Assembly (NCBI GenBank): GCA_963845565.1
Contig: CAWJSJ010000002.1
Location: 512,001 to 576,000 of the forward strand
Length of the DNA stretch: 64,000 bases
Origin: an uncultured Methylomirabilota bacterium
Lineage (GTDB): Bacteria > Methylomirabilota > Methylomirabilia > Methylomirabilales > 2-02-FULL-66-22
Direction: 5' to 3'
Shown here in pieces: positions 1 to 64,000 of this stretch (the stretch's first letter is position 1; each line of letters starts with the position of its first letter). The position numbers and the translations under genes were made by a program. The notes under the pieces are model-generated. The model did no database searches. It worked only from the letters and a program-made list of their open reading frames with translations, and was not told the DNA's origin.

Positions 1-381
1 GTACCACAGCACTGCCGTGCGGATGTCTACGATGGTGGGATAGGTGTCGAGCAGGTGCTGCTTCACCACGTCCAGCGTGGCGCCCGAGTCCACCAGGTCG
101 TCCACCAGGAGCACCCGGTCGCCGAGCGTGGGCGTAGTCATCGTCATGTGCTTGGCCACCGTGAGCCTCCCACGCTCCTTGCCGGCCTCGCCCCCATACG
201 ACTGGGTGGAGATGACGGCCAGCGGCAGCTTGAAGATGCGCGACAGCGTGTCGCCGACGCGCAGGCCGCCGCGGGCGATGCAGACGATCTGGTTGAACGG
301 CCAGCCCGACTGATGGACGGCGATTGCGAGGCGCTCGATCGCGTTGTGGTAGTCGGGCCAGGTGACGTAGAGGTCGGCCAT
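1..381 (-). CDS. Purine phosphoribosyltransferase family protein (3' end outside window)
   Basis: Manual translation MADLYVTWPDYHNAIERLA...CIARGGLRVG...VLLVDDLVDSGATL (PRPP-binding motif); not in ORF track because it runs off the window. Confidence 0.85.
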   Translation of the reverse strand, partial: MADLYVTWPDYHNAIERLAIAVHQSGWPFNQIVCIARGGLRVGDTLSRIFKLPLAVISTQSYGGEAGKERGRLTVAKHMTMTTPTLGDRVLLVDDLVDSGATLDVVKQHLLDTYPTIVDIRTAVLWY

Positions 382-516
382 GGCTGTCCATTCCTTGTCC
401 GGGGACGATCCGTGGGGGTCCGGGATAGGGGGAAGGTATGCCATGCAGAGCGCCCACGTGTCAACCGGCGGAACCGGTCTGGAGCCGGGATGTGAGCCGG
501 ACCGAACGACAGGCGG

Positions 517-1974
517 CTAGCCCGCGATCCCGGCCGCGGAGGCCCGGGCGAACTCCAGGATGGGGCCCGGGAAGATGCCGAGGAGCAGTGTTCCAGCCGC
601 GGCGAGCAGCAGGGCGACCCGCAGCGTGGAGGAGGTGCTCAGGGCCAGGCCCTGCGGCGGCAGATCCCGCATGTACATCGCCACGACCACCCGCATGTAA
701 AAGAAGAGGGAGATGGCGGAGTTGACGACGGCGATCAGGACCAACCAGATGTATCCCGCCTCGACCGCGGCGGCGAACAGGTAGAACTTGCCCACGAAAC
801 CCGCCGTCGGCGGGATGCCCGTCAGCGAAAGCAGGAACAGCAACATGACGGCGGCGGACAGGGGGCTCTTCTGCGCCAGACCGGTGAAGTCGTCGATCTG
901 ATCCCCGCGCACCGTCCCGCGCTGGAGCAGGATGACCATCCCGAAGGCGCCGATGGTCATCAGGGCGTACGTGAGGCTATAGAACAGGACCGCCGCGACG
1001 CCGAGCTGACTCCCCACCACCGGGCCGATCAGCAGGTACCCCATGTGGGCGATGGTGCTGTAGGCCAGCATGCGTTTCAGGTTGGCCTGGGCGATGGCCA
1101 CCAGATTCCCGATGGTCATGGTGAGCACCGCCAGGACCCAGAAGAGCAGGCTCCAGTCCACCTGCAGGGTGGGCATCGCCAGGAGGAAGACCCGCAGGAT
1201 GACGGCCATCCCCGCCAACTCTGCCGCGCCGGCCATGTAGGCCACCACCGGCGTGGGGGCGCCCTCGTACATGTCGGGCAGGTACATGTGGAAGGGAACG
1301 GCCGCGATCTTGAACCCGAACCCTGCCGCCAGAAGCACCATGGCCATGAGCAGCGCCGGGTTGCGGGGGCCGGCCATCGCCGCGGCCCTGGCAATCGTGT
1401 CCAGGCCGGTGCCACCCGCAAAGCCGTAGAGCAGGACCATGCCGTAGAGGAGGACGCCCGTCGAGAACGCGCCCATCAGGAGGTACTTGAGCGCCCCCTC
1501 GTTGCACCGCTGGTCTCTCTTGAGGAAGCCGCAGAGCGCGTACGTGCTGATGGACAGCGTCTCGAGCCCGACGAAGAGCGAGAGGAGGTCATACGCCGAG
1601 GCCATCAGCATGGCCCCCAGCGTGGCAAACAGCAGCAGGGCGTAGAACTCCCCTTCGGGGACCTGCTGGTCCTGCAGAAAGCGGACGGACAGCAGGATGA
1701 CGATCGCCGCGCTCACCAGGAAGACCAGCTTGAAGAAGGTCGCGTACATGTCGACCACGTGAAGCCCGCTGAAGACCACGGCCCGGGGTCCCGGGGCCTG
1801 TCGCAGCGCCAGCGCCGCGGCCACGGCGACCCCCACCAGGCTCACGCCTCCCAGCCAGCCCCGCTTCCCCGCCGGCACGGCGAAGTCCAGCGTCAAAACC
1901 AGGAGCCCCGCCACCGCGATGGCGACCTCGGGAAGAAGCTGGAGGAGGTCGGCGGGATTGAAGACCTGGGTCAT
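517..1974 (-). CDS. nuoN: NADH-quinone oxidoreductase subunit N
   Basis: FKIAAVPFHMYLPDMYEGAPTP, KRMLAYSTIAHMGY; last gene of nuo operon. Confidence 0.95.
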   Translation of the reverse strand: MTQVFNPADLLQLLPEVAIAVAGLLVLTLDFAVPAGKRGWLGGVSLVGVAVAAALALRQAPGPRAVVFSGLHVVDMYATFFKLVFLVSAAIVILLSVRFLQDQQVPEGEFYALLLFATLGAMLMASAYDLLSLFVGLETLSISTYALCGFLKRDQRCNEGALKYLLMGAFSTGVLLYGMVLLYGFAGGTGLDTIARAAAMAGPRNPALLMAMVLLAAGFGFKIAAVPFHMYLPDMYEGAPTPVVAYMAGAAELAGMAVILRVFLLAMPTLQVDWSLLFWVLAVLTMTIGNLVAIAQANLKRMLAYSTIAHMGYLLIGPVVGSQLGVAAVLFYSLTYALMTIGAFGMVILLQRGTVRGDQIDDFTGLAQKSPLSAAVMLLFLLSLTGIPPTAGFVGKFYLFAAAVEAGYIWLVLIAVVNSAISLFFYMRVVVAMYMRDLPPQGLALSTSSTLRVALLLAAAGTLLLGIFPGPILEFARASAAGIAG

Positions 1975-3681
1975 CGCCCGCCCTCACGGTCGTGCCATGC
2001 GGCAATGGGGCGATTCGGCAATTCGGCGATTAGGGTTCCGGAGCTGCCGAGTTGCCCAGTTGCCTGATTGCCCAGTCGCCCAGTGGCCGGATTGCCCACT
2101 TGCCCGGCCGCCGCCTTCTTCCCCTGCACCGCCTTGCCGGCCGCCCCCTTCTCCACCGTCTGGATCACGTTGGCAATCGAGACCTCCATCGCCCGGAGGA
2201 AGGGCGCCGGGTACAGGCCGATCCAGAAGCAGAGCGCGATGATGGGGACCAGCGTTGCGATCTCGCGGGCGTCGAGGTCCTTCAGTGTCTTGTTCTCCTC
2301 TTTGGTGATCTCGCCGAACATGGTGCGCTGATACAGCCACAGCATGTAGGCCGCCCCCAGCACGATGCCGGTCACCGCGAAGGCGCCCCACCACCAGCCG
2401 ACCTGGAACGCGCCGATGAGAATCAGGAACTCGCCGATGAAGCCGTTCAGCCCCGGCAGGCCCATGGAGGAGAACATGATGATGGCAAAGAGCGTGGCGT
2501 AGATGGGCATCTGCTTGGACAGGCCCCCGAGCTCCGCGATCTGGCGGGTGTGCCGCCGGTCGTAGATCAGACCCACGATCAGGAACAGCCCGCCGGTGGA
2601 GAGCCCGTGGTTGATCATCTGCAGGAGGCTTCCCTGGACGCCCTGGGCGTTGAAGGCAAACATCCCCAGCATGATGAAGCCCATGTGGCTCACCGAGCTG
2701 TAGGCGATCAGCCGCTTCATGTCGGGCTGGACCATGCACACCATCGCCCCGTAGATGATGGCGATGATGGACAAGACGAAGATCATCGGCACGAAGTGCT
2801 GGCTGGCCTCGGGGAACATGGGCAGGTTGAATCGCAGGAAGCCGTACGTCCCCATCTTCAGGAGGACGCCGGCCAGGATCACGGAGCCGGCCGTCGGGGC
2901 GTCGGTGTGGGCGTCCGGGAGCCAGGTGTGGAACGGGAACATCGGGACCTTGATGGCGAATGACAGGGCGAAGGAGAGCCAGACCAGGTCCTGGAAGCCC
3001 AGCGACACGCCCAGGAAGTCGAACACCGAACCGTTCGGATAGGCCACGCGCATCAGCGCCAGCACGTCGAAGGTGTACGTCCCGGTCTGCGCGCCGGCGT
3101 AGAAGTAGATCGCCAGGATCCCCAGCAGCATGACCACGCTGCCGAAGAGGGTATACAGGAAGAACTTGATGGCCGAGTACAGGCGGCGGTCGCTGCCCCA
3201 GACCCCGATCAGGAAGTACATGGGGACCAGCATGACCTCCCAGAACACGTAGAACAGGAAGAAGTCCAGCGCCAGGAACACGCCCAGCATCCCGGTCTCG
3301 AGGACCAGCATGAAGACGTAGTATTCCTTTGGCCCGGTGCTTGATGGACTCGAAGGAGCAGAGGATGGCGAGAGGGCTCAGGAACGTGGTCAGCATCACC
3401 AGCCACAGGCTGATCCCGTCCAGGCCGACGAAGTACGTCACGCCGAGGCTCGGGATCCAGCCGGCCCGCTCGACGAACTGCATCGCGGGGGTGGTCTGAT
3501 CGTACAGAAAGGGAACCGGCAGGGAGACGGCGAACGTGGCCACCGAGACGAGGAGCGCCAGGTTGCGCAGACTCCGGATCTGCTCCCGCCCCACCATGAG
3601 CAACAGGATCGCCCCCACCAGCGGCAGGAAGGTGATGAGGGACAGGATCGGAAAGCCGAGAACGTTCCCCTGCACGGTCAT
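1971..3681 (-). CDS. nuoM: NADH-quinone oxidoreductase subunit M, split by a +1 frameshift near 3328
   Basis: N-terminus in ORF 1984..3681 (…GLDGISLWLV…SIKHRAK), continuation EYYVFMLVLETG…FAIKVPMFPFHTWLPDAH in ORF 1971..3311; extra A in GCC AAAG GAA. Confidence 0.9.
1998..2106. repeat. Octamer-period tandem/inverted repeat (GGCAATTC/TTGCCCAG type) inside nuoM 3' end
   Basis: ggcgattc ggcaattc ggcgatt … ttgcccag ttgcctga ttgcccag tcgcccag. Confidence 0.75.
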
Positions 3682-3715
3682 AAGGCCGCTCCTTGCGCGG
3701 TGCTCGCGGCTCCGG

Positions 3716-5707
3716 CTAGAAGAAGAAGTACAAGGACACGATGACGAAAATCCCCATGGCCATGGCCAGGAGATAGTTTTGAAGCACGCCGGTCTGAATG
3801 CGACGGAAGGCCTGGCTTCCGCCTTGGATCAGGTCGGCGATGGCGTTGACCAGCCCATCCACGCCGCGGAAATCGAACTTCGCCGAGAGATGGCTCAGCG
3901 CCACGGTGAGCCAGCCCGTCCCGTTCACGGCCCCGTCCACCGCCTTGGCATCCACGGTCCACAGCCGGCCGCACAGTCGCTTCCCAAAATCCACGAAGAC
4001 GGCGTCATACAACTCGTCGATCTTGTATTTGTTGAGGAGGATGGCGTAGAGGCCCGAGAACCGGTCCGCCATCCGGGCGGGCGATGGATTGTCGCCCGTC
4101 TTGTACCAGGAGCGCGCCAGGCCCCAAATCGCCACGGCGGCGATGAGGGTGGCGACCGCCGCGAGCCCGACCGTGGTGCCGAGACTGATGGCGTGCACCT
4201 TGGTCCCGGCCGCCGCGAAGACCGGCTCCACGAAGCGGTGATACAGCCCGTGGTCGGGCGGGAAGCCGAAGACGGCCCCAACCAGCACGCTCCCGATGCC
4301 CAGGATCAGGAGGGGGTACGCCATCGCCGGTGGCGATTCATGGACGTGGTGGGCGACATGGTGGTCTACGTTGTCTTTCCCCTCGAACACGGTGTAGTAG
4401 AGGCGGAACATGTAAAATGCCGTCATGAAGGCGCCGGCCGACCCGAGCACCCATAGCAGGTAATGGTGGCCTGCGAACGCGGCGGCCAGAATTTCGTCCT
4501 TCGACCAGAAGCCGGCCAGCGGGATGATTCCGGCGTTGGCTAGGGAGGCCCAGTAGAAGGTCCGGCTCGTAATGGGGAGCTTGTTCTTGAGCTGACCCAT
4601 TTTTCGGATGTCCTGCTCCCCGCCGAGGGCGTGAATCACCGACCCCGATCCAAGAAAGAGCAGCGCCTTGAAGAACGCGTGCGTTGCCAGGTGGAAAATG
4701 GCGCTGGCGTAGGCCCCAACGCCGCACCCGAGGAACATGTACCCGAGCTGGGAGATGGTCGAGTAGGCCACCACCCGTTTGATATCGTTTTGGACCAGGG
4801 CGATGCTCGCCGCGAATACCGCGGTCACGGCCCCGATCACGGCCACCGTGGTCATGCTGAAGGGGGCCAAGTTGAAGAGGGCGCTGGAGCGGGCCACCAT
4901 GTACACGCCTGCCGTCACCATGGTGGCGGCGTGGATCAGGGCGGAGACCGGCGTGGGGCCTTCCATGGCGTCCGGCAGCCAGACGTAGAGGGGAAGCTGG
5001 GCGGACTTGCCGGCGGCCCCGATGAAGAGCAGAAGCGTCATCCAGGTCACCAGCGACAACCCGAAAACCGAGTCCCGCTCCAGGATCTCGCGGATCGCCT
5101 CGGCCTGGGGGAAGATCTCGGCGTACGCGACCGACCCGAAGGTCCGCCAGATCAGGAACAGGCCCAGCAGGAATCCGGCGTCCCCGATCCGGTTGACCAC
5201 GAACGCCTTCTTGCCCGCATCCGCCGCCGATTTCTTCTGGTACCAGAAGCCGATGAGCAGATACGAGCACAGGCCCACGCCTTCCCAGCCCAGGAACATC
5301 AGCAGGTAGTTGTTCGCCAGGACCAGAACCAGCATGGACGTCATGAACAGGTTCATGTAGGTGAAGAAGCGGGCATAGCCGGGGTCGCCGTGCATGTAGC
5401 CGATGGAATAGATGTGGATCAGGAGCCCCACGAAGGTGACGACGAGCATCATCACGGCCGACAGGGGATCCACCAGGAAGCCCACCGTCGCCTGGAACTC
5501 CCCGACCGGGATCCAGACATACACATCCCAGTTGAGCGTCGCTCCGCCGGCGGCCTGGAGGAAGATCCCGAAGGCGATCAGGAACGAGAGCCCCGTGGTG
5601 CCCACGCCCAGGAGGTGGGCGCGGTCCCGAGTCCACCGCCCGAAGATCCCATTGACCGCCACCCCCAAGAGGGGCAATGTTGGCACCAGCCAGACCAGAG
5701 ATAACAT
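3716..5707 (-). CDS. nuoL: NADH-quinone oxidoreductase subunit L
   Basis: GKSAQLPLYVWLPDAMEGPTPVSALIHAATMV; 663 aa. Confidence 0.96.
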   Translation of the reverse strand: MLSLVWLVPTLPLLGVAVNGIFGRWTRDRAHLLGVGTTGLSFLIAFGIFLQAAGGATLNWDVYVWIPVGEFQATVGFLVDPLSAVMMLVVTFVGLLIHIYSIGYMHGDPGYARFFTYMNLFMTSMLVLVLANNYLLMFLGWEGVGLCSYLLIGFWYQKKSAADAGKKAFVVNRIGDAGFLLGLFLIWRTFGSVAYAEIFPQAEAIREILERDSVFGLSLVTWMTLLLFIGAAGKSAQLPLYVWLPDAMEGPTPVSALIHAATMVTAGVYMVARSSALFNLAPFSMTTVAVIGAVTAVFAASIALVQNDIKRVVAYSTISQLGYMFLGCGVGAYASAIFHLATHAFFKALLFLGSGSVIHALGGEQDIRKMGQLKNKLPITSRTFYWASLANAGIIPLAGFWSKDEILAAAFAGHHYLLWVLGSAGAFMTAFYMFRLYYTVFEGKDNVDHHVAHHVHESPPAMAYPLLILGIGSVLVGAVFGFPPDHGLYHRFVEPVFAAAGTKVHAISLGTTVGLAAVATLIAAVAIWGLARSWYKTGDNPSPARMADRFSGLYAILLNKYKIDELYDAVFVDFGKRLCGRLWTVDAKAVDGAVNGTGWLTVALSHLSAKFDFRGVDGLVNAIADLIQGGSQAFRRIQTGVLQNYLLAMAMGIFVIVSLYFFF

Positions 5708-5709
5708 AG

Positions 5710-5793
5710 CTCTCAGCTTTCAGCGCTCAGCCGTCAGCATCGCGGCTCACGGCTCGTGGCTCGCCGGCTCCGCGGCTCTAGGCTCTCGACTCT
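5710..5793. repeat. Heptamer-period degenerate tandem repeats in nuoK-nuoL spacer
   Basis: ctcagct ttcagcg ctcagcc gtcagca … ggctcac ggctcgt ggctcgc … ggctcta ggctctc gactct. Confidence 0.65.
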
Positions 5794-5797
5794 TCAT

Positions 5798-6106
5798 CTA
5801 CCACTTCATCAGGTTGATCTCGTCCACGTTGACCGTCTTGAAGTTGCGATATAGGCCCAGAACGATGGCCAGCCCCACTGCCGCCTCGGCCGCCGCGATG
5901 GTGATGATGAAGATCGCGAACACCTGGCCCTGCAACAGCGTCTGGGGGAGATACCGGGCGAAGGCGATGAAGTTCAGGCTCACGGCATTCAGCATGAGCT
6001 CGATGGACATCAGGATGGCGATGGCGTTCCGCCGGGTCAGCGCCCCGAAGACCCCCAGACTGAAGAGGATCGCCCCCAAGATCAAAAAATGGTTGAGCGG
6101 GATCAT
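5798..6106 (-). CDS. nuoK: NADH-quinone oxidoreductase subunit K
   Basis: [28 protein letters not shown]. Confidence 0.96.
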
Positions 6107-6187
6107 GGCGCCCTCACGGATCCGCGCGGCTCGGCCTTCTCGGCTTCCCTGTCGCGCTCCTGTCCCTTGCCCTGTCGCGTCGCCCCA

Positions 6188-6679
6188 TCACTCTTTCCTC
6201 GCCAGAACGATCGCCCCCACCATGGCTGCCAGGAGGAGGATCGAGACCACCTCGAACGGCAGGGCGTAGGTGGTGAGCAGGGCGCGGCCCAGAAACGGCG
6301 TCGTTTCGGGGAGCCGCGGCGGCCCCGAAAGTGCCCCGATGCCCTGCGTGGCGGCGTAGATCAGGCCGACGAGCAGCCCGGCGGCCGCGACGGCGCTCAG
6401 GACCGCCTGGTCGTTGATCACCCGGGCCGTCGCGGACGAGATCCGACTGGTCAGCATGATGGCGAACAGGAGCAGGATCGTGATCCCGCCGACATAGATC
6501 AGCACCTGCACCGCCGCCAGGAATTCGGCGTCCAGCAGGACATAGAGCGCCGCCATCCCACAAAACGTGAAGATCAGCGCCACCGCCGCCCGGACGATGT
6601 TCTTGCCGAGCACCACCACGGCCGCCGCCCAGACGGTGAAGGCCGCCAGCAGGTAGAAGATGCCAAGCTTGAGTGTCAT
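6188..6679 (-). CDS. nuoJ: NADH-quinone oxidoreductase subunit J
   Basis: AEFLAAVQVLIYVGGITILLLFAIML, YALPFEVVSILLL. Confidence 0.95.
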   Translation of the reverse strand: MTLKLGIFYLLAAFTVWAAAVVVLGKNIVRAAVALIFTFCGMAALYVLLDAEFLAAVQVLIYVGGITILLLFAIMLTSRISSATARVINDQAVLSAVAAAGLLVGLIYAATQGIGALSGPPRLPETTPFLGRALLTTYALPFEVVSILLLAAMVGAIVLARKE

Positions 6680-6712
6680 CGCCGCCCCAGCCCTCTCATC
6701 GGCCTGCGCGCC

Positions 6713-6817
6713 TTAGGAGCCGTTACGAAATAACCTATACATCTCCTTCTATTTCGTTACGGCTCCTTATGCCGTTTCGGAATGTCTCCGCTCAACTAAT
6801 TCTTTGACAACGGCTTA
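6713..6817. mobile_element. MITE-like composite element, copy 1 (between nuoH and nuoJ)
   Basis: Inverted repeat TTAGGAGCCGTTACGAAATA…TATTTCGTTACGGCTCCTTA followed by ~46-bp module GCCG…TTTGACAACGGC; TTA at each junction. Confidence 0.7.
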
Positions 6818-7915
6818 CTTCCAGAGCGCCAAGACCAGTCCCGTGACGATCAGGTTGGCGAACGCAATCGGGAGCAGGACTTTCCACGCGAAATCCATGA
6901 GCTGATCGACGCGCATCCGGTTGAGCGTCCAGCGCAGCCACATCATGACGAAGATCAGGAAGTAACACTTGACCTGGAACCAGACCAGCCCGAAGAGGCC
7001 GCGGGCGACCTCCGCGGGGAGCCCCGGTATCGGCAGCCACGGACCGCGCCAGCCGCCCAGGAAGATGGTGGTGGCGATGGCGGCCACGGCGAACATATTG
7101 GCGTACTCGGCAAGGAAAAAGATCGCAAACCGCATCCCGCTGTACTCGACGTGAAAGCCGGCCACCAGCTCCGACTCGGCCTCGGGGATGTCGAAGGGCA
7201 GCCGGTTACATTCGGCCAGCGCGCAGGTGAAGTAGACCAGGAACGCCACGACCTGGGGAAAGACGAACCAGCGCGGCAGGAAGCCGAACCAGGTCCCGCC
7301 CTGCGCTTCCACCAGTTGCCCCATGCTCATGGTGCCGGCCAGCATCACCGGCCCCAGCAGCGAGAGCACCAGGGGCACCTCGTAACTCACCGCCTGGGCG
7401 GCGGAGCGCATGGCGCCCAGCGTCGCGTATTTGTTGTTGGAGGACCAGCCCGCCATGATGATGCCGACGACCGTGAGCGACGAGATGGCCACCATATACA
7501 GGAGGCCGATGTTCAAGTCTTTGACGATCAGGCCGGGGGCCCAGGGGATCGTGACATACCCGGCCAGCGCAGCCGCGAAGACGACCATGGGGGCCAGCAC
7601 AAAGACCACCTTGTCCGCCCGCGCGGGGATGATGTCCTCCTTCAAGAGGAGCTTGATCCCGTCGGCGATGCTCTGCGCCCATCCGTGCCACCCCCCCACC
7701 CGCATGGGGCCGAAGCGCACCTGGATGTGTGCGCTGATCTTCCGCTCCCACCAGATCATGAACATGGAGGCGACGGAGATGTAGGCGATGATGACCCCCA
7801 CCACCACACCCATCACCACCAGCGTGGGGACGAGCCAGGGGAGCCCCCAGGCCGAGGTCACGGCGTACATCTGCTCGCAGAGTTCGGCAAACGTGATCAT
7901 CGCGATTTCTGCCAA
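6815..7915 (-). CDS. nuoH: NADH-quinone oxidoreductase subunit H
   Basis: WWERKISAHIQVRFGP, AECNRLPFDIPEAESELVAGFHVEYSG; start may be ATG 7900. Confidence 0.96.
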   Translation of the reverse strand: MAEIAMITFAELCEQMYAVTSAWGLPWLVPTLVVMGVVVGVIIAYISVASMFMIWWERKISAHIQVRFGPMRVGGWHGWAQSIADGIKLLLKEDIIPARADKVVFVLAPMVVFAAALAGYVTIPWAPGLIVKDLNIGLLYMVAISSLTVVGIIMAGWSSNNKYATLGAMRSAAQAVSYEVPLVLSLLGPVMLAGTMSMGQLVEAQGGTWFGFLPRWFVFPQVVAFLVYFTCALAECNRLPFDIPEAESELVAGFHVEYSGMRFAIFFLAEYANMFAVAAIATTIFLGGWRGPWLPIPGLPAEVARGLFGLVWFQVKCYFLIFVMMWLRWTLNRMRVDQLMDFAWKVLLPIAFANLIVTGLVLALWK

Positions 7916-7945
7916 TCCTGCGCCGGCCGGGGGGCGCCGCCCCGA

Positions 7946-9100
7946 TTACCGATCGATCTCGCCCAGCACGATGTCGATGCTGCCCAGGATCGCCACCGAA
8001 TCCGCCACCAGGCACCCCTTCATCATCACGGGCAGCGCGCTCAGGTTGCAGAAGGCCGGGGAGCGCACCTTGTACCGGTACGGCTTGGGTGTTCCATCGC
8101 TCACGAGGTAGAAGCCCAGCTCGCCCCGCGGGCTCTCCGTCCGAACGTACACCTGTCCCGCCGGCGGCTTGATCGTCTTGGGCATCTTGGCGGTGATCTC
8201 GCCCGAGGGAAGCTGGTCCAGCGCCTGCTCGATGATCTTGACGCTCTCCAGCATCTCCTGGCGGCGGACCAAGAATCGAGCCCAGACGTCACAGGTGTCG
8301 AAGACCGGGATGGCGAAGTCGAACCGGTCGTAGATCGAGTAGGGGTCGTTCCGGCGCAGGTCCCACTTGAGACCCGACGCCCGCAGCATCGGCCCCGACA
8401 GCCCCCAGTCGACGGCGCTCTTGGCGTCGATGACCCCGATACCCTGGATGCGCTTCTGGAACAGGATGTTGTCGGTGACCAGCGCATCGTACTCGGGAAT
8501 GCGCGGCTTGAACCACTCCAGGAAAGCCCGACAGTTGTCCAGCCATCCGTCCGGAAAGTCGAACGCCATGCCGCCGATGCGGTAGAAGCTGTAGTTCAGC
8601 CGCTGCCCGCTCACCGCCTCGAAGAGATCCAGGATCATCTCCCGCTCGCGGAAGCAGTAGATGAAGATGGTGAAGTTCCCCAGGTCCAGGCCGAACGTCC
8701 CCAGCCACAGGAGGTGGCTGGCGATGCGCTGCAGCTCGGCCAGGATCACCCGCATGTGCTCCGCCCGTGCCGGGACCTGCTGGCCCATGAGCCGCTCGAC
8801 GGTCAGGACGTAGCCGAAGTTCATGGACATGGAGGCCAGGTAGTCAAGCCGGTCGGTGTAGGGGACGACCTGGGGGTAGGTGCGGTTTTCCGCGATCTTC
8901 TCGTGGCAGCGATGCAGGTACCCGACGTATGGGATGCAGTCGGTGATCACCTCGCCGTCCAGCTTCAGCAAGAGGCGCAGCACGCCGTGGGTGGACGGGT
9001 GCTGGGGCCCCATGTTGACGTACATCTCCTCCATCGTCTCCCCGGTGTGCTCCATCATCACCGTGGTGCCGATGGGGGTCGGGAGGTTCGTGGTGTCCAT
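7946..9100 (-). CDS. nuoD: NADH-quinone oxidoreductase subunit D
   Basis: NMGPQHPSTHGVLRL, ends IDIVLGEIDR; no NiFe CxxC motifs; start uncertain (9100 or 9148). Confidence 0.95.
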   Translation of the reverse strand: MDTTNLPTPIGTTVMMEHTGETMEEMYVNMGPQHPSTHGVLRLLLKLDGEVITDCIPYVGYLHRCHEKIAENRTYPQVVPYTDRLDYLASMSMNFGYVLTVERLMGQQVPARAEHMRVILAELQRIASHLLWLGTFGLDLGNFTIFIYCFREREMILDLFEAVSGQRLNYSFYRIGGMAFDFPDGWLDNCRAFLEWFKPRIPEYDALVTDNILFQKRIQGIGVIDAKSAVDWGLSGPMLRASGLKWDLRRNDPYSIYDRFDFAIPVFDTCDVWARFLVRRQEMLESVKIIEQALDQLPSGEITAKMPKTIKPPAGQVYVRTESPRGELGFYLVSDGTPKPYRYKVRSPAFCNLSALPVMMKGCLVADSVAILGSIDIVLGEIDR

Positions 9101-9161
9101 CAGGATGTCGCTTTCCGCCCCGCGAACCCGCCGCCGGGGCGCGCCCATCGCGTCTCGATCG

Positions 9162-9224
9162 CGTTACGGCTCCTTATGCCGTTCCCGGAATTTCTCCGGT
9201 CACGTTATTCTTTGACAGCGGCTT
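9162..9224. mobile_element. MITE-like element, partial copy 2, supplying the nuoC C-terminus and stop
   Basis: CGTTACGGCTCCTTATGCCGTTCCCGGAATTTCTCCG…TTCTTTGACAGCGGCTT matches copies 1 and 3. Confidence 0.7.
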
Positions 9225-9752
9225 GGGGGGTTCGGCTTTGGCCGCCTTGGGCGCACCCTTGGCCGCTTCCGTCTTGGCGACCTTCTCCTCCATCCCGTAG
9301 TCGGTGTACGGGACCAGCCGCTCGTCCGTGTAATCCTTCCGCAGCGGGTAGCCGACCCAGTCCTCGGGGAGCAGGATGCGCCGGTGGTCGGGATGCCCGT
9401 CGAACTGGACGCCGAACAGGTCGAAACATTCCCGCTCGTGCCAGTCCGCCGCTCGCCAGAGGTCCGACACGCTCCGCACCACGGGATGGTCCCGGTCGAC
9501 CCTCACGCGCAGATGCGCCTTGTGCGGATGGCGCAGCGACGAGAGGTTGTACACGACTTCCAGGTGCGTCGTCCAGTCCGCGCCGCTGAGGCAGTTGAGG
9601 TACTCGAAGCCGAGGTCGCGGAGGAACTCGCACACCGGCCGGCCGCTTTCAGCCGCGGTCGTGAGGCGCACCTCGGCGCCCTTGACCTCGGTCTCGCTGA
9701 GGGCGTCACCGAACTTTTGCTTGAGTTGTTCGAGAATCTCGTCCGGTGTCAT
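9174..9752 (-). CDS. nuoC: NADH-quinone oxidoreductase subunit C
   Basis: ADWHERECFDLFGVQFDGHPDHRRILLPEDWVGYPLRKDY. Confidence 0.95.
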   Translation of the reverse strand: MTPDEILEQLKQKFGDALSETEVKGAEVRLTTAAESGRPVCEFLRDLGFEYLNCLSGADWTTHLEVVYNLSSLRHPHKAHLRVRVDRDHPVVRSVSDLWRAADWHERECFDLFGVQFDGHPDHRRILLPEDWVGYPLRKDYTDERLVPYTDYGMEEKVAKTEAAKGAPKAAKAEPPKPLSKNNVTGEIPGTA

Positions 9753-9762
9753 GTCTCACGCA

Positions 9763-9841
9763 CGGCAATTGGGCGATTTGGCAACGTGGCAATCAGGAAA
9801 GCCGTCCCCCGATTGCCAAGTTGCCCGGTCGCCGAGTCGCC
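9763..9841. repeat. Octamer-period inverted tandem repeat upstream of nuoC
   Basis: ggcaattg ggcgattt ggcaacgt ggcaatca … gattgcca agttgccc ggtcgccg agtcgcc. Confidence 0.75.
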
Positions 9842-9843
9842 TC

Positions 9844-9948
9844 TTAGGAGCCGTTACGAAATAATTCGGCCATTGTTGTAATTTCGTTACGGCTCCTTAT
9901 GCCGCTCCCGGAATTTCTCCGATCAAGTTATTTTTTGACAGCGGCTTA
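9844..9948. mobile_element. MITE-like composite element, copy 3 (between nuoA and nuoC)
   Basis: TTAGGAGCCGTTACGAAAT…ATTTCGTTACGGCTCCTTA + GCCGCT…AGCGGC module ending at nuoA stop. Confidence 0.7.
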
Positions 9949-10305
9949 GACCCACTCCAACGCCTTCTTCTTCCAGGCGTAGGCCAGCCCCACGAGGAGG
10001 ATGCCGATGAAGATCATCATCTCGACGAAGGCGAACAGCCCCATCTCCCGGAACACGATGGCCCAGGGAAACAGGAACACCGTCTCGACCGCGAAGATGA
10101 TATAGACGAGCGCATAGAGATAGTACCGCACGTGGAACCGGATCCACCCGATGCCGATGGGCTCCTCGCCGCACTCGTAACTCGTGAGCTTGCGAGGGGT
10201 CGGGTTGTCCGGACGGATGATCCGCGAGACGACCTCGATGTTGAGGATGACGAAAAGGGCGCCGACGATCAGGAAAAATCCGGCGTAGGCATAATCCGCT
10301 GCCAT
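9946..10305 (-). CDS. nuoA: NADH-quinone oxidoreductase subunit A
   Basis: KLTSYECGEEP, YYLYALVYIIFAVETVFLFPWA, YAWKKKALEW. Confidence 0.96.
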   Translation of the reverse strand: MAADYAYAGFFLIVGALFVILNIEVVSRIIRPDNPTPRKLTSYECGEEPIGIGWIRFHVRYYLYALVYIIFAVETVFLFPWAIVFREMGLFAFVEMMIFIGILLVGLAYAWKKKALEWV

Positions 10306-10460
10306 GGGGCCTCCCCCTCAGGAGCCAGGGACAGACGGCAAAAGGGACCGTGAGGCGAGAAATCGTGTGACAGGACACCCGGCCATGCGCGATCACGGCG
10401 ATAATGGAGCCCTCGTCCGGGGCCTCGCAACCGTCCAGAAACCGGGCCAAAAGTGTGGTT

Positions 10461-10489
10461 TTTCTAACACTCTGACCACACCCTGTCAA
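10461..10489 (-). promoter_or_regulatory. Putative sigma70 promoter of nuo operon
   Basis: TTGACA (10489-10484), 17-bp spacer, TAGAAA. Confidence 0.55.
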
Positions 10490-10569
10490 GGGAAATGCTG
10501 GCGAAAGAGTCGCCGTCCCAGGACCCGTACCGCGCCCGATCGCGACCGACGCGGTGCGGGCGGGCGGCA

Positions 10570-11700
10570 CTAGATTCGGAGCCACTCCCGCTGAAGGGCA
10601 TGCCAGAGCGCGAGGCCGGCGAGGTATCCGGCACCCATGTTCCAGAGCGAGATACCGGCGGTAAGGAGGACGACATAGCGGTCGCCCCGCTGGGACCCGT
10701 TCCCGTGGGCTCCGGCCGCCAGCTCCAACCCTCCGAAAAGGAGTATCACACCCAAGAGCGACCGGGGGAACAGCTTGAAGAGTGTGGCCACCGAGTCCGA
10801 GAGGAACAGCCCGATAAACAGGATCAGGGCGCCCAAGATCACGAGTGCACCGCCAGTTCGTGCCCCGAAGCGCACGTGGCCCGCCATACCGCCGGCCCCG
10901 TGGCACATCGGCACACCCCCCAGACTCGTCCCGACGAGGTTCATGATCCCGTGGTCCACGGCCACGGCTTTCACGGTGATTCGCCGGTCCGGAAAGAGCG
11001 TGTTGTTCTCCTCCACGGTGGCGATGATCGCGTTGCCCAAGGTGAGGGCCACTTGGGGGAGCCCCAGGACCACGATGCCGGTGACTATTTCCGGCCAACT
11101 GATCTTGGTGAGCGCGAGTTCGGGCAGTCGGAAGCGGAGGGAACATTCGGCCAGGCCGGTCAGGAGCGCCGGCTCCCGGAACAGCGCGACCGTCACGCCG
11201 AATCCCAACAAGACCAGCATGGCCGGCACGCGCTCCCGGGACAGCAGAAAAAAGGTGAGCGCCGTGGCGACCGCCGCAAGGATGAAGTCGCCCTCCATCA
11301 TCGTGACCCCCTCGGCGATGAACCCAAGGCCCAAGCTGAGCACCAAGCCCTGCACGATTGGGCGACTGGTGATCTTGGCGATCCAGCTCACGGTGCCCGT
11401 CATCCCCATGACGAGCCAGAAGAGGCCGCTGAACAGCCCGGACGCCCAGATCGCGCCTGGCGTGATTACCCCGGGGTGGGTGATGGCAGTCGTGCCGATG
11501 GCCTTCATCGGCTGGATGGGCACCGGCGTCTTGAAGTACAGCCCCGCGAAGATCTTGAAGAGACCGAACGCGACGAGGATCCCGACCGGATCCATCTTGC
11601 TGATGGTGATATACCCGACCACAAAAGGGATGAGAGTGCCGAGGTCGCCGAAGGCTCCCGCGAATTCCCGCAGATCGTACGTATTTCCGCCGATCCTCAA
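10570..11700 (-). CDS. Putative sulfate/molybdate transporter (MOT1-like)
   Basis: EFAGAFGDLGTLIP, PVPIQPMKAI, GGVPMCHGAGGMAGHVRFGARTGG; TTG start after purine-rich RBS. Confidence 0.85.
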   Translation of the reverse strand: MRIGGNTYDLREFAGAFGDLGTLIPFVVGYITISKMDPVGILVAFGLFKIFAGLYFKTPVPIQPMKAIGTTAITHPGVITPGAIWASGLFSGLFWLVMGMTGTVSWIAKITSRPIVQGLVLSLGLGFIAEGVTMMEGDFILAAVATALTFFLLSRERVPAMLVLLGFGVTVALFREPALLTGLAECSLRFRLPELALTKISWPEIVTGIVVLGLPQVALTLGNAIIATVEENNTLFPDRRITVKAVAVDHGIMNLVGTSLGGVPMCHGAGGMAGHVRFGARTGGALVILGALILFIGLFLSDSVATLFKLFPRSLLGVILLFGGLELAAGAHGNGSQRGDRYVVLLTAGISLWNMGAGYLAGLALWHALQREWLRI

Positions 11701-11879
11701 CGCCCCCTCCCCTCCTTGCGGGTGGTTGGACGGGTATGCTAGCATGAGCATAGTGCATCGCCAAGGGCGATGTCGTCCCGCCGGTCCGCACCGCGGGGTG
11801 ATCCAACACACTGGCACACGTTCTCCACCCGCGCCGCCCCAGCGGGGCGTCCTTGATGACTCCGGAGGGATCTCGGCGG

Positions 11880-12110
11880 TACCGATTGAGCCCCGGCTTC
11901 AAGCGCTCTTCGTCGCCTTTTTCCGGCTCGGCGCCACCGCCTACCGGAAACCGGCCATGATGGCCTACCTCCGGCAGGAGTGCGTCGGGAAGCGGCAATG
12001 GCTCACCAAGCAGGACTTCAAAGAGGGGATGGCGCTCTGCCATACAATCCCCGGGGCCACCATGATGTAGATGGCGACGTACATGGGCTTTGGCGGCCTT
12101 CCTCGGAATG
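11880..12110 (+). pseudogene. Chromate transporter (ChrA-like) N-terminal remnant
   Basis: LFVAFFRLGATAY..PAMMAYLRQECVGKRQWLTKQDFKEGMALCHTIPGATMM*MATYMG; in-frame stop, truncated. Confidence 0.75.
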
Positions 12111-12306
12111 CTGCTCCTGGTGGCGTACTATTTCGCACGAGAAGCGCTGGTTGATTGGAAGACGTGGGCATTGATGGGGGCGGCCTGGCTTGCGCTCTGG
12201 CGGAAAGTGGACCTTCTCCTGATCGTCGGGGTGGGCGCGGCCCTTTCGGTGGTCCTTTTCTGACGACTCGGGCGACCGACCGCTCGGTGTCGCGGCGTGG
12301 AAAGGC

Positions 12307-13128
12307 TCAGCGGGCAAGCGCCTGTAAGAGAACCCGCGCGCCGATGAACCCGAGGGCGATCGCGAGTCCGCGCATGATCCAAGCGCCGTGGACCCGGCTG
12401 GACGCGCGCGCGCCAAGCTGCGCGCCGATGAGGACGCCGATGGCCAGAGCGAGCGTCCGCCGCACGCCGTGAGCAAAGACGCCGGTCGCAACGTGGACCA
12501 GCGTCCCCACCAGCGCCATGACCGCCAGGACAAAGTGAGAGGTGGCCGTCGCGACGTGCACCGGGAAGTGCAACAGGTAGGAAAGCGCAGGAACGTGGAT
12601 GATCCCGCCGCCGATTCCGAGCAGGCTTGAGAGAAACCCTACGACCAGGCTGAGTCCCACACCCAACGGCTGATTGTAGGCGTAGGTGTGACAGGTTCCA
12701 TCCGCTTCGACGAGGCTTCGCGTCACGGCCCAAGCCGGGCGGGCGCCCGGTGCGGTCGCGCGGTCGCGGCCGCCTGCCAGCAACACGATCGATCCCACCA
12801 TCAGCAGCAGCCCCAGCACGCCGTCGAACAGACGACGCGGAAGGAGCGGCGTGACGAGCGCCCCGAGGATGGCACCGGGTATGGTGGCGATCGCGAAGAC
12901 GCCGCCGGATCGGTAGTCAATGCGGCCCATGCGCGCGTAGGCCGCAGATCCGGAAAGGGCGTTGAAGAAGACCACCGCGAGCGAGATGCTGGTCAAGAGT
13001 TCCGGGCTGTCGGCGGGATAGAGCAAGGCCAGGATCGGCACCAGGACGAACCCGCCGCCCGCGCCGATCAGGGTGCCGTAGGCGCCGACCACGAATCCCA
13101 GCGGCACCAGCCACCACACAGAGCCCAT
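12307..13128 (-). CDS. Sulfite exporter TauE/SafE family membrane protein
   Basis: GTLIGAGGGFVLVPIL and SSLLGIGGGIIHVPAL repeats, ATATSHF. Confidence 0.9.
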   Translation of the reverse strand: MGSVWWLVPLGFVVGAYGTLIGAGGGFVLVPILALLYPADSPELLTSISLAVVFFNALSGSAAYARMGRIDYRSGGVFAIATIPGAILGALVTPLLPRRLFDGVLGLLLMVGSIVLLAGGRDRATAPGARPAWAVTRSLVEADGTCHTYAYNQPLGVGLSLVVGFLSSLLGIGGGIIHVPALSYLLHFPVHVATATSHFVLAVMALVGTLVHVATGVFAHGVRRTLALAIGVLIGAQLGARASSRVHGAWIMRGLAIALGFIGARVLLQALAR

Positions 13129-13591
13129 CGTGAGGCTCCTCCCGGAGAGCACTTGTTGATCGCGTTCCGGCTCGTCCTCGAGTCTTCGTCCAGACTATAC
13201 CACCAAGACGTGACGCCGGCCACCGCGGCAGCGGGTCAAGACGGACGTGATGGCTTCTCGCGGTCGGTATTGCGCTTGCGTGGTCGCGGTTGTTGGTTCA
13301 CAGTCGGGTACGCTCGGAGTGACGCCGCCGATCGCTCTGGAGGCACTCGGCGCCTCGGTCCGGGCAACGGGTATACTGTGCGGTGTGTAAAATAGGCGAC
13401 ACACCAACCGGGACCGCACAGTCCGGGGGAGAGTCCGAGGAGGGGCGGAGGCCCGCCCCTCGCGGTGGGGTGCGCCGGGAGGGCCGAGAGCTTTCCGCGT
13501 GTCTCTGTAAGAGCGAGGGCCTTCCCCGCGAACGCAGCAGCGCGGGGGCGGTGTAGTCATTCTTCCGCGCTGCGTAGTAAGGGGGTGGGAG

Positions 13592-14209
13592 ATGAGGAAA
13601 GTAACGGGAATCGGTCTGGTTGGACTCGTGCTTGGCCTGATGGCTCCTGGGGCAACCGTTTTCGCCCAGCAGATGCCCATTCCAGGACGCCAGGCGCACC
13701 ATCCACAGTCGGCAGCTCAATCGCTCCCCGGCCAAGGGGCCGCCGTGCCGGCCCTTTCCGGTCAGGATGCTTTCGGGGCCATCCAGGAGGTGGTCCGCAT
13801 CCTGGAAGCCGATCCCGCGACCGACTGGAACAAGGTCAATCTGGAGCGGTTGCGGCAGCACCTCATCGACATGAATGACGTCACGTTGCGCTCGGAGGTC
13901 AAAGCGGTCACGGTTCCAGGTGGGCTGGCCATGGACGTGACCGGGTCCGGCCGAGTCGAGGAGGCGATCCGGGGAATGGTGGTACCGCATTCCAAGGAGC
14001 TGGACTCGATGAAAGAGTGGTCGGCCCGAACGGAGCAGATTCCCGGCGGCCTGCGCCTGACAGTGTTGGCGAAGAACCCGGACGACGCCAGGACCGTCGC
14101 GCGCATCCGGGGCTTGGGCTTCATCGGCCTGCTCGTGCAGGGCGCCCATCACCAACCACACCACCTGGCGATGGCGCGAGGCAACGCGGTCGCCGGTCAC
14201 GGTCACTGA
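13592..14209 (+). CDS. Exported hypothetical protein, His-rich C-terminus (possible metal binding)
   Basis: Signal-peptide-like N-terminus; ends GAHHQPHHLAMARG…GHGH. Confidence 0.75.
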   Translation: MRKVTGIGLVGLVLGLMAPGATVFAQQMPIPGRQAHHPQSAAQSLPGQGAAVPALSGQDAFGAIQEVVRILEADPATDWNKVNLERLRQHLIDMNDVTLRSEVKAVTVPGGLAMDVTGSGRVEEAIRGMVVPHSKELDSMKEWSARTEQIPGGLRLTVLAKNPDDARTVARIRGLGFIGLLVQGAHHQPHHLAMARGNAVAGHGH

Positions 14210-14646
14210 GCCTTTTTTGCACAGAGGGAGAAGAGATGCCGATGTGGAGCCACACCACGAGATTCGTGAACTCAAACGTATAGGAGATACGTACGAGGAC
14301 CCACCGAATATGGGGGCCGTTGATTCGCTTCAAGCCGGTCGGCACTAATCCATCACGTGACTTCTCTGCGCCACGTCGGAACTCAAATCCCGACTTCAAT
14401 CCTACGCATTTCAAGAGGACCGGTGCCGGGGACCGGACCCCATGTTGTGTGCATGGTTCAGGTTCGGCGAAAGCATTGAGTTGGCGGGAGGAGCTGCCGC
14501 GGTGTTCGTAGCAGGTGTACTCAGATTTCCGCGCCAGGCGTATCCACGGATAGAAGGAGTCTTTGCAGACCACAGGGATGCCCTAACCCATCGCATCCGG
14601 TGTCCGGGGCGGCCTCCGGCCACCGGTCGCCACGGTGCGCGCACCC

Positions 14647-15339
14647 TCAGTGGGGTTGCTCCTTCCGCAGGGAACGCAACTGCTCGACGAGTCCGACCAC
14701 GGTGCGGACGCCGTCAGAAAGCTCCGTGGCGAGCGTCCTCACGACCGGGGGAATCTGCTCGTGCGCTCGCACCGTCTCCAGCAGTTCTTTGGAATAGATC
14801 GTGAGGGAGATGACGGGCCGCTCGAGGTCGGTGGTGGTTTCCGCGATCGCGGCGGCGGCGGCGAGTTGTCGGTCCGCACCCGCAAGGTCGTGCTGGAGCC
14901 GGTCGCGTTCCGCGCGGGCCTGCTCCACGGCGCGTTGTTTCTCGGCAGCTTCCTGCGCTACCTCAGCAAGGGCTTTCTCGTACACATGCAGTTGCCGCCG
15001 CTCACCAACTAGGAGCGCGGTGGTCACCGCGATCAGGCTAAAGCTGATCCAGTGGGCGATGGCCTCCCAATAGGGATACTTCAGGGCCGCAGTCACCTCG
15101 GGGGACAGGAGCGTCACCCCAACGTAGAGGAGGCTGGCCACCCCGGCGAAGAGCAAACAGAGTCCCACCGGCTCAAAGAGCGCGATGGCGAGCAGCACGG
15201 CAATGTAGAATGGCACCAGGGTGATCAGCGGGGTGGCGTAGTCGAGCCACCCCACCCCGAGTAGGAGAAGCAGGCTCCCCACGCGGCGGACCCGCGGTGC
15301 CGTGCGCAGTGCCTCCTGCACCTTCTCCAGTTCGGCCAT
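14647..15339 (-). CDS. Membrane protein with coiled coil and His-less DHp-like C-terminus (paralog A)
   Basis: About 4 TM segments, YPYW, coiled coil, TTDLERPVISLTIYSKEL; no HATPase domain; RBS GGAGGGGAG. Confidence 0.75.
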   Translation of the reverse strand: MAELEKVQEALRTAPRVRRVGSLLLLLGVGWLDYATPLITLVPFYIAVLLAIALFEPVGLCLLFAGVASLLYVGVTLLSPEVTAALKYPYWEAIAHWISFSLIAVTTALLVGERRQLHVYEKALAEVAQEAAEKQRAVEQARAERDRLQHDLAGADRQLAAAAAIAETTTDLERPVISLTIYSKELLETVRAHEQIPPVVRTLATELSDGVRTVVGLVEQLRSLRKEQPH

Positions 15340-15849
15340 ACTCCCCTCCGCGCCAACCTGCGCCAACCCCGTGCGAGGTTGGCGGCATACCGTAGCATGT
15401 GGTCGTCCGGCGAAGCAATAGACAAGGCCGGCCCGATGGTCGCGCCGACGCGGGGGCGTCGTCGTCGGGCTAAAGACACGGGGCCCGGGCACTGCCCTGA
15501 CGGGCCACGCCGTCGCCCCCAACCCGCCCGCCCCGGGGAGCGGGAGGAGCCTGCGGCGGTGCGCGCCGTCCCTCCGGGATGCGCACGCGGAGAAGATCCC
15601 GCGCGGCCTGCGCCTGGCGGGGGTGGCGCGGTACCCGGGCGACTCCGCCCCCGGCGCCCAAATCCGTCACCCCGGCTTTATCGGCCGTCGGGCGCCGGGG
15701 GTCTCTCGCCAGTCACACCCTGCGACAATGCTTCGAAAAATATGGCATGGCCGTGCGCGGCAAGGACGGTGAACCCGCATGTGGGCGAACCTGAGCCAAC
15801 ACAAGGGCCACCGCGCCCCGACCGAGATCCGCGCGCACCGACAGTCTGA

Positions 15850-15965
15850 GCTTGTCACGAGCTGATTACACAATACATAGCATCTATTGGTTAGTATGTT
15901 ACATAAAGATTAATAGTATATTACTAATAATCTCCTGAGTAATTCTTGGCTCATACGGAATCCTG
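15850..15965. promoter_or_regulatory. AT-rich regulatory region
   Basis: Sharp AT-rich tract in GC-rich DNA, includes TAATAGTATATTACTAATA and ATCTATTGG. Confidence 0.5.
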
Positions 15966-16064
15966 TGCGTAATGTACGATCCAGTTGCTGGACAGCACCC
16001 TAGAAATCAGAGCGTGCGTCGTCACGGCATTCTCTCTGGACGGACCCACAACAGGAGGAGACCG

Positions 16065-16364
16065 ATGTCGGACCGCAATGAGATCAAGATCGATACCCAG
16101 GGGACCGCAGGCCAGGCAGTGGAGCGCGGGCCCATGACGTGGCGCCAAACGCTGGTGGGCGTCGGCATGTTCTGCCTCGTCATCGCCCTCTTCGCGTCGG
16201 CGGGGTTGAAAGAGTCGGGCGGGTTGGTGGGCAAGATTATCGGGGGGGTCGGCCTGATGCTAATGGCGGTAGGCATCGTCGGCAACCTGATGCATGCCAT
16301 CTCCTCCAGAAAGAACCGAGGGGTTGCGACTGACAGCCCCGTGGGCACGACCTCCCGATCCTGA
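16065..16364 (+). CDS. Small 2-TM membrane protein
   Basis: RBS AGGAGGAG; GVGMFCLVIALFASAGLKES…K. Confidence 0.7.
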   Translation: MSDRNEIKIDTQGTAGQAVERGPMTWRQTLVGVGMFCLVIALFASAGLKESGGLVGKIIGGVGLMLMAVGIVGNLMHAISSRKNRGVATDSPVGTTSRS

Positions 16365-16706
16365 CACCGGGGAACGCGAGCCGGTTCGAGGCCGGCGACA
16401 ATCCGGTTCTCGCCGGTACCGAACCGGCCTGCGAGGAGTTCTTCCGGACGCGGCAGGGAACCAGGCGGCCGCACCAGGCGTGACCCGGCCTTACCCCACC
16501 GCGTCTGCGCATACCTGCTGCCGTTCCAGCCCCCCCGCTGCATACCGCCCCTGAAACGCTCGGACGCCTCCGGCGCGCCCGGCCCTTTCCGTCAAGCGGG
16601 CGTCGCCCCTGCTCTTCCGTGCGACCGGCTGCAATTCCAGGCAAGGTCCGCAAGAAACGCGCCCGCGACCCGCGCGAGACGCCGCAGCCCATGACGGGAC
16701 ACTCGG

Positions 16707-18152
16707 TCAGTTGGGCGTACGCCGGGTCCGGGAGCGGCCCGGTTTCCCAGAAGGTCGCCGCCGGGCCCGCCGGCTCGGCACGTCCTGGGGAGTCTGTGCC
16801 ATCGTCCGGAGATAGGACACGAGGTTGATAGGCCGGGCGGTGAGGCCAAGCTTGGCGCGGAGGTTGTTCCGGTGGAACGCGATCGCACTCGGCGAGACAC
16901 GCAGGAGCCCCGCGATTTCCTTCGTCCGTTTTCCCAACCGTACCAGGTCTGCGATCTGGATCTCCGTCGGCGTGAGCTGGAGTTTCCAGGCGTCGAGCTG
17001 CCGAACGAAGGACGCGGCGACGTGGCGCAGGTTAGCCTCGACGACCTCGACGAGGACCCGTTGGTCGGCCGTCAGGGAGGTCCCTTTCAGGGTCTCGACG
17101 TGCGCCAGGACCAGTTGCTCGAGGGTCGTGTGCAGGCCCGCCAGGTGCCGCTGGCTCTCCTGCTCCCGATGCTCCAGGAGCGCGGTCAGCGCCGCGTTCA
17201 ATTTCTCGATTTTGCCGAGTTGGAGTGAGATCTCCCGGTCTTTCTGGAGCAACGCCTCCTCGGCCTGGACCCGCGCGGTGACATCGCGATTGACGCGCAG
17301 CACGCCGGGCTGGCCGTCGAACTGGATCGGCGTCACCGCTGTTTCTACGTGGAGCGCCGACTGGTCCAGTCGTACGACTGTCCGGCGTTCCGCCGGCCCC
17401 GGCATCCCCTCCGAGAGGGCGGCCCGGCTTCTTGCGCGCACCGTGGCATGGATGCTGGGGTGGAAGAGCTCGAAGAGGGAGCGACCCACGAGGACTTCGG
17501 GGCCGGCTGCCCCGATCAACCGGGCTGCCGCGGGGTTGGCGAAGACGATCCGCTCCGTCGCGTCGGAGACGACGACCGCATCCGGCAGGAATTCGATCAA
17601 CCCCCGGTACCGGGCCTCCGCCTCGCGGAGCGCCTGTTCCGCCCGTTTCGCCGCCGTGTTGTCGAAGAGGTAGCCTCGGATCTGCTGAACCTCGCCGCGG
17701 GCATCGGTCACCACGACCGCGTTCTCCACCACATGGATGCGCACGCCGTCGCGCCGCTGCCGCACGCACTCGTACTGTTCGAGTTTCCCGCGCGCGCGGA
17801 GTTCGGCGAGGAACGCGGCGTACTCCGTCTCCTCCGCATGGAGCGTGCGCAGGTTCGTCCGGAGCGCCTCTTTCCGGCTGTGGAACCCCAGGATCGCGAC
17901 GAAGGCGGGATTGCAGTCGAGGATCCGCCCCTCCGGCGTGGCGAGATAGTCCCCCGTCAAGTCGTCTTCGAACAGCCGCCGATACCGCTCCTCACTCTCC
18001 CGGAGCGCCTGATCCACCTTCTGCGCCGTTTCGAGCTGCTTGACCCGCGCGGTCGCCAGGGCCAGCTGCCGCCGCAGCGCGCGGATCTCGACGGCCGACG
18101 GGACGGTGGGGGACGCTGGTGCTGCCATAGGTTCTCCTAGGTTGTGCATCAC
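16707..18152 (-). CDS. PAS-PAS-LuxR family transcriptional regulator
   Basis: Two PAS S-boxes (EERYRRLFE, EARYRGLIE), C-terminal LTPTEIQIADLVRLGKRTKEIAGLL…FHRNNLRAKLG. Confidence 0.9.
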   Translation of the reverse strand: MMHNLGEPMAAPASPTVPSAVEIRALRRQLALATARVKQLETAQKVDQALRESEERYRRLFEDDLTGDYLATPEGRILDCNPAFVAILGFHSRKEALRTNLRTLHAEETEYAAFLAELRARGKLEQYECVRQRRDGVRIHVVENAVVVTDARGEVQQIRGYLFDNTAAKRAEQALREAEARYRGLIEFLPDAVVVSDATERIVFANPAAARLIGAAGPEVLVGRSLFELFHPSIHATVRARSRAALSEGMPGPAERRTVVRLDQSALHVETAVTPIQFDGQPGVLRVNRDVTARVQAEEALLQKDREISLQLGKIEKLNAALTALLEHREQESQRHLAGLHTTLEQLVLAHVETLKGTSLTADQRVLVEVVEANLRHVAASFVRQLDAWKLQLTPTEIQIADLVRLGKRTKEIAGLLRVSPSAIAFHRNNLRAKLGLTARPINLVSYLRTMAQTPQDVPSRRARRRPSGKPGRSRTRRTPN

Positions 18153-18324
18153 ATCCTTGCGTGCTGGAAATATATTAGCACGACTTCGCTAGGTACTAAC
18201 TAGTGATCCTCTAGAAATCTATTGGTGCAGCGAGGTGTCCGATTTGCCGTAGACTCCTTATGAACGCTGACGATTCCGGCTCCGGGGCGCCGGTCTTTCA
18301 GGGTCGCGGTGCGTATCCTGGGAA

Positions 18325-18531
18325 GTGTGGAGCGACGAGGGGAGCGGCCATGACGCGCCCCAATGGTTGTTGGCGATTGGGTTCGCTCTGTGCGTCGTCG
18401 GGGTCATGGTCGCGACCGTGACGCAAGGCAGCCCGGCGGGGCGTCTATCGCGGCGGGCCCACGTGGCCCCGGCGCCCCGTTGGTCCAAACCCCCACTTAG
18501 GAGATCCAGCCATGGTGACTCCCGGCAATGA
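18325..18531 (+). CDS. Possible small membrane protein (start uncertain, possibly frameshifted from ATG 18350)
   Basis: WLLAIGFALCVVGVMVATV hydrophobic segment. Confidence 0.35.
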   Translation: MWSDEGSGHDAPQWLLAIGFALCVVGVMVATVTQGSPAGRLSRRAHVAPAPRWSKPPLRRSSHGDSRQ

Positions 18532-18796
18532 TCCGCCCGCCATGACCCCGCCGCCGCAGACCTCGCGGAATCTGACGATGGGGCTGGGGCTCTTTTGCGC
18601 CATCAGCGGGTTCTTTCCGGCCGCCGGCCTCAAGGAGGCCCTCTGGCCGAAGGTACTGGCCGTCGGCGGCATTGTCATCATGGTCGTCGGCGGCGTCGCC
18701 AACGCGCTCCGGCGCGCAGGCGCCTCCCACGCGACACCTAATGGGTGGCGCGTGGGAGGCGCTGCCGGACACATCCGGTGTGGAGGTGATCCATGA
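18512..18796 (+). CDS. Small 2-TM membrane protein, similar to 16065..16364
   Basis: GLGLFCAISGFFPAAGLKEALWPKVLAVGG. Confidence 0.6.
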   Translation: MVTPGNDPPAMTPPPQTSRNLTMGLGLFCAISGFFPAAGLKEALWPKVLAVGGIVIMVVGGVANALRRAGASHATPNGWRVGGAAGHIRCGGDP

Positions 18797-19002
18797 GTAG
18801 CCAACCGCAATCCGAGAAAATGTCTCTTCCCCGTCTGTTGATCGGTCTCGGGTTCTTTTTGGTCTTCCTCGCGGTCGGGATCGGCGCGGCGATGAAGGGG
18901 GCGGGGGATTTCCCGAAGTATCTTGCCGGCGCCGCGGTGGTGGTGATCTTCGCCGGCGCAATCGGCGGAGTCCTACAGGGGCGAATGCGCCGGGGGAACT
19001 GA
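18793..19002 (+). CDS. Small 2-TM membrane protein
   Basis: RBS GGAGGTGA, ATGA overlap; GLGFFLVFLAVGIGAAMKGAGDFPKYL. Confidence 0.7.
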   Translation: MSSQPQSEKMSLPRLLIGLGFFLVFLAVGIGAAMKGAGDFPKYLAGAAVVVIFAGAIGGVLQGRMRRGN

Positions 19003-19687
19003 GGCACGCGGTACCTGTCGCATACGATCACACGGCTCGGGTCACTCGCGTGCGACCGCGTGCGCCGCGCCGCCGATTGGTTGCGGTGTGATGCGCGCGG
19101 GAGCATCGAGGAGGTACGTTTTCCTCGCGGCTCGACCTTGAACTGCCGGTGTTGGTAATTTCCGCGGCGGTTCGAAGCGCCCGTGATGATCAACTGCCCC
19201 GCTCAGCCTCGCGCGCTCTCGCCACCGTGAAGCATGCGCTGATCAGCACCGTAGATATTCAGCGGTCGAGCGGCCGCCCCAGTTGACCGTCGGAATCAGC
19301 GCCCCCCTTCCATTCCAGCGTTCGTATGGAGCGTATTTCCGTATTACCTACCGGAGGGGAAGTGCGGGAACGACGGGCGGCTTTCTTTGAGGACGACTCG
19401 CGCACCGATGCCCACTTCTGGTCTGGTTCGGGCCGCACCACGGGTTCGAATCGGTACGCGAGAACGACTCGGTGCCGCCGTGTCGTTCTTGCTGTACAAT
19501 CCTCTCACAGCGCCAGGGGGGAACGCGCCCTGCCCGTGCAGCAGGCGAAGGCCCATCCCCGCGGAATCCGTGATCCCGACCCCGATGGGTTGGCGCCTCC
19601 GGGTATGAACCGCGGTGTCAGGGGAGCCGGTTATGGTCTTCTGGTGTCGCTCGTGAGAAGGCGGTGACAACGCCAGGGAGGCAGGAA

Positions 19688-19969
19688 ATGGCCGAGTGTG
19701 CCGATGCGCGACACGCCCTCCCTACCGTGGCACGGGTCTTGATGTGGTGCGTCCTGCTTTCCGGAGCAATCCTGCTCCTCTGGTTCTGCATGCTGGCATT
19801 CGCCGGGGAGTGGGTGTATCGCATGCATTCCCAGTTCATCCCCGTCTCCCGTGAGCACTTTGCCTTCGTGCATTACGGGGGACTGGCACTCTTCAAGGGT
19901 GCCGTGCTCGTGCTCTTTCTCGTCCCTTACCTGGCGATCCGCATCGTGCTCCGGCGAGACTGGCGCTGA
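19688..19969 (+). CDS. Small membrane protein (DUF6868-like)
   Basis: MWCVLLSGAILLLWF…WVYRMHSQFIPVSREHFAFVHYGGLALFK…LVPYLA. Confidence 0.7.
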   Translation: MAECADARHALPTVARVLMWCVLLSGAILLLWFCMLAFAGEWVYRMHSQFIPVSREHFAFVHYGGLALFKGAVLVLFLVPYLAIRIVLRRDWR

Positions 19970-20183
19970 CCGGCGCACCAGCGGGTGCACCGCTATCTGC
20001 CGTCGAAATGGATCGCGGGCGCCTCCGGTGCCGGGCGGACCGCCTGTTCGAGTTGCGCGATGGCGAGGTCGTACGCCTCCGCTCGGTAAAACTGGGCGCC
20101 GAGGGTATTGAGATTGTTGACCGTTGGTCGCCTGAACCGCATCCGCGAACCCACTGGCCGCGCCGGCTAACCGCCCTTGCCTC

Positions 20184-20897
20184 TCACGACGGCCCCGCTA
20201 ACGAGGTCCCCGTCTTCAGTATAGCAATCAAAGCCTCCGCCGCATCGTTGGCCAATCCCATCTCGCGGATCCCCGCCGCCGTTTGCTCGATGTCGTACTC
20301 CACACGGCGAATCTCAGCCACGCCGTTTCGGATCACCGCGTAACTCACCCGCGGGTCTCCATCCAGGGGCTGGCCGACGCTCCCCGGATTGAGGACCACC
20401 TTGGTCCACGCGCCGCGGCTCATGGGCACATGCGTGTGCCCGAGGAGCACGATGTCCGACCGCACCTCGGCGACTTCCTCTTTCATCTCCTCGTCGTCCA
20501 GGTCGGGCGTGATTCGATAGCTGAACAGGTGATCCTTCGGCGAGGCGTGAAAGGCGTGAAGGGTGTAGTCGTCGCAGCGGAACCTGATGTTCGTCGGCAG
20601 GTCACGCAACCAGGCTATCTCGTCCGCCGAGAGCCGTCGCCGGTGGTCTTCGAGCGTTGCGAGGGCCAGAGCGTGTTTGTGGACGGCAGCACCGGGATCG
20701 CCCCCGTGGCTCAGGGCGGTGTCGTGATTTCCGCGGATCACGTGGGTGGCCCGGTCGCGGACCCATGCGAGACACTCCCGCGGGAATGGGCCATAGGTGA
20801 CGATGTCGCCCAGGCACACCACGGCGTCGGCGTCCTCTTGGATCGCGTGGAGCGCCGGCCAGTTTGCGTGGATGTCGGAGACGACGAGGAGCTTCAT
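20184..20897 (-). CDS. Metallophosphoesterase family protein
   Basis: SDIHAN, CLGDIV.YGP, RGNHD, GHTHVP, NPGSVGQP. Confidence 0.92.
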   Translation of the reverse strand: MKLLVVSDIHANWPALHAIQEDADAVVCLGDIVTYGPFPRECLAWVRDRATHVIRGNHDTALSHGGDPGAAVHKHALALATLEDHRRRLSADEIAWLRDLPTNIRFRCDDYTLHAFHASPKDHLFSYRITPDLDDEEMKEEVAEVRSDIVLLGHTHVPMSRGAWTKVVLNPGSVGQPLDGDPRVSYAVIRNGVAEIRRVEYDIEQTAAGIREMGLANDAAEALIAILKTGTSLAGPS

Positions 20898-20996
20898 GGG
20901 CCGCGCTCCCTCACGATCAATGGGTTGCAGGGCGGGGGCTGGCGGAGATGCCGGGCAAGGCCGCCCATCACGCGACGGCGATCCGCGCGTCGTCCG

Positions 20997-21761
20997 TCAC
21001 TTCCTTTCGTCAGACGCGGCCCCGCCCGGCGCGTCGGGCGATGTTCCGTTTCGCGCGTCCGGACCGATCGCGCCAGCGCGACCCGCCATGGCGTCCAGCA
21101 CACGCTGCCAGCTATCGCCCTCGCCACCCATGGGTTCGGTCGCGAAGCGGTAATCGTTCTTCCGGATGAACTCCGTCAACTCCCCGACCAGCCCCGACCA
21201 CCTGTCTGCTTGGACCGAGAGCAGAACACGGAGGTTCGGATGATCCCGGCCGATAGTCATCGCGTGACAGAGGTGCTGCAGACAAAGACCCGCAGATGCG
21301 CTGAGACCTTCCAGGAACTCCTCCTCCTGAACAAACCCCAGCATCGCCGCAAGGTGGTCTCGCTCGGATTGTTGGCTCCGCACGCACAACGGGCATTGTG
21401 TCCGCATGTTCCACCAACCGACCAGCGCGAGGGGCTCGGCTCGCGGTGCGATCCGCTCGGATAGGCGTTGCCACCAACTACGCGGCCGAAGGCGCGTCCC
21501 GTCAGCCGTCACGCGCTCCAGCGCGCTCGTGAGGAGGTGGTGATAGATCACGGCCGTTCCGAGCCGGCTGTTCTGAATCCGGGGCAACACCCACGCGTGC
21601 CGGTTGCAGAACCCGCGGGATGCAAGCAGGCGCGCCCGCGTGACAGGATCGGTCACCTGTTCGTACAGCAGTTCGTCCAACGCCCTGAGGGACCCTTGCT
21701 CCAGCCGAGCGCACACCGGGCATCCCGGCTCTTTGAAGGCCGCCAGCAGCTCGTAGTACAT
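20997..21761 (-). CDS. DUF6062-like Cys/His-rich protein
   Basis: GCPVC, GFCNRH, CPLC, GLCLQH, EFIRKNDYRF; start may be GTG 21806/21815. Confidence 0.75.
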   Translation of the reverse strand: MYYELLAAFKEPGCPVCARLEQGSLRALDELLYEQVTDPVTRARLLASRGFCNRHAWVLPRIQNSRLGTAVIYHHLLTSALERVTADGTRLRPRSWWQRLSERIAPRAEPLALVGWWNMRTQCPLCVRSQQSERDHLAAMLGFVQEEEFLEGLSASAGLCLQHLCHAMTIGRDHPNLRVLLSVQADRWSGLVGELTEFIRKNDYRFATEPMGGEGDSWQRVLDAMAGRAGAIGPDARNGTSPDAPGGAASDERK

Positions 21762-22116
21762 GACGAACTTCGCGTCGGAGCGTGCCGGCCGAACCGCGGC
21801 CGTCACTTTTTGCACGATGCGCCCGAACCGCCCCACGCTAGACTCCAAACAAAAACTCCTACCGGGAAACCAGTAGGAGTCATCACCCCGCCGCTGGCGG
21901 GGACCCGCGAACCCCATCGCGACTCGATTAGGTTGTTTATGTCACGCCGTAGCGCCCAGCGTCAAGGGGTTTCCGCGCGGATCGCGGGGTTGCCGCTGGG
22001 GTTATTCTCGGCGTCTCCGCGCCGCCCATCTTCGGCGGAATACGGGCCGTCCCCCGGCAAGCCGACCCGGGTGGCGCCGGGCAACTCGTCGTGTGCTGGG
22101 AATAGGCGCGCGGTCC

Positions 22117-23970
22117 TCACGCCGGATGCTCTGCCAGGAGTGCCTCCAGGCCCTGCCGATCGACGACCTCTTTCTCCAGCAGGAGCTTCGACAGGGCGTC
22201 CAATGCCGCGCGGCGTTTGGTGAGCGTCTCGCGGACCCGCTCCCTGGCAGCGCCGATGATCGCGCGGATCTCGTCGTCGATCGCCTGGGCGGTCTTCTCG
22301 CTGTACTCGCGGCTCCGGCCGGCGCCGGAGACATTCAGGAACGGGTTGGTGCGGGGCTCCTCGAAGGTGACCAGGCCGAGCGTCTCGCTCATGCCGTACT
22401 GGGTGACCATGTGCCGGGCCAGGTCCGTCACCCGTTGCAGATCGTTCTGCGCCCCGGTGGAGATGTCCCCGAAGACGATCTCCTCGGCCACACGGCCGCC
22501 CAGGAGCACGTCGATCCGGTCCAGCAACTCCCCCCGCCGCATCAGGTAGCGGTCTTCCGTGGGTGTCTGGAGGGTGTACCCGAGCGCCGCCACCCCGCGG
22601 GGGATGATGGAGACCTTCGTCACCCGATCCGCGTTGGGCCGCGACTCCGCCACCAGGGCGTGGCCGGCCTCATGGTACGCGACCGTTTCCTTCTCCACCG
22701 GATTCATCACCCGACTCTTCCGCTCCAGCCCGGCGACGATCCGCTCCGCGGCCTCGTCGAAGTCCTGCATCGCCACCGTCTCGCTGCCGCGCCGCGCTGC
22801 GCGCAGCGCGGCCTCGTTGACGAGGTTCGCCAGATCGGCCCCCACGAACCCCGCCGTCCGGGCAGCGATCTCCACCAGGTTCACGTCCGGCCCCATCGAG
22901 ACGTTCTTGGTGTGCACCTGGAGAATCTTCTCGCGCCCCTTGAGGTCGGGCCGATCCAGGACCACCTGACGGTCGAAGCGGCCGGGCCGGAGGAGGGCCG
23001 GGTCCAGGATCTCGGGCCGGTTCGTGGCAGCCATGATGATGATGCCTCGCTGCGTGTCGAAGCCGTCCATCTCAACCAGGAGCTGGTTCAGCGTTTGCTC
23101 CCGCTCGTCGTGCCCGCCCATCGGATTCATGCCGCGCGCCTTGCCCAGGGCGTCCAGTTCGTCGATGAAGATGATGCAGGGGGCCTTCTGCTGGGCCTGC
23201 GCGAAGAGGTCCCGCACCCGGGCGGCGCCCATGCCGACGAACATCTCCACGAACTCCGAGCCGCTCATGCTGAAGAAGGGCACACCCGCCTCGCCGGCCA
23301 CGGCCTTGGCCAGGAGCGTCTTCCCGGTGCCGGGAGCCCCCGCCAGGAGCACCCCCTTGGGGATCTTGCCGCCCAGCCGTTTGTACTTGTCCGGCGTCTT
23401 GAGAAAGTCCACGATCTCCATCAGTTCGGCCCGGGCCTCGTCGATCCCGGCGACGTCCTGGAAGGTGACGCCGGTTTGCTTCTCCATGTAGACCTTGGCC
23501 TTGCTCTTCCCGAGCGAGACCAGGCCGCTGGCTGCCCCCATCCGCTTCATGAAGAACATCCAGATCCCCACGAAGATCAGGGCGGGCAGAATCCAGGAAA
23601 GGAGCGTGGTAAACCAGGTGCTTTCCAGCCGTCCGGCAAACTTGATCTTGGCCTCTTCCAGTTCTTTCACCAGGCCGGGATCCTCGACGCGGATGGCGAC
23701 GAACCGCTGCTCGCCGGTCCCGAACCGCTGAATTTCCGCAATCTTCTCCTTGGGCAGAAGGCCCTCCAGCCCTTCCTGCTTCATCCGACCGGTGATCATT
23801 CGGTCGGTGAGGGTCACCTCGGTGATCTTCCCGGCCCTGAGCAGCGCCTTGAACTCGTTGTACGTGAGGTTCTCGGTGATGGCGCCCATCAGGAAATTCT
23901 CGATGGCCAAAAGAACCAAGAATGCCGCCACGAAATACCAGATGGAGAACCGTCGCTGATTCTGTTCCAT
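22117..23970 (-). CDS. ftsH: ATP-dependent zinc metalloprotease FtsH
   Basis: [29 protein letters not shown]. Confidence 0.97.
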
Positions 23971-24016
23971 GGTGCGCTCCTGGTGAAAAGCTGATCTACG
24001 TCGATCCGCGCCTCGA

Positions 24017-24559
24017 TCAGTCCGTGCGGCCTCGCAGGCCTCCCGGGCCGCTCAGATAAAGGGCCCCTCCGATGAACAGGAGCCCGATGGCCAGGTACAG
24101 AAGGTCAAGGGGGGTCGCGTACGTCAGTTTCAGCGCATACTGAAAGAACTCGATGATCAGGACGAGCAGGATCAGCTTGGCAATACGATCCTTCAGGTCG
24201 TCCAGGCTCGTCACCCGTATCAGGCGCGGCATCGCGCGGGCCGTGGTCTCGGACGGATCGATCTTGTTGATGAACAGCTCGTAGAGTCCCATGGCAAAGA
24301 TCAACAAGATTGCCGCGATCAGGTAGACGTCCACCGCCTTGACAATGCCGGTCACCGTGGCCTCGCGCAGCGCCGCCCGCGCGGCGAATTCGAGGCTCGG
24401 GCTGCCGTACGAAAGGAGGCCCCCCAGGAGAAACAGGACGTCCACCGTGGCCATGTAGAAAGTCCCCGCGGCGAGGATCGTGCTGGCGACGACGGCCACC
24501 AGTACCAGCAATCGACTTTGCCACAGCATCTTTTCGAAGGAATGCCCCAGCGTTTTCAT
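24017..24559 (-). CDS. YqhA/UPF0114 family membrane protein
   Basis: VDVYLIAAILLIFAMGLYELFI, SLDDLKDRIAKLI. Confidence 0.85.
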   Translation of the reverse strand: MKTLGHSFEKMLWQSRLLVLVAVVASTILAAGTFYMATVDVLFLLGGLLSYGSPSLEFAARAALREATVTGIVKAVDVYLIAAILLIFAMGLYELFINKIDPSETTARAMPRLIRVTSLDDLKDRIAKLILLVLIIEFFQYALKLTYATPLDLLYLAIGLLFIGGALYLSGPGGLRGRTD

Positions 24560-24641
24560 TCCCGGTCCCCCGTGCGCGCGGCCGTCGGGCGGGACGGCTC
24601 ATCGCCGCATTATCGCTCCCGTGGCCGAGCCAAGCAATCCT

Positions 24642-27410
24642 TCAATGCGAAGCCGAGGCCGGCCGGGGCCCCTCGGGGGATGGATCGGCTCCCGCCGATC
24701 TCCGGTGGCCGTACCGTAGCCACTTCTCCAACCCCACCAGCGGAAAGGCAGCGAGGCCGGCGAGGAACGCCCACCCCCAGGACTCGAGGGACAGTGGCGC
24801 GGAGTGAAACAGCGCATTCATGAACGGCAGATACGTGAATCCGATCTGCAACAGCAGCATGCCCGCCGAGCCGACGAGGGCCCACGGATTGCTGAAGATG
24901 CCGACGCGGAGGACCGATTGTGAGAGTGACCGACAGTTGAAGAGATAGAAGGTCTGGACGACGATGAAGACCGCGACGGCGGCCGTGCGGGCCTCGTCCA
25001 CGCCTCGTCCCTGCCGGAGTTCCCACTCGAACAGACCGAATGCGCCGGCAAGCAGGATGGCGCCGACGGAAAAGATGCGGCCGACGAGTTCGCCGGTAAG
25101 AATCGGCGTCTTGGGGTCCCGCGGCGGACGGGACATGATGTCGGGCTCGGCGGGTTCGAACGCCAGCATGAGGCCGAGCAAGAGGGCCGTGGTCATGTTG
25201 ATCCAGAGTACCTGGACGGGCAGGATCGGCAGCGTCTCCCCGAGGAGCACCGCCACCAGGATCACCAAGCCCTGGCCGACGTTGGTGGGCAGGGTCCAGA
25301 TGATGAATTTGGTCAGGTTGGCGAAGACCGCCCGGCCTTCCTCCACCGCCGCCTCGATGGACGCGAAGTTGTCGTCGGTGAGGACCACGTCCGCGGCGCC
25401 CTTCGCCACGTCGGTTCCCGTGATGCCCATGGCCACACCGATGTCCGCCTGCTTGAGGGCCGGGGCGTCGTTCACGCCGTCCCCGGTCATGGCCACCACG
25501 TGGCCGCGTGCCTGCAGCGCGGCCACCAGCCGGAGCTTCTGTTCCGGGGTCACGCGAGCGAAGACGGCGCGCTCTTCCGAGACGCGGGTGAGCTCCGCGT
25601 CGGAGAATTCCTGCATCGCTCGGCCGGTCACCACGGCGGCCTCCGGAGCGCCCCGCGTCAACGATGCGGGAATCAATCCAAGTTCATGGGCGATGGCTCT
25701 CGCAGTCGAGGGGTGGTCGCCGGTGATCATTTTCACCGCGACGCCGGCAGCGTGGCAGGCCTTGACCGCTGCCAGGGCTTCCGGGCGTGGCGGATCGATC
25801 ATGCCCTGGAGACCCAAGAACGTGAGGTTGGAGGCAACGTCCTCGTGTCCGAGTGTGGTAGCATCGGCGGGGAATTCCTTCCGCGCGAGCGCTAGCACCC
25901 GAAGCCCGCGGGCCGCCAGGGATTCGAGGGCGGCGTGGGCGCCCTCGCCGTCCAACGACCCTGGTGTCCCGTCACCGCCCAGTGCGCTTCCGCAGCGCTC
26001 CAGCACCCGCTCCACCGCGCCCTTCACGTACGCGACGCGGGGGCGGCCCGGCCCCGCATCGTGGAGCGTCGCCATGTACTGGTGCTGCGAATCGAAGGGA
26101 ACCACATCCAGGCGAGGCCACGCCTCCCGTACCTCTTCGGACAGGCCCCCCTTGCGGGCCGCCGTCACGAGCGCTCCCTCGGTGGGATCGCCTTGCACAA
26201 CGAAGCGGCCGTCCGCCTCGGCCAGCGTGGCGTCATTGCAGAGCAGGCCGGCCAGGAGGCATTCGTGGAGGGCGGCTCCCGAGCCAGAATCGACCGCCCG
26301 GCCATCCAGCAGGATCGAGCCGATCGGCGCGTACCCCGCCCCCGTCACCTCATAGCGCGCGTTTCCCGCTACCATCACCTTGACGGTCATCTGGTTCTCG
26401 GTGAGCGTCCCGGTCTTGTCCGAGCAGATGACCGTGGTGCTGCCCAGGGTCTCCACGGCTGGGAGTTTTCGGATGATGGCGTGCCGTCGCGCCATGCGGG
26501 CCACGCCGATGGCTAGCGTGATGGTCACCGCCGCCGGGAGACCCTCGGGGATCACGGCGACCACTAACGCTACGGCGGCCAGGAAGGTGTCTACCAGGGA
26601 CTGCCCGTGCCACGCCCCGACGGCAAAGGTCAGTGCCCCAAAGCCCACGATGATGCCGACCAATGCGTGGCTGAACCTGGCGATCTTGCGGGTGAGCGGC
26701 GTCTCCAGGTCCGCCGCCTCCGCGATCAAGCCCGAGATCCGACCGATCTCGCTCCGGTCGCCGGTGGCCACCACGACACCGAGTCCCTGCCCGTACGTGA
26801 GGAGGGCGGACCCGTAGACCATGTTCTTCCGATCGGCGAGGACGACGTCGTGGGGGAGGACCTCGGCCATTTTGGCCACCGGGACCGACTCGCCGGTCAG
26901 GGCGGACTCATCCGCTTGCAGGTCCTTGGCCTGGATGAGCCGGACGTCGGCAGGAGCCTTGTCGCCAGCCTGCAGGAACAGGAGATCGCCCAGCACGAGA
27001 TCCGCTGACGAGACGCGCCGCTTCTCGCCCGCCCGCACGACAGTGGCCTCGGTGGTGAGTCGGCGCGAAAGCGCTTCGATGGCCTGCTCCGCCTTGGCCT
27101 CCTGGAGAAAGCCCACAACGGCGTTGATCAGCACCACGCCCAGGATGACCGCGGCGTCCACGGGGCCCTTGAGCACGGCCGTGACGAGACCGGATGCAAT
27201 CAGGATATATACCAGCGGCTGGTGAAACTGCAGAAGGAACCTGAGGACGGGTCCGCGGGCCTTCTTTGCGCTGACGACGTTGGGACCAAAGTGCCGCTGA
27301 CGACGCTGGACCTCGAATTGATCCAGGCCGCGCAACCCGTCAGTATCCAGGAGGTCGAGGACCTCTTCGGCAGGGAGATGGTGCCAGTGGTGCCCCAGGA
27401 GGCTTTCCAC
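24642..27410 (-). CDS. Cation-transporting P-type ATPase (type IIA-like)
   Basis: LTGES, IPEGLP, CSDKTGTLT, KGA, MTGDGVNDAPAL. Confidence 0.95.
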   Translation of the reverse strand: MESLLGHHWHHLPAEEVLDLLDTDGLRGLDQFEVQRRQRHFGPNVVSAKKARGPVLRFLLQFHQPLVYILIASGLVTAVLKGPVDAAVILGVVLINAVVGFLQEAKAEQAIEALSRRLTTEATVVRAGEKRRVSSADLVLGDLLFLQAGDKAPADVRLIQAKDLQADESALTGESVPVAKMAEVLPHDVVLADRKNMVYGSALLTYGQGLGVVVATGDRSEIGRISGLIAEAADLETPLTRKIARFSHALVGIIVGFGALTFAVGAWHGQSLVDTFLAAVALVVAVIPEGLPAAVTITLAIGVARMARRHAIIRKLPAVETLGSTTVICSDKTGTLTENQMTVKVMVAGNARYEVTGAGYAPIGSILLDGRAVDSGSGAALHECLLAGLLCNDATLAEADGRFVVQGDPTEGALVTAARKGGLSEEVREAWPRLDVVPFDSQHQYMATLHDAGPGRPRVAYVKGAVERVLERCGSALGGDGTPGSLDGEGAHAALESLAARGLRVLALARKEFPADATTLGHEDVASNLTFLGLQGMIDPPRPEALAAVKACHAAGVAVKMITGDHPSTARAIAHELGLIPASLTRGAPEAAVVTGRAMQEFSDAELTRVSEERAVFARVTPEQKLRLVAALQARGHVVAMTGDGVNDAPALKQADIGVAMGITGTDVAKGAADVVLTDDNFASIEAAVEEGRAVFANLTKFIIWTLPTNVGQGLVILVAVLLGETLPILPVQVLWINMTTALLLGLMLAFEPAEPDIMSRPPRDPKTPILTGELVGRIFSVGAILLAGAFGLFEWELRQGRGVDEARTAAVAVFIVVQTFYLFNCRSLSQSVLRVGIFSNPWALVGSAGMLLLQIGFTYLPFMNALFHSAPLSLESWGWAFLAGLAAFPLVGLEKWLRYGHRRSAGADPSPEGPRPASASH

Positions 27411-27503
27411 GTCTTACCCCGTCCTGGCAACAAAGACAGTGACTCGCGCCAAGCGTGCATCATACTACCGAACGATGCGTCATTCCAAGGGGGAAGTCCC
27501 GAT

Positions 27504-28547
27504 TTAGTGGACACCCGGGCCCGCAGGGGCGCCTGCGGCCTCGCGGACCTTGGGGAACAGCAGCGAGGCGATGACGGAGATGATGATGACCGCGGCGATG
27601 ATGCCGAGCGAGATGGTGATGGGGAATTTGCCGCCGTACAGGTCATTGAGCCACGCGATCTTCAGCCCCACGAACATCAGCACCACCGCGAGGCCGTACT
27701 TCAGCATGTAGAACCGATCCATCATCCCGGCAAGTAGAAAGTAGAGCGCGCGGAGGCCGAGGATCGCAAAGACGTTGGAGACGAAGACGATCAGGGGCTC
27801 TCCCGTGAGGGCGTAGATGGCTGGGACCGAGTCCACCGCGAAGATGATGTCGGTCACCTCCACGAAGAGCAGGGTCACAAACAGGGGCGTCGCGTGCAGG
27901 ACCCCGTTCAGCCTCACGAAAAACTGTTGCCCGTGAAGCGCAGACGTCACGGGAACGAACCGTCGGAAGAGCCGGATGAGGGGGTTCTTCTCCGGATCGA
28001 TCCCCTTCTCCGGTGCAAACATGATCTTGAGTCCAGAGGCGACCAGGAAGATTCCAAAAACCCAAACCACCCAGTGGAACTGGAGCAGCGCCGAACCGAG
28101 GACGATGAAGACGGCCCGGAACACGAGCGCCCCCAGGATGCCGAAGAACAGGACACGATGCTGGTATTTCGCCGGCAGGGCGAAGAATTTGAAGATGAGG
28201 ATGAAGACGAAGATGTTATCAACCGACAGGGACTTCTCCACGATGAAGCCCGTCAGGAACTCCAGCGCGGTCTCCTTGGCCGCCGCCGCAGCGTCGAACC
28301 CCGGAAGGGCGAGGAGTCGCGGGTCCTGGGGAAACGTCCAGAGCGCAAAGCGGTAGAGGCCGTAATTGAACGCGAGTGCCAGGCTTACCCACACCGCGCT
28401 CCAGGTGGCCGCCTCCCGGAACGACACTTCGTGGGCCTCCCGGTGGAACACGCCGAGGTCGAGCGCCAGAAGGACCAGGACACCCGCCAGGAAGGCCAGG
28501 TAGAACCACCAATATTGGTCAAAGGGAAAGAGCGTGATCTCGGTCAC
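27504..28547 (-). CDS. TerC/Alx family membrane protein
   Basis: EKSLSVDNIFVF, EVTDIIFAVDSVPAI, SNVFAILGLRALYF. Confidence 0.93.
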   Translation of the reverse strand: MTEITLFPFDQYWWFYLAFLAGVLVLLALDLGVFHREAHEVSFREAATWSAVWVSLALAFNYGLYRFALWTFPQDPRLLALPGFDAAAAAKETALEFLTGFIVEKSLSVDNIFVFILIFKFFALPAKYQHRVLFFGILGALVFRAVFIVLGSALLQFHWVVWVFGIFLVASGLKIMFAPEKGIDPEKNPLIRLFRRFVPVTSALHGQQFFVRLNGVLHATPLFVTLLFVEVTDIIFAVDSVPAIYALTGEPLIVFVSNVFAILGLRALYFLLAGMMDRFYMLKYGLAVVLMFVGLKIAWLNDLYGGKFPITISLGIIAAVIIISVIASLLFPKVREAAGAPAGPGVH

Positions 28548-28680
28548 CGAGTGTCTCCTCGCTCCCCCGAGAGGGAGTTGTCAACGGTGGTGCGCCGGGG
28601 AGACCGGCGAGGGGAGCCGATCGCCCCGGCGCGTTTTGTGTTCGTCAGATGTTTCGCCTCACCCAGGCCACTGGGCTCGA

Positions 28681-29544
28681 CTAGGCCGTGAGGCCGAGCC
28701 GCTGGCGCGCGAAAGCGCGCAGGCGGGCCACCCGCTTGTCCGTCGGCGGATGCGTGCTGAAGAGCTTCAGCATCCCGCCGCCGGCGAACGGATTCACGAT
28801 GAAGAGGTGGGCGGTCGCCGGCGTTGCGGCTTCCATGGGCACTTCCCGGCTCCAACCCTCGATCTTGCGGAGCGCGCTCGCCAGCGCCATGGGGTCGGCG
28901 CAGATCTCTGCGCCTCCCTCGTCCGCAACGAACTCGCGCGCCCGGGAGATGGCCATCTGGATCAGCATGGCGGCGATCGGCGCCACGATGATCCCCGCCA
29001 GGCCCGCCAGAGGGTTTCCGCCCTCCTCGTCCTCGGAGGAGCGGCCGAAGAGAAGCGCCCATTGCGCCATGTTGGCCAGCATGCTAATCGCGCCGGCCAG
29101 CGTGGCGGCGACGGTCATGACCAGCGTGTCGCGGTGCTTGATGTGCGCCAGCTCGTGGGCGATCACCCCGGCAAGCTCCTCTCGATCGAGGATGCGGACC
29201 AACCCGTGAGTCACCGCCACGGCGCCGTGCGCGGGGTTGCGGCCGGTGGCAAACGCATTGGGGGCTTCTTCAGAAATCATGTACACCCGGGGCGTTGGCA
29301 ACTTGGCGCGCTGGGCCAATCGGCGCACCAGCCCATAGAGTTCGGGCGCCTCGCGCTCCGTGACCTCCTGCGCGCCGTGCATGCGGAGGACGATGCGATC
29401 GGACCACCAGTAGGATGCGAAGTTCATCCCGCCGGCCAGGAGCAGGGCGAGGACGAATCCTTGCTGGCCACCCAGGGACTGTCCGATCCAAAGAAACAGC
29501 GCAGTCAGGGCTGCAAGCAGCATCGTGGCTTTCATGCGATTCAT
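28681..29544 (-). CDS. htpX: Zinc metalloprotease HtpX
   Basis: [30 protein letters not shown]. Confidence 0.95.
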
Positions 29545-29562
29545 GGCTTCCTCCTCTGAACA

Positions 29563-29592
29563 GAAAAACCCCTCGCGCCGAGAGCACGAAGG
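29563..29592 (-). terminator. Intrinsic terminator forming the expression platform of riboswitch 1
   Basis: CCUUCGUGC-UCUCG-GCGCGAGGGG then UUUUU; 5' arm overlaps aptamer P1 3' strand. Confidence 0.65.
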
Positions 29593-29700
29593 GTCTTGAT
29601 CCGCTGGCCATGCGGCCACCGCCGGGAAACCGGACCTCCCGCGCGCGGAAGATCGTGGTGACGGCTTCACCGGACCGATTGGGCGACCTACTCCCCCTTG
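29588..29700 (-). ncRNA. yybP-ykoY (Mn2+) riboswitch 1, upstream of htpX-terC-P-type ATPase
   Basis: AAGGG-GGAGUA-GGUC…GCCG-UCACCAC-GAUC…CGGU…GAUC-AAGA-CCCUU fits P1/L1/L3 consensus. Confidence 0.85.
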
Positions 29701-29708
29701 TCGATGGC

Positions 29709-29761
29709 AGCATACCCGCCGAAAACACTCATGTCAAGAAGAACTTCGCATATGCGAATAT
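29709..29761 (-). promoter_or_regulatory. sigma70 promoter and palindromic operator
   Basis: TTGACA-N17-TATGCT (29737-29709); perfect palindrome TTCGCATATGCGAA 29745-29758 between divergent htpX and arsR. Confidence 0.7.
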
Positions 29762-29855
29762 ACAGAACAATCTGCTTGACGCATTGACGCGGGCGGACTA
29801 TTGTTTTGGGGTGGCGTCGGCCATGGCCTTTCCCTCACACAAGGAGATATGACCC

Positions 29856-30200
29856 ATGCCGCTCCGACAGCGCGTCGTCGAGGATGTGGCCCGACTTTTC
29901 GGGGTTCTCGCCCATCCCACCCGGTTGCGTATCTTGACTCTGCTGCACCAGGGGGCACAGGACGTCTCAAGTCTGCGCGATGCGCTCGGCGTTCCGGCGG
30001 CGAACGTCTCCCAGCACCTCGCCCTGCTCCGCTCTCACCATGTCGTCAGCATGCAGCGCAAGGGAACCCATATCTTCTACACGCTCCGCGACCCCCGGGT
30101 CGCCGACATCATCAACCGTTCTCTGGACATTCTGGACGACGACGCCTCCCAGGGGCGGGCGGTGCACAAGGCGATCGAACTGTTGCGGCTCAGAACGTGA
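29856..30200 (+). CDS. ArsR/SmtB family transcriptional regulator
   Basis: FGVLAHPTRLRILTLL, NVSQHLALLR, RKGTHIFYTL. Confidence 0.92.
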   Translation: MPLRQRVVEDVARLFGVLAHPTRLRILTLLHQGAQDVSSLRDALGVPAANVSQHLALLRSHHVVSMQRKGTHIFYTLRDPRVADIINRSLDILDDDASQGRAVHKAIELLRLRT

Positions 30201-30289
30201 CCGTCCCCGCCCAAAGGGCAGGGCTGTCGCGAACGGGGACGCTTTGGGCCGCATCAAGACAGCCCGGGCCAGGGGCCCTGGGGGTGAGC

Positions 30290-30690
30290 TTGGACCCGAT
30301 GAGTCAGGCAGTCGTCGGCGCCACGGCCGCCCAGGTCTTTCTGACCGACCGCTTGGGCAAGCAGGCGTTCGCGTGCGGCGCGGTGGGTGGGCTGCTGCCG
30401 GATTTGGACGTGCTCATCTGCTCCACCTCCGACCCGCTGCTGGCGGTCGAAATGCGCCGCTCGACGTGCTCACCTCCTACGGCACGCTGTGGCTGTGGCC
30501 GTTCAGTCGGGCGCGTCTCGAGCTCGACTGGATGGCAATCGTGGACCCGCTCTTCACCATTCCCTTGCTGATCCTGACGCTGATGGGGCGGGCGTGGTCG
30601 AAGCGGGGTCCCGCACTGCTCGCGGCGGCCTTCGCGCTCGCCTACGTCGCGCTCGGGGGCGCGCTCCACGCCGGCATTCGCGCGACAAGG
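30290..30690 (+). pseudogene. Inner-membrane metal-dependent hydrolase (YdjM-like) remnant
   Basis: LDPMSQAVVGA…LLPDLDV in one frame, LDVLTSYGT.WLWPFS…IVDPLFT in another; internal deletion and truncation. Confidence 0.75.
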
Positions 30691-30708
30691 TCGGGTGTCG
30701 CGGGGCGG

Positions 30709-31686
30709 TCAGGTATGCGAGGATGGGGGCACGGGGCCGGGCGTTTTTCGGGTGATCCAGAGACTGGCGACCATCGACAGCGCCAGGACAATACCCACCA
30801 CCGAGAGCGCGAAACCCACGGGGATCTTGTAGATGTCGATCAGCAGCATCTTGATGCCGATGAACACCAAGATGAAGGCGATGCCGTACTTCAGGAGGTG
30901 GAAGCGGTCCGCGAGATCGACCAACATGAAGTAGAGGGCTCGCAGCCCCAGGACCGCGAACACGTTCGAGGTCAGCACGACGAAAGGATCGAGGGTCACC
31001 GCGAAGATCGCCGGAATGCTGTCCACGGCGAAGATCACGTCGGTGATGCCGATCATCGCCACCACCACGAAGAGCGGCGTGAACCAGCGCTGGCCATTCT
31101 GGACGATCGAGAATCGCTCGCCGTGATACTCGCTCGTGACGCGCAGATGCCCGCGTATCCACTTGAGGAGTGGATTGGAGTTTAAATCCGTTTCGGCCTC
31201 GGCGAACATCAGCATCTTCACGCCGGTGAACAGGAGGAACGCGCCGAACAGATAGAGGATCCAGTGGAACTTGGCGATCAGGATGGCGCCGATGAAGATC
31301 ATGATGCCGCGCAAGACGATCGCCCCGATCACGCCGATGATGAGCACGCGCCGCTGCATAGCCGGGGCCACGCCAAAGAACGTGAACAGCATCAGGAACA
31401 CGAAGAGGTTGTCGACGGCCAGCGCCTTTTCCAGCAGGTAGCCGGTGAAGAACTCTGCCGCGGTTTCGTTGGCCACCTCTCGCCCAAACCTGCCGTCGAG
31501 ATACCACCAGAGCGCAGCATTAAAGATCAGCGCCAGCGCGACCCACAGGATCGACCAGAGCAGTGCCTGGCGGAACGAGACCTGCTCGTCCTTCTTGCCG
31601 CCCAAGACCAGCAAGTCCACGACGACCGCCAGGCTCACCAGGAGCGCGAATCCTGCGTACCAGTACCAGGTGCCTACGGACTCCAT
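30709..31686 (-). CDS. TerC/Alx family membrane protein (second copy)
   Basis: EKALAVDNLFVF, TDVIFAVDSIPAI, SNVFAVLGLRALYF. Confidence 0.93.
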   Translation of the reverse strand: MESVGTWYWYAGFALLVSLAVVVDLLVLGGKKDEQVSFRQALLWSILWVALALIFNAALWWYLDGRFGREVANETAAEFFTGYLLEKALAVDNLFVFLMLFTFFGVAPAMQRRVLIIGVIGAIVLRGIMIFIGAILIAKFHWILYLFGAFLLFTGVKMLMFAEAETDLNSNPLLKWIRGHLRVTSEYHGERFSIVQNGQRWFTPLFVVVAMIGITDVIFAVDSIPAIFAVTLDPFVVLTSNVFAVLGLRALYFMLVDLADRFHLLKYGIAFILVFIGIKMLLIDIYKIPVGFALSVVGIVLALSMVASLWITRKTPGPVPPSSHT

Positions 31687-31849
31687 GGCGTCTCCCCTCT
31701 ATACCGAGACACAGCGGTGAATCGATGCGTTTCGCGCGTCGGGCCTGGGCACTCGGAGAGCTCCCAGGCCGCACACGCAGTCGCGGCGGGACGGATCCGC
31801 GGGTCAAGCTTATCCCATTGGATGGATGAAAGGCAATCGCACGAATCGC

Positions 31850-32540
31850 GACATCTAGAATGTTACCGAGAGATCCATCGTCGCGCCATTTGAGATGTTA
31901 CCCCCCCCAGGCAGCCATGGAAGGAGGGTAACGACCATGAGTCGACAAGGGAGATGGGAATACTTGAAAGCGATCTACCCGCGCTACCGGCCGTCCGGGC
32001 GAACCGAGAAGCAGCGCATCCTCGATGAGTTCTGTCGGGTGACCGGCTACCACCGGAAGTCGGCCCTGCGCCTCCCCAACGGCCCCCGCCCGCCCGGCGC
32101 CCCCGGTGCCCCGGCTGCGGCCGCCGACCTGCGGGATTCGGGTGATCCAGGTGCTGGCCGCCATCTGGCGGGCCGCCGGGTATCCCTCGTCGGTCCGCCT
32201 CAAAGCGCTGCTCCCCCTCTGGCTCCCGTGGGCGCGCCCCCGCTTCCGGCTCAGCCCGGCGGTCGAGGCGCAGTTGCGCCGCCTGAGTCCCCGCCAGATG
32301 GACCGACGGCTTGCGGCCTACCGGCGGCCCAGCCAGACCGGGCGCTACGGGCGCACGAAGCCGGGGGCGCTCCTGAAGCATCACATTCCGCTGCGAACCG
32401 ATCGGTGGGACGTCACCGTCCCCGGCTTCACCGAGATCGACCTGGTGGCCCACTGCGGCGACTCGGGCGACGGGAAGTTCGCGCACTCCCTGAACCTCAC
32501 GGACATCCACACCACCTGGGTGGAGACGCGGGCGGCCACT
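31850..32540 (+). mobile_element. Truncated, frameshifted integrase-core (ISNCY-like) transposase remnant
   Basis: YLKAIYPRY…EKQRILDEFCRVTGYHRK; TKPGALLKHHIP…PGFTEIDLVAHCG…TDIHTTW; repeated ATGTTACC upstream. Confidence 0.8.
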
Positions 32541-32788
32541 GGTGACTTTCCTCCGTTTGGCGAGCCGACGTGCACTTCGAAACCGGCCTTGCTGAACACT
32601 TGATAGGGATCGGTGTATTCGGACGCCCAGACACCCGTCGGCCGGTCGCTGCCGGGTACCCGCGCGGTGTTCGTCAGGACGATCAACACCCGCTTGGGCA
32701 GCGGGTCGGCGTTCGCGGAACCGCCGAGCACGAACATCGTGATCAATAACGCCAAAGGCAGGATCCGCATGTTTCCCTCGATGGACAT
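32535..32788 (-). pseudogene. DJ-1/PfpI (Hsp31-like) protein N-terminal fragment with signal peptide
   Basis: RVLIVLTN…TGVWASEYTDPYQVF…GSPNGGKSPV, then joins transposase remnant. Confidence 0.75.
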
Positions 32789-32971
32789 GTCACGCGTGTT
32801 GAGTTGCTTACCAATTGACCGGTGGGCACCGAAGTGTCACGTCCGGCGCCGCCCACCCGGGCTCGACGTCCCCCGCCGCCGAATCACAGCCTGCTCACCA
32901 GTTGGCACCTCGTTACGATCCCCTTGCGGGAAGAGCTGGTAGAGAGGCTCGGCGTTCAACGGAGGAGAGGA

Positions 32972-33298
32972 CTATTGCCTACGGTCTCTGCGGCCCAAGT
33001 ACACGAGGAGCGCGGCCACCGTCAAGCTCAAGGCGCCGATCGACCCCGCAGGCATCCAGTCCCGGCTCTGCCAGAACGTGTTGCCGAAGTAGACCGTCAG
33101 GGCGGTGGCGATGCCCACCGCGCCGTACCAGCCCCACCGACTGCCATGGAACATTCCCCACGCGGAGGCGAGAGCGGCCAGCCCTGCGAGACCGCCCATC
33201 ACAATGGATGCGAGGCTCCCCTGAGTGGCGTATCCAATGACGCCGCCTACCAGGAGCAGTCCGCCGTAAATTGCACCAACCGTCGCCGCAGTCTTCAT
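32972..33298 (-). CDS. TMEM14 family membrane protein
   Basis: YGGLLLVGGVIGY..QGSLASI, MPAG motif. Confidence 0.8.
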   Translation of the reverse strand: MKTAATVGAIYGGLLLVGGVIGYATQGSLASIVMGGLAGLAALASAWGMFHGSRWGWYGAVGIATALTVYFGNTFWQSRDWMPAGSIGALSLTVAALLVYLGRRDRRQ

Positions 33299-33367
33299 GG
33301 TGTCCTCCTCTGAACAGAATAATCCGGGCTAGGGCCCGTGTGCGGCCGACCCGCTATTCCTTTGCCG

Positions 33368-33550
33368 CTATTCGGTCGCCTGGGTGGGGCGGGCGAAATG
33401 CCGATATAAGTACTCCGCTTGGAGCGGAGTCAGATGGAATCGCATTCCCGCCTGATCGATCAACGCTGATCGGTCGGACTTCGGATTCGCCTTCAGTTCC
33501 CCCGCGATCCAATCCACCGCCTTCTGCACACCCGTCTCAAGCGTAACCAT
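33368..33550 (-). CDS. Small helical hypothetical protein
   Basis: RBS GGAGG; VQKAVDWI…LIDQAGMRFHLTPLQAEYL. Confidence 0.7.
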   Translation of the reverse strand: MVTLETGVQKAVDWIAGELKANPKSDRSALIDQAGMRFHLTPLQAEYLYRHFARPTQATE

Positions 33551-33704
33551 TGTCGCCTCCGCGCGCCCGATCGAACGCCGACCGGGTCAGACGTGACTTT
33601 GTGTTTGCGTCCCGCGTTATCGCATCGCGCTCCAATCGCTGCCGATTGACATGCCGTGGCCCGCAGGTCGGCGGGGATAGGGCGGAACGCTCGACGCAGC
33701 GTGG

Positions 33705-34145
33705 TCAGTCCGCCGTCAATGCGGCCTCGGGCGTCCGCCGGACCGTGAGGGTGTCCGCTTTGTGCTGGTGTTCCAGCCGTTCCGCGCACGGCACGCAGTG
33801 GATCGCCTCCGGCAGGGCAGTCAGGCGGCCGGCGGGGATCGGTTTTCCGCAAAGGTCGCAGACACCGTATGTCCCCTCTCGCACCTTGTCCTTCGCCCTC
33901 GACAGCGCCCTCAGGCGGCCCAACAAGATCTCGCGCGAGGCGAGGACCTCCGTCTTGGCCAACCCGTCCTGCATCTCCTCCAGTGCGTCCGCCCAGGGGG
34001 TGTTGTCGCCGGTCTCCTGGCCTCGCTCGCGGAGGCCGCTCCGGCGATCGAGCGCCAACAACCGCTGGCGCGTCTGTCGTGCGTCGCCGTCGAATCGCCC
34101 GGCCGACGGGCTGCTGGGATGGGCCGCATGACTCTTGCCAAGCAT
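33705..34145 (-). CDS. TraR/DksA C4-type zinc finger protein
   Basis: GTYGVCDLCGKPIPAGRLTALPEAIHCVPC; coiled-coil tip ADALEE; RBS GAGAGGAG. Confidence 0.88.
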   Translation of the reverse strand: MLGKSHAAHPSSPSAGRFDGDARQTRQRLLALDRRSGLRERGQETGDNTPWADALEEMQDGLAKTEVLASREILLGRLRALSRAKDKVREGTYGVCDLCGKPIPAGRLTALPEAIHCVPCAERLEHQHKADTLTVRRTPEAALTAD

Positions 34146-34176
34146 GGTGCGCACTCCTCTCCGGGGGCCAGCCCCC

Positions 34177-34213
34177 AAAAACAAGAACCTCTGGCGCCCG
34201 ATGGCGTCAGAGG
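34177..34213 (-). terminator. Intrinsic terminator forming the expression platform of riboswitch 2
   Basis: CCUCUGACGCC-AUCG-GGCGCCAGAGG then UUCUUGUUUUU; overlaps P1. Confidence 0.7.
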
Positions 34214-34314
34214 TCTCGATCCGCGGAATCGTGATGATCCGCCGGTGGGCCGGATCGCCTTCACGGGCGATCGTCCTGACGGCCACACCGCATGTTGCCT
34301 GATCTACTCCCCTC
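34210..34314 (-). ncRNA. yybP-ykoY (Mn2+) riboswitch 2, upstream of dksA/traR-like gene
   Basis: GAGG-GGAGUA-GAUC…GGCCG-UCAGGAC-GAUCGCC…GGCGAUC-CGGCC…GAUC-GAGA-CCUC. Confidence 0.82.
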
Positions 34315-34324
34315 GTCCATAGTA

Positions 34325-34372
34325 ACGTTACTACGGGGAGGGTCCGGTGTCAAGTTAAAATGCGAATATTCG
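34325..34372 (-). promoter_or_regulatory. sigma70 promoter and operator-like motif
   Basis: TTGACA-N17-TAACGT (34353-34325); ATGCGAATAT at 34360-34369 also present at 29752-29761. Confidence 0.65.
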
Positions 34373-34529
34373 AAGATATATAACGAGTGTCCGTACCACC
34401 TAGAGACACCCCGTTCGCCCTACTCTGTTCCGCCCGCATCGTGCGCATGGGACGAGGGGCTTCGCGTCCTTGACAGGACGGGGCCGGCGGCCTAGTGTAA
34501 TCGAAATAGCGCTCCGAGGAGGTGCCGCC

Positions 34530-35267
34530 ATGCCGTTACTCGACGCCGCCATCAACCATTTCGAGACCGTGCAGCGGGCACTGCGCCTCTCCCCGCCGCT
34601 CCGGCGGGCGGGGGGGGTCGCCTTTCTTCTCTTGGTGGGGTGTTTTCAGTACCTGGCGTTACCCCAGCTGGCCAAGACCCCGCTCTACCTTCTCGCCCTG
34701 ATCCCCATCGCGTTTCTCGAGCCCCTCCCCATCGCCACAGCCTTTTCCGTCCTCGCGGCGGCCATCTCCTTCGGCGCGGAGGTGCTCGCCGATCCTGGTT
34801 GCGTTGCGCTGGTGTTCCCGTATTGGTCGGCCTTGGCGCGATTGATCGGCTTTGGTCTCGTCACCACGGCGATCTCCATGGCCGTCGGTGAGCATGACCG
34901 GGTCCGCCTGTCTGAGCGGGCGCTTCAAGAGAAGGTCCGAGAGCTGGAGCACGCGAACCGCGCCCTCGAAGAGAGCATGCGGGAACTCCACAGGCTGCAA
35001 GAGACGCTCGCGGCGAAGGAGCGGCGGGTCGTCGTTGCCGAAGCGGCCCAGGCGGCGACCTACGAAATAGAGCGGCCCCTGATGTCCATGTCGGTGTTCA
35101 GCGAAGAGTTGCTGCGATTGGCCGAGCCGGACGCGAACATTCATCCCCTCGCCGAGAAGATCTCGGAGCGAGTCGAGGATATGGAGCGGATTCTGAAAGG
35201 CGTGCGAGAGGCCCGGAAGGCCACGGATTCACCCGCAGGCCCCCCGCCCTCGGATAAAACCGCGTAG
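34530..35267 (+). CDS. Membrane protein with coiled coil and His-less DHp-like C-terminus (paralog B)
   Basis: RBS GAGGAGG; FPYW, coiled coil, TYEIERPLMSMSVFSEEL; no HATPase domain. Confidence 0.78.
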   Translation: MPLLDAAINHFETVQRALRLSPPLRRAGGVAFLLLVGCFQYLALPQLAKTPLYLLALIPIAFLEPLPIATAFSVLAAAISFGAEVLADPGCVALVFPYWSALARLIGFGLVTTAISMAVGEHDRVRLSERALQEKVRELEHANRALEESMRELHRLQETLAAKERRVVVAEAAQAATYEIERPLMSMSVFSEELLRLAEPDANIHPLAEKISERVEDMERILKGVREARKATDSPAGPPPSDKTA

Positions 35268-35430
35268 ACCGGCTGAAGGGCCCGAGCAATTCCAGGAGGC
35301 GACGCGAATCACGCGGATTCAGGCGGGCGCTTCGGTCCGTATTTCGACCAGGAATGTGCGTCGTATCGCGGGCGATCCCTCAACATGGCCGCCCATTCCG
35401 CCGCGACGCGTTCCCTTTCTTGCCTTGCCT

Positions 35431-36558
35431 TCATTCTCTCGTGCTGTCCGGATCAATCCCTGCGCTCTTGCACCAGTCGCGATAGGCGAACGGCGAAATC
35501 TCGGACGGCTTGATCTCGCTGCGGCCGCCCCAGAAGACGTTGGTATAGCCGACAGGGATGCCGGCGTCGGCGAGGTGTTGGTCGATGGCGGCCTTGTGGG
35601 CCAGCAGGAGCTGCTTATCGGTTCCGTGGGCGACACCCATGATGTTCACGTGGTGAAACTCGGGGCCGCCCTCGCGCCAGTAGGCGTGCGTCATGATGTG
35701 GTGCCGACCCACTTCCCGGCCGGCGTCCAGCTCGCGGCCCGGCGGCACCGCCCAGTGAAACAGCGCATTGAAGCGGGTCACACGCTCGCCCCCTGCCGAG
35801 GCCTTGACGTGCTCCAAAAAGGTCGAGAAGCGGCCGATGATCTTGCGGTTGTTGAAGTCCCCGGCGATCGCGAAGAACGTCTCCAGCGGCACCCCCGCTT
35901 CTTTGGCGCGCGCCTCCCAGAGCTGCGGAGCGATTTCCTCCGGGGAAAACTCGCGCTTCAGCGCCACCAGGGCGCGCCACTCCGGCTCGTTCAGCGTGAC
36001 GATGGTCACGTCGGTGACATCGGCCGGCACCTCCGCACGGCTGCCCGGCTCCAGCCCACGCCGCCGCACGTGGCCGACGCCCAGCGTGAACAGCTTCTTC
36101 GCGGGCAACAGGAGAAACCTCTCCGCGCCCGTCTGCCGCGCGAGCACCTCGCAGTGCTGGGTCATCGAGAAGCCTTGCGGGACCTTCAGCGTCGTCCAAA
36201 GCCGGTACTTGGCCCCGGTGGCGGCGACATCGGTGGTGCGGATCACCACATGCCCGCTGAACGGGTCACGCTGAAACATGTAATCGAAGGCCGCGTCCAG
36301 CTTGGCCTGCGGCACCTGCCACGCCACGAGCGCGCCCTGCGCGAGGTTGGTGGCCAGCAGCGTCTGCCGCACCCGGCGGATCGTCCCCGCCCGCAGCATC
36401 GCCCGGATGCGCGCGGTCACCTCCGACACCTCCACCCCCGATTGCCGGGAGATCTCCCCCAGCGGATCGCGCTGGAACCCCTCGAGCCGATCCTCGGATA
36501 CGGCGAGGATCCTGGCGTTGATCGGATCGGTGAAAGTCGTCGGGATGGCGTTCGTCAT
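35431..36558 (-). CDS. Lrp/AsnC-like duplicated-domain protein (siroheme decarboxylase AhbAB/NirDLGH-like)
   Basis: GTIRRV…ALVAWQVP and IIGRF…NALFHWAVP…THAYWR halves; start uncertain. Confidence 0.7.
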   Translation of the reverse strand: MTNAIPTTFTDPINARILAVSEDRLEGFQRDPLGEISRQSGVEVSEVTARIRAMLRAGTIRRVRQTLLATNLAQGALVAWQVPQAKLDAAFDYMFQRDPFSGHVVIRTTDVAATGAKYRLWTTLKVPQGFSMTQHCEVLARQTGAERFLLLPAKKLFTLGVGHVRRRGLEPGSRAEVPADVTDVTIVTLNEPEWRALVALKREFSPEEIAPQLWEARAKEAGVPLETFFAIAGDFNNRKIIGRFSTFLEHVKASAGGERVTRFNALFHWAVPPGRELDAGREVGRHHIMTHAYWREGGPEFHHVNIMGVAHGTDKQLLLAHKAAIDQHLADAGIPVGYTNVFWGGRSEIKPSEISPFAYRDWCKSAGIDPDSTRE

Positions 36559-36659
36559 GCGCGGCGTGCTCCCCATTCGCGTGCGGCCCTTGTGACACCC
36601 TGGACGCAGGTTTTCTCCCTTCCGCAACCGCTCTTCGCCCCCACCCCTAATCTATCCTG

Positions 36660-36707
36660 TTAGGAGCCGTTGCGAAATAACTTGCCCATATTTTGTAATT
36701 TCGTGCG
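36660..36707. mobile_element. Degenerate copy 4 of MITE-like inverted-repeat element
   Basis: TTAGGAGCCGTTGCGAAATAA…TTGTAATTTCGT, similar to 9844-9895. Confidence 0.65.
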
Positions 36708-36893
36708 GAAGATCCGCCATCGGTCAGGGAACGATCCGGCGCCTTCCCGGCGAAGGGGCCGGGCGGCGTCCGTTGTTGGGTATGCGCAGAGCGATCCCCC
36801 AGACGACGGCCCGAAGGCTGTCCCGTGGGCGAGGTTTTCGGTGCGGTCGACGGTTACAGTGAAACGGAGGCGGGTTCGTCTACTGGAAGGAGA

Positions 36894-36940
36894 TGGTGGG
36901 CAGGGGCAGAATTGAACTGCCGACACCAGGATTTTCAGTC
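36894..36940 (-). repeat. att site: exact duplicate of the 3' 47 nt of tRNA-Phe
   Basis: TGGTGGGCAGGGGCAGAATTGAACTGCCGACACCAGGATTTTCAGTC identical to 47846-47892. Confidence 0.93.
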
Positions 36941-37335
36941 GGCCCGAGTCGGATGATGCGGGAGAGTGATAGAGAGAGATCAGACGTGCTAGACGCTGAC
37001 GGGAAAAGGAGTTACACAGATTCCAAGGGAGGACGAGCGTAGCTGGAGTGTGACCTAACGCGATGGTCAAGTGGCACTTTTAGTGGCACCAGCAACGGTA
37101 CCAGAATTCCGGTCGGAGCCAATTGTGGTTAGCGAGTGGTTGAGGGCGCACAGCAAGGCAATACCCGCCCCGTGCCCCAAAGGGGAAGTCTCCATCCGGT
37201 TGGAGATGTTTCCTGGTTTGCGCCACGCCTGGGGTGTCCGGCAATTCGAGTGGCCCCAGCGAACAACTCCACTACCCGCCTGCGGCCCGCCACACCCCTC
37301 CCCAGAATGCCCAACACCGTGACGCCGACCGCGTC

Positions 37336-37677
37336 TCACCCCCGGAACGCGTTGATCAGGCGGTGGAGGGGGTTCGTGAGTCCAGACGGGCGATTGAGCA
37401 GCCCAGGCTTCTTCGTGTCGAGGTACTTCTTGCCGGCCTCGAATTTCTGCGTCACGCCTCGTCGCAGGTCCTCGAGTCTTTCGGTCACGTCGTCATACAC
37501 CTCGGCCGCCTGATCTTTGACGTCCTCCGCCGTACGGAGGAGTTGCCGCCGGGTGCGCTCGCCCGATCGGGGTGCCGTGAGGAGTCCCACCGCTGCGCCC
37601 ATCACGACGCCCCCCAGCAGGAGGAGCACGCCTCGCCCCCCGTGGTTCATCTCCGACCGCTCCGCTACGTGTCGCAT
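37336..37677 (-). CDS. YtxH domain-containing protein
   Basis: GGVVMGAAVGLLTAPRSGERTRRQL; RBS AAGGAGG. Confidence 0.85.
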   Translation of the reverse strand: MRHVAERSEMNHGGRGVLLLLGGVVMGAAVGLLTAPRSGERTRRQLLRTAEDVKDQAAEVYDDVTERLEDLRRGVTQKFEAGKKYLDTKKPGLLNRPSGLTNPLHRLINAFRG

Positions 37678-38189
37678 ATCCCCAGCCTCCTTTCGCTGCC
37701 CGACAGCCATTGCCAGTTCGTCGCTGGCTGCCCGACCCTGGTCCGTATGGGTCCGCGGCATTCCTGCCGCAGGCTCCTTTAGCTTGTCCGTCCCGCACCA
37801 CCCGCCGGGAGGACTGGCCGGACCGGACCAACTCAAAACCCCGGCGCCCGGGGGCTGCGCCACCGGTGAGGGGGAATTATTCGACACCCTGCCCGCGGCT
37901 GTCAAGGAAAAAGGAGTAGACACATCCTGTATTGGGACCGGGCAGCGGCAGGTGCTCCCGACCACTCGCGCAACCGAACGTGGTGGATTTGGCCTGCGGT
38001 CCCTTTGACTTCGCCAGCGATCTGGTTGACCCGCCTGCCGGGCGCGTTTTGGCGAATCAGTTGTCCGGTGGAGTCGGCGGGATTCGGGTCTGTGTGACTT
38101 TTGGATTTACCCCCTCAGATTATCAAGCGTCGATTGTCCAGATCACCATCATGGCTTTAATGGCGTGATGTTATCTCCTATTTGTGGTG

Positions 38190-38219
38190 ACGATACATGA
38201 TTTAATCACAATGTATCGT
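38190..38219. promoter_or_regulatory. Nested inverted repeat (operator or recombination-site-like)
   Basis: ACGATACAT-N12-ATGTATCGT with inner TGATT-T-AATCA. Confidence 0.5.
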
Positions 38220-38453
38220 AACCGGACATGCCTACCATTAGTCCATCCAGAATGCAGGGGTAGAGGCCGAACTCTGGGCGTCTGAATCTGTCTCGCTGAT
38301 CGCCCTGGTCGCTGCCGGTCTTTCGCGGGGAGACAGCTTGAGGCTCTTCCTTACGACTGTCCTGTACTCCCCTGCGTTCTAAAGGAGGCCAAGGGCTGCC
38401 TTTCGGGAGCCGACGCTTGCGGCAGTTGCCGGCAACGAGCCAGCGGTGCCGCC

Positions 38454-39085
38454 ATGGATGGTGTGGAAAAACTGCTTGATTCGAATGCCACAAGCAGCCG
38501 CTTTGTTTATCTACAGTTGGCTCGCCGCTTCGTATCGCGCCTTGCGACGATACAGCCATCAATGCTATCCTATCGTCATGCAGACCACGGCGAGGCAGCA
38601 GCTGGCGATCCACAAGGGGCAGGCGGTGGCCCTCTGCTGGCTGCTGCAACAGCCAGTCGGGTCGGGCGGAGACTTACTCGCGGGGCTCACGCGGACGCTG
38701 GCCTTCAGCAGGCCGCTGAGCGGGACAGAATGGTCCGCCATGCCACCCGTGGCCCCGGGATCGGGAGACGCAGGCCTTTCACCGGCGGGTGCTGCGGCTC
38801 TTCCGCCAGGGCCTCGCGATTCGCTGTCCGGTGGTGGCGAACGTATCGCCAACCGCCCGCGGGCTGAAGGTCGAACGACGCGGCGACTCGAAGGCGCAGG
38901 ATCAGGGCCTGCTCCAACTGCTGGAGGCCCGAGGCGACCGCCTGCGCCGCTGTCGGCACTGCGGGGCGTGGTTCTGGCGGGAGCGCAAGCGAGAGTATTG
39001 CCAGCCCTGCTTCCAGTCGGGCACGGCCCGCAGCAAGGTCCACCGGGCGAAGGCGAAGGCGGCGCAGGGGCGGACGCTGGCGTAA
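38454..39085 (+). pseudogene. Frameshifted protein with C-terminal CGNR-like zinc finger
   Basis: RLRRCRHCGAWFW…REYCQPC…RSKVHR in last frame; upstream part in other frames. Confidence 0.5.
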
Positions 39086-39214
39086 CACGTTTCAGTCGTC
39101 CACGACCAGGCGGCACGCGCGGCGCGGCGGAAGTGGAGGGGTGAACGGAGCGGGGCGAGCCACGGGCACGCGGCGCGGCCCGCCAGACGGTCATGCCGTG
39201 AGGTGCGCGCGGGG

Positions 39215-40706
39215 TTACCGGTCAATCCCGCCGAGGCAGACGTATTTGACCTCGAGGAACTCCTCGATGCCGTACTTCGACCCCTCGCGGCCGATGCCGG
39301 ACTGCTTCACGCCCCCGAAGGGCGCCACCTCGGTCGAGAACACGCCGGTGTTGACGGCCACGATCCCCGCCTCCAGCCCCTCCGCCACGCGGAAGATCCG
39401 GCCGATGTCGCGCGAGTAGAAGTAGGCCGCCAGCCCCAGGTCGGTGCGATTGGCCAGCGCGAGCGCCTCGGCGTCGGTGTGAAATCGCACCAGGGGCGCC
39501 ACCGGCCCAAACGTCTCCTCCTGGAAGACGCGCATGTCGGGTTCGACCTCGCGGAGCACGGTGGGTTCGAAGAACTGGCCGCCCAGCGCGTGGCGCCGTC
39601 CGCCGACCACCACGGCCGCGCCCTTGATGAGCGCATCGGTGATGTGCGCCTCGACCTTGGCGACGGCGGCCAGATCGATGAGGGGACCCACCTGGACCCC
39701 CGGCTCCGTGCCGGGCCCGACCTTCAAGCGCCCGCACGCGCTCCGCGAACTTCCGCGCGAACACGTCGAAGATCCCATCCTGCACCAAGATGCGATTGGC
39801 GCAGACGCAGGTCTGGCCGGTGTTGCGGAACTTGGAGGCCAGCGCCCCCTCGACGGCCTGCTCGACGTCGGCGTCGTCGAAGACGAGGAAGGCGGCGTTC
39901 CCTCCCAGTTCGAGCGAGATCTTCTTGATCGTCTCGGCGCTCTGGCGCATCAGGATCCGCCCCACCTCGGTGGAGCCCGTGAAGGTGATCTTGCGAACCT
40001 GCCGGCTCTCGGTGAGCGTTCCCCCGATCTCGGCGGCCGAGCCGGTCACCACGTTGAAGACCCCATTCGGCACGCCGGCCTCGTGGGCCAGGGCCGCCAA
40101 GGCCAGGGCCGAGAATGGCGTCTGCGACGCCGGCTTCAAGACCATCGTACAGCCCGCGGCGAGGGCGGGGCCCGCCTTGCGGGTCACCATCGCCGACGGG
40201 AAGTTCCAGGGCGTGATGGCCCCGCACACCCCCACCGGTTGCTTGAGGACCAGGATGCGCTTGTCGGCCTGGTGCGGTGGGATCACATCGCCATAGACCC
40301 GCTTGGCCTCCTCGGCGAACCACTCCAGGAACGCCGCACCGAACGCGACCTCGGCCTTCGCCTCGGCGAGCGGTTTCCCCTGCTCCGTCGTCATGAGCAC
40401 GGCCAGGTCGTCCTGATTCGCCAGGATCAACTCATACCAGCGGCGCAGGATCGCGGCGCGCTCCTTCGCGGTCTTGGCCCGCCACGCAGGCATGGCCTTG
40501 CTGGCGGCCTCGATGGCCCGGCGGGTCTCGCTCGCCCCCATCTGGGGCACCGTACCGACGAGGGCGCCCGTCGCGGGGTTGCACACCCGAATCGTGGCGC
40601 CGCTCTCCGCGTCGCACCACTGGCCGTCCAGGAATGCCTGCTGACGAAACAGCGAGGCGTTCTTCAGGTGCCGCGTATCTTGGTGGGTCTCCATTAACCC
40701 GATCAT
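39215..40706 (-). CDS. gabD: NAD(P)-dependent succinate-semialdehyde dehydrogenase, frameshift near 39726
   Basis: [32 protein letters not shown]-terminal [21 protein letters not shown] in second frame. Confidence 0.9.
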
Positions 40707-41134
40707 GGGCCGTTCCTCCTATGGGTTCTTCCGCGGGTCCTCCCGGGGTCCCGCGGGTGTTTGTTCGACCGCGCACGACCGTGCGCACCGCTCGTACACG
40801 TCTAGTTCAAGACATTAAGCGGAGGAAGTCAATCCGGTATGGATCGCAGCCGCACGCCTCCGGGACGATCAGCCCGCATAACGGCCCGGGAGGGTACCGG
40901 AGTCGAGACCGAGCGAGCGGCGACGCGGCGCAAGGAGTCCCGGGGTTCTTGCTCCGTTGGAGGGCCGGGGGGCGGACCCATAATGGAGCGAACCATCCAA
41001 TCTGCCACGGGCACGCAGTGGAAGGTGATCGGCAATGGTTAGAGCACAGGGGGAACGGACTGCCATTGAGCAAAACGCCAATCGAGAGTATGTGGGATCT
41101 ATAACCATCGACGCAGTAGGGAGCTACTTCTCTG

Positions 41135-41240
41135 TAAACAACCGTCCGGTGGTTTTCGGGGGAGACGGTTGTTTATGGGTGATTTCGTACAGGTAGCAGG
41201 ATCTGTCTCGGAAGCGGAAACGCGGGTTCGAATCCCCAGC
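41135..41240 (+). other. 12-bp hairpin plus tRNA T-arm-like remnant
   Basis: TAAACAACCGTC…GACGGTTGTTTA; GCGGAAACGCGGGTTCGAATCCCC. Confidence 0.35.
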
Positions 41241-41532
41241 AGGATTCGATGGCCTTTGGAAGGTCGAGATTCCAGGAAGCGTGAGCAGTGCTCGCCCACA
41301 AACGCCACGAGGGCCGAGGTGATGCCCTCGACGTTCGCGATGCGCTCCCATAGTGACCGCTGCTAGCCGCGCCTGTCTGCAATCTGGGGATTGACGCTTA
41401 CCGTTATACAACTTGCGCACCGTACCGCGGGACGACGACGTGGCTGGGGACGGGAGCTTCGCAGGAACGCGCGGTATGCGTTTTCGGGATCGACAGGTCC
41501 ATGGGCGGCGCTGCTCTGACTCCATGCCCGCG

Positions 41533-42671
41533 TCAGTTCTCAAGGAGAAAGCGGGCCGGGTCCTCGATCAACTCCTTGACGCGGACGAGGAACTGCACCG
41601 CCTCCCGACCGTCCACGATCCGGTGGTCGTAGCTCAACGCCACGTACATCATGGGCCGGACCACGACCTGGCCGCCCCGGACCACGGGCCGCGCCTCGAT
41701 CTTGTGGAGGCCCAGGATGCCCACCTGAGGCGAGTTCAGGATCGGGGTACTGAGCAGGGAGCCGAAGACCCCCCCGTTGGTGATGGTGAAGGTCCCGCCC
41801 CGTAGGTCGGCCAAGGTGAGGGTCTGATCCGCGGTCTTCTGGGCGAGGGCCGTCACGGCCCGCTCGATCTCGATCAGGCCCAGCCGGTCGGCGTCCCGGA
41901 TCACCGGGACCACCAGCCCTTCCTCGGCCCCCACGGCCACCCCGATGTCGTAGTAGTGCTTCAGCACCATCTCCTCCCCCTGGATCTCGGCGTTGAGCCG
42001 GGGGAAGGCTTTGAGGGCACCGACGGCCGCCTTGATGAAAAAGGCGGTGAGCCCCGGGAAGAGGCCGTGGCGTGCCAGGGTGACCTCGCGCAGCCGGGTT
42101 CGGAGCTCCTGGAGGGAGCCCATGTCCACCTCGTTGAAGGTCGTGAGCATGGCGGCGGTTCGAAGGGACTCGACCAGGCGGCGGGCGATGGTCTGCCGGC
42201 GCCGGGACATGGGCACCCGCTCCTCGCCGCGGGCGTCGGTGGGGGATCGCGGGGCGGGCGTCTCGGCAGGAAGCGGCGGGGACAGGCGCGGGAATGATCG
42301 CCGACGCTTCCAGGATCCTCGGCTCCGCTAGGGGAGGGCGGCCCTGCGACCTTCGCGGCGGGCGGGGCCGCAGGCCTCGTCTCGCCGGTCTTGCCCGCCG
42401 GGGCGGCCGTCTCGGCCGCGGGCGAAACGGGAGCCGCGGCTTCCGCGATCGTGCCCAGGACGTCCCCTGGGCGGACCTCTGCACCGGCTGGTTTGGCGAT
42501 GGCCAGGATGCCGGCCGCCTCGGCGGCGACCTCCAGGTTGACCTTCTCGGTCTCCAGCTCCACGACGGCTTCGCCCGCCGCCACGGTCTCCCCGTCGTCC
42601 TTCAGCCAGCGGGCCACGATGGCGCTGACGACCGATTCCCCCATCTCCGGCACGATGATGCGCGTGGGCAT
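41533..42671 (-). CDS. sucB: Dihydrolipoyl succinyltransferase E2, frameshift(s) in Pro/Ala linker
   Basis: Lipoyl domain [11 protein letters not shown]; catalytic [25 protein letters not shown]. Confidence 0.88.
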
Positions 42672-42686
42672 GCGGCTCTCCTCGCG

Positions 42687-45493
42687 TTAGCGGCGGCGGG
42701 TCGGCTTCCGGGCCGCCTCGGCGGCCGGCTCCAGTGCAAAGGCGGCGGCCACGAGCGCCTGCTGGGTGGCGGCGTGCCGGCTGGCGGAGCCCTCGGCGGG
42801 GCTGCTGCTGGCCGGCCGGGCGACGACCTGAAGGGTGACCCCCCCCTGGCAGAGGCGGGCGAGCTGGGGCTGGACCCAGGTCCAGGCTCCCATGTTCTCT
42901 GGCTCCTCCTGGACCCAGACCAATCGCCGGAGGCGTGGGTAGGCGTCGACGCAGGCCTGCACCTCCTCGGCGGGGAAGGGGGCGACCTGCTCCAACCGGG
43001 CCACGGCAACGGTCGCCCGCTCGACCCGCTGCGGGCTCTCCAGGAGGTCGACGGCCACCTTCCCGCTGCAGAGGAGGAGGGTCTCCGCCCGCTCGCGCCG
43101 CGCACCCGGCTCGGGGTCATCAAGGACGGGTCGCCAGCGCCCCTCGGCCAGGTCGCGCAAGGGCGCCGCCGCGCGGGGGTGGCGGAGAAGGCTCTTGGGG
43201 GTGAGGACGACCAAGGGCAGGGGATCGCTGGCCAGCAGGGCGGCCTGGCGGCGCAGGAGGTGGAAGTACTGGGCCGCGGTGGTGCAGTTGACCAGGCGCA
43301 GGTTCAGTTCGGCGCAGAGCTGGAGGAACCGCTCGGGCCTGGCGCTGCTGTGGTCGGGCCCGGCGCCCTCGTGGCCGTGGGGCAGGAGCAGGACCAGGGA
43401 GGGGGTTTGCCCCCACTTGGCACGGGCCGAGACCAGGAACTGATCGATGACAACCTGGGCCCCGTTGGCGAAGTCCCCGTACTGGGCCTCCCAGATCACC
43501 AGCCGCTCGGGGGCCTGCATGCTGTAGCCGTATTCGAAGGCCAGGGCCGCCGCCTCGGAGAGGGGGCTGTTGAAGACGGCGAACGCGGCCCGGGCCTGGG
43601 GTAGGGCCTGCAAGGGCGTGTGGATCTTGCCGGTCTTGGCGTCGTGCAGGACGGCGTGGCGCTGGCCGAAGGTGCCCCGCTCGGTATCCTGGCCGGTCAG
43701 GCGGATGGAGATGCCATCGGCCAGGATGGAGGCCCAGGCCAGCTCCTCCGCGGCGGCCCAGTCGAGGGGGGGCGCGTCCGCCTCCCCCAGGGCCTCCCGC
43801 CGGCGCTGGAGGAGGCGGGCGAGCTTGGGGTGGACCGTGAAGCCCTCGGGCAGCCGCCGTAGCCCCTCACCCAGTTCCCGGAGCCGCTCGGCGGGCACCA
43901 CGGTCCGCACCCTCTTGGCAGCCCCCGGCTGCGGGACGGCGGGACGGGGCTCCGCCAAAGCCGTGGCCGGGTCGAGGGAGGCGACGGCCTCCTCGAGGGC
44001 GGCGACGTACCGTGCCTCGAGGGCCGGAGGGGCGTCCGGGAGGATGACCCCCCGTTCTACCAGGGTGGCCGCCCAACGCTCCCGCACCGTGGGGTGGGCC
44101 TGGATCCGCTCGTACAGGGCCGGCTGGGTGAAGGCCGGCTCATCCCCCTCGCTGTGGCCGTGGCGGCGGTAGCCCACCAGGTCAATCAGGAAGTCCTTGT
44201 GGAAGCGGTGGCGGTAGGCGTGGGCCAGGCGGGCGGCCTGGATGCAGGCCTCCGGGTCGTCAGCGTTGACCTGGACGATGGGGATTTCGAAGCCCTTGGC
44301 CAGGTCGGAGGCGTAGAGGGTGCTTCGCAAGTCGTGGGGCTCGGTGGTGTAGCCGAGCTGGTTGTCGGCGATGACGTGGATGGTTCCGCCGGTGTAGTAA
44401 CCGCAGAGGCGGGACAGGTTCAGGGTCTCGGCCACGATCCCCTGGCCGGGGAAGGCGGCGTCGCCGTGGATCAGGATGGGCAGGGAGACCGCGTGGTCGA
44501 AGCGGGGAACGCCCGGGTGGTCTACCCGGGTGCCCGCGGCCCGCGCCATCCCCTCCACCACCGGGTTGACGAACTCGAGGTGGCTCGGGTTGGGGGGCAT
44601 GGCGATGACCAGATGGACCGCCTCGCCGCCCTCGAGGGCCCGGCGGGCCCCCCGGTGGTACGTGACGTCCCCCATCCAGGTCATGCCCTCGCGCCGGCCA
44701 GGTCCTGGTCGCGGGCCGGATCCTTGAACTCGGCCAGGATCTGTCTCACCGGCCGGTTCAGGACGTGGGCCAGGACGTTCAAGCGCCCCCGGTGGGCCAT
44801 TCCCAAGAGGATGGAGCGGATTCCGGCCTCGGCCGCCTCGCCGATTAACTCGTCGAGGAGGGGGACCAGCATGTCCAGCCCCTCGAGGGAGAAGCGGGTC
44901 TTGCCGGGGAAGGTCCGGTGCAGGAAGCGCTCGAACGCCTCGACCTGGGTCAGGCGCTCGAGGAGAGCCGGCGGGTTGAGGGAGTCCCGAGGGGGGCGGT
45001 AGTGACCGGCCTCGACCGCTTCGCGCAGCCACTCCCGCTCGGTGGCGTCCCAAATGTGCCGAAAGCGGTAGCCCGTTGTGCCGGCGTAAATGGCGAGGAG
45101 GGCCCGGACAGCCTCCCAGGCGTTGGCACAGACATCCGTGCTCGGGCAGCCCACCAGGGAGGCCGGGAGCCGCCGGAGGTCCTCCTCGCTCAGGCCGTGG
45201 GCCGAAGGTTCGAGGGAGGGATCCCCGTGCGGGGGCCGACCCAGGGGGTCCAGACGGGCAGCCAGGTGGCCGTAGCCGCGGATGGCCTGGGCCAGATTGA
45301 CGGCCCCCGCGATCTTGGCTGGCTCCGGGGCCGGTCCGCCGGCGGGCGGCCCGCTGTCCTCGACCGGGACCGCGAGGCGGGCGAAGGCTTCACGGGTGAC
45401 GGGATCCACCGAGTGCGGGTCCCGGCGGTACCGCTCGTACAGCTCGAGAACATAGGCCGCGTTGGGACCATGGAACTCTCGCCAGAGGTCCAT
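42687..45493 (-). CDS. sucA: 2-oxoglutarate dehydrogenase E1, frameshift near 44695
   Basis: RFSLEG, GMAHRGRLNVL; NPSHLE, HGDAAFPGQG, WEAQYGDFANGAQ, GPDHSSARPERFLQ. Confidence 0.92.
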
Positions 45494-45949
45494 CGTCGTA
45501 TCCTTCCACGCAGGGGGAACAGCGGGACGCGTCCGGCGCATCCGGGCCCGGAAGCGCTGATCAGGATCCTCGGTCGGAAGTCGCTTCGCGATCCGACCGT
45601 CGGTCCCCCGGAGCCCGTCGGAGCCGCGCCACCCCCGGCTTGCCGTGCGCACCTACCTCGCGTCCGGAGTATCCGATGCGCGATCCGCGGATGTCAAGGC
45701 GAATGGCGGAGCGAGCCCTTCAAGCGGAAACCGGATAGGTTCCTCGGTCAATCGGTCCGCGCGAGATGGACCGCCTGCTGGAAGACGGGCACTGCCGATC
45801 ATCGTGTTTGCCTCGGTGATGGGACTCATGCCATCTATGACTGGGCCGTGATCTTGCTCCATTACACCCCGCGCCCGTACTTCACGACGACGTGGCCCTC
45901 TTGGCGGCGGTTATGCCACGTACAAGTACTTCGACTTCAAACGGCCATC

Positions 45950-46150
45950 GAGCGGTTAGCGCTGGGGCGGGATCGGCGAGCGGATCGTCGGACAATTCCT
46001 GGAGAACCTACGGGCGGACGGGGCCCGCGTCTTTCACGACCTGGTGGGTGAGGGCCTAAATATCGACCATGTGATAGTCTCCTCGCACGGCATTTTCGTC
46101 CTCGAAACGCAATCGTACAGCAAGCCCGGCCGCGGGGACGCCGTGCTGCA
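45950..46150 (+). pseudogene. NERD nuclease-related domain fragment
   Basis: GERIVGQFLENLRADGARVFHDL..EGLNIDHVIVSSHGIFVLET; cut at the RAYT element. Confidence 0.7.
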
Positions 46151-46153
46151 ATA

Positions 46154-47297
46154 TTAGGGGACGTAGGGTACTTATAGTACTTAACATTGACTTCGCCTGC
46201 GTCACCGTGGTACCGTGCCGGCCATGCCTCGTGGTGCGCGCCTCGATGCCCCCGGGGCCCTGCACCACGTGATGGTGCGGGGCATCGAGCGGGGCCTGCT
46301 CTTTCGTGATGACAAGGATTGCGCCGAGTTCGTCGCCCGTCTGGCGCAGGTCGTCCACCGGACCGGGCTCACCGTCCTCGCGTGGGCGCTGCTCCCCAAC
46401 CACCTGCACCTCTTGGTGCGCACGCCGTCGGCCCCGCGCGGGCGCCCGTACAGCCCGGTCCTCCCCACCGCCATGCGACGCCTCCTGACAGGGTATGCCG
46501 GCGCCTTTAACCGGCGCCATAAGCGGGTCGGCCACCTCGTACAGAATCGTTACCGCTCAACCCTGGTGGACGAAGAATCCTATCTCTTGGAGCTCGTGCG
46601 CTACATCCATCTCAATCCGCTGCGGGCGGGCGTGGTGCGCAGCCTCGCGGCCCTCGCCCGGTATCCTTGGAGCGGCCACAGCGCGCTCCTCGGACATGTG
46701 GACCGGCCGTGGCAGACAACTGCGGAGGTCCTGGGCCGCTTCGGGGCCGCGCGGCGAACGGCAGGCCGGCACTACCGTGAGTTTCTCGCGGGCGGCGTAG
46801 CCCAGGGACGACGGCCCGAGTTTCAAGGGGGCGGCTTGCGCCGGAGTGCCGGCGGCTGGCATGAGGTGGCCGCGCTCCGGCGCGGACGCGAGCACTGGGC
46901 AGCAGACGAACGCATCCTGGGATCGGGAGCGTTTGTCGAGACCATACTCCGGGACGCCGGGCCGTCGCCCTCCGCGTGGCCACGTCCGCGCGCTCTGGCT
47001 GTATTGCCGCTGCTGCTCAAGCAGTGTGCTGACCTCTGGGGCGTAGGCCTCGTCGAACTCCAACACGGGAGCCGACGGCGGTGCGTTGTGCAGGCCCGGG
47101 CCGTCGTAGCCAGTCTCGCGGTGCTCCAGTTGGGTTTGCCAGCCGCTCTTGTGGCCCGCGAACTTGCGGTGACGCCAGCAGTGATTCGCCGAGGAGTTGA
47201 AAGGGGGCCCGCCCTGTTGGCGACCCGCCAAATCGATGCAGAGCGCCTTCTTCGCGCGCTCACGAGATAAGTACTATAAGTACCCTACGTCCCCTAA
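46154..47297 (+). mobile_element. HUH (RAYT-like) transposase element with perfect 30-bp terminal inverted repeats
   Basis: TTAGGGGACGTAGGGTACTTATAGTACTTA at 46154-46183 and its exact reverse complement at 47268-47297. Confidence 0.88.
46224..47270 (+). CDS. REP-associated tyrosine transposase-like (Y1/HUH) with C-terminal HTH-like region
   Basis: HHVMVRG, LLPNHLHLL, GHLVQNRY, RYIHLNPLRAG, YPWSGH. Confidence 0.9.
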   Translation: MPRGARLDAPGALHHVMVRGIERGLLFRDDKDCAEFVARLAQVVHRTGLTVLAWALLPNHLHLLVRTPSAPRGRPYSPVLPTAMRRLLTGYAGAFNRRHKRVGHLVQNRYRSTLVDEESYLLELVRYIHLNPLRAGVVRSLAALARYPWSGHSALLGHVDRPWQTTAEVLGRFGAARRTAGRHYREFLAGGVAQGRRPEFQGGGLRRSAGGWHEVAALRRGREHWAADERILGSGAFVETILRDAGPSPSAWPRPRALAVLPLLLKQCADLWGVGLVELQHGSRRRCVVQARAVVASLAVLQLGLPAALVARELAVTPAVIRRGVERGPALLATRQIDAERLLRALTR

Positions 47298-47449
47298 GGC
47301 GTTTTCACGGGCCAATCTACAGCCCACGCTGTCAGCTCGATATGAACCGCAGGTGGGATCAACACCTCACCCATCTTTGCGAGGAGGTCGAGTGCTCTTG
47401 CTTCTCGGAGGTGCAGGACCGGGCCAGTGTCGCAGACAACGAGCCTCAC
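47294..47449 (-). pseudogene. PIN-domain toxin N-terminal fragment (DUF3368-like)
   Basis: VVCDTGPVLHL…LDLL…EVLIPPAV..EL; truncated at RAYT inverted repeat. Confidence 0.75.
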
Positions 47450-47649
47450 GCAGATTGCTCCTTTCGAGACAGGGCCCATTGAATATCTTCTCGCATGAAC
47501 CCTTCCAACAGGTCAGCCCGATTGCGCCGGACGAATTCCAGCAGCGCGGCTCGAATCAGCTCGCCCTCGGAGCCAAACCACCCTGTCCCCACGAGCGCCT
47601 CGACCTCTGCGGCGAGCTTGTCAGGAAGTTCCACTTGAATGGTTTTCAT
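47446..47649 (-). CDS. Ribbon-helix-helix (CopG-like) antitoxin
   Basis: MKTIQVELPDKL…GWFGSEGELIRAAL; GTGA overlap with toxin. Confidence 0.8.
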   Translation of the reverse strand: MKTIQVELPDKLAAEVEALVGTGWFGSEGELIRAALLEFVRRNRADLLEGFMREDIQWALSRKEQSA

Positions 47650-47845
47650 GGTTCGCCTTCCTCCCGGCCGAGCTATTGCCCGGTCACGTCAAGCCTACCC
47701 CGTCTTTTCGCGTTCGTCGAGGGGTTTGATTCACGGAAGGTATACGGGCGCGCGCATCACGAGCTGACACGGCTGACCAGGTGGCGCATCCACGGGCAAA
47801 AGAAAAACGGGCTGGAGGGAGGATCGGATGACTACCCAAAACAAA

Positions 47846-47923
<78 letters not shown>

Positions 47924-48308
47924 CGGAGACATGTGAGCCGAGAGCCTTGAGCCGAAACCAATCCGAAGCGGCTTCTCGCGACAAGGCCCGCCGGTTCCCG
48001 ATGAGGTGGAGAACGAGCGGTAAGGTACTGAAATTGGCCCGGGGTGTCAAGGGAAATGCCTTGTTTTCCGAGGGTCGCCCGCCCCTACGGATGAATCGCG
48101 CCGCGCCGTCAGGATCGGCGGTCCGGTGCGCGGGAGAATATTGGCACCGGAACGCGTTGGGCCGGTCGGGCCGTCGGTTTCTTGACATGCTGCAGGAAGT
48201 CTGTTATTTGCCTGTCTGGTCAGATGGGGCCGAGCGCCCGCCATGGCGACGGGCAGGTCGCATGGAGCGGGGAGGCGGCGCCCTGGTGTCGCGCGCGAAG
48301 GGAGCACC

Positions 48309-49274
48309 GTGCAACGGTCCGAGCGGTTGATCAAGCTGCTGGAGCTTCTGCACGGCCAGCCCGGCATGGATGCCGAGGCGCTGGCCGGGGCCCTCGGCGT
48401 GTCCACACGGACGCTCCAGAGGGACCTGGACGACTTGGGATCGGCTGGGTTTTCGGTGTACTTCGAGCGCGGATACCGGCTTGCCGCCCCGGCGCTGGTG
48501 CCGGCGATCACCCTGACGGTGGATCAGGCCCTGGCGCTCAGCCTGGCGGCGCGATCCGCAGCACCGCGGGCTGAACTGGCGACTGCCCGCGCCCTCGCGG
48601 TCGCCGCGCAGAAGCTCGCGCAGGCCCTGGCGGCCCCGCCGCCCGAGGAGCGACAGCAGCGACAACTGGCCCTGGAGCTTCCGGTGCAGGATCCACGGGT
48701 CGAGGCCTGCACGGCGGCCCTGACAGAGGCGATCGCGGACCAGCGGACCGTTCGGCTGGCCCTGGGTTCGGGATCCGGGGCCCAGGGGGCACCCCGACGG
48801 ATGGACCCCTACCGACTGCTCCCTTCCGCCGACGGCTTCGACCTCCTGGGATACTGCCACGTGCGCCGTCGACTCCTGCGCCTGCCCGTGGCCCGCCTGC
48901 AGTCCGTCTCTGTGCTCCAGCGGCGATTTCGCCCCGTGCCGGCGCGTCTTCTGGAGCGGCATCTGCACGCGGCCCAAGGAGTGGCTCCACAGGTCCAGTG
49001 GATCCGACTCCTCGCTCGTCCGCCTTTGGCCCAGGCGTTGCGGAAGTACCCGCCGGTGGGAACCCTGATGTGGGAGCGCGGGCCGGACGGGACCGTCATT
49101 TTCATGATCGCCGCCCAGCGCCCGGGAGAGTTTCTTCCCTGGATCCTCTCGTGCGGGGATGCGGTCGAGATCCTGGAGCCGAGCGGCTTGCGCCAGGAGG
49201 TCGCGCGGGTCGCCCGGGCCGTTGCGACGCGGTACGCTGCCAAACCGGCCCCCGAGGTGGTAGCGGGGGCGTAG
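48309..49274 (+). CDS. HTH-WYL domain transcriptional regulator (PafB/C-like)
   Basis: LGVSTRTLQRDLDDL, MDPYRL, WILSCGDAVEILEPSGLR. Confidence 0.88.
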   Translation: MQRSERLIKLLELLHGQPGMDAEALAGALGVSTRTLQRDLDDLGSAGFSVYFERGYRLAAPALVPAITLTVDQALALSLAARSAAPRAELATARALAVAAQKLAQALAAPPPEERQQRQLALELPVQDPRVEACTAALTEAIADQRTVRLALGSGSGAQGAPRRMDPYRLLPSADGFDLLGYCHVRRRLLRLPVARLQSVSVLQRRFRPVPARLLERHLHAAQGVAPQVQWIRLLARPPLAQALRKYPPVGTLMWERGPDGTVIFMIAAQRPGEFLPWILSCGDAVEILEPSGLRQEVARVARAVATRYAAKPAPEVVAGA

Positions 49275-49300
49275 CATTTTCGGAGGGAGGAAGAGCCGTC

Positions 49301-49672
49301 GTGCCGATCTACGAGTACCATTGTCAAGACTGCCGGCGCCGCGTGAGCCTCCTGGTTCGCAGCATCAGCAACCCTGGGGTTCCCGTCTGCCCTCGCTGCG
49401 GCGGGACGCACCTCGAGCGCCTGATGTCCCGGTTCACCCGCGTGCGATCCGAAGAGGATCGGATGGACGCCCTGGCCGATCCGGGCGCCCTCGGTGGGCT
49501 GGACGAGAACGACCCCAAGAGCGTGGCGCGCTGGGCCAAGAAGATGGGGAAGGAAATGGGCGAAGACCTCGGCGAGGACTTCGACGAGGTCATGGAGCAG
49601 GCGATGGAAGAGGAGGCCGGCGGCGAGGGCCAACCTCCCGACGCCGGTGGCGGCCCCGACGACGACCTGTAA
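49301..49672 (+). CDS. FmdB family zinc-ribbon protein with acidic tail
   Basis: MPIYEYHCQDC…CPRCGG..LERLMS; RBS GGAGGGAGG. Confidence 0.88.
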   Translation: MPIYEYHCQDCRRRVSLLVRSISNPGVPVCPRCGGTHLERLMSRFTRVRSEEDRMDALADPGALGGLDENDPKSVARWAKKMGKEMGEDLGEDFDEVMEQAMEEEAGGEGQPPDAGGGPDDDL

Positions 49673-49675
49673 GCT

Positions 49676-49768
49676 TGCCGACTCGGGAACTGGGCAACTG
49701 GGCAATCAGGGAGTGCCAGGGCCCCTAGTCGCCAAAGCGCCAACTTGCCGAATTGCCTAATTACCCAA
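49676..49768. repeat. Octamer-period inverted tandem repeat
   Basis: gggaactg ggcaactg ggcaatca … ttgccgaa ttgcctaa ttacccaa. Confidence 0.7.
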
Positions 49769-49778
49769 GGACACCGTC

Positions 49779-51264
49779 ATGGACCTGCGCCTGCTCCGCG
49801 TCGATCTGGAGGATTTCGCCGAAGCCCTGAACCGCGAGGAGTATCTGACGCGGGCCGGCCTGAAGGAAGAGAGCCGGGCGGCGGCGATCCGCGAGCGCTT
49901 TGCCCTCTTGGGTTCGCGCGAGGCGTTCGCTGAAGCACGAGAGCGATCCCTGGCGACCCCGGATGGGGAGGAGGGGCGGCGCCTTCGCTATCTGGCCGAA
50001 TTCCTCGGGGCCGCCTGCGTCGAGTTCCGCGTGCGGGCCGGCAGCGATCGGCTGGCCACCACCGAGGCCTCCCAGGCTGTCCGCGTGGATGGGGTAGAAA
50101 TTCCGCTTCGGTCGATCGAGGGCCGGATCAAGAACGAGGCCGATCGCCCGCGCCGCGCGGCCCTGGAATCCGCACGGCTCGGCGCCATCGCCGACCTCAA
50201 CGGACTGCGCCAGGAGATCCTGGAACTCTCGCACGAAGAGGCGCGACGCCTCGGCTTCACCAGCTACACGTCCCTCTGTAGCGACCTGTCCGGCATCGAC
50301 CTCTCCGCCCTGCGGGCGCTGACCCAGCCGATCCTTCCTCGCAGCCGCGACATGTACCAAGACGCCGCGTCCTGGTACCTCGCGCGCTGGGTCGAGATCT
50401 CGCCGCGCGGGGCCGGCCGCCACGATCTCGTCCGCCTTTTCCGGGCCGCCCCCCTTGACCCCATGTTTCCTCCGGACGGTCTGCGCGAGGCCGCCGAGGC
50501 GCCGTGCCGCCGCATGCGGATCGACCCCAAGGCGGAGGGCCGCATTCGGGTGGACGACGAGCCGCGACCGAAGAAGACGCCGCGCGCGTTCGTGGCCACC
50601 CCCCGGATCCCGGACGAGGTCATTCTGGTCGTCCGGCCTGGCGGGGGGCCGGACGACTATGCGGCCTACCTTCACGAGCTCGGCCACGCCCTGCACTTCG
50701 CCAACACCGACCCCGGCCTGGCCGTGGAGTATCGTCGGCTGGGCGACCCCTCGGTGACCGAGGCCTGGGCGTTCCTCCTGGACGGCCTGCTCCGAGAGCG
50801 GGGGTGGCTCAAGCGCTTTGTCGGGATCGGGCAGCCTCGCGAGGCCCTGCGCTTCACCGCCTTTCACAAGCTGTGGTTTCTGCGCCGCTACGCCGCCAAG
50901 CTGGAGTACGAGCTGTTCCTGCACGCGGAAGGGCCCGGGCGGCGGTCCCGCGAGGCGTACCGCGATCTCCTCTCCGACGCCACACAGGTGGACTGGCCGG
51001 CGGATCTCTTCTTGTCCGACGTGGATCCCTTCTTCTACGCCGCCCGCTACCTCAGGGCCTGGATCTTCGAGGCGCAGCTCCGCGATCTGCTGCGCGAGCG
51101 GTTCGACGAGGAGTGGTACCGGAACGACCGCACCGGACCGTTCCTCCTGGCGCTCTGGCGACAGGGGCAACACCATACCATCGAGGAGCTTGCCGCCGAC
51201 CTCGGGACTCGGCGCCCCGTCCATCGAGCCGCTTCTCGCCCAGATCGCCGCCGACCTCGCGTGA
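49779..51264 (+). CDS. M3-like zinc metallopeptidase, probable frameshift near 51205
   Basis: YLHELGHALH, downstream TEAWAFL; likely true end GAPSIEPLLAQIAADLA in alternate frame. Confidence 0.75.
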
Positions 51265-51282
51265 CCCCGACGAAAGAAAACG

Positions 51283-51398
51283 CAACCACAGATTTCCAGA
51301 TTACGCAGATTCTGAGCCCAGAGCGCCAACGGCCTCGGGGGATCCCCGAGGCCGTCAGAATATCGGACCAGTCTGTGAAATCGGTGTAATCTGTGGTT
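51283..51398. repeat. Nonamer-period inverted tandem repeat between convergent genes
   Basis: aaccacagatttccagattacgcagatt … tctgtgaaatcggtgtaatctgtggtt. Confidence 0.7.
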
Positions 51399-51408
51399 CC
51401 TCGTCGTC

Positions 51409-51837
51409 TCAATGGCCCTTGCCGGCCGCCTCCAGTCGCGCCAAGGCTCGGCACAGTGCCGCCTCGGCCCGGGTTGCGTCGATCTCTGCTTGTCCCGTCG
51501 CCCATTCCTGCAGGCGTCGCTGGGCGCGCTCGCGCGCCCGTTCGGCCCGCGCCACGTCGATCTCTTCGGCGGTCTCGGCGGTATCGACCAAGATGCTGAC
51601 CCGGTTTCCCCGCACCTCGGCATACCCGGCAGACACGGCCAACTGGAGCTCCTCTTTTCCTTTCCAGTAGGTCAGTCGTCCCGGCTTCAGCGTGGTGATG
51701 AATGGAACGTGGTCCGGCAGGACGCCGAAATAGCCCTCGGAGCCTGGCGCCACGATCTCGGTCACCTGTTCGCTGATCACCAGGCGTACCGGTGTCACCA
51801 CGTCCAATTGCAAGGTTGTGTGTCCTGCTTCTGCCAT
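51409..51837 (-). CDS. atpC: ATP synthase F1 epsilon
   Basis: LDVVTP, EGYFGVLPDH, EEIDVARAE. Confidence 0.95.
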   Translation of the reverse strand: MAEAGHTTLQLDVVTPVRLVISEQVTEIVAPGSEGYFGVLPDHVPFITTLKPGRLTYWKGKEELQLAVSAGYAEVRGNRVSILVDTAETAEEIDVARAERARERAQRRLQEWATGQAEIDATRAEAALCRALARLEAAGKGH

Positions 51838-51886
51838 CGCGCTCGTCGCCTCGACGCTCCGTCTGCCGTTCCTGGAAAGGGCTGCG

Positions 51887-53311
<1,425 letters not shown>

Positions 53312-53420
53312 TCACTCCATTCCCGCGTGCGTGTCGTGCCGCGCTCGCTGCGGCCCGTGTAGTGTGTCGTCTTCGCCTGTGGTCCGGCTCCGGATGCGAG
53401 GTCGCGCGCGCCCTCGACTG

Positions 53421-54323
53421 TCAGCCTCCGGCTTGTCGGAGGGCTTCTGCGCCGCCGACGATCTCCAGCAACTCCCTGGTGATCCGCTCCTGGCGCGCCT
53501 TGTTGAAGTGAATAGTCAACAGGTCAATCATCTCCGAGGCGTTCCTGGTGGCGTTTTCCATCGCCGTCATGCGGGCGCCGTACTCGGCCGCCGCAGACTC
53601 CATCAGGGCGCGATAGACCTGCACCTCCACGTGCTTGGGCAGGAGGGTTTCCAGCACGGCGGCGGGCGACGGCTCGAAGAGGAACTCCACCCCTGCCGTC
53701 TCCTCCGGTTCGTCCGCCGACGGGATCGGCAAGAGCGTTTCGACCACCACGCGTTGCGAGGCGGCAGAGCGAAACTCGTTGTAGACGAGCTGGATCTCGT
53801 CGACCTCGCCCCCGGCGTAGGCTGCCGCCACGTCCTGGCCGATCTGGGCCGCATGGGCATACGCCAGCTTGTCGAAGAAGTTCACGTATTCGGAGCGCAC
53901 CGTGACGTTCGGGCGCCGCCGGTAGAAGTCCCGGACCTTGCGCCCCACCACGATCAAGGCGAGGCTCACGTCCGGGTTGTCCTGCTCGGCCCGCAAGAGC
54001 TCCACCGATCGCCGGATGATGTTGCTGTTGAACGCGCCACAGAGCCCCCGGTCGCCGCTGATGACGAGCAGGAGCTTCCGTGTCGTCGCCGTCAGATCTC
54101 GGTCGTCCACCCGTTCCCGGAGCAGGGGGTGCAACGCCCGCGGCGAGCGCGACGCCACGCTGGAGACCACCTCGCCCATGCTTCGGCAATACGGACGCGC
54201 CGCCAGGATCCGCTCCTGGGCGCGGCGCAGTTTGGCCGCGGCCACCAGCTTCATGGCGCGGGTGATCTGTTGGGTGCTCTTGACGCTGGCGATTCGCCGC
54301 TTGATGTCGCGCAGGGTAGGCAT
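53421..54323 (-). CDS. atpG: ATP synthase F1 gamma
   Basis: QITRAMKLVAAAK, GDRGLCGAFN, RQERITREL. Confidence 0.97.
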   Translation of the reverse strand: MPTLRDIKRRIASVKSTQQITRAMKLVAAAKLRRAQERILAARPYCRSMGEVVSSVASRSPRALHPLLRERVDDRDLTATTRKLLLVISGDRGLCGAFNSNIIRRSVELLRAEQDNPDVSLALIVVGRKVRDFYRRRPNVTVRSEYVNFFDKLAYAHAAQIGQDVAAAYAGGEVDEIQLVYNEFRSAASQRVVVETLLPIPSADEPEETAGVEFLFEPSPAAVLETLLPKHVEVQVYRALMESAAAEYGARMTAMENATRNASEMIDLLTIHFNKARQERITRELLEIVGGAEALRQAGG

Positions 54324-54333
54324 TAGATCCTAT

Positions 54334-54420
54334 TTCGGATTGGCGGATGCGGAATGCGAAATGCGGGGCCTACCGCAGTCCGCGTTCCCCATTTCGCAAT
54401 CCGCAGTTCACATTCCGCAT

Positions 54421-54422
<2 letters not shown>
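54334..54422. repeat. Heptamer-period inverted tandem repeat between atpA and atpG
   Basis: tgcggaa tgcgaaa tgcgggg … ttcgcaa tccgcag ttcacat tccgcat. Confidence 0.75.
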
Positions 54423-55944
<1,522 letters not shown>

Positions 55945-55968
55945 CGTCTCCCCTGCTCCGCTGCGCGA

Positions 55969-56511
55969 CTAGGCGCGCACCAGCTCGTCCCGCAACCGCG
56001 CCAGCTGCATTCTCAGGCTGCCGTCGTAGACCCGGCTGCCGACCTGGCTCACCACCCCGCCCAGGAGGGTCGGGTCCTGCCGGAGCTCCAGATAGACATC
56101 CTTTCCCGTCACCTCACCGAGCCGGCGGCGCAACCGATCTTGCGCCTCGGTGTCCAACGGCGTGGCGGACGTCACCACTGCTTTCACTCGCCCGAGACGC
56201 TCGTCCATCAAGAGCTCGTAGGCCCGGAGGATTCCGGCCAGCCCGGCCAACCGTCCGCCGTCCAGCACGATCCGAAGAAAGGTGGCGGTGAGGGGCGTCA
56301 GCCGCATCGCGGCGCCGATGTCCGCGACGACGCCCGCCGCATCGCGGCGAGACACGCTCGGGTTGGCGAGAAACTGCCGCAGGTCGCGATGCTCTTTGAG
56401 CAGGTCCGCGAGCGCGCGGAGATCCTGGCGCACCGACTCGAGCTCGTCGGAGGCGGCGGCCACCTCCACCAGGGCCTTGGCGTACCGCTTGGCCACGGAT
56501 CCGGAAATCAA
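55969..56511 (-). CDS. atpH: ATP synthase delta
   Basis: VAKRYAKAL, DPTLLGG…VYDGSL. Confidence 0.94.
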   Translation of the reverse strand: MISGSVAKRYAKALVEVAAASDELESVRQDLRALADLLKEHRDLRQFLANPSVSRRDAAGVVADIGAAMRLTPLTATFLRIVLDGGRLAGLAGILRAYELLMDERLGRVKAVVTSATPLDTEAQDRLRRRLGEVTGKDVYLELRQDPTLLGGVVSQVGSRVYDGSLRMQLARLRDELVRA

Positions 56512-57107
56512 TTCTTGCCCCCCAGTTCACGCACGTACTGGTCGGCCAGCCGCTTCTGGTCGTCCCCGCCGATGGTCCGCCCCAGCAGCCTCTCGGCCAC
56601 CGCCAGGGCGATGCCCGCGGCCTCTTCCCGCAGGCCGGCCTTGGCCCGCTTGGTCTCGGCCTCGATCTCCGCCTTGGCGTTCCCCACCAGCCGGTCGGCC
56701 TCCGCCCGCGACGCCTGGAGCAGCCGCTGCCGCTCGGCCTCCACCTCGCGCTGTCCCTGCTCGCGGATGGCCGCGATCTCCCGCTGGGCTTCCCGCATCT
56801 GCGCCTGGTATTCCGCCTGGGCTTTGGCCGCGGCCTCGTGGGCTGCCTTGGCCTCTGCCAGGGACTTCTCGATGCCCGCGGATCGGTCCGCAAGGAATTT
56901 CGCGAGGGGCTTGAACAAGAATCTGGAGAGCAGGAAGATCAGGATGAGGAAGTTGATCGCCTGGATCAGCACCGTCACGTTGAGGTTGATGATTCCCGGC
57001 TCCTCGTGCTGGGCGGCCTCGGCCGCCAGGGCGATCCCGGGCAGGAACAGCACCAGTCCGGCGAGCCAGATCGCGAGGCGGCTGGCGAGCGAGTTCAGGC
57101 GTCTCAT
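56508..57107 (-). CDS. atpF: ATP synthase F0 subunit b
   Basis: IQAINFLIL..LL.RFLFKPL..FL..R then long coiled coil. Confidence 0.92.
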   Translation of the reverse strand: MRRLNSLASRLAIWLAGLVLFLPGIALAAEAAQHEEPGIINLNVTVLIQAINFLILIFLLSRFLFKPLAKFLADRSAGIEKSLAEAKAAHEAAAKAQAEYQAQMREAQREIAAIREQGQREVEAERQRLLQASRAEADRLVGNAKAEIEAETKRAKAGLREEAAGIALAVAERLLGRTIGGDDQKRLADQYVRELGGKN

Positions 57108-57170
57108 GGAGCCTCCAGGGCGGGGGGCGCCGCGGGTTTCGCGCCGCCCTTGCCCGATCCAACGACCCGC

Positions 57171-57545
57171 TCAGGCCATCGAGCGCAGTGCTCGGATCAA
57201 CCAGAGCACGACCATCGTCACCTGCGTGATCAGCAGACCGGCCACCAGGGCCGGGAGCGATACCCGAAGGACGAGTAGCGCCACGGCCAGCGCGACTCCG
57301 GATATCCCGAATCGGAAGAGCGCCCCCTTCCACAGGGTGGTGGCGGCGCGCTCCCCCCCCAGACCCGCGATTCCGCCGACCGCATGGGCGATCAACTGAA
57401 AGTTTCCGAGGCTGATCAGCGCTCCCACCGCGAAGCCGAAGGCCCACGCCCAGCGTCCCCAGGCTGCCAGGCCCACGACCGCCGCGCCCGCGACCGCCGC
57501 GGCGCCGAGCAGTGTTCCCCGGACAAAGGTAATTCGATCGTCCAC
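57171..57545 (-). CDS. atpI: ATP synthase protein I-like 4-TM protein
   Basis: GFAVGALISLGNF, LFRF; first gene of atp operon. Confidence 0.65.
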   Translation of the reverse strand: MDDRITFVRGTLLGAAAVAGAAVVGLAAWGRWAWAFGFAVGALISLGNFQLIAHAVGGIAGLGGERAATTLWKGALFRFGISGVALAVALLVLRVSLPALVAGLLITQVTMVVLWLIRALRSMA

Positions 57546-57643
57546 GTCTGACTGCGGAGTGTGGGTCCAGGCGCCTCCGCGCGGCCGACCACTTGCCGCC
57601 GGGGAGTGCGCCAATTCCGCGCGAGGCCGGTGAAAAACGGTTC

Positions 57644-57728
57644 AAGCTACCACGGCAAGAAAAAAGGTGTCAAGGCATTTGGCCCGGATCCGGTGCCATT
57701 GACAGACCGTCGGCGGGCGGGCTATTCT
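57644..57728. promoter_or_regulatory. Divergent sigma70-like promoters
   Basis: Minus: TTGACA(57673)-N18-TAGCTT; plus: TTGACA(57699)-N18-TATTCT. Confidence 0.5.
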
Positions 57729-57816
57729 GGACGCAATGGTTCTGTTCACCGGCCGGCCGTGCTCACAGCACGGAGCTTTGCGGGACATCGTTCGCCAGCG
57801 ACCAGAGGGGACGGGG

Positions 57817-58215
57817 ATGCAAAACCGGATTGTGGTTCGGTATCAAGACGGGCGCCTGCTCAAAGGCACCACCACGGACTTCCTCCCCACCAAGGACGTC
57901 TTCCACGTGGTGGTTGCCGGAGACCCGTCCGCCAAGCCCATGGAAGTGCGCGTTGGACATCTCAAGGCGGTCTTTTTCGTCAAGGACTTTTCCGGGAATG
58001 CGGAGTACGCCGAGCGGCGCACCTTCGAGTCGTCCAAGCCCGCGATGGGTCGGAAGATTCAGGTCGTCTTCAAGGACGGTGAGGTGCTCACGGGTACCAC
58101 CCAGGGCTACCAGCCCGGGCGGGCGGGCTTCTTCGTCTTTCCCGCCGACGCCAACTCGAACAACGATCGCTGCTTCGTCGTGTCCGCGGCCGTCAAAGAC
58201 GTGACCTTCGTCTAG
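57817..58215 (+). CDS. Conserved hypothetical protein (DUF6982-like), internal two-fold repeat
   Basis: VVRYQDGRLLKGTT / VVFKDGEVLTGTT; LKAVFFVKDF. Confidence 0.8.
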   Translation: MQNRIVVRYQDGRLLKGTTTDFLPTKDVFHVVVAGDPSAKPMEVRVGHLKAVFFVKDFSGNAEYAERRTFESSKPAMGRKIQVVFKDGEVLTGTTQGYQPGRAGFFVFPADANSNNDRCFVVSAAVKDVTFV

Positions 58216-58262
58216 CCCCACGCCGCGCCCGGCCTGAGCCGTTGTAAAAACGGGGTCGGGCC

Positions 58263-59276
58263 TCACAGCCCCTGCGGCAGGAGAGCCGATTTCGGCGGCT
58301 GCGTCGGAACGCGACTCAAGACATCCTCCAGAATCTGGTCGGCGTGAATCCCTTCCGCTTCGCCCTCGAAGGAGAGGATCAGGCGGTGTCGCAGCGCCGG
58401 ATAGATGACCGTCCGGATGTCGTCGAAGCTCACATTGAACCGCCCGTCCATCAAGGCGCACACCTTGCCGCCCATGACCAACGCCTGCGCGCCGCGCGGG
58501 GAGCTCCCGTATCGCACGAAGCGCCGCACCATGTCCGGGGCCCCCTCGCGATCCGGCCGCGTCGCGAGGATCAGTCGGCTCACGTACTCCTTCACCGGCT
58601 GCGGCACGGGGACTTCGCGGACCAGGTTCTTCATGTCCTCGACCTCCGGCCCGGCGGCGGCCTTTTGCACCGGGTGGGTTACCGGTTTCGTCGTCCGCTC
58701 GATGATCTCCGTCAGATCCTCGGCGCTCGGGTACTCCACCTTCAGCTTGAGGAGAAACCGGTCGAGCTGGGCCTCCGGCAGTGGATAGGTGCCCTCCATT
58801 TCGATCGGATTCTGCGTCGCGAGAACGAAGAACGGTCGCTCGAGTGAATGGTGTGTCCCGCCGACGGTGACGGACAGCTCCTGCATGGCTTCCAGGAGGG
58901 CCGATTGGGTTTTGGGCGTGGCGCGGTTCACCTCGTCCGCCAGAACGATTTGGCCGAAGATCGGACCCCGCTGGAAGCCGAAGTGCCTCCCCCCCGGGGT
59001 TTCCACCACGATATTGGTGCCCACGATGTCCGCCGGCATCAGGTCCGGCGTGAACTGGATACGCGAGAAGCGGAGGTCCAGCCCCTCTGCCAGCGTCTTG
59101 ACCAGCAGGGTCTTCCCGAGCCCCGGCACCCCCTCCAAGAGCGTATGCCCTCCGGAGAACAGGCAGATCAGGACCCCTCGCACGATCTCTGCGTGGCCCA
59201 CCACCACCTTGCCGATCTCGCGCGTAAGCGATGCGAACATGTGACGGAACTTCTCGGCGCGCTCTTCCGCGTGCAT
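58263..59276 (-). CDS. MoxR family AAA+ ATPase
   Basis: EGVPGLGKT, RIQFTPDLMPAD, ADEVNR, ATQNPIE.EGTYPLPEAQLDRF. Confidence 0.95.
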   Translation of the reverse strand: MHAEERAEKFRHMFASLTREIGKVVVGHAEIVRGVLICLFSGGHTLLEGVPGLGKTLLVKTLAEGLDLRFSRIQFTPDLMPADIVGTNIVVETPGGRHFGFQRGPIFGQIVLADEVNRATPKTQSALLEAMQELSVTVGGTHHSLERPFFVLATQNPIEMEGTYPLPEAQLDRFLLKLKVEYPSAEDLTEIIERTTKPVTHPVQKAAAGPEVEDMKNLVREVPVPQPVKEYVSRLILATRPDREGAPDMVRRFVRYGSSPRGAQALVMGGKVCALMDGRFNVSFDDIRTVIYPALRHRLILSFEGEAEGIHADQILEDVLSRVPTQPPKSALLPQGL

Positions 59277-59289
59277 GACACCCCCCTTG

Positions 59290-59365
59290 AGAGCCAAGAG
59301 CCGAGAGCCGAGTCAGGCGTTTCGGGGGCCCGCATCTCGGCTCTGGGCTCTAGGCTCTCCGCTCT
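59290..59365. repeat. Heptamer-period inverted tandem repeat
   Basis: gagccaa gagccga gagccga … ggctctg ggctcta ggctctc cgctct. Confidence 0.7.
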
Positions 59366-60803
59366 AGTTTGGCTTTTCTCCTCGTTGCAGTTTCGCCAGA
59401 TGCTTGCGCGCGATATCCACCCAGTCCTTCTCCGACGGAAGGCTGGACGCCAGTTCGATATATCGCTCCCACTCCGCCATGGCCTTCTTCACGTCCACCT
59501 TCTCGTACGCCAGGGCCAAGCCGTAGGTGGCGCCCGGGTGGTTCTGCTCCAGCGTGAGCACGAGCTGGTATCGTGCCACGGCCTCCTGGTACAGCCCCTT
59601 CTCCTCGTAGAGCTCGCCCAAGCTCAAGTGTGCCTCGAGCAGCTTGGGGTCCATGGCGATGGCCTGCTGATACGCGGCGACGGCTTCGTGGTAGAGCTGT
59701 TTCTCGTTGTAGTAGATCTTCCCCATGCCGAGATAGACCCGCGCGTTGGCGGGCTCGATCGCCAGCGCCTTCTTGTATTCGTCGATCGCCTCGTCGAACT
59801 GCCCCTTGGCCTGTCGGGCGTCCCCCAGACCGACACGCGCCTCGGCGTAGTCCGGCCAGATCTCCAGCGCCGCCGCATACGACTGGACGGCCTGGTCATA
59901 GAGGCGGCGAGGGCTGTTGACCAGCATGTCGCCCAGCCACTTGTGGGCCTCTGCGAGCTTGGAATTGAGCTGAATCGCCTTGCGGAATTCCTGCGAGGCT
60001 TTCCACCGGTTGCTCGGATTGCCCGTCGTGCTGGTGGCGTACAGGGCCGCCCCCAGCGCCACGCGGGCCTGGGCGAAGTTCTGGTCCGCTTCCAGGGCCT
60101 TGGTGAACAACGCGACCGCCCGCCCGGAAGCCTCCTTGGTCCCCTGGCCCTGTTCCCAGGCCGCTCGCGCGTAAAGGGTGTAGGCCTCCACGGAGGCCGT
60201 CCCGCCGGCGAATGCGGTTTCCAGTCGGCGCTCGTCGAACTCCGTCGGGCGCACCTGGAAGTGCTGCAAGGCGTGGGTGAGGATGCGGCCCGACGTCGCC
60301 AAGACGTCGCGGGCGGGGCCGGCGATCGTTTCCCCCGGAATGACCCGGCCCGGACCGGCAGTATCCACGAGGCGAGCCTGGATCGTCACGGTCTCGCCCT
60401 CGACGGCGAAGCTCCCGGCGATCAGCCCCCGAACCTGGAGCTCACGCGCAAGTCGAATCAGCGCATCGTCCGCCAACCCGTCCGACAGCGCGAGGCCCAA
60501 GCGTCCCGACGCCCCCACCATCTCCTCCGCGTCCACGGTGCGGACTGCGCGCAGTTGCCTCAAGGCGTCGTGGATGGCTTGCCGGGGCGCGGCCCCGTAC
60601 CCCTCCGGAAGCGTCGCCGCCGACCCCGTGAAAGGAGCCACCGCCAACCGAGGTTTGGTCGGGGCCGGCGCGACCGCCTGACCCGCGAGGCTGACACCCG
60701 ACAGCGCCCCCACCAGACCGAAGGCCATCGCCGCCGCCAGCCGAGGAAGGCGAGATCGCGGCGCGTCGATTCTGGTACCCCCCCACCCATCGCGCATCCA
60801 CAT
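59364..60803 (-). CDS. Exported tetratricopeptide-repeat protein
   Basis: Signal-like segment, LAVAPF domain, about 7 TPR repeats; start uncertain. Confidence 0.85.
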   Translation of the reverse strand: MWMRDGWGGTRIDAPRSRLPRLAAAMAFGLVGALSGVSLAGQAVAPAPTKPRLAVAPFTGSAATLPEGYGAAPRQAIHDALRQLRAVRTVDAEEMVGASGRLGLALSDGLADDALIRLARELQVRGLIAGSFAVEGETVTIQARLVDTAGPGRVIPGETIAGPARDVLATSGRILTHALQHFQVRPTEFDERRLETAFAGGTASVEAYTLYARAAWEQGQGTKEASGRAVALFTKALEADQNFAQARVALGAALYATSTTGNPSNRWKASQEFRKAIQLNSKLAEAHKWLGDMLVNSPRRLYDQAVQSYAAALEIWPDYAEARVGLGDARQAKGQFDEAIDEYKKALAIEPANARVYLGMGKIYYNEKQLYHEAVAAYQQAIAMDPKLLEAHLSLGELYEEKGLYQEAVARYQLVLTLEQNHPGATYGLALAYEKVDVKKAMAEWERYIELASSLPSEKDWVDIARKHLAKLQRGEKPN

Positions 60804-60910
60804 GTTCGTGCCCTCCTCGATGCCCACGCGTTTCGGCGGCGGCTCCGCCGTGTGTCGCGATGCGACCGCGGCGTGTCCCCGACTCCTCGTCGGTGCTGCC
60901 CCGCCCGCCC

Positions 60911-63900
60911 TCATCTGCGTCGCCCGCGAGATCCGAACCGGCCCGCCATCGGGGAATTCTGCGTTCCACCGGAACCCGCCCGTATCCATCCCGCGCCGCT
61001 CGGCGGCATCTCGCGCGGCGCTCGGGGCGGGCCTGCCCGTCGCAACCAAAAACGGCGCAAGGCGATATCCGGCAGGAACAGGAGCAGCGCCACGCCCAGG
61101 AGATATGGCCAGGCGTCCACCCTGACGCGGGCCTGCCGTCGATTCTGGGTGAACACTTGCGCCGGCGCGCTCGGCACCGCCCCGCCGGAGATGGTGACCA
61201 GGTCGCGCAGCAACCCGTCGTTCACCGCCAGGGCCCGATGTTCCGGGGAATACGGCACCACCAGGGACGCCACCTCCGATCCGAGCAGCTTCTGGTCCTT
61301 CCGCTCCGACACGCCCACCAGGTACGCCCCCTGGTCGGCGGCCTCGAAGGCGCCCCGGTACCTTCCCGGACCCACCTGGGCCAGCGGAAGGACCTGCCGG
61401 GTCTTGTCGGGCAGCACGACCCCGGTATTCGCCTCGACGAAGTTGATGAAGTCTCCCTTCTCGTCCACGGCTTCGAGCTGGATCTCTCCCCGCCCTTCGT
61501 GCTGGACGACCGAGGCCACGACCTCGCGTCGTTGCGTGGTCCGCAGGCTCCAGCGCAGCATTTGCCCGAAGAGTTTGTTGTACTCGTCCCACTTGACCCA
61601 GAGGACTCCCCATTTCGCCTTGGCGTCCGAGGTGAACGCCACCGACCGGCCCAAGCCGTATCGCCAGGCCGCCAGGACGGGATCCCGCTGGTGGGACAGG
61701 AGGAGCACGTCGGCGGTCGGTTTCGGCGTGGCGGAGACATAGCCCCCGAGAGGCGGGGCCTGGTCCCAGCGGATATCCTGGACGATCTCGTGGCTCCCGT
61801 GGCTGAGCACCGGCCTGAAGGCCTGCTCGATGATCGAGGCTTTGCTGGCAAGCTGCGTCTCGAGGGTCAGGATGCGCGGGATGCTGTAGACGTCCTCCGT
61901 GTAATAGAAGCGGCCGCGGCCCCAGCGGCTGATGTCGGTCATAAACCGGACGTCCGAATCCTTGCCGATGGCCACCGAGGAGACGCTGATCTTGTCCTTC
62001 TGCATGCGCCGCACGAGGCCGGCGAAATCCGCCGCCGTCACCTCGCCGTCGGAGAGAACCAAGACGTGCCGCAGGAGCGCCTTCCGGTCGTAGACCGCCT
62101 GGTACGCCTCTTTGAGGGGCGGAAAGAGGTCCGTCCCACCGCCCGCCTTGATGGTGGCGATCTCGCGGATGATCCGGTCCTTGTCCCGGGCCGGACCCAT
62201 CGGGACGACCCAGCTCCAGGCGGTGTCGAAGGCGATGACGCCGACCTCGTTCCGATCGTCCAGCAGTTCCACCACGAGCTGGGCCGCCTCCTTGGCCAGG
62301 TCCAGCTTGGAGAGGCGGCTATCGATGCTGGTCTCCATGCTCCCCGACCGATCCAGCACCAGGACCACCGCGAGGGAGGGGATCTCCACCTTTTGCCGCG
62401 CCTCCATGGTCACCGGCAGCGCCTCTTCCACCGGCGTGTGGTAGTATCCGCCCACCCCAAAGCTCTCCTCCCCGCCCAGCATCACCAGGCCGCCCCCGTG
62501 ATCTCGGACGTAGGTCCGCACCAGCTCCATCTGTCGCTTGCTGATCCGCAAGGCCGAGACGTTGCTCAGGATGACGGAATCGTACTTGTTGAAACCGTCC
62601 AGGGTGGTCGGCAGCGCCTCGGGTCCGACCATTTCCACCTGGAGATTCTGGGACTTGAGCGCGTTCAGGAGGTTGACTCCCTGGTCCCGGTCCTTTTCGA
62701 CGTACAGAACGCGGGGCCTGCCGCGCACCGCCACGAGCCCCATCCCCCGGTTGTTCTCCTCGATGACGTCGTCCGGCGCCTCCAGGCGCGCCTGAAACAT
62801 GTGGAAGCCGCCCTGGTCAATCGCCTGCTGGTAGGAGAAGACGTTCTTTCCGGCGGCGAGTTTCACCGGCTGAGCGCCCACGAACGTGCCGTCGCGGTAG
62901 AGCGGACAGGCGGCCGCTGGTCTCCCGGGCGCTCCACGCGACCACGCGCACCAGGAACGACTCCCCGAATTTTACCTCCTGAGGGAGGACCAGTCGCTCG
63001 ACGAGCACCTCGCCTGCGTACTCGTTCTTCATCGGGACGGCATAGATGTCCGCCCCGCCCGCCCGGGCAAGCTGGGCGGCGTCGCGGGCGCCGCCCCGAT
63101 TCTCGTTCCCGTCGCTCAAGAGGACGATCCGCCGCGCTCCCTCCTGCGGGAATGCCGCCAGGGCCAACTTCAGCGCCGCGCCGATGTTGGTCCCGCGCCC
63201 GTCGCCCGCCTGCGGCGGCTTCGCGGGAAGCGGTTCGCGGCCGACGGGGGTCTCCAAGACGGGACTCGCGCCGAAGGTGACGACCCCGTAGCGGTCTTGG
63301 GGACTGGCGCCCCGGATCGCCTCCGCCACGTACTGGCGGGTGCGCGCGCGGTTTTCGAGCGACACGCTATCCGAGCCGTCCAGCACGAATAGCACGGTCT
63401 GGGCGTCCGTCGAGCGGTGGAGATCAAAGCCCAGCAGGCCCCCGACGATGCAGAGCAGCACCGCCAGGCGAAACGCGGCGGCGGCCCACGGCCAGCGTCC
63501 GCGGACTTCGCGATGATAGAGGGCCCCCTCGAGGAGCAAGAGCGCGATCGCGGCGAGCGCGCAGACTTTCCAGAGGTCCTGCCGCGAGGGAAAGAGCGCC
63601 GACGCGTCCTCGGCCCGTCGCGCTTCGGCCCGCCCGGCGACCCCTTGGGCATGCACGCCGACGTTCGACTCGGCATCGTCCAGGAGGTTCACGACAAACC
63701 GCTGCTCCCACCCGTCGGCCGTCACGGTATAGATGCCGGCGCTGGTGGTGTCCACGTAGCTCACCCGGCTATCCGCGTCCGCCTGGAGCGCGTGCTTTCG
63801 GCCGGCCGGGTCCGTCAGGGTGGCCATGCCGGCCCCGGCGGGCAGGGCGGCGGCCAGCGTCTGGCCGGCGCGAAGCTGCAGGCCCGCATCCTCGAGGCGG

Positions 63901-64000
63901 CTCGGCGAGAGCCATCGCAAGGCGTTCGAGACGAACAGCGGAAATGCCACACGCAGCGGAAGGTCCGTCCGGTACAGGTCGAACCCGAGGAAGATGGCCT
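60911..64000 (-). CDS. Large membrane-anchored VWA/glutamine-amidotransferase-like protein (5' end outside window; frameshift near 62900)
   Basis: MIDAS motifs VLDGSDS and VLDRSGS, LLSDG; GGLVMLGGEESFG; SGRLS|LYRDGTFVG frame switch. Confidence 0.82.

Follow-up and report, generated by a model that had tools for sequence, protein, structure and literature searches.

Genes and leader RNA at the locus

Within the window, the whole 64,000-nucleotide stretch of DNA analysed here, the minus strand carries a leader RNA followed by a gene for a 146-residue C4 zinc-finger protein of the DksA/TraR fold (33705..34145; Pfam PF01258, zf-dskA_traR, E 8.5e-13). The leader begins at a sigma-70-type promoter, TTGACA-N17-TAACGT (34325..34353, minus strand), with the -35 element at 34353-34348, the -10 element at 34330-34325, and a spacer of 17 nt. 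A promoter of this type occupies the same position in 18 of the 22 copies from the genus with enough upstream DNA, against a background of 16 in 20,000 random genome positions. A simple consensus promoter/terminator scanner called neither the leader promoter, in which TAACGT has three of six matches, nor the leader terminator.

The aptamer (34210..34314, minus strand) comprises P1.1, L1, P1.2, a degenerate P2, P3.1, L3, P3.2, and P4. P1.1 is formed by GAGG (34314-34311) paired with CCUC (34213-34210); L1, as assigned from sequence and fold and aligned to the L1 of E. coli alx, is GGAGUA/GAGA between P1.1 and P1.2; and L3 is a 7-nt bulge, UCAGGAC (34279-34273), with the Mn-contact adenosine at 34277. 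P2 is unformed, and the window aptamer is therefore closer to the three-way alx form. The folding stability of the aptamer alone is no better than that of shuffled sequences (z -1.16; 27/200), a test that is uninformative. The intrinsic terminator that serves as expression platform (34177..34213, minus strand) takes up the 3' strand of P1.1, its stem (34213-34188) including that strand and being followed by UUCUUGUUUUU. None of 200 shuffles is as stable (z -3.21), the fold energies are -63.8 kcal/mol with the terminator and -56.6 kcal/mol with P1 forced, and an overlap of the same kind is seen in 38 of 41 related copies. The promoter, the aptamer, and the terminator overlapping P1 are all present, as the original prediction described. 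In four of 22 listed expression runs, contigs of read length cover 34149-34300 in two and part of the DksA-like gene in one; in both cases they are uninformative on strand, ends, and level, and DNA is a possible source.

Two further genes lie on the same strand, again as predicted. One encodes a 60-residue protein of no known family (33368..33550), with no Pfam or NCBIfam match, four homologues at 74-97%, and membership of an Atlas cluster of 1378 members (score 0.92); its copy in a related locus, L119, contains an in-frame stop. The other encodes a TMEM14-family (Tmemb_14) small membrane protein of 108 residues (32972..33298; Pfam PF03647, E 4.3e-16), and L119 and L120 likewise have a gene of this family after their DksA-like gene. 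The three genes of the proposed unit are all there; the exact unit recurs in only one of the eight other dksA-led loci (L119). A weak terminator-like hairpin (33338-33325) with a ribosome-binding-site tail precedes the TMEM14 gene (33299..33340, minus strand) and is probably the remnant of a second riboswitch; at the corresponding place L119 has a decayed aptamer (28.5 bits, E 2.9e-6).

Beyond TMEM14 the same-strand string continues with a truncated DJ-1/PfpI gene and then terC (31686), which the original prediction overlooked. The DJ-1/PfpI gene is represented by its 5' part (32529..32788, minus strand; family assigned by Pfam PF01965 on the L119 gene) and matches the L119 gene with 97% identity from 32719 to 32529, beyond which the L119 gene runs on. 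It is interrupted by a DDE-type transposase remnant (31895..32603, plus strand), present as a single copy in the genome and having 35-38% identity by tblastn to plasmid genes annotated as DDE-type integrase/transposase. The TerC-family membrane protein (30709..31686, minus strand; Pfam PF03741) is encoded 2.5 kb downstream of the aptamer. Also overlooked was a second copy of the RNA (29560..29701, minus strand), 4.6 kb from the first, with L3 UCACCAC and a terminator, leading htpX (29544-28681), a terC gene (28547-27504), and a P-type ATPase gene (27410-24642), all on the minus strand.

Divergent from the promoter of this second copy is a gene for an ArsR/SmtB-family regulator (29856..30200, plus strand; NCBIfam NF033788 above cut-off); at two further copies of the RNA an orthologue is likewise divergent. 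A palindrome without strand, TTCGAATATTCGCA (34361..34374), 7 nt upstream of the -35 element at the DksA-like locus, may be an ArsR/SmtB operator; motif and spacing are repeated at the htpX copy, where the palindrome lies at 29745-29758. The pattern CG[AC]ATAT before TTGAC, devised after these sequences had been viewed, is found at four of the genome's five riboswitch promoters and at nine sites genome-wide. The palindromic operator was not found genus-wide, only 2 of 22 copies matching within two mismatches.

Class and distribution of the RNA

The original prediction expected an Rfam yybP-ykoY match at 34210-34314 and took its absence as counting against the assignment. RF00080 gives no match at the window aptamer, whether the gathering score or E<=10 is applied, and none in 20 of 20 related loci tested. 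However, the same model also misses the validated alx switch of E. coli used as a control, scores E. coli mntP at 41.6, under the cut-off of 45, and of 14 control genomes gives a match over the cut-off in just two. Since E. coli alx is likewise missed, the missing match was rejected as a sign of absence and is regarded as a false negative of RF00080. Weak matches to other Rfam families (nhaA-II at 15 bits, miRNAs) are attributed to chance.

A covariance model built here from 46 copies without E. coli sequences (model R1) recovers E. coli alx with 39.7 bits (E 5.5e-10) and mntP with 25.2 bits (E 5.9e-6), both at full length (1-116 of 116), the E-values being rough because calibration was short. 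Recovery of both switches end to end places the RNA in the yybP-ykoY class, and together with covariation bears out the predicted assignment. Two-sided changes are seen in 25 of 35 pairs across the 46 copies, and 85.7% of alignment cells are paired, which exceeds every one of 500 shuffles and every slid control; P4 is poorly aligned across copies (48% paired). The window aptamer scores 87 bits against model R1 as itself a training member, and seven of the eight positive dksA-led loci are also inside the training set. L3 is UCAGGAC or UCAGCAC, and hence alx-like, in 40 of 41 pattern-selected copies, whose invariant nucleotides are fixed by the search pattern; the Mn2+-specifying adenosine is kept also in copies found by model R1 and not by the pattern. 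Of the 46 copies, 44 have the C-G pair above L3. This pair, L1, and the L3 adenosine are named as class determinants in two reports (PMC6649816, PMC13594968), and all are matched here. Judged from its sequence, the leader RNA is a transcriptional ON switch of the yybP-ykoY class whose L3 loop resembles that of alx. Weak model R1 matches near class-level homologues were rejected as riboswitches, the best (18.8 bits) lying inside apparent coding sequence as judged by eye.

Five copies of the riboswitch are present in the window genome. In the genus, 8 of 23 copies lead a DksA-like gene, so that the association recurs in related genomes as foreseen; conversely, 8 of the 11 subfamily DksA-like genes with DNA context carry the RNA upstream, two lack it, and one has a decayed copy. 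The RNA was found upstream of other DksA-family genes in 0 of 108 loci. A metagenome protein scan contributed two subfamily members among 80 kept loci of at least 586 matched stretches, the other 78 serving as controls. The tree allows a single origin, and the eight cases are therefore not independent; the pairing of riboswitch and dksA-like gene probably arose once.

TerC follows in six of nine dksA-led loci, indicating that the DksA-like gene heads an operon of the TerC/HtpX type and does not replace an exporter. The output is accordingly not free of exporters. TerC or a P-type ATPase is encoded within the available DNA (up to 4 kb) at 21 of 41 copies, and the first gene is htpX in 24 of 41 and TerC in only two. 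The first position is also held in the genus by genes for PF13453 zinc-ribbon proteins (5/23) and MpsC-family proteins (3/23), so that a transcription factor is not required there. Because the copies missed by Rfam lead such diverse non-transporter genes (htpX, hflK, and genes for zinc-ribbon proteins, MpsC-family proteins, a sensor kinase, and non-canonical DksA), the class appears to act, in Methylomirabilota and Acidobacteriota, as sensor for a broader regulon of metal and membrane stress. In the best explanation the five copies of the window genome jointly form such a regulon, comprising TerC, P-type ATPase, HtpX, HflKC, zinc-ribbon proteins, and a sensor kinase.

The DksA-like protein

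The protein scores under all NCBIfam DksA/TraR/YteA cut-offs (for DksA, 43.7 vs 105 and 33 vs 115.5 bits). Its AlphaFold2 model has a long coiled coil (H15-44, H50-90) and the DksA fold with a C4 zinc finger, and the top Foldseek match is DksA (7khi_M, E 4.5e-5, TM 0.55). The original prediction read the coiled-coil tip as ADALEE; it is indeed not the canonical DxxDxA, but the register is corrected to DALEEM, corresponding to D71..A76 of E. coli DksA. Among 29 relatives DxxDxA is intact in one, the D71 and D74 positions are acidic (D or E) in all 29, and the A76 position is M, L, V, I, or P in 25 and Ala in four. The GDNTP loop at the tip is invariant (29/29), all four Cys are kept in 28/29, R125 and L126 in 29/29, and E143 in 27/29. 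R91, K98, and K139, the ppGpp site-2 residues of DksA, are kept in none of the 29, the window protein having I, A, and A.

The gene is under purifying selection: each of the 28 pairs has a dN/dS of 0.08-0.54. That the odd tip reflects a dying gene in decay was rejected, since dN/dS is below 0.55 in 28/28 pairs and a clade with a similar tip is widespread. In this related clade the tip reads GDN[ST]P and the residue at A76 is bulky; its genes occur throughout the class among housekeeping neighbours, which points to a general function. Two paralogues with the canonical DxxDxA are encoded elsewhere in the window genome, and neither has the RNA.

The predicted complex of the protein with the genome's own beta' fragment scores 0.53, compared with 0.19 for the best control, with contacts agreeing in at least 54% and partner pLDDT of at least 66. 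Of 157 solved pairs 116 reach the mark applied, as do 2 of 215 mismatched pairs; at 0.60 or under it is reached by only 18 of the 157 solved pairs and by both mismatched pairs. DksA-RNA polymerase complexes have already been solved, so that the pass may reflect likeness only. The prediction hints that the protein may bind RNA polymerase. Classical DksA action appears unlikely from its residues: in PMC4010833 the D74/A76 pair, absent in the window protein, is the indicator of DksA function, the DksA-like RSP0166, with Glu at the D74 position, has no DksA activity, and the Ala-to-Thr change corresponding to A76 in RSP2654 lowers rrnB P1 inhibition to 10-25%.

Interpretation and comparison with known systems

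The best explanation, for which we judge the case about equally strong on either side, is an Mn2+-class ON switch coupled to a ppGpp-independent, non-classical DksA-fold secondary-channel factor heading a TerC-type operon. Without ligand, the 3' strand of P1.1 would join the terminator and transcription would end about 140 nt after its start; metal, presumably Mn2+, bound between L1 and L3 would hold P1.1 and allow RNA polymerase to read through into co-transcribed genes, a P1.1/terminator switch being the L. lactis mechanism (PMC11087558). In one Methylomirabilota genus a non-canonical DksA-fold gene would have become the first gene of the operon, usually followed by genes for a DUF454-like protein and TerC. 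Its product would most likely dock at the secondary channel of RNA polymerase independently of ppGpp and, without the D74/A76 tip, compete for the channel with the two canonical paralogues and Gre factors, or alternatively act via its own GDNTP/acidic tip. The more specific proposal that a metal-sensing riboswitch turns on, together with TerC, a ppGpp-independent secondary-channel factor belonging to a hitherto undescribed DksA clade with a GDN[ST]P tip is less likely than not.

A rival that we consider doubtful is that the riboswitch serves TerC/HtpX/HflKC and that the DksA-fold protein is a zinc-finger accessory without RNA polymerase action, such as a metal or redox buffer or a membrane quality-control partner, interchangeable with the zinc-ribbon proteins. 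Occupation of the same slot by zinc-ribbon and MpsC-family proteins, loss of the tip and ppGpp residues, and the RSP0166 precedent (PMC4010833) are consistent with this, as are a subfamily gene without the RNA located after an M48 protease gene (L108) and a DksA-like gene truncated while TerC still follows (L034). Against an accessory role stand the retention of the long coiled coil, the GDNTP tip loop, and R125, L126, and E143, the housekeeping surroundings of the widespread GDN[ST]P clade, and the weakly supported predicted complex with beta'. Least probable, and in our estimate very unlikely, is Mn2+ induction of a DksA/TraR-type allosteric regulator that destabilises rRNA-type open complexes, ppGpp-independently like TraR. 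The acidic D71 and D74 positions, the four relatives with Ala at A76, the one with DxxDxA, and the tolerance of an E substitution in R. sphaeroides DksA (PMC4010833) would fit such a regulator, but A76 is replaced in 25 of 29 relatives, the RSP2654 change lowered rrnB P1 inhibition, the NCBIfam DksA scores (33-44 bits) lie far below cut-offs of 105-115, and two canonical paralogues are already in the genome.

Compatible with either reading of the DksA-fold protein is the unlikely alternative that the RNA is a yybP-architecture variant for another signal (alkaline pH plus Mn2+, Ca2+, Zn2+) controlling a membrane-proteostasis regulon and not Mn export. The predominance of htpX over TerC as first gene points in this direction, as does the alx-like L3, alx coupling Mn2+ to alkaline pH via L3 and the three-way junction (PMC13594968); yybP variants sensing other ions are expected (PMC7266159), and the S. 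pneumoniae RNA is also Ca2+-responsive (PMC11672702). Against a variant signal, the Mn2+-specifying adenosine is kept, including in copies found by model R1, TerC or P-type ATPase genes are near about half of the copies (21/41), and in B. subtilis HtpX is co-purified with MeeF, a TerC protein (PMC10550928), so that htpX fits the known Mn/TerC theme.

PMC7266159 presents the yybP-ykoY RNA as a switch controlling Mn exporters and treats its non-transporter targets as an open question. A literature search, with the gene-neighbourhood survey of Dambach et al. 2015 and its supplements outside its scope, found no paper linking the riboswitch to DksA/TraR. If the DksA-fold protein binds RNA polymerase, the preferred reading would provide a direct link from a metal ion to the transcription machine, and it suggests a first condition that induces one of the numerous functionally uncharacterised DksA-family proteins lacking DxxDxA. 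Under the more specific proposal of a GDN[ST]P-tip factor, an excess of Mn2+ would directly reprogramme transcription or protect it, perhaps by displacement of canonical DksA or Gre factors or by shielding of the active site from Mn2+-driven misincorporation, a route from metal to RNA polymerase bypassing both a metalloregulator and the stringent response. The effect would be limited to one genus-level lineage, probably with one origin.

Among known riboswitches, E. coli alx shares with the window RNA L1 (GGGGAGUA/GAGAC), an L3 of the form UCAnnAC with the Mn-contact adenosine, the CGUCA..ACGAU..AUCCGG core, and a P2 cut to a short linker, and it controls a TerC gene, as in the TerC-containing window string; it is, however, a translational switch, whereas the window RNA is predicted to be a terminator switch (PMC12153347, PMC13594968). 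The L3 of alx is UCAUUAC and that of the window RNA UCAGGAC, and the first gene at the window locus is DksA-like. L. lactis yoaB and S. pneumoniae mgtA share the transcriptional ON logic and the alternation of the P1.1 3' strand with the terminator, but lead P-type ATPases directly, and the L. lactis aptamer is a four-way junction, unlike that of the window (PMC11087558, PMC6649816). The window protein shares with E. coli DksA (1TJL, 7KHI) and TraR the coiled coil, C4 zinc finger, and C-terminal helix, the 40-residue spacing from tip to first Cys, and R125, L126, and E143. It differs from them in having DALEEM in place of DxxDxA, in lacking R91, K98, and K139, in being encoded by a riboswitch-led gene, and in a second helix whose predicted start lies about one turn earlier, together with the invariant GDNTP tip loop. 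R. sphaeroides RSP0166 and A. tumefaciens Atu0905 (2KQ9), described in PMC4010833 as DksA-family proteins of unknown function, share the C4 finger, an altered tip, and coexistence with a canonical DksA, but have 105-112 residues, whereas the window protein has 146 and, in its model, a full-length coiled coil and C-terminal helix.

Leader and gene string in the window

The promoter named in the original prediction is present on the minus strand as TTGACA (-35, 34353-34348) and, after a 17-nt spacer, TAACGT (-10, 34330-34325), and the pattern lies 10-14 nt upstream of the aptamer in 18 of 22 copies from the genus (one of the 23 lacks upstream DNA and was left out) versus 16 of 20,000 random positions. 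The proposed terminator overlapping P1 is likewise found: its stem (34213-34188, minus strand, then UUCUUGUUUUU) includes the 3' strand of helix P1.1 and is more stable than 200 of 200 shuffles, with fold energies of -63.8 kcal/mol for the terminator form versus -56.6 kcal/mol for the form with P1.1 forced. A consensus scanner called neither the promoter nor the terminator of the window. The aptamer, described originally as complete, folds into P1.1, P1.2, P3.1, a 7-nt bulge, P3.2, and P4; P2 does not form, and the stability of the aptamer by itself is not above that of shuffles (z -1.16).

Genes of 146, 60, and 108 aa follow the leader on the minus strand in the predicted order, the first (the DksA-like gene, 34145-33705) matching Pfam zf-dskA_traR and the third Tmemb_14, with no Pfam match for the 60-aa protein. 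Beyond TMEM14 the string runs to a DJ-1/PfpI gene and then terC at 31686; a single-copy DDE transposase remnant (31895-32603, plus strand) cuts DJ-1/PfpI at about 32529 and parts it from terC. The related locus L119 has an in-frame stop inside the 60-aa gene and a decayed second aptamer before TMEM14 (28.5 bits, L119:1851-1962), and a weak hairpin is left in the window at 33338-33325. The TMEM14 part was probably once under its own switch, and for this reason, together with the weak hairpin, co-transcription with the DksA-like gene is only putative. Both terC leaders in the window (28548-28680 and 31687-31860, minus strand) contain hairpins rich in GC, along with a GCGAAAC(G)CATC word that is similar in the two; neither matches Rfam or R1, the covariance model built here from 46 copies of the RNA excluding E. 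coli sequences.

Pairing with the DksA-like gene and the wider regulon

Close relatives of the DksA-like protein (E ≤ 1e-46) comprise nine copies in eight of 251 phylum genomes, all eight belonging to this genus (a tally including the unpublished genome G080, which no claim here depends on), and two further loci among the metagenome matches listed. Immediately before 8 of these 11 genes R1 detects the RNA; seven of the eight loci belong to its training set, and L119 (75 bits) lies outside it. Locus L120 carries a decayed trace before the gene (13 bits with R1, L120:55-146), and L108 and L110 have no upstream RNA by R1. The expected association in related genomes therefore holds for the RNA and the DksA-like gene, and not for the three-gene unit, which recurs only in L119. 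The decayed copies in L119 and L120 indicate a riboswitch module readily copied and lost. No upstream R1 match is found at 78 generic DksA/TraR loci among the matches listed, 54 of which extend 750 nt or more ahead of the first Cys (the RNA of positives lies 433-589 nt before it), at three paralogues in the same genome, or at seven weaker genus- or order-level homologues; 20 class-level homologues also lack an upstream riboswitch, the best R1 score being 18.8 bits. Because the label requires one or two changes on the tree, the pairing may have a single origin. TerC lies within 4 kb downstream in six of nine DksA-led loci, four times after a DUF454-like gene, and the other three have only 1.8-2.9 kb of DNA there.

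The genome itself holds five copies by R1, which is a regulon rather than a single locus. Besides the copy leading the DksA-like gene in the window, a second (29560-29760, minus strand) has its own promoter and terminator and leads htpX, terC, and a P-type ATPase (from 29701 downwards), a third leads two zinc-ribbon genes and a YjbE-type TerC, a fourth leads hflK, and the fifth (G000:C3:151494-151602, minus strand) precedes a sensor kinase and, further on, a P-type ATPase, both read from translations. Of 21 genomes of the genus, 14 carry the RNA by R1, with 23 copies in all; these are led by DksA-like genes in 8 cases (one of the genes truncated), by zinc-ribbon genes in 5, MpsC-family genes in 3, TerC in 2, a sensor kinase in 2, htpX in 1, hflK in 1, and a gene without assignment in 1. 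A GTDB pattern scan gave 41 loci, with record titles mostly Acidobacteriota and Methylomirabilota, led by htpX (24), DksA-like (7), zinc ribbon (3), TerC (2), DUF454-like (1), MpsC (1), and no assignment (3); the seven DksA-led copies are the seven non-own genus copies and add no evidence. In 21 of the 41, the DNA available (4 kb or less) includes a gene for TerC or a P-type ATPase. Sensor histidine kinases are led by the riboswitch in three genomes (G000:C3:151494-151602, L092, and L093), in the first followed by a response regulator, with L3 reading UCAUGCC in the two copies checked; they represent another regulatory output for the class. Tandem MpsC-family (PF10057) genes are led by it in L031, L236, and L239 of the genus, with TerC behind in L031.

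The two copies in the window share a palindrome upstream of the riboswitch. CG[AC]ATAT, a motif devised from these same sequences, precedes the -35 box at four of five own copies and has nine sites genome-wide. Next to three RNA copies lies a divergently transcribed ArsR/SmtB gene (29856-30200, plus strand; G000:C3:151731-152066; L061:4205-4504), and this regulator is cysteine-free, with orthologues 60% identical. Judged from sequence, a candidate operator directly upstream of -35, with double control by repressor and riboswitch, is possible. A third palindrome match (G000:C5:748900-748913) lies beside a TTGACA, upstream of a gene that by eye resembles pyruvate kinase. Between arsR and terC, the stretch 30200-30690 (plus strand) holds a fragment resembling a broken metal-dependent hydrolase gene.

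The DksA-like protein and its possible role

The AlphaFold2 model (pLDDT 77.7) has helices at 15-44 and 50-90 with a GDNT loop between, then a zinc finger and a C-terminal helix, and its best structural match is DksA. When the protein is aligned with E. coli DksA at the first Cys, the D71-A76 register reads DALEEM, bearing out the claim of a non-canonical tip. Among the 29 of 33 close relatives with complete register and finger, 5 carry Asp and 24 carry Glu at the D74 position, 4 have Ala at A76, and one has full DxxDxA. R125 and L126 (29/29) and E143 (27/29), which we take to be RNA polymerase contacts, are kept, and R91, K98, and K139, presumably the ppGpp-binding residues, occur in 0 of 29. 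Two own paralogues have canonical tips (DIADQA and DPIDAA) and no riboswitch. Decay of the tip was rejected, dN/dS being 0.08-0.54 in 28 of 28 pairs (80-codon core). A related clade combines GDN[ST]P with an A76 position occupied by Ile or Val (20 of 20 examined); it is widespread in a neighbouring family of the class, where 84 of 159 genomes have it at E ≤ 1e-24. Its members (L241-L257, L259-L261) have acid-rich tips such as DEVDEI and DPTEEV and no riboswitch, in surroundings that by eye are housekeeping, often adjoining an apparent acyltransferase gene.

The most likely reading, held at about even confidence, is that excess Mn2+ would hold P1.1, transcription would run past the terminator, and the cell would make both TerC and a protein of the DksA fold, which would dock on RNA polymerase independently of ppGpp and behave unlike DksA, as a channel occupant or via its own tip. 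The predicted complex with the own beta' fragment reaches 0.53 versus 0.19 for the best control (contacts agreeing at least 54%; partner pLDDT at least 66), a mark reached in the benchmark by 116 of 157 solved and 2 of 215 mismatched pairs, with only 18 of the solved and both mismatches at 0.60 or under; it suggests weakly that the protein may bind. Since DksA-RNA polymerase complexes are already solved, the prediction may reflect likeness only, and a zinc-finger accessory without a role at RNA polymerase is a conceivable, if doubtful, explanation; that the protein acts on RNA polymerase is itself proposed tentatively. Classical DksA/TraR action is quite improbable. According to PMC4010833, DxxDxA is the indicator of DksA function, change of the tip Ala cripples it, and RSP0166, with Glu at D74, showed no activity, yet one Glu variant works. 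It is unlikely that the ligand is something other than Mn2+ alone, a reading that would fit each of these views of the protein. The RNA class is already known; no paper on its pairing with DksA was found among the titles and abstract openings searched, the yybP passages of one review (PMC11672702) contain no link to DksA, and the original gene-association surveys could list DksA/TraR.

Class of the RNA and comparison with known riboswitches

The covariance-model match expected of the leader failed to appear: RF00080, the Rfam yybP-ykoY model, matches neither the window RNA at any threshold nor the 20 related loci tested (of 41). As RF00080 also misses the E. coli alx region at E ≤ 1 and scores mntP at 41.6 bits, under the cut-off of 45, its miss here is uninformative. 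The model (Rfam release 15) has no P1 helix and misses the alx riboswitch, and surveys based on it will undercount the class. In the alignment of the 41 GTDB loci and five further copies, the same 46 used for R1, two-sided changes occur at 25 of 35 pairs and 85.7% of cells are paired, a level that none of 500 shuffles and none of the slid controls reached; invariant nucleotides were fixed by the search pattern and so have no proof value, the variable helices having been left free. R1 aligns over its whole length to E. coli alx (E 5.5e-10, 39.7 bits) and likewise to mntP (E 5.9e-6, 25.2 bits). The window RNA almost certainly belongs to the yybP-ykoY class, and Mn2+ is probably a working ligand. 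Its L3, UCAGGAC, is close to UCAUUAC of E. coli alx and retains the Mn2+-contacting adenosine described in PMC6649816 and PMC13594968. The P1.1/terminator overlap recurs in 38 of 41 copies by criteria set in this analysis, and the L. lactis riboswitch, as described in PMC11087558, likewise switches between P1.1 and a terminator.
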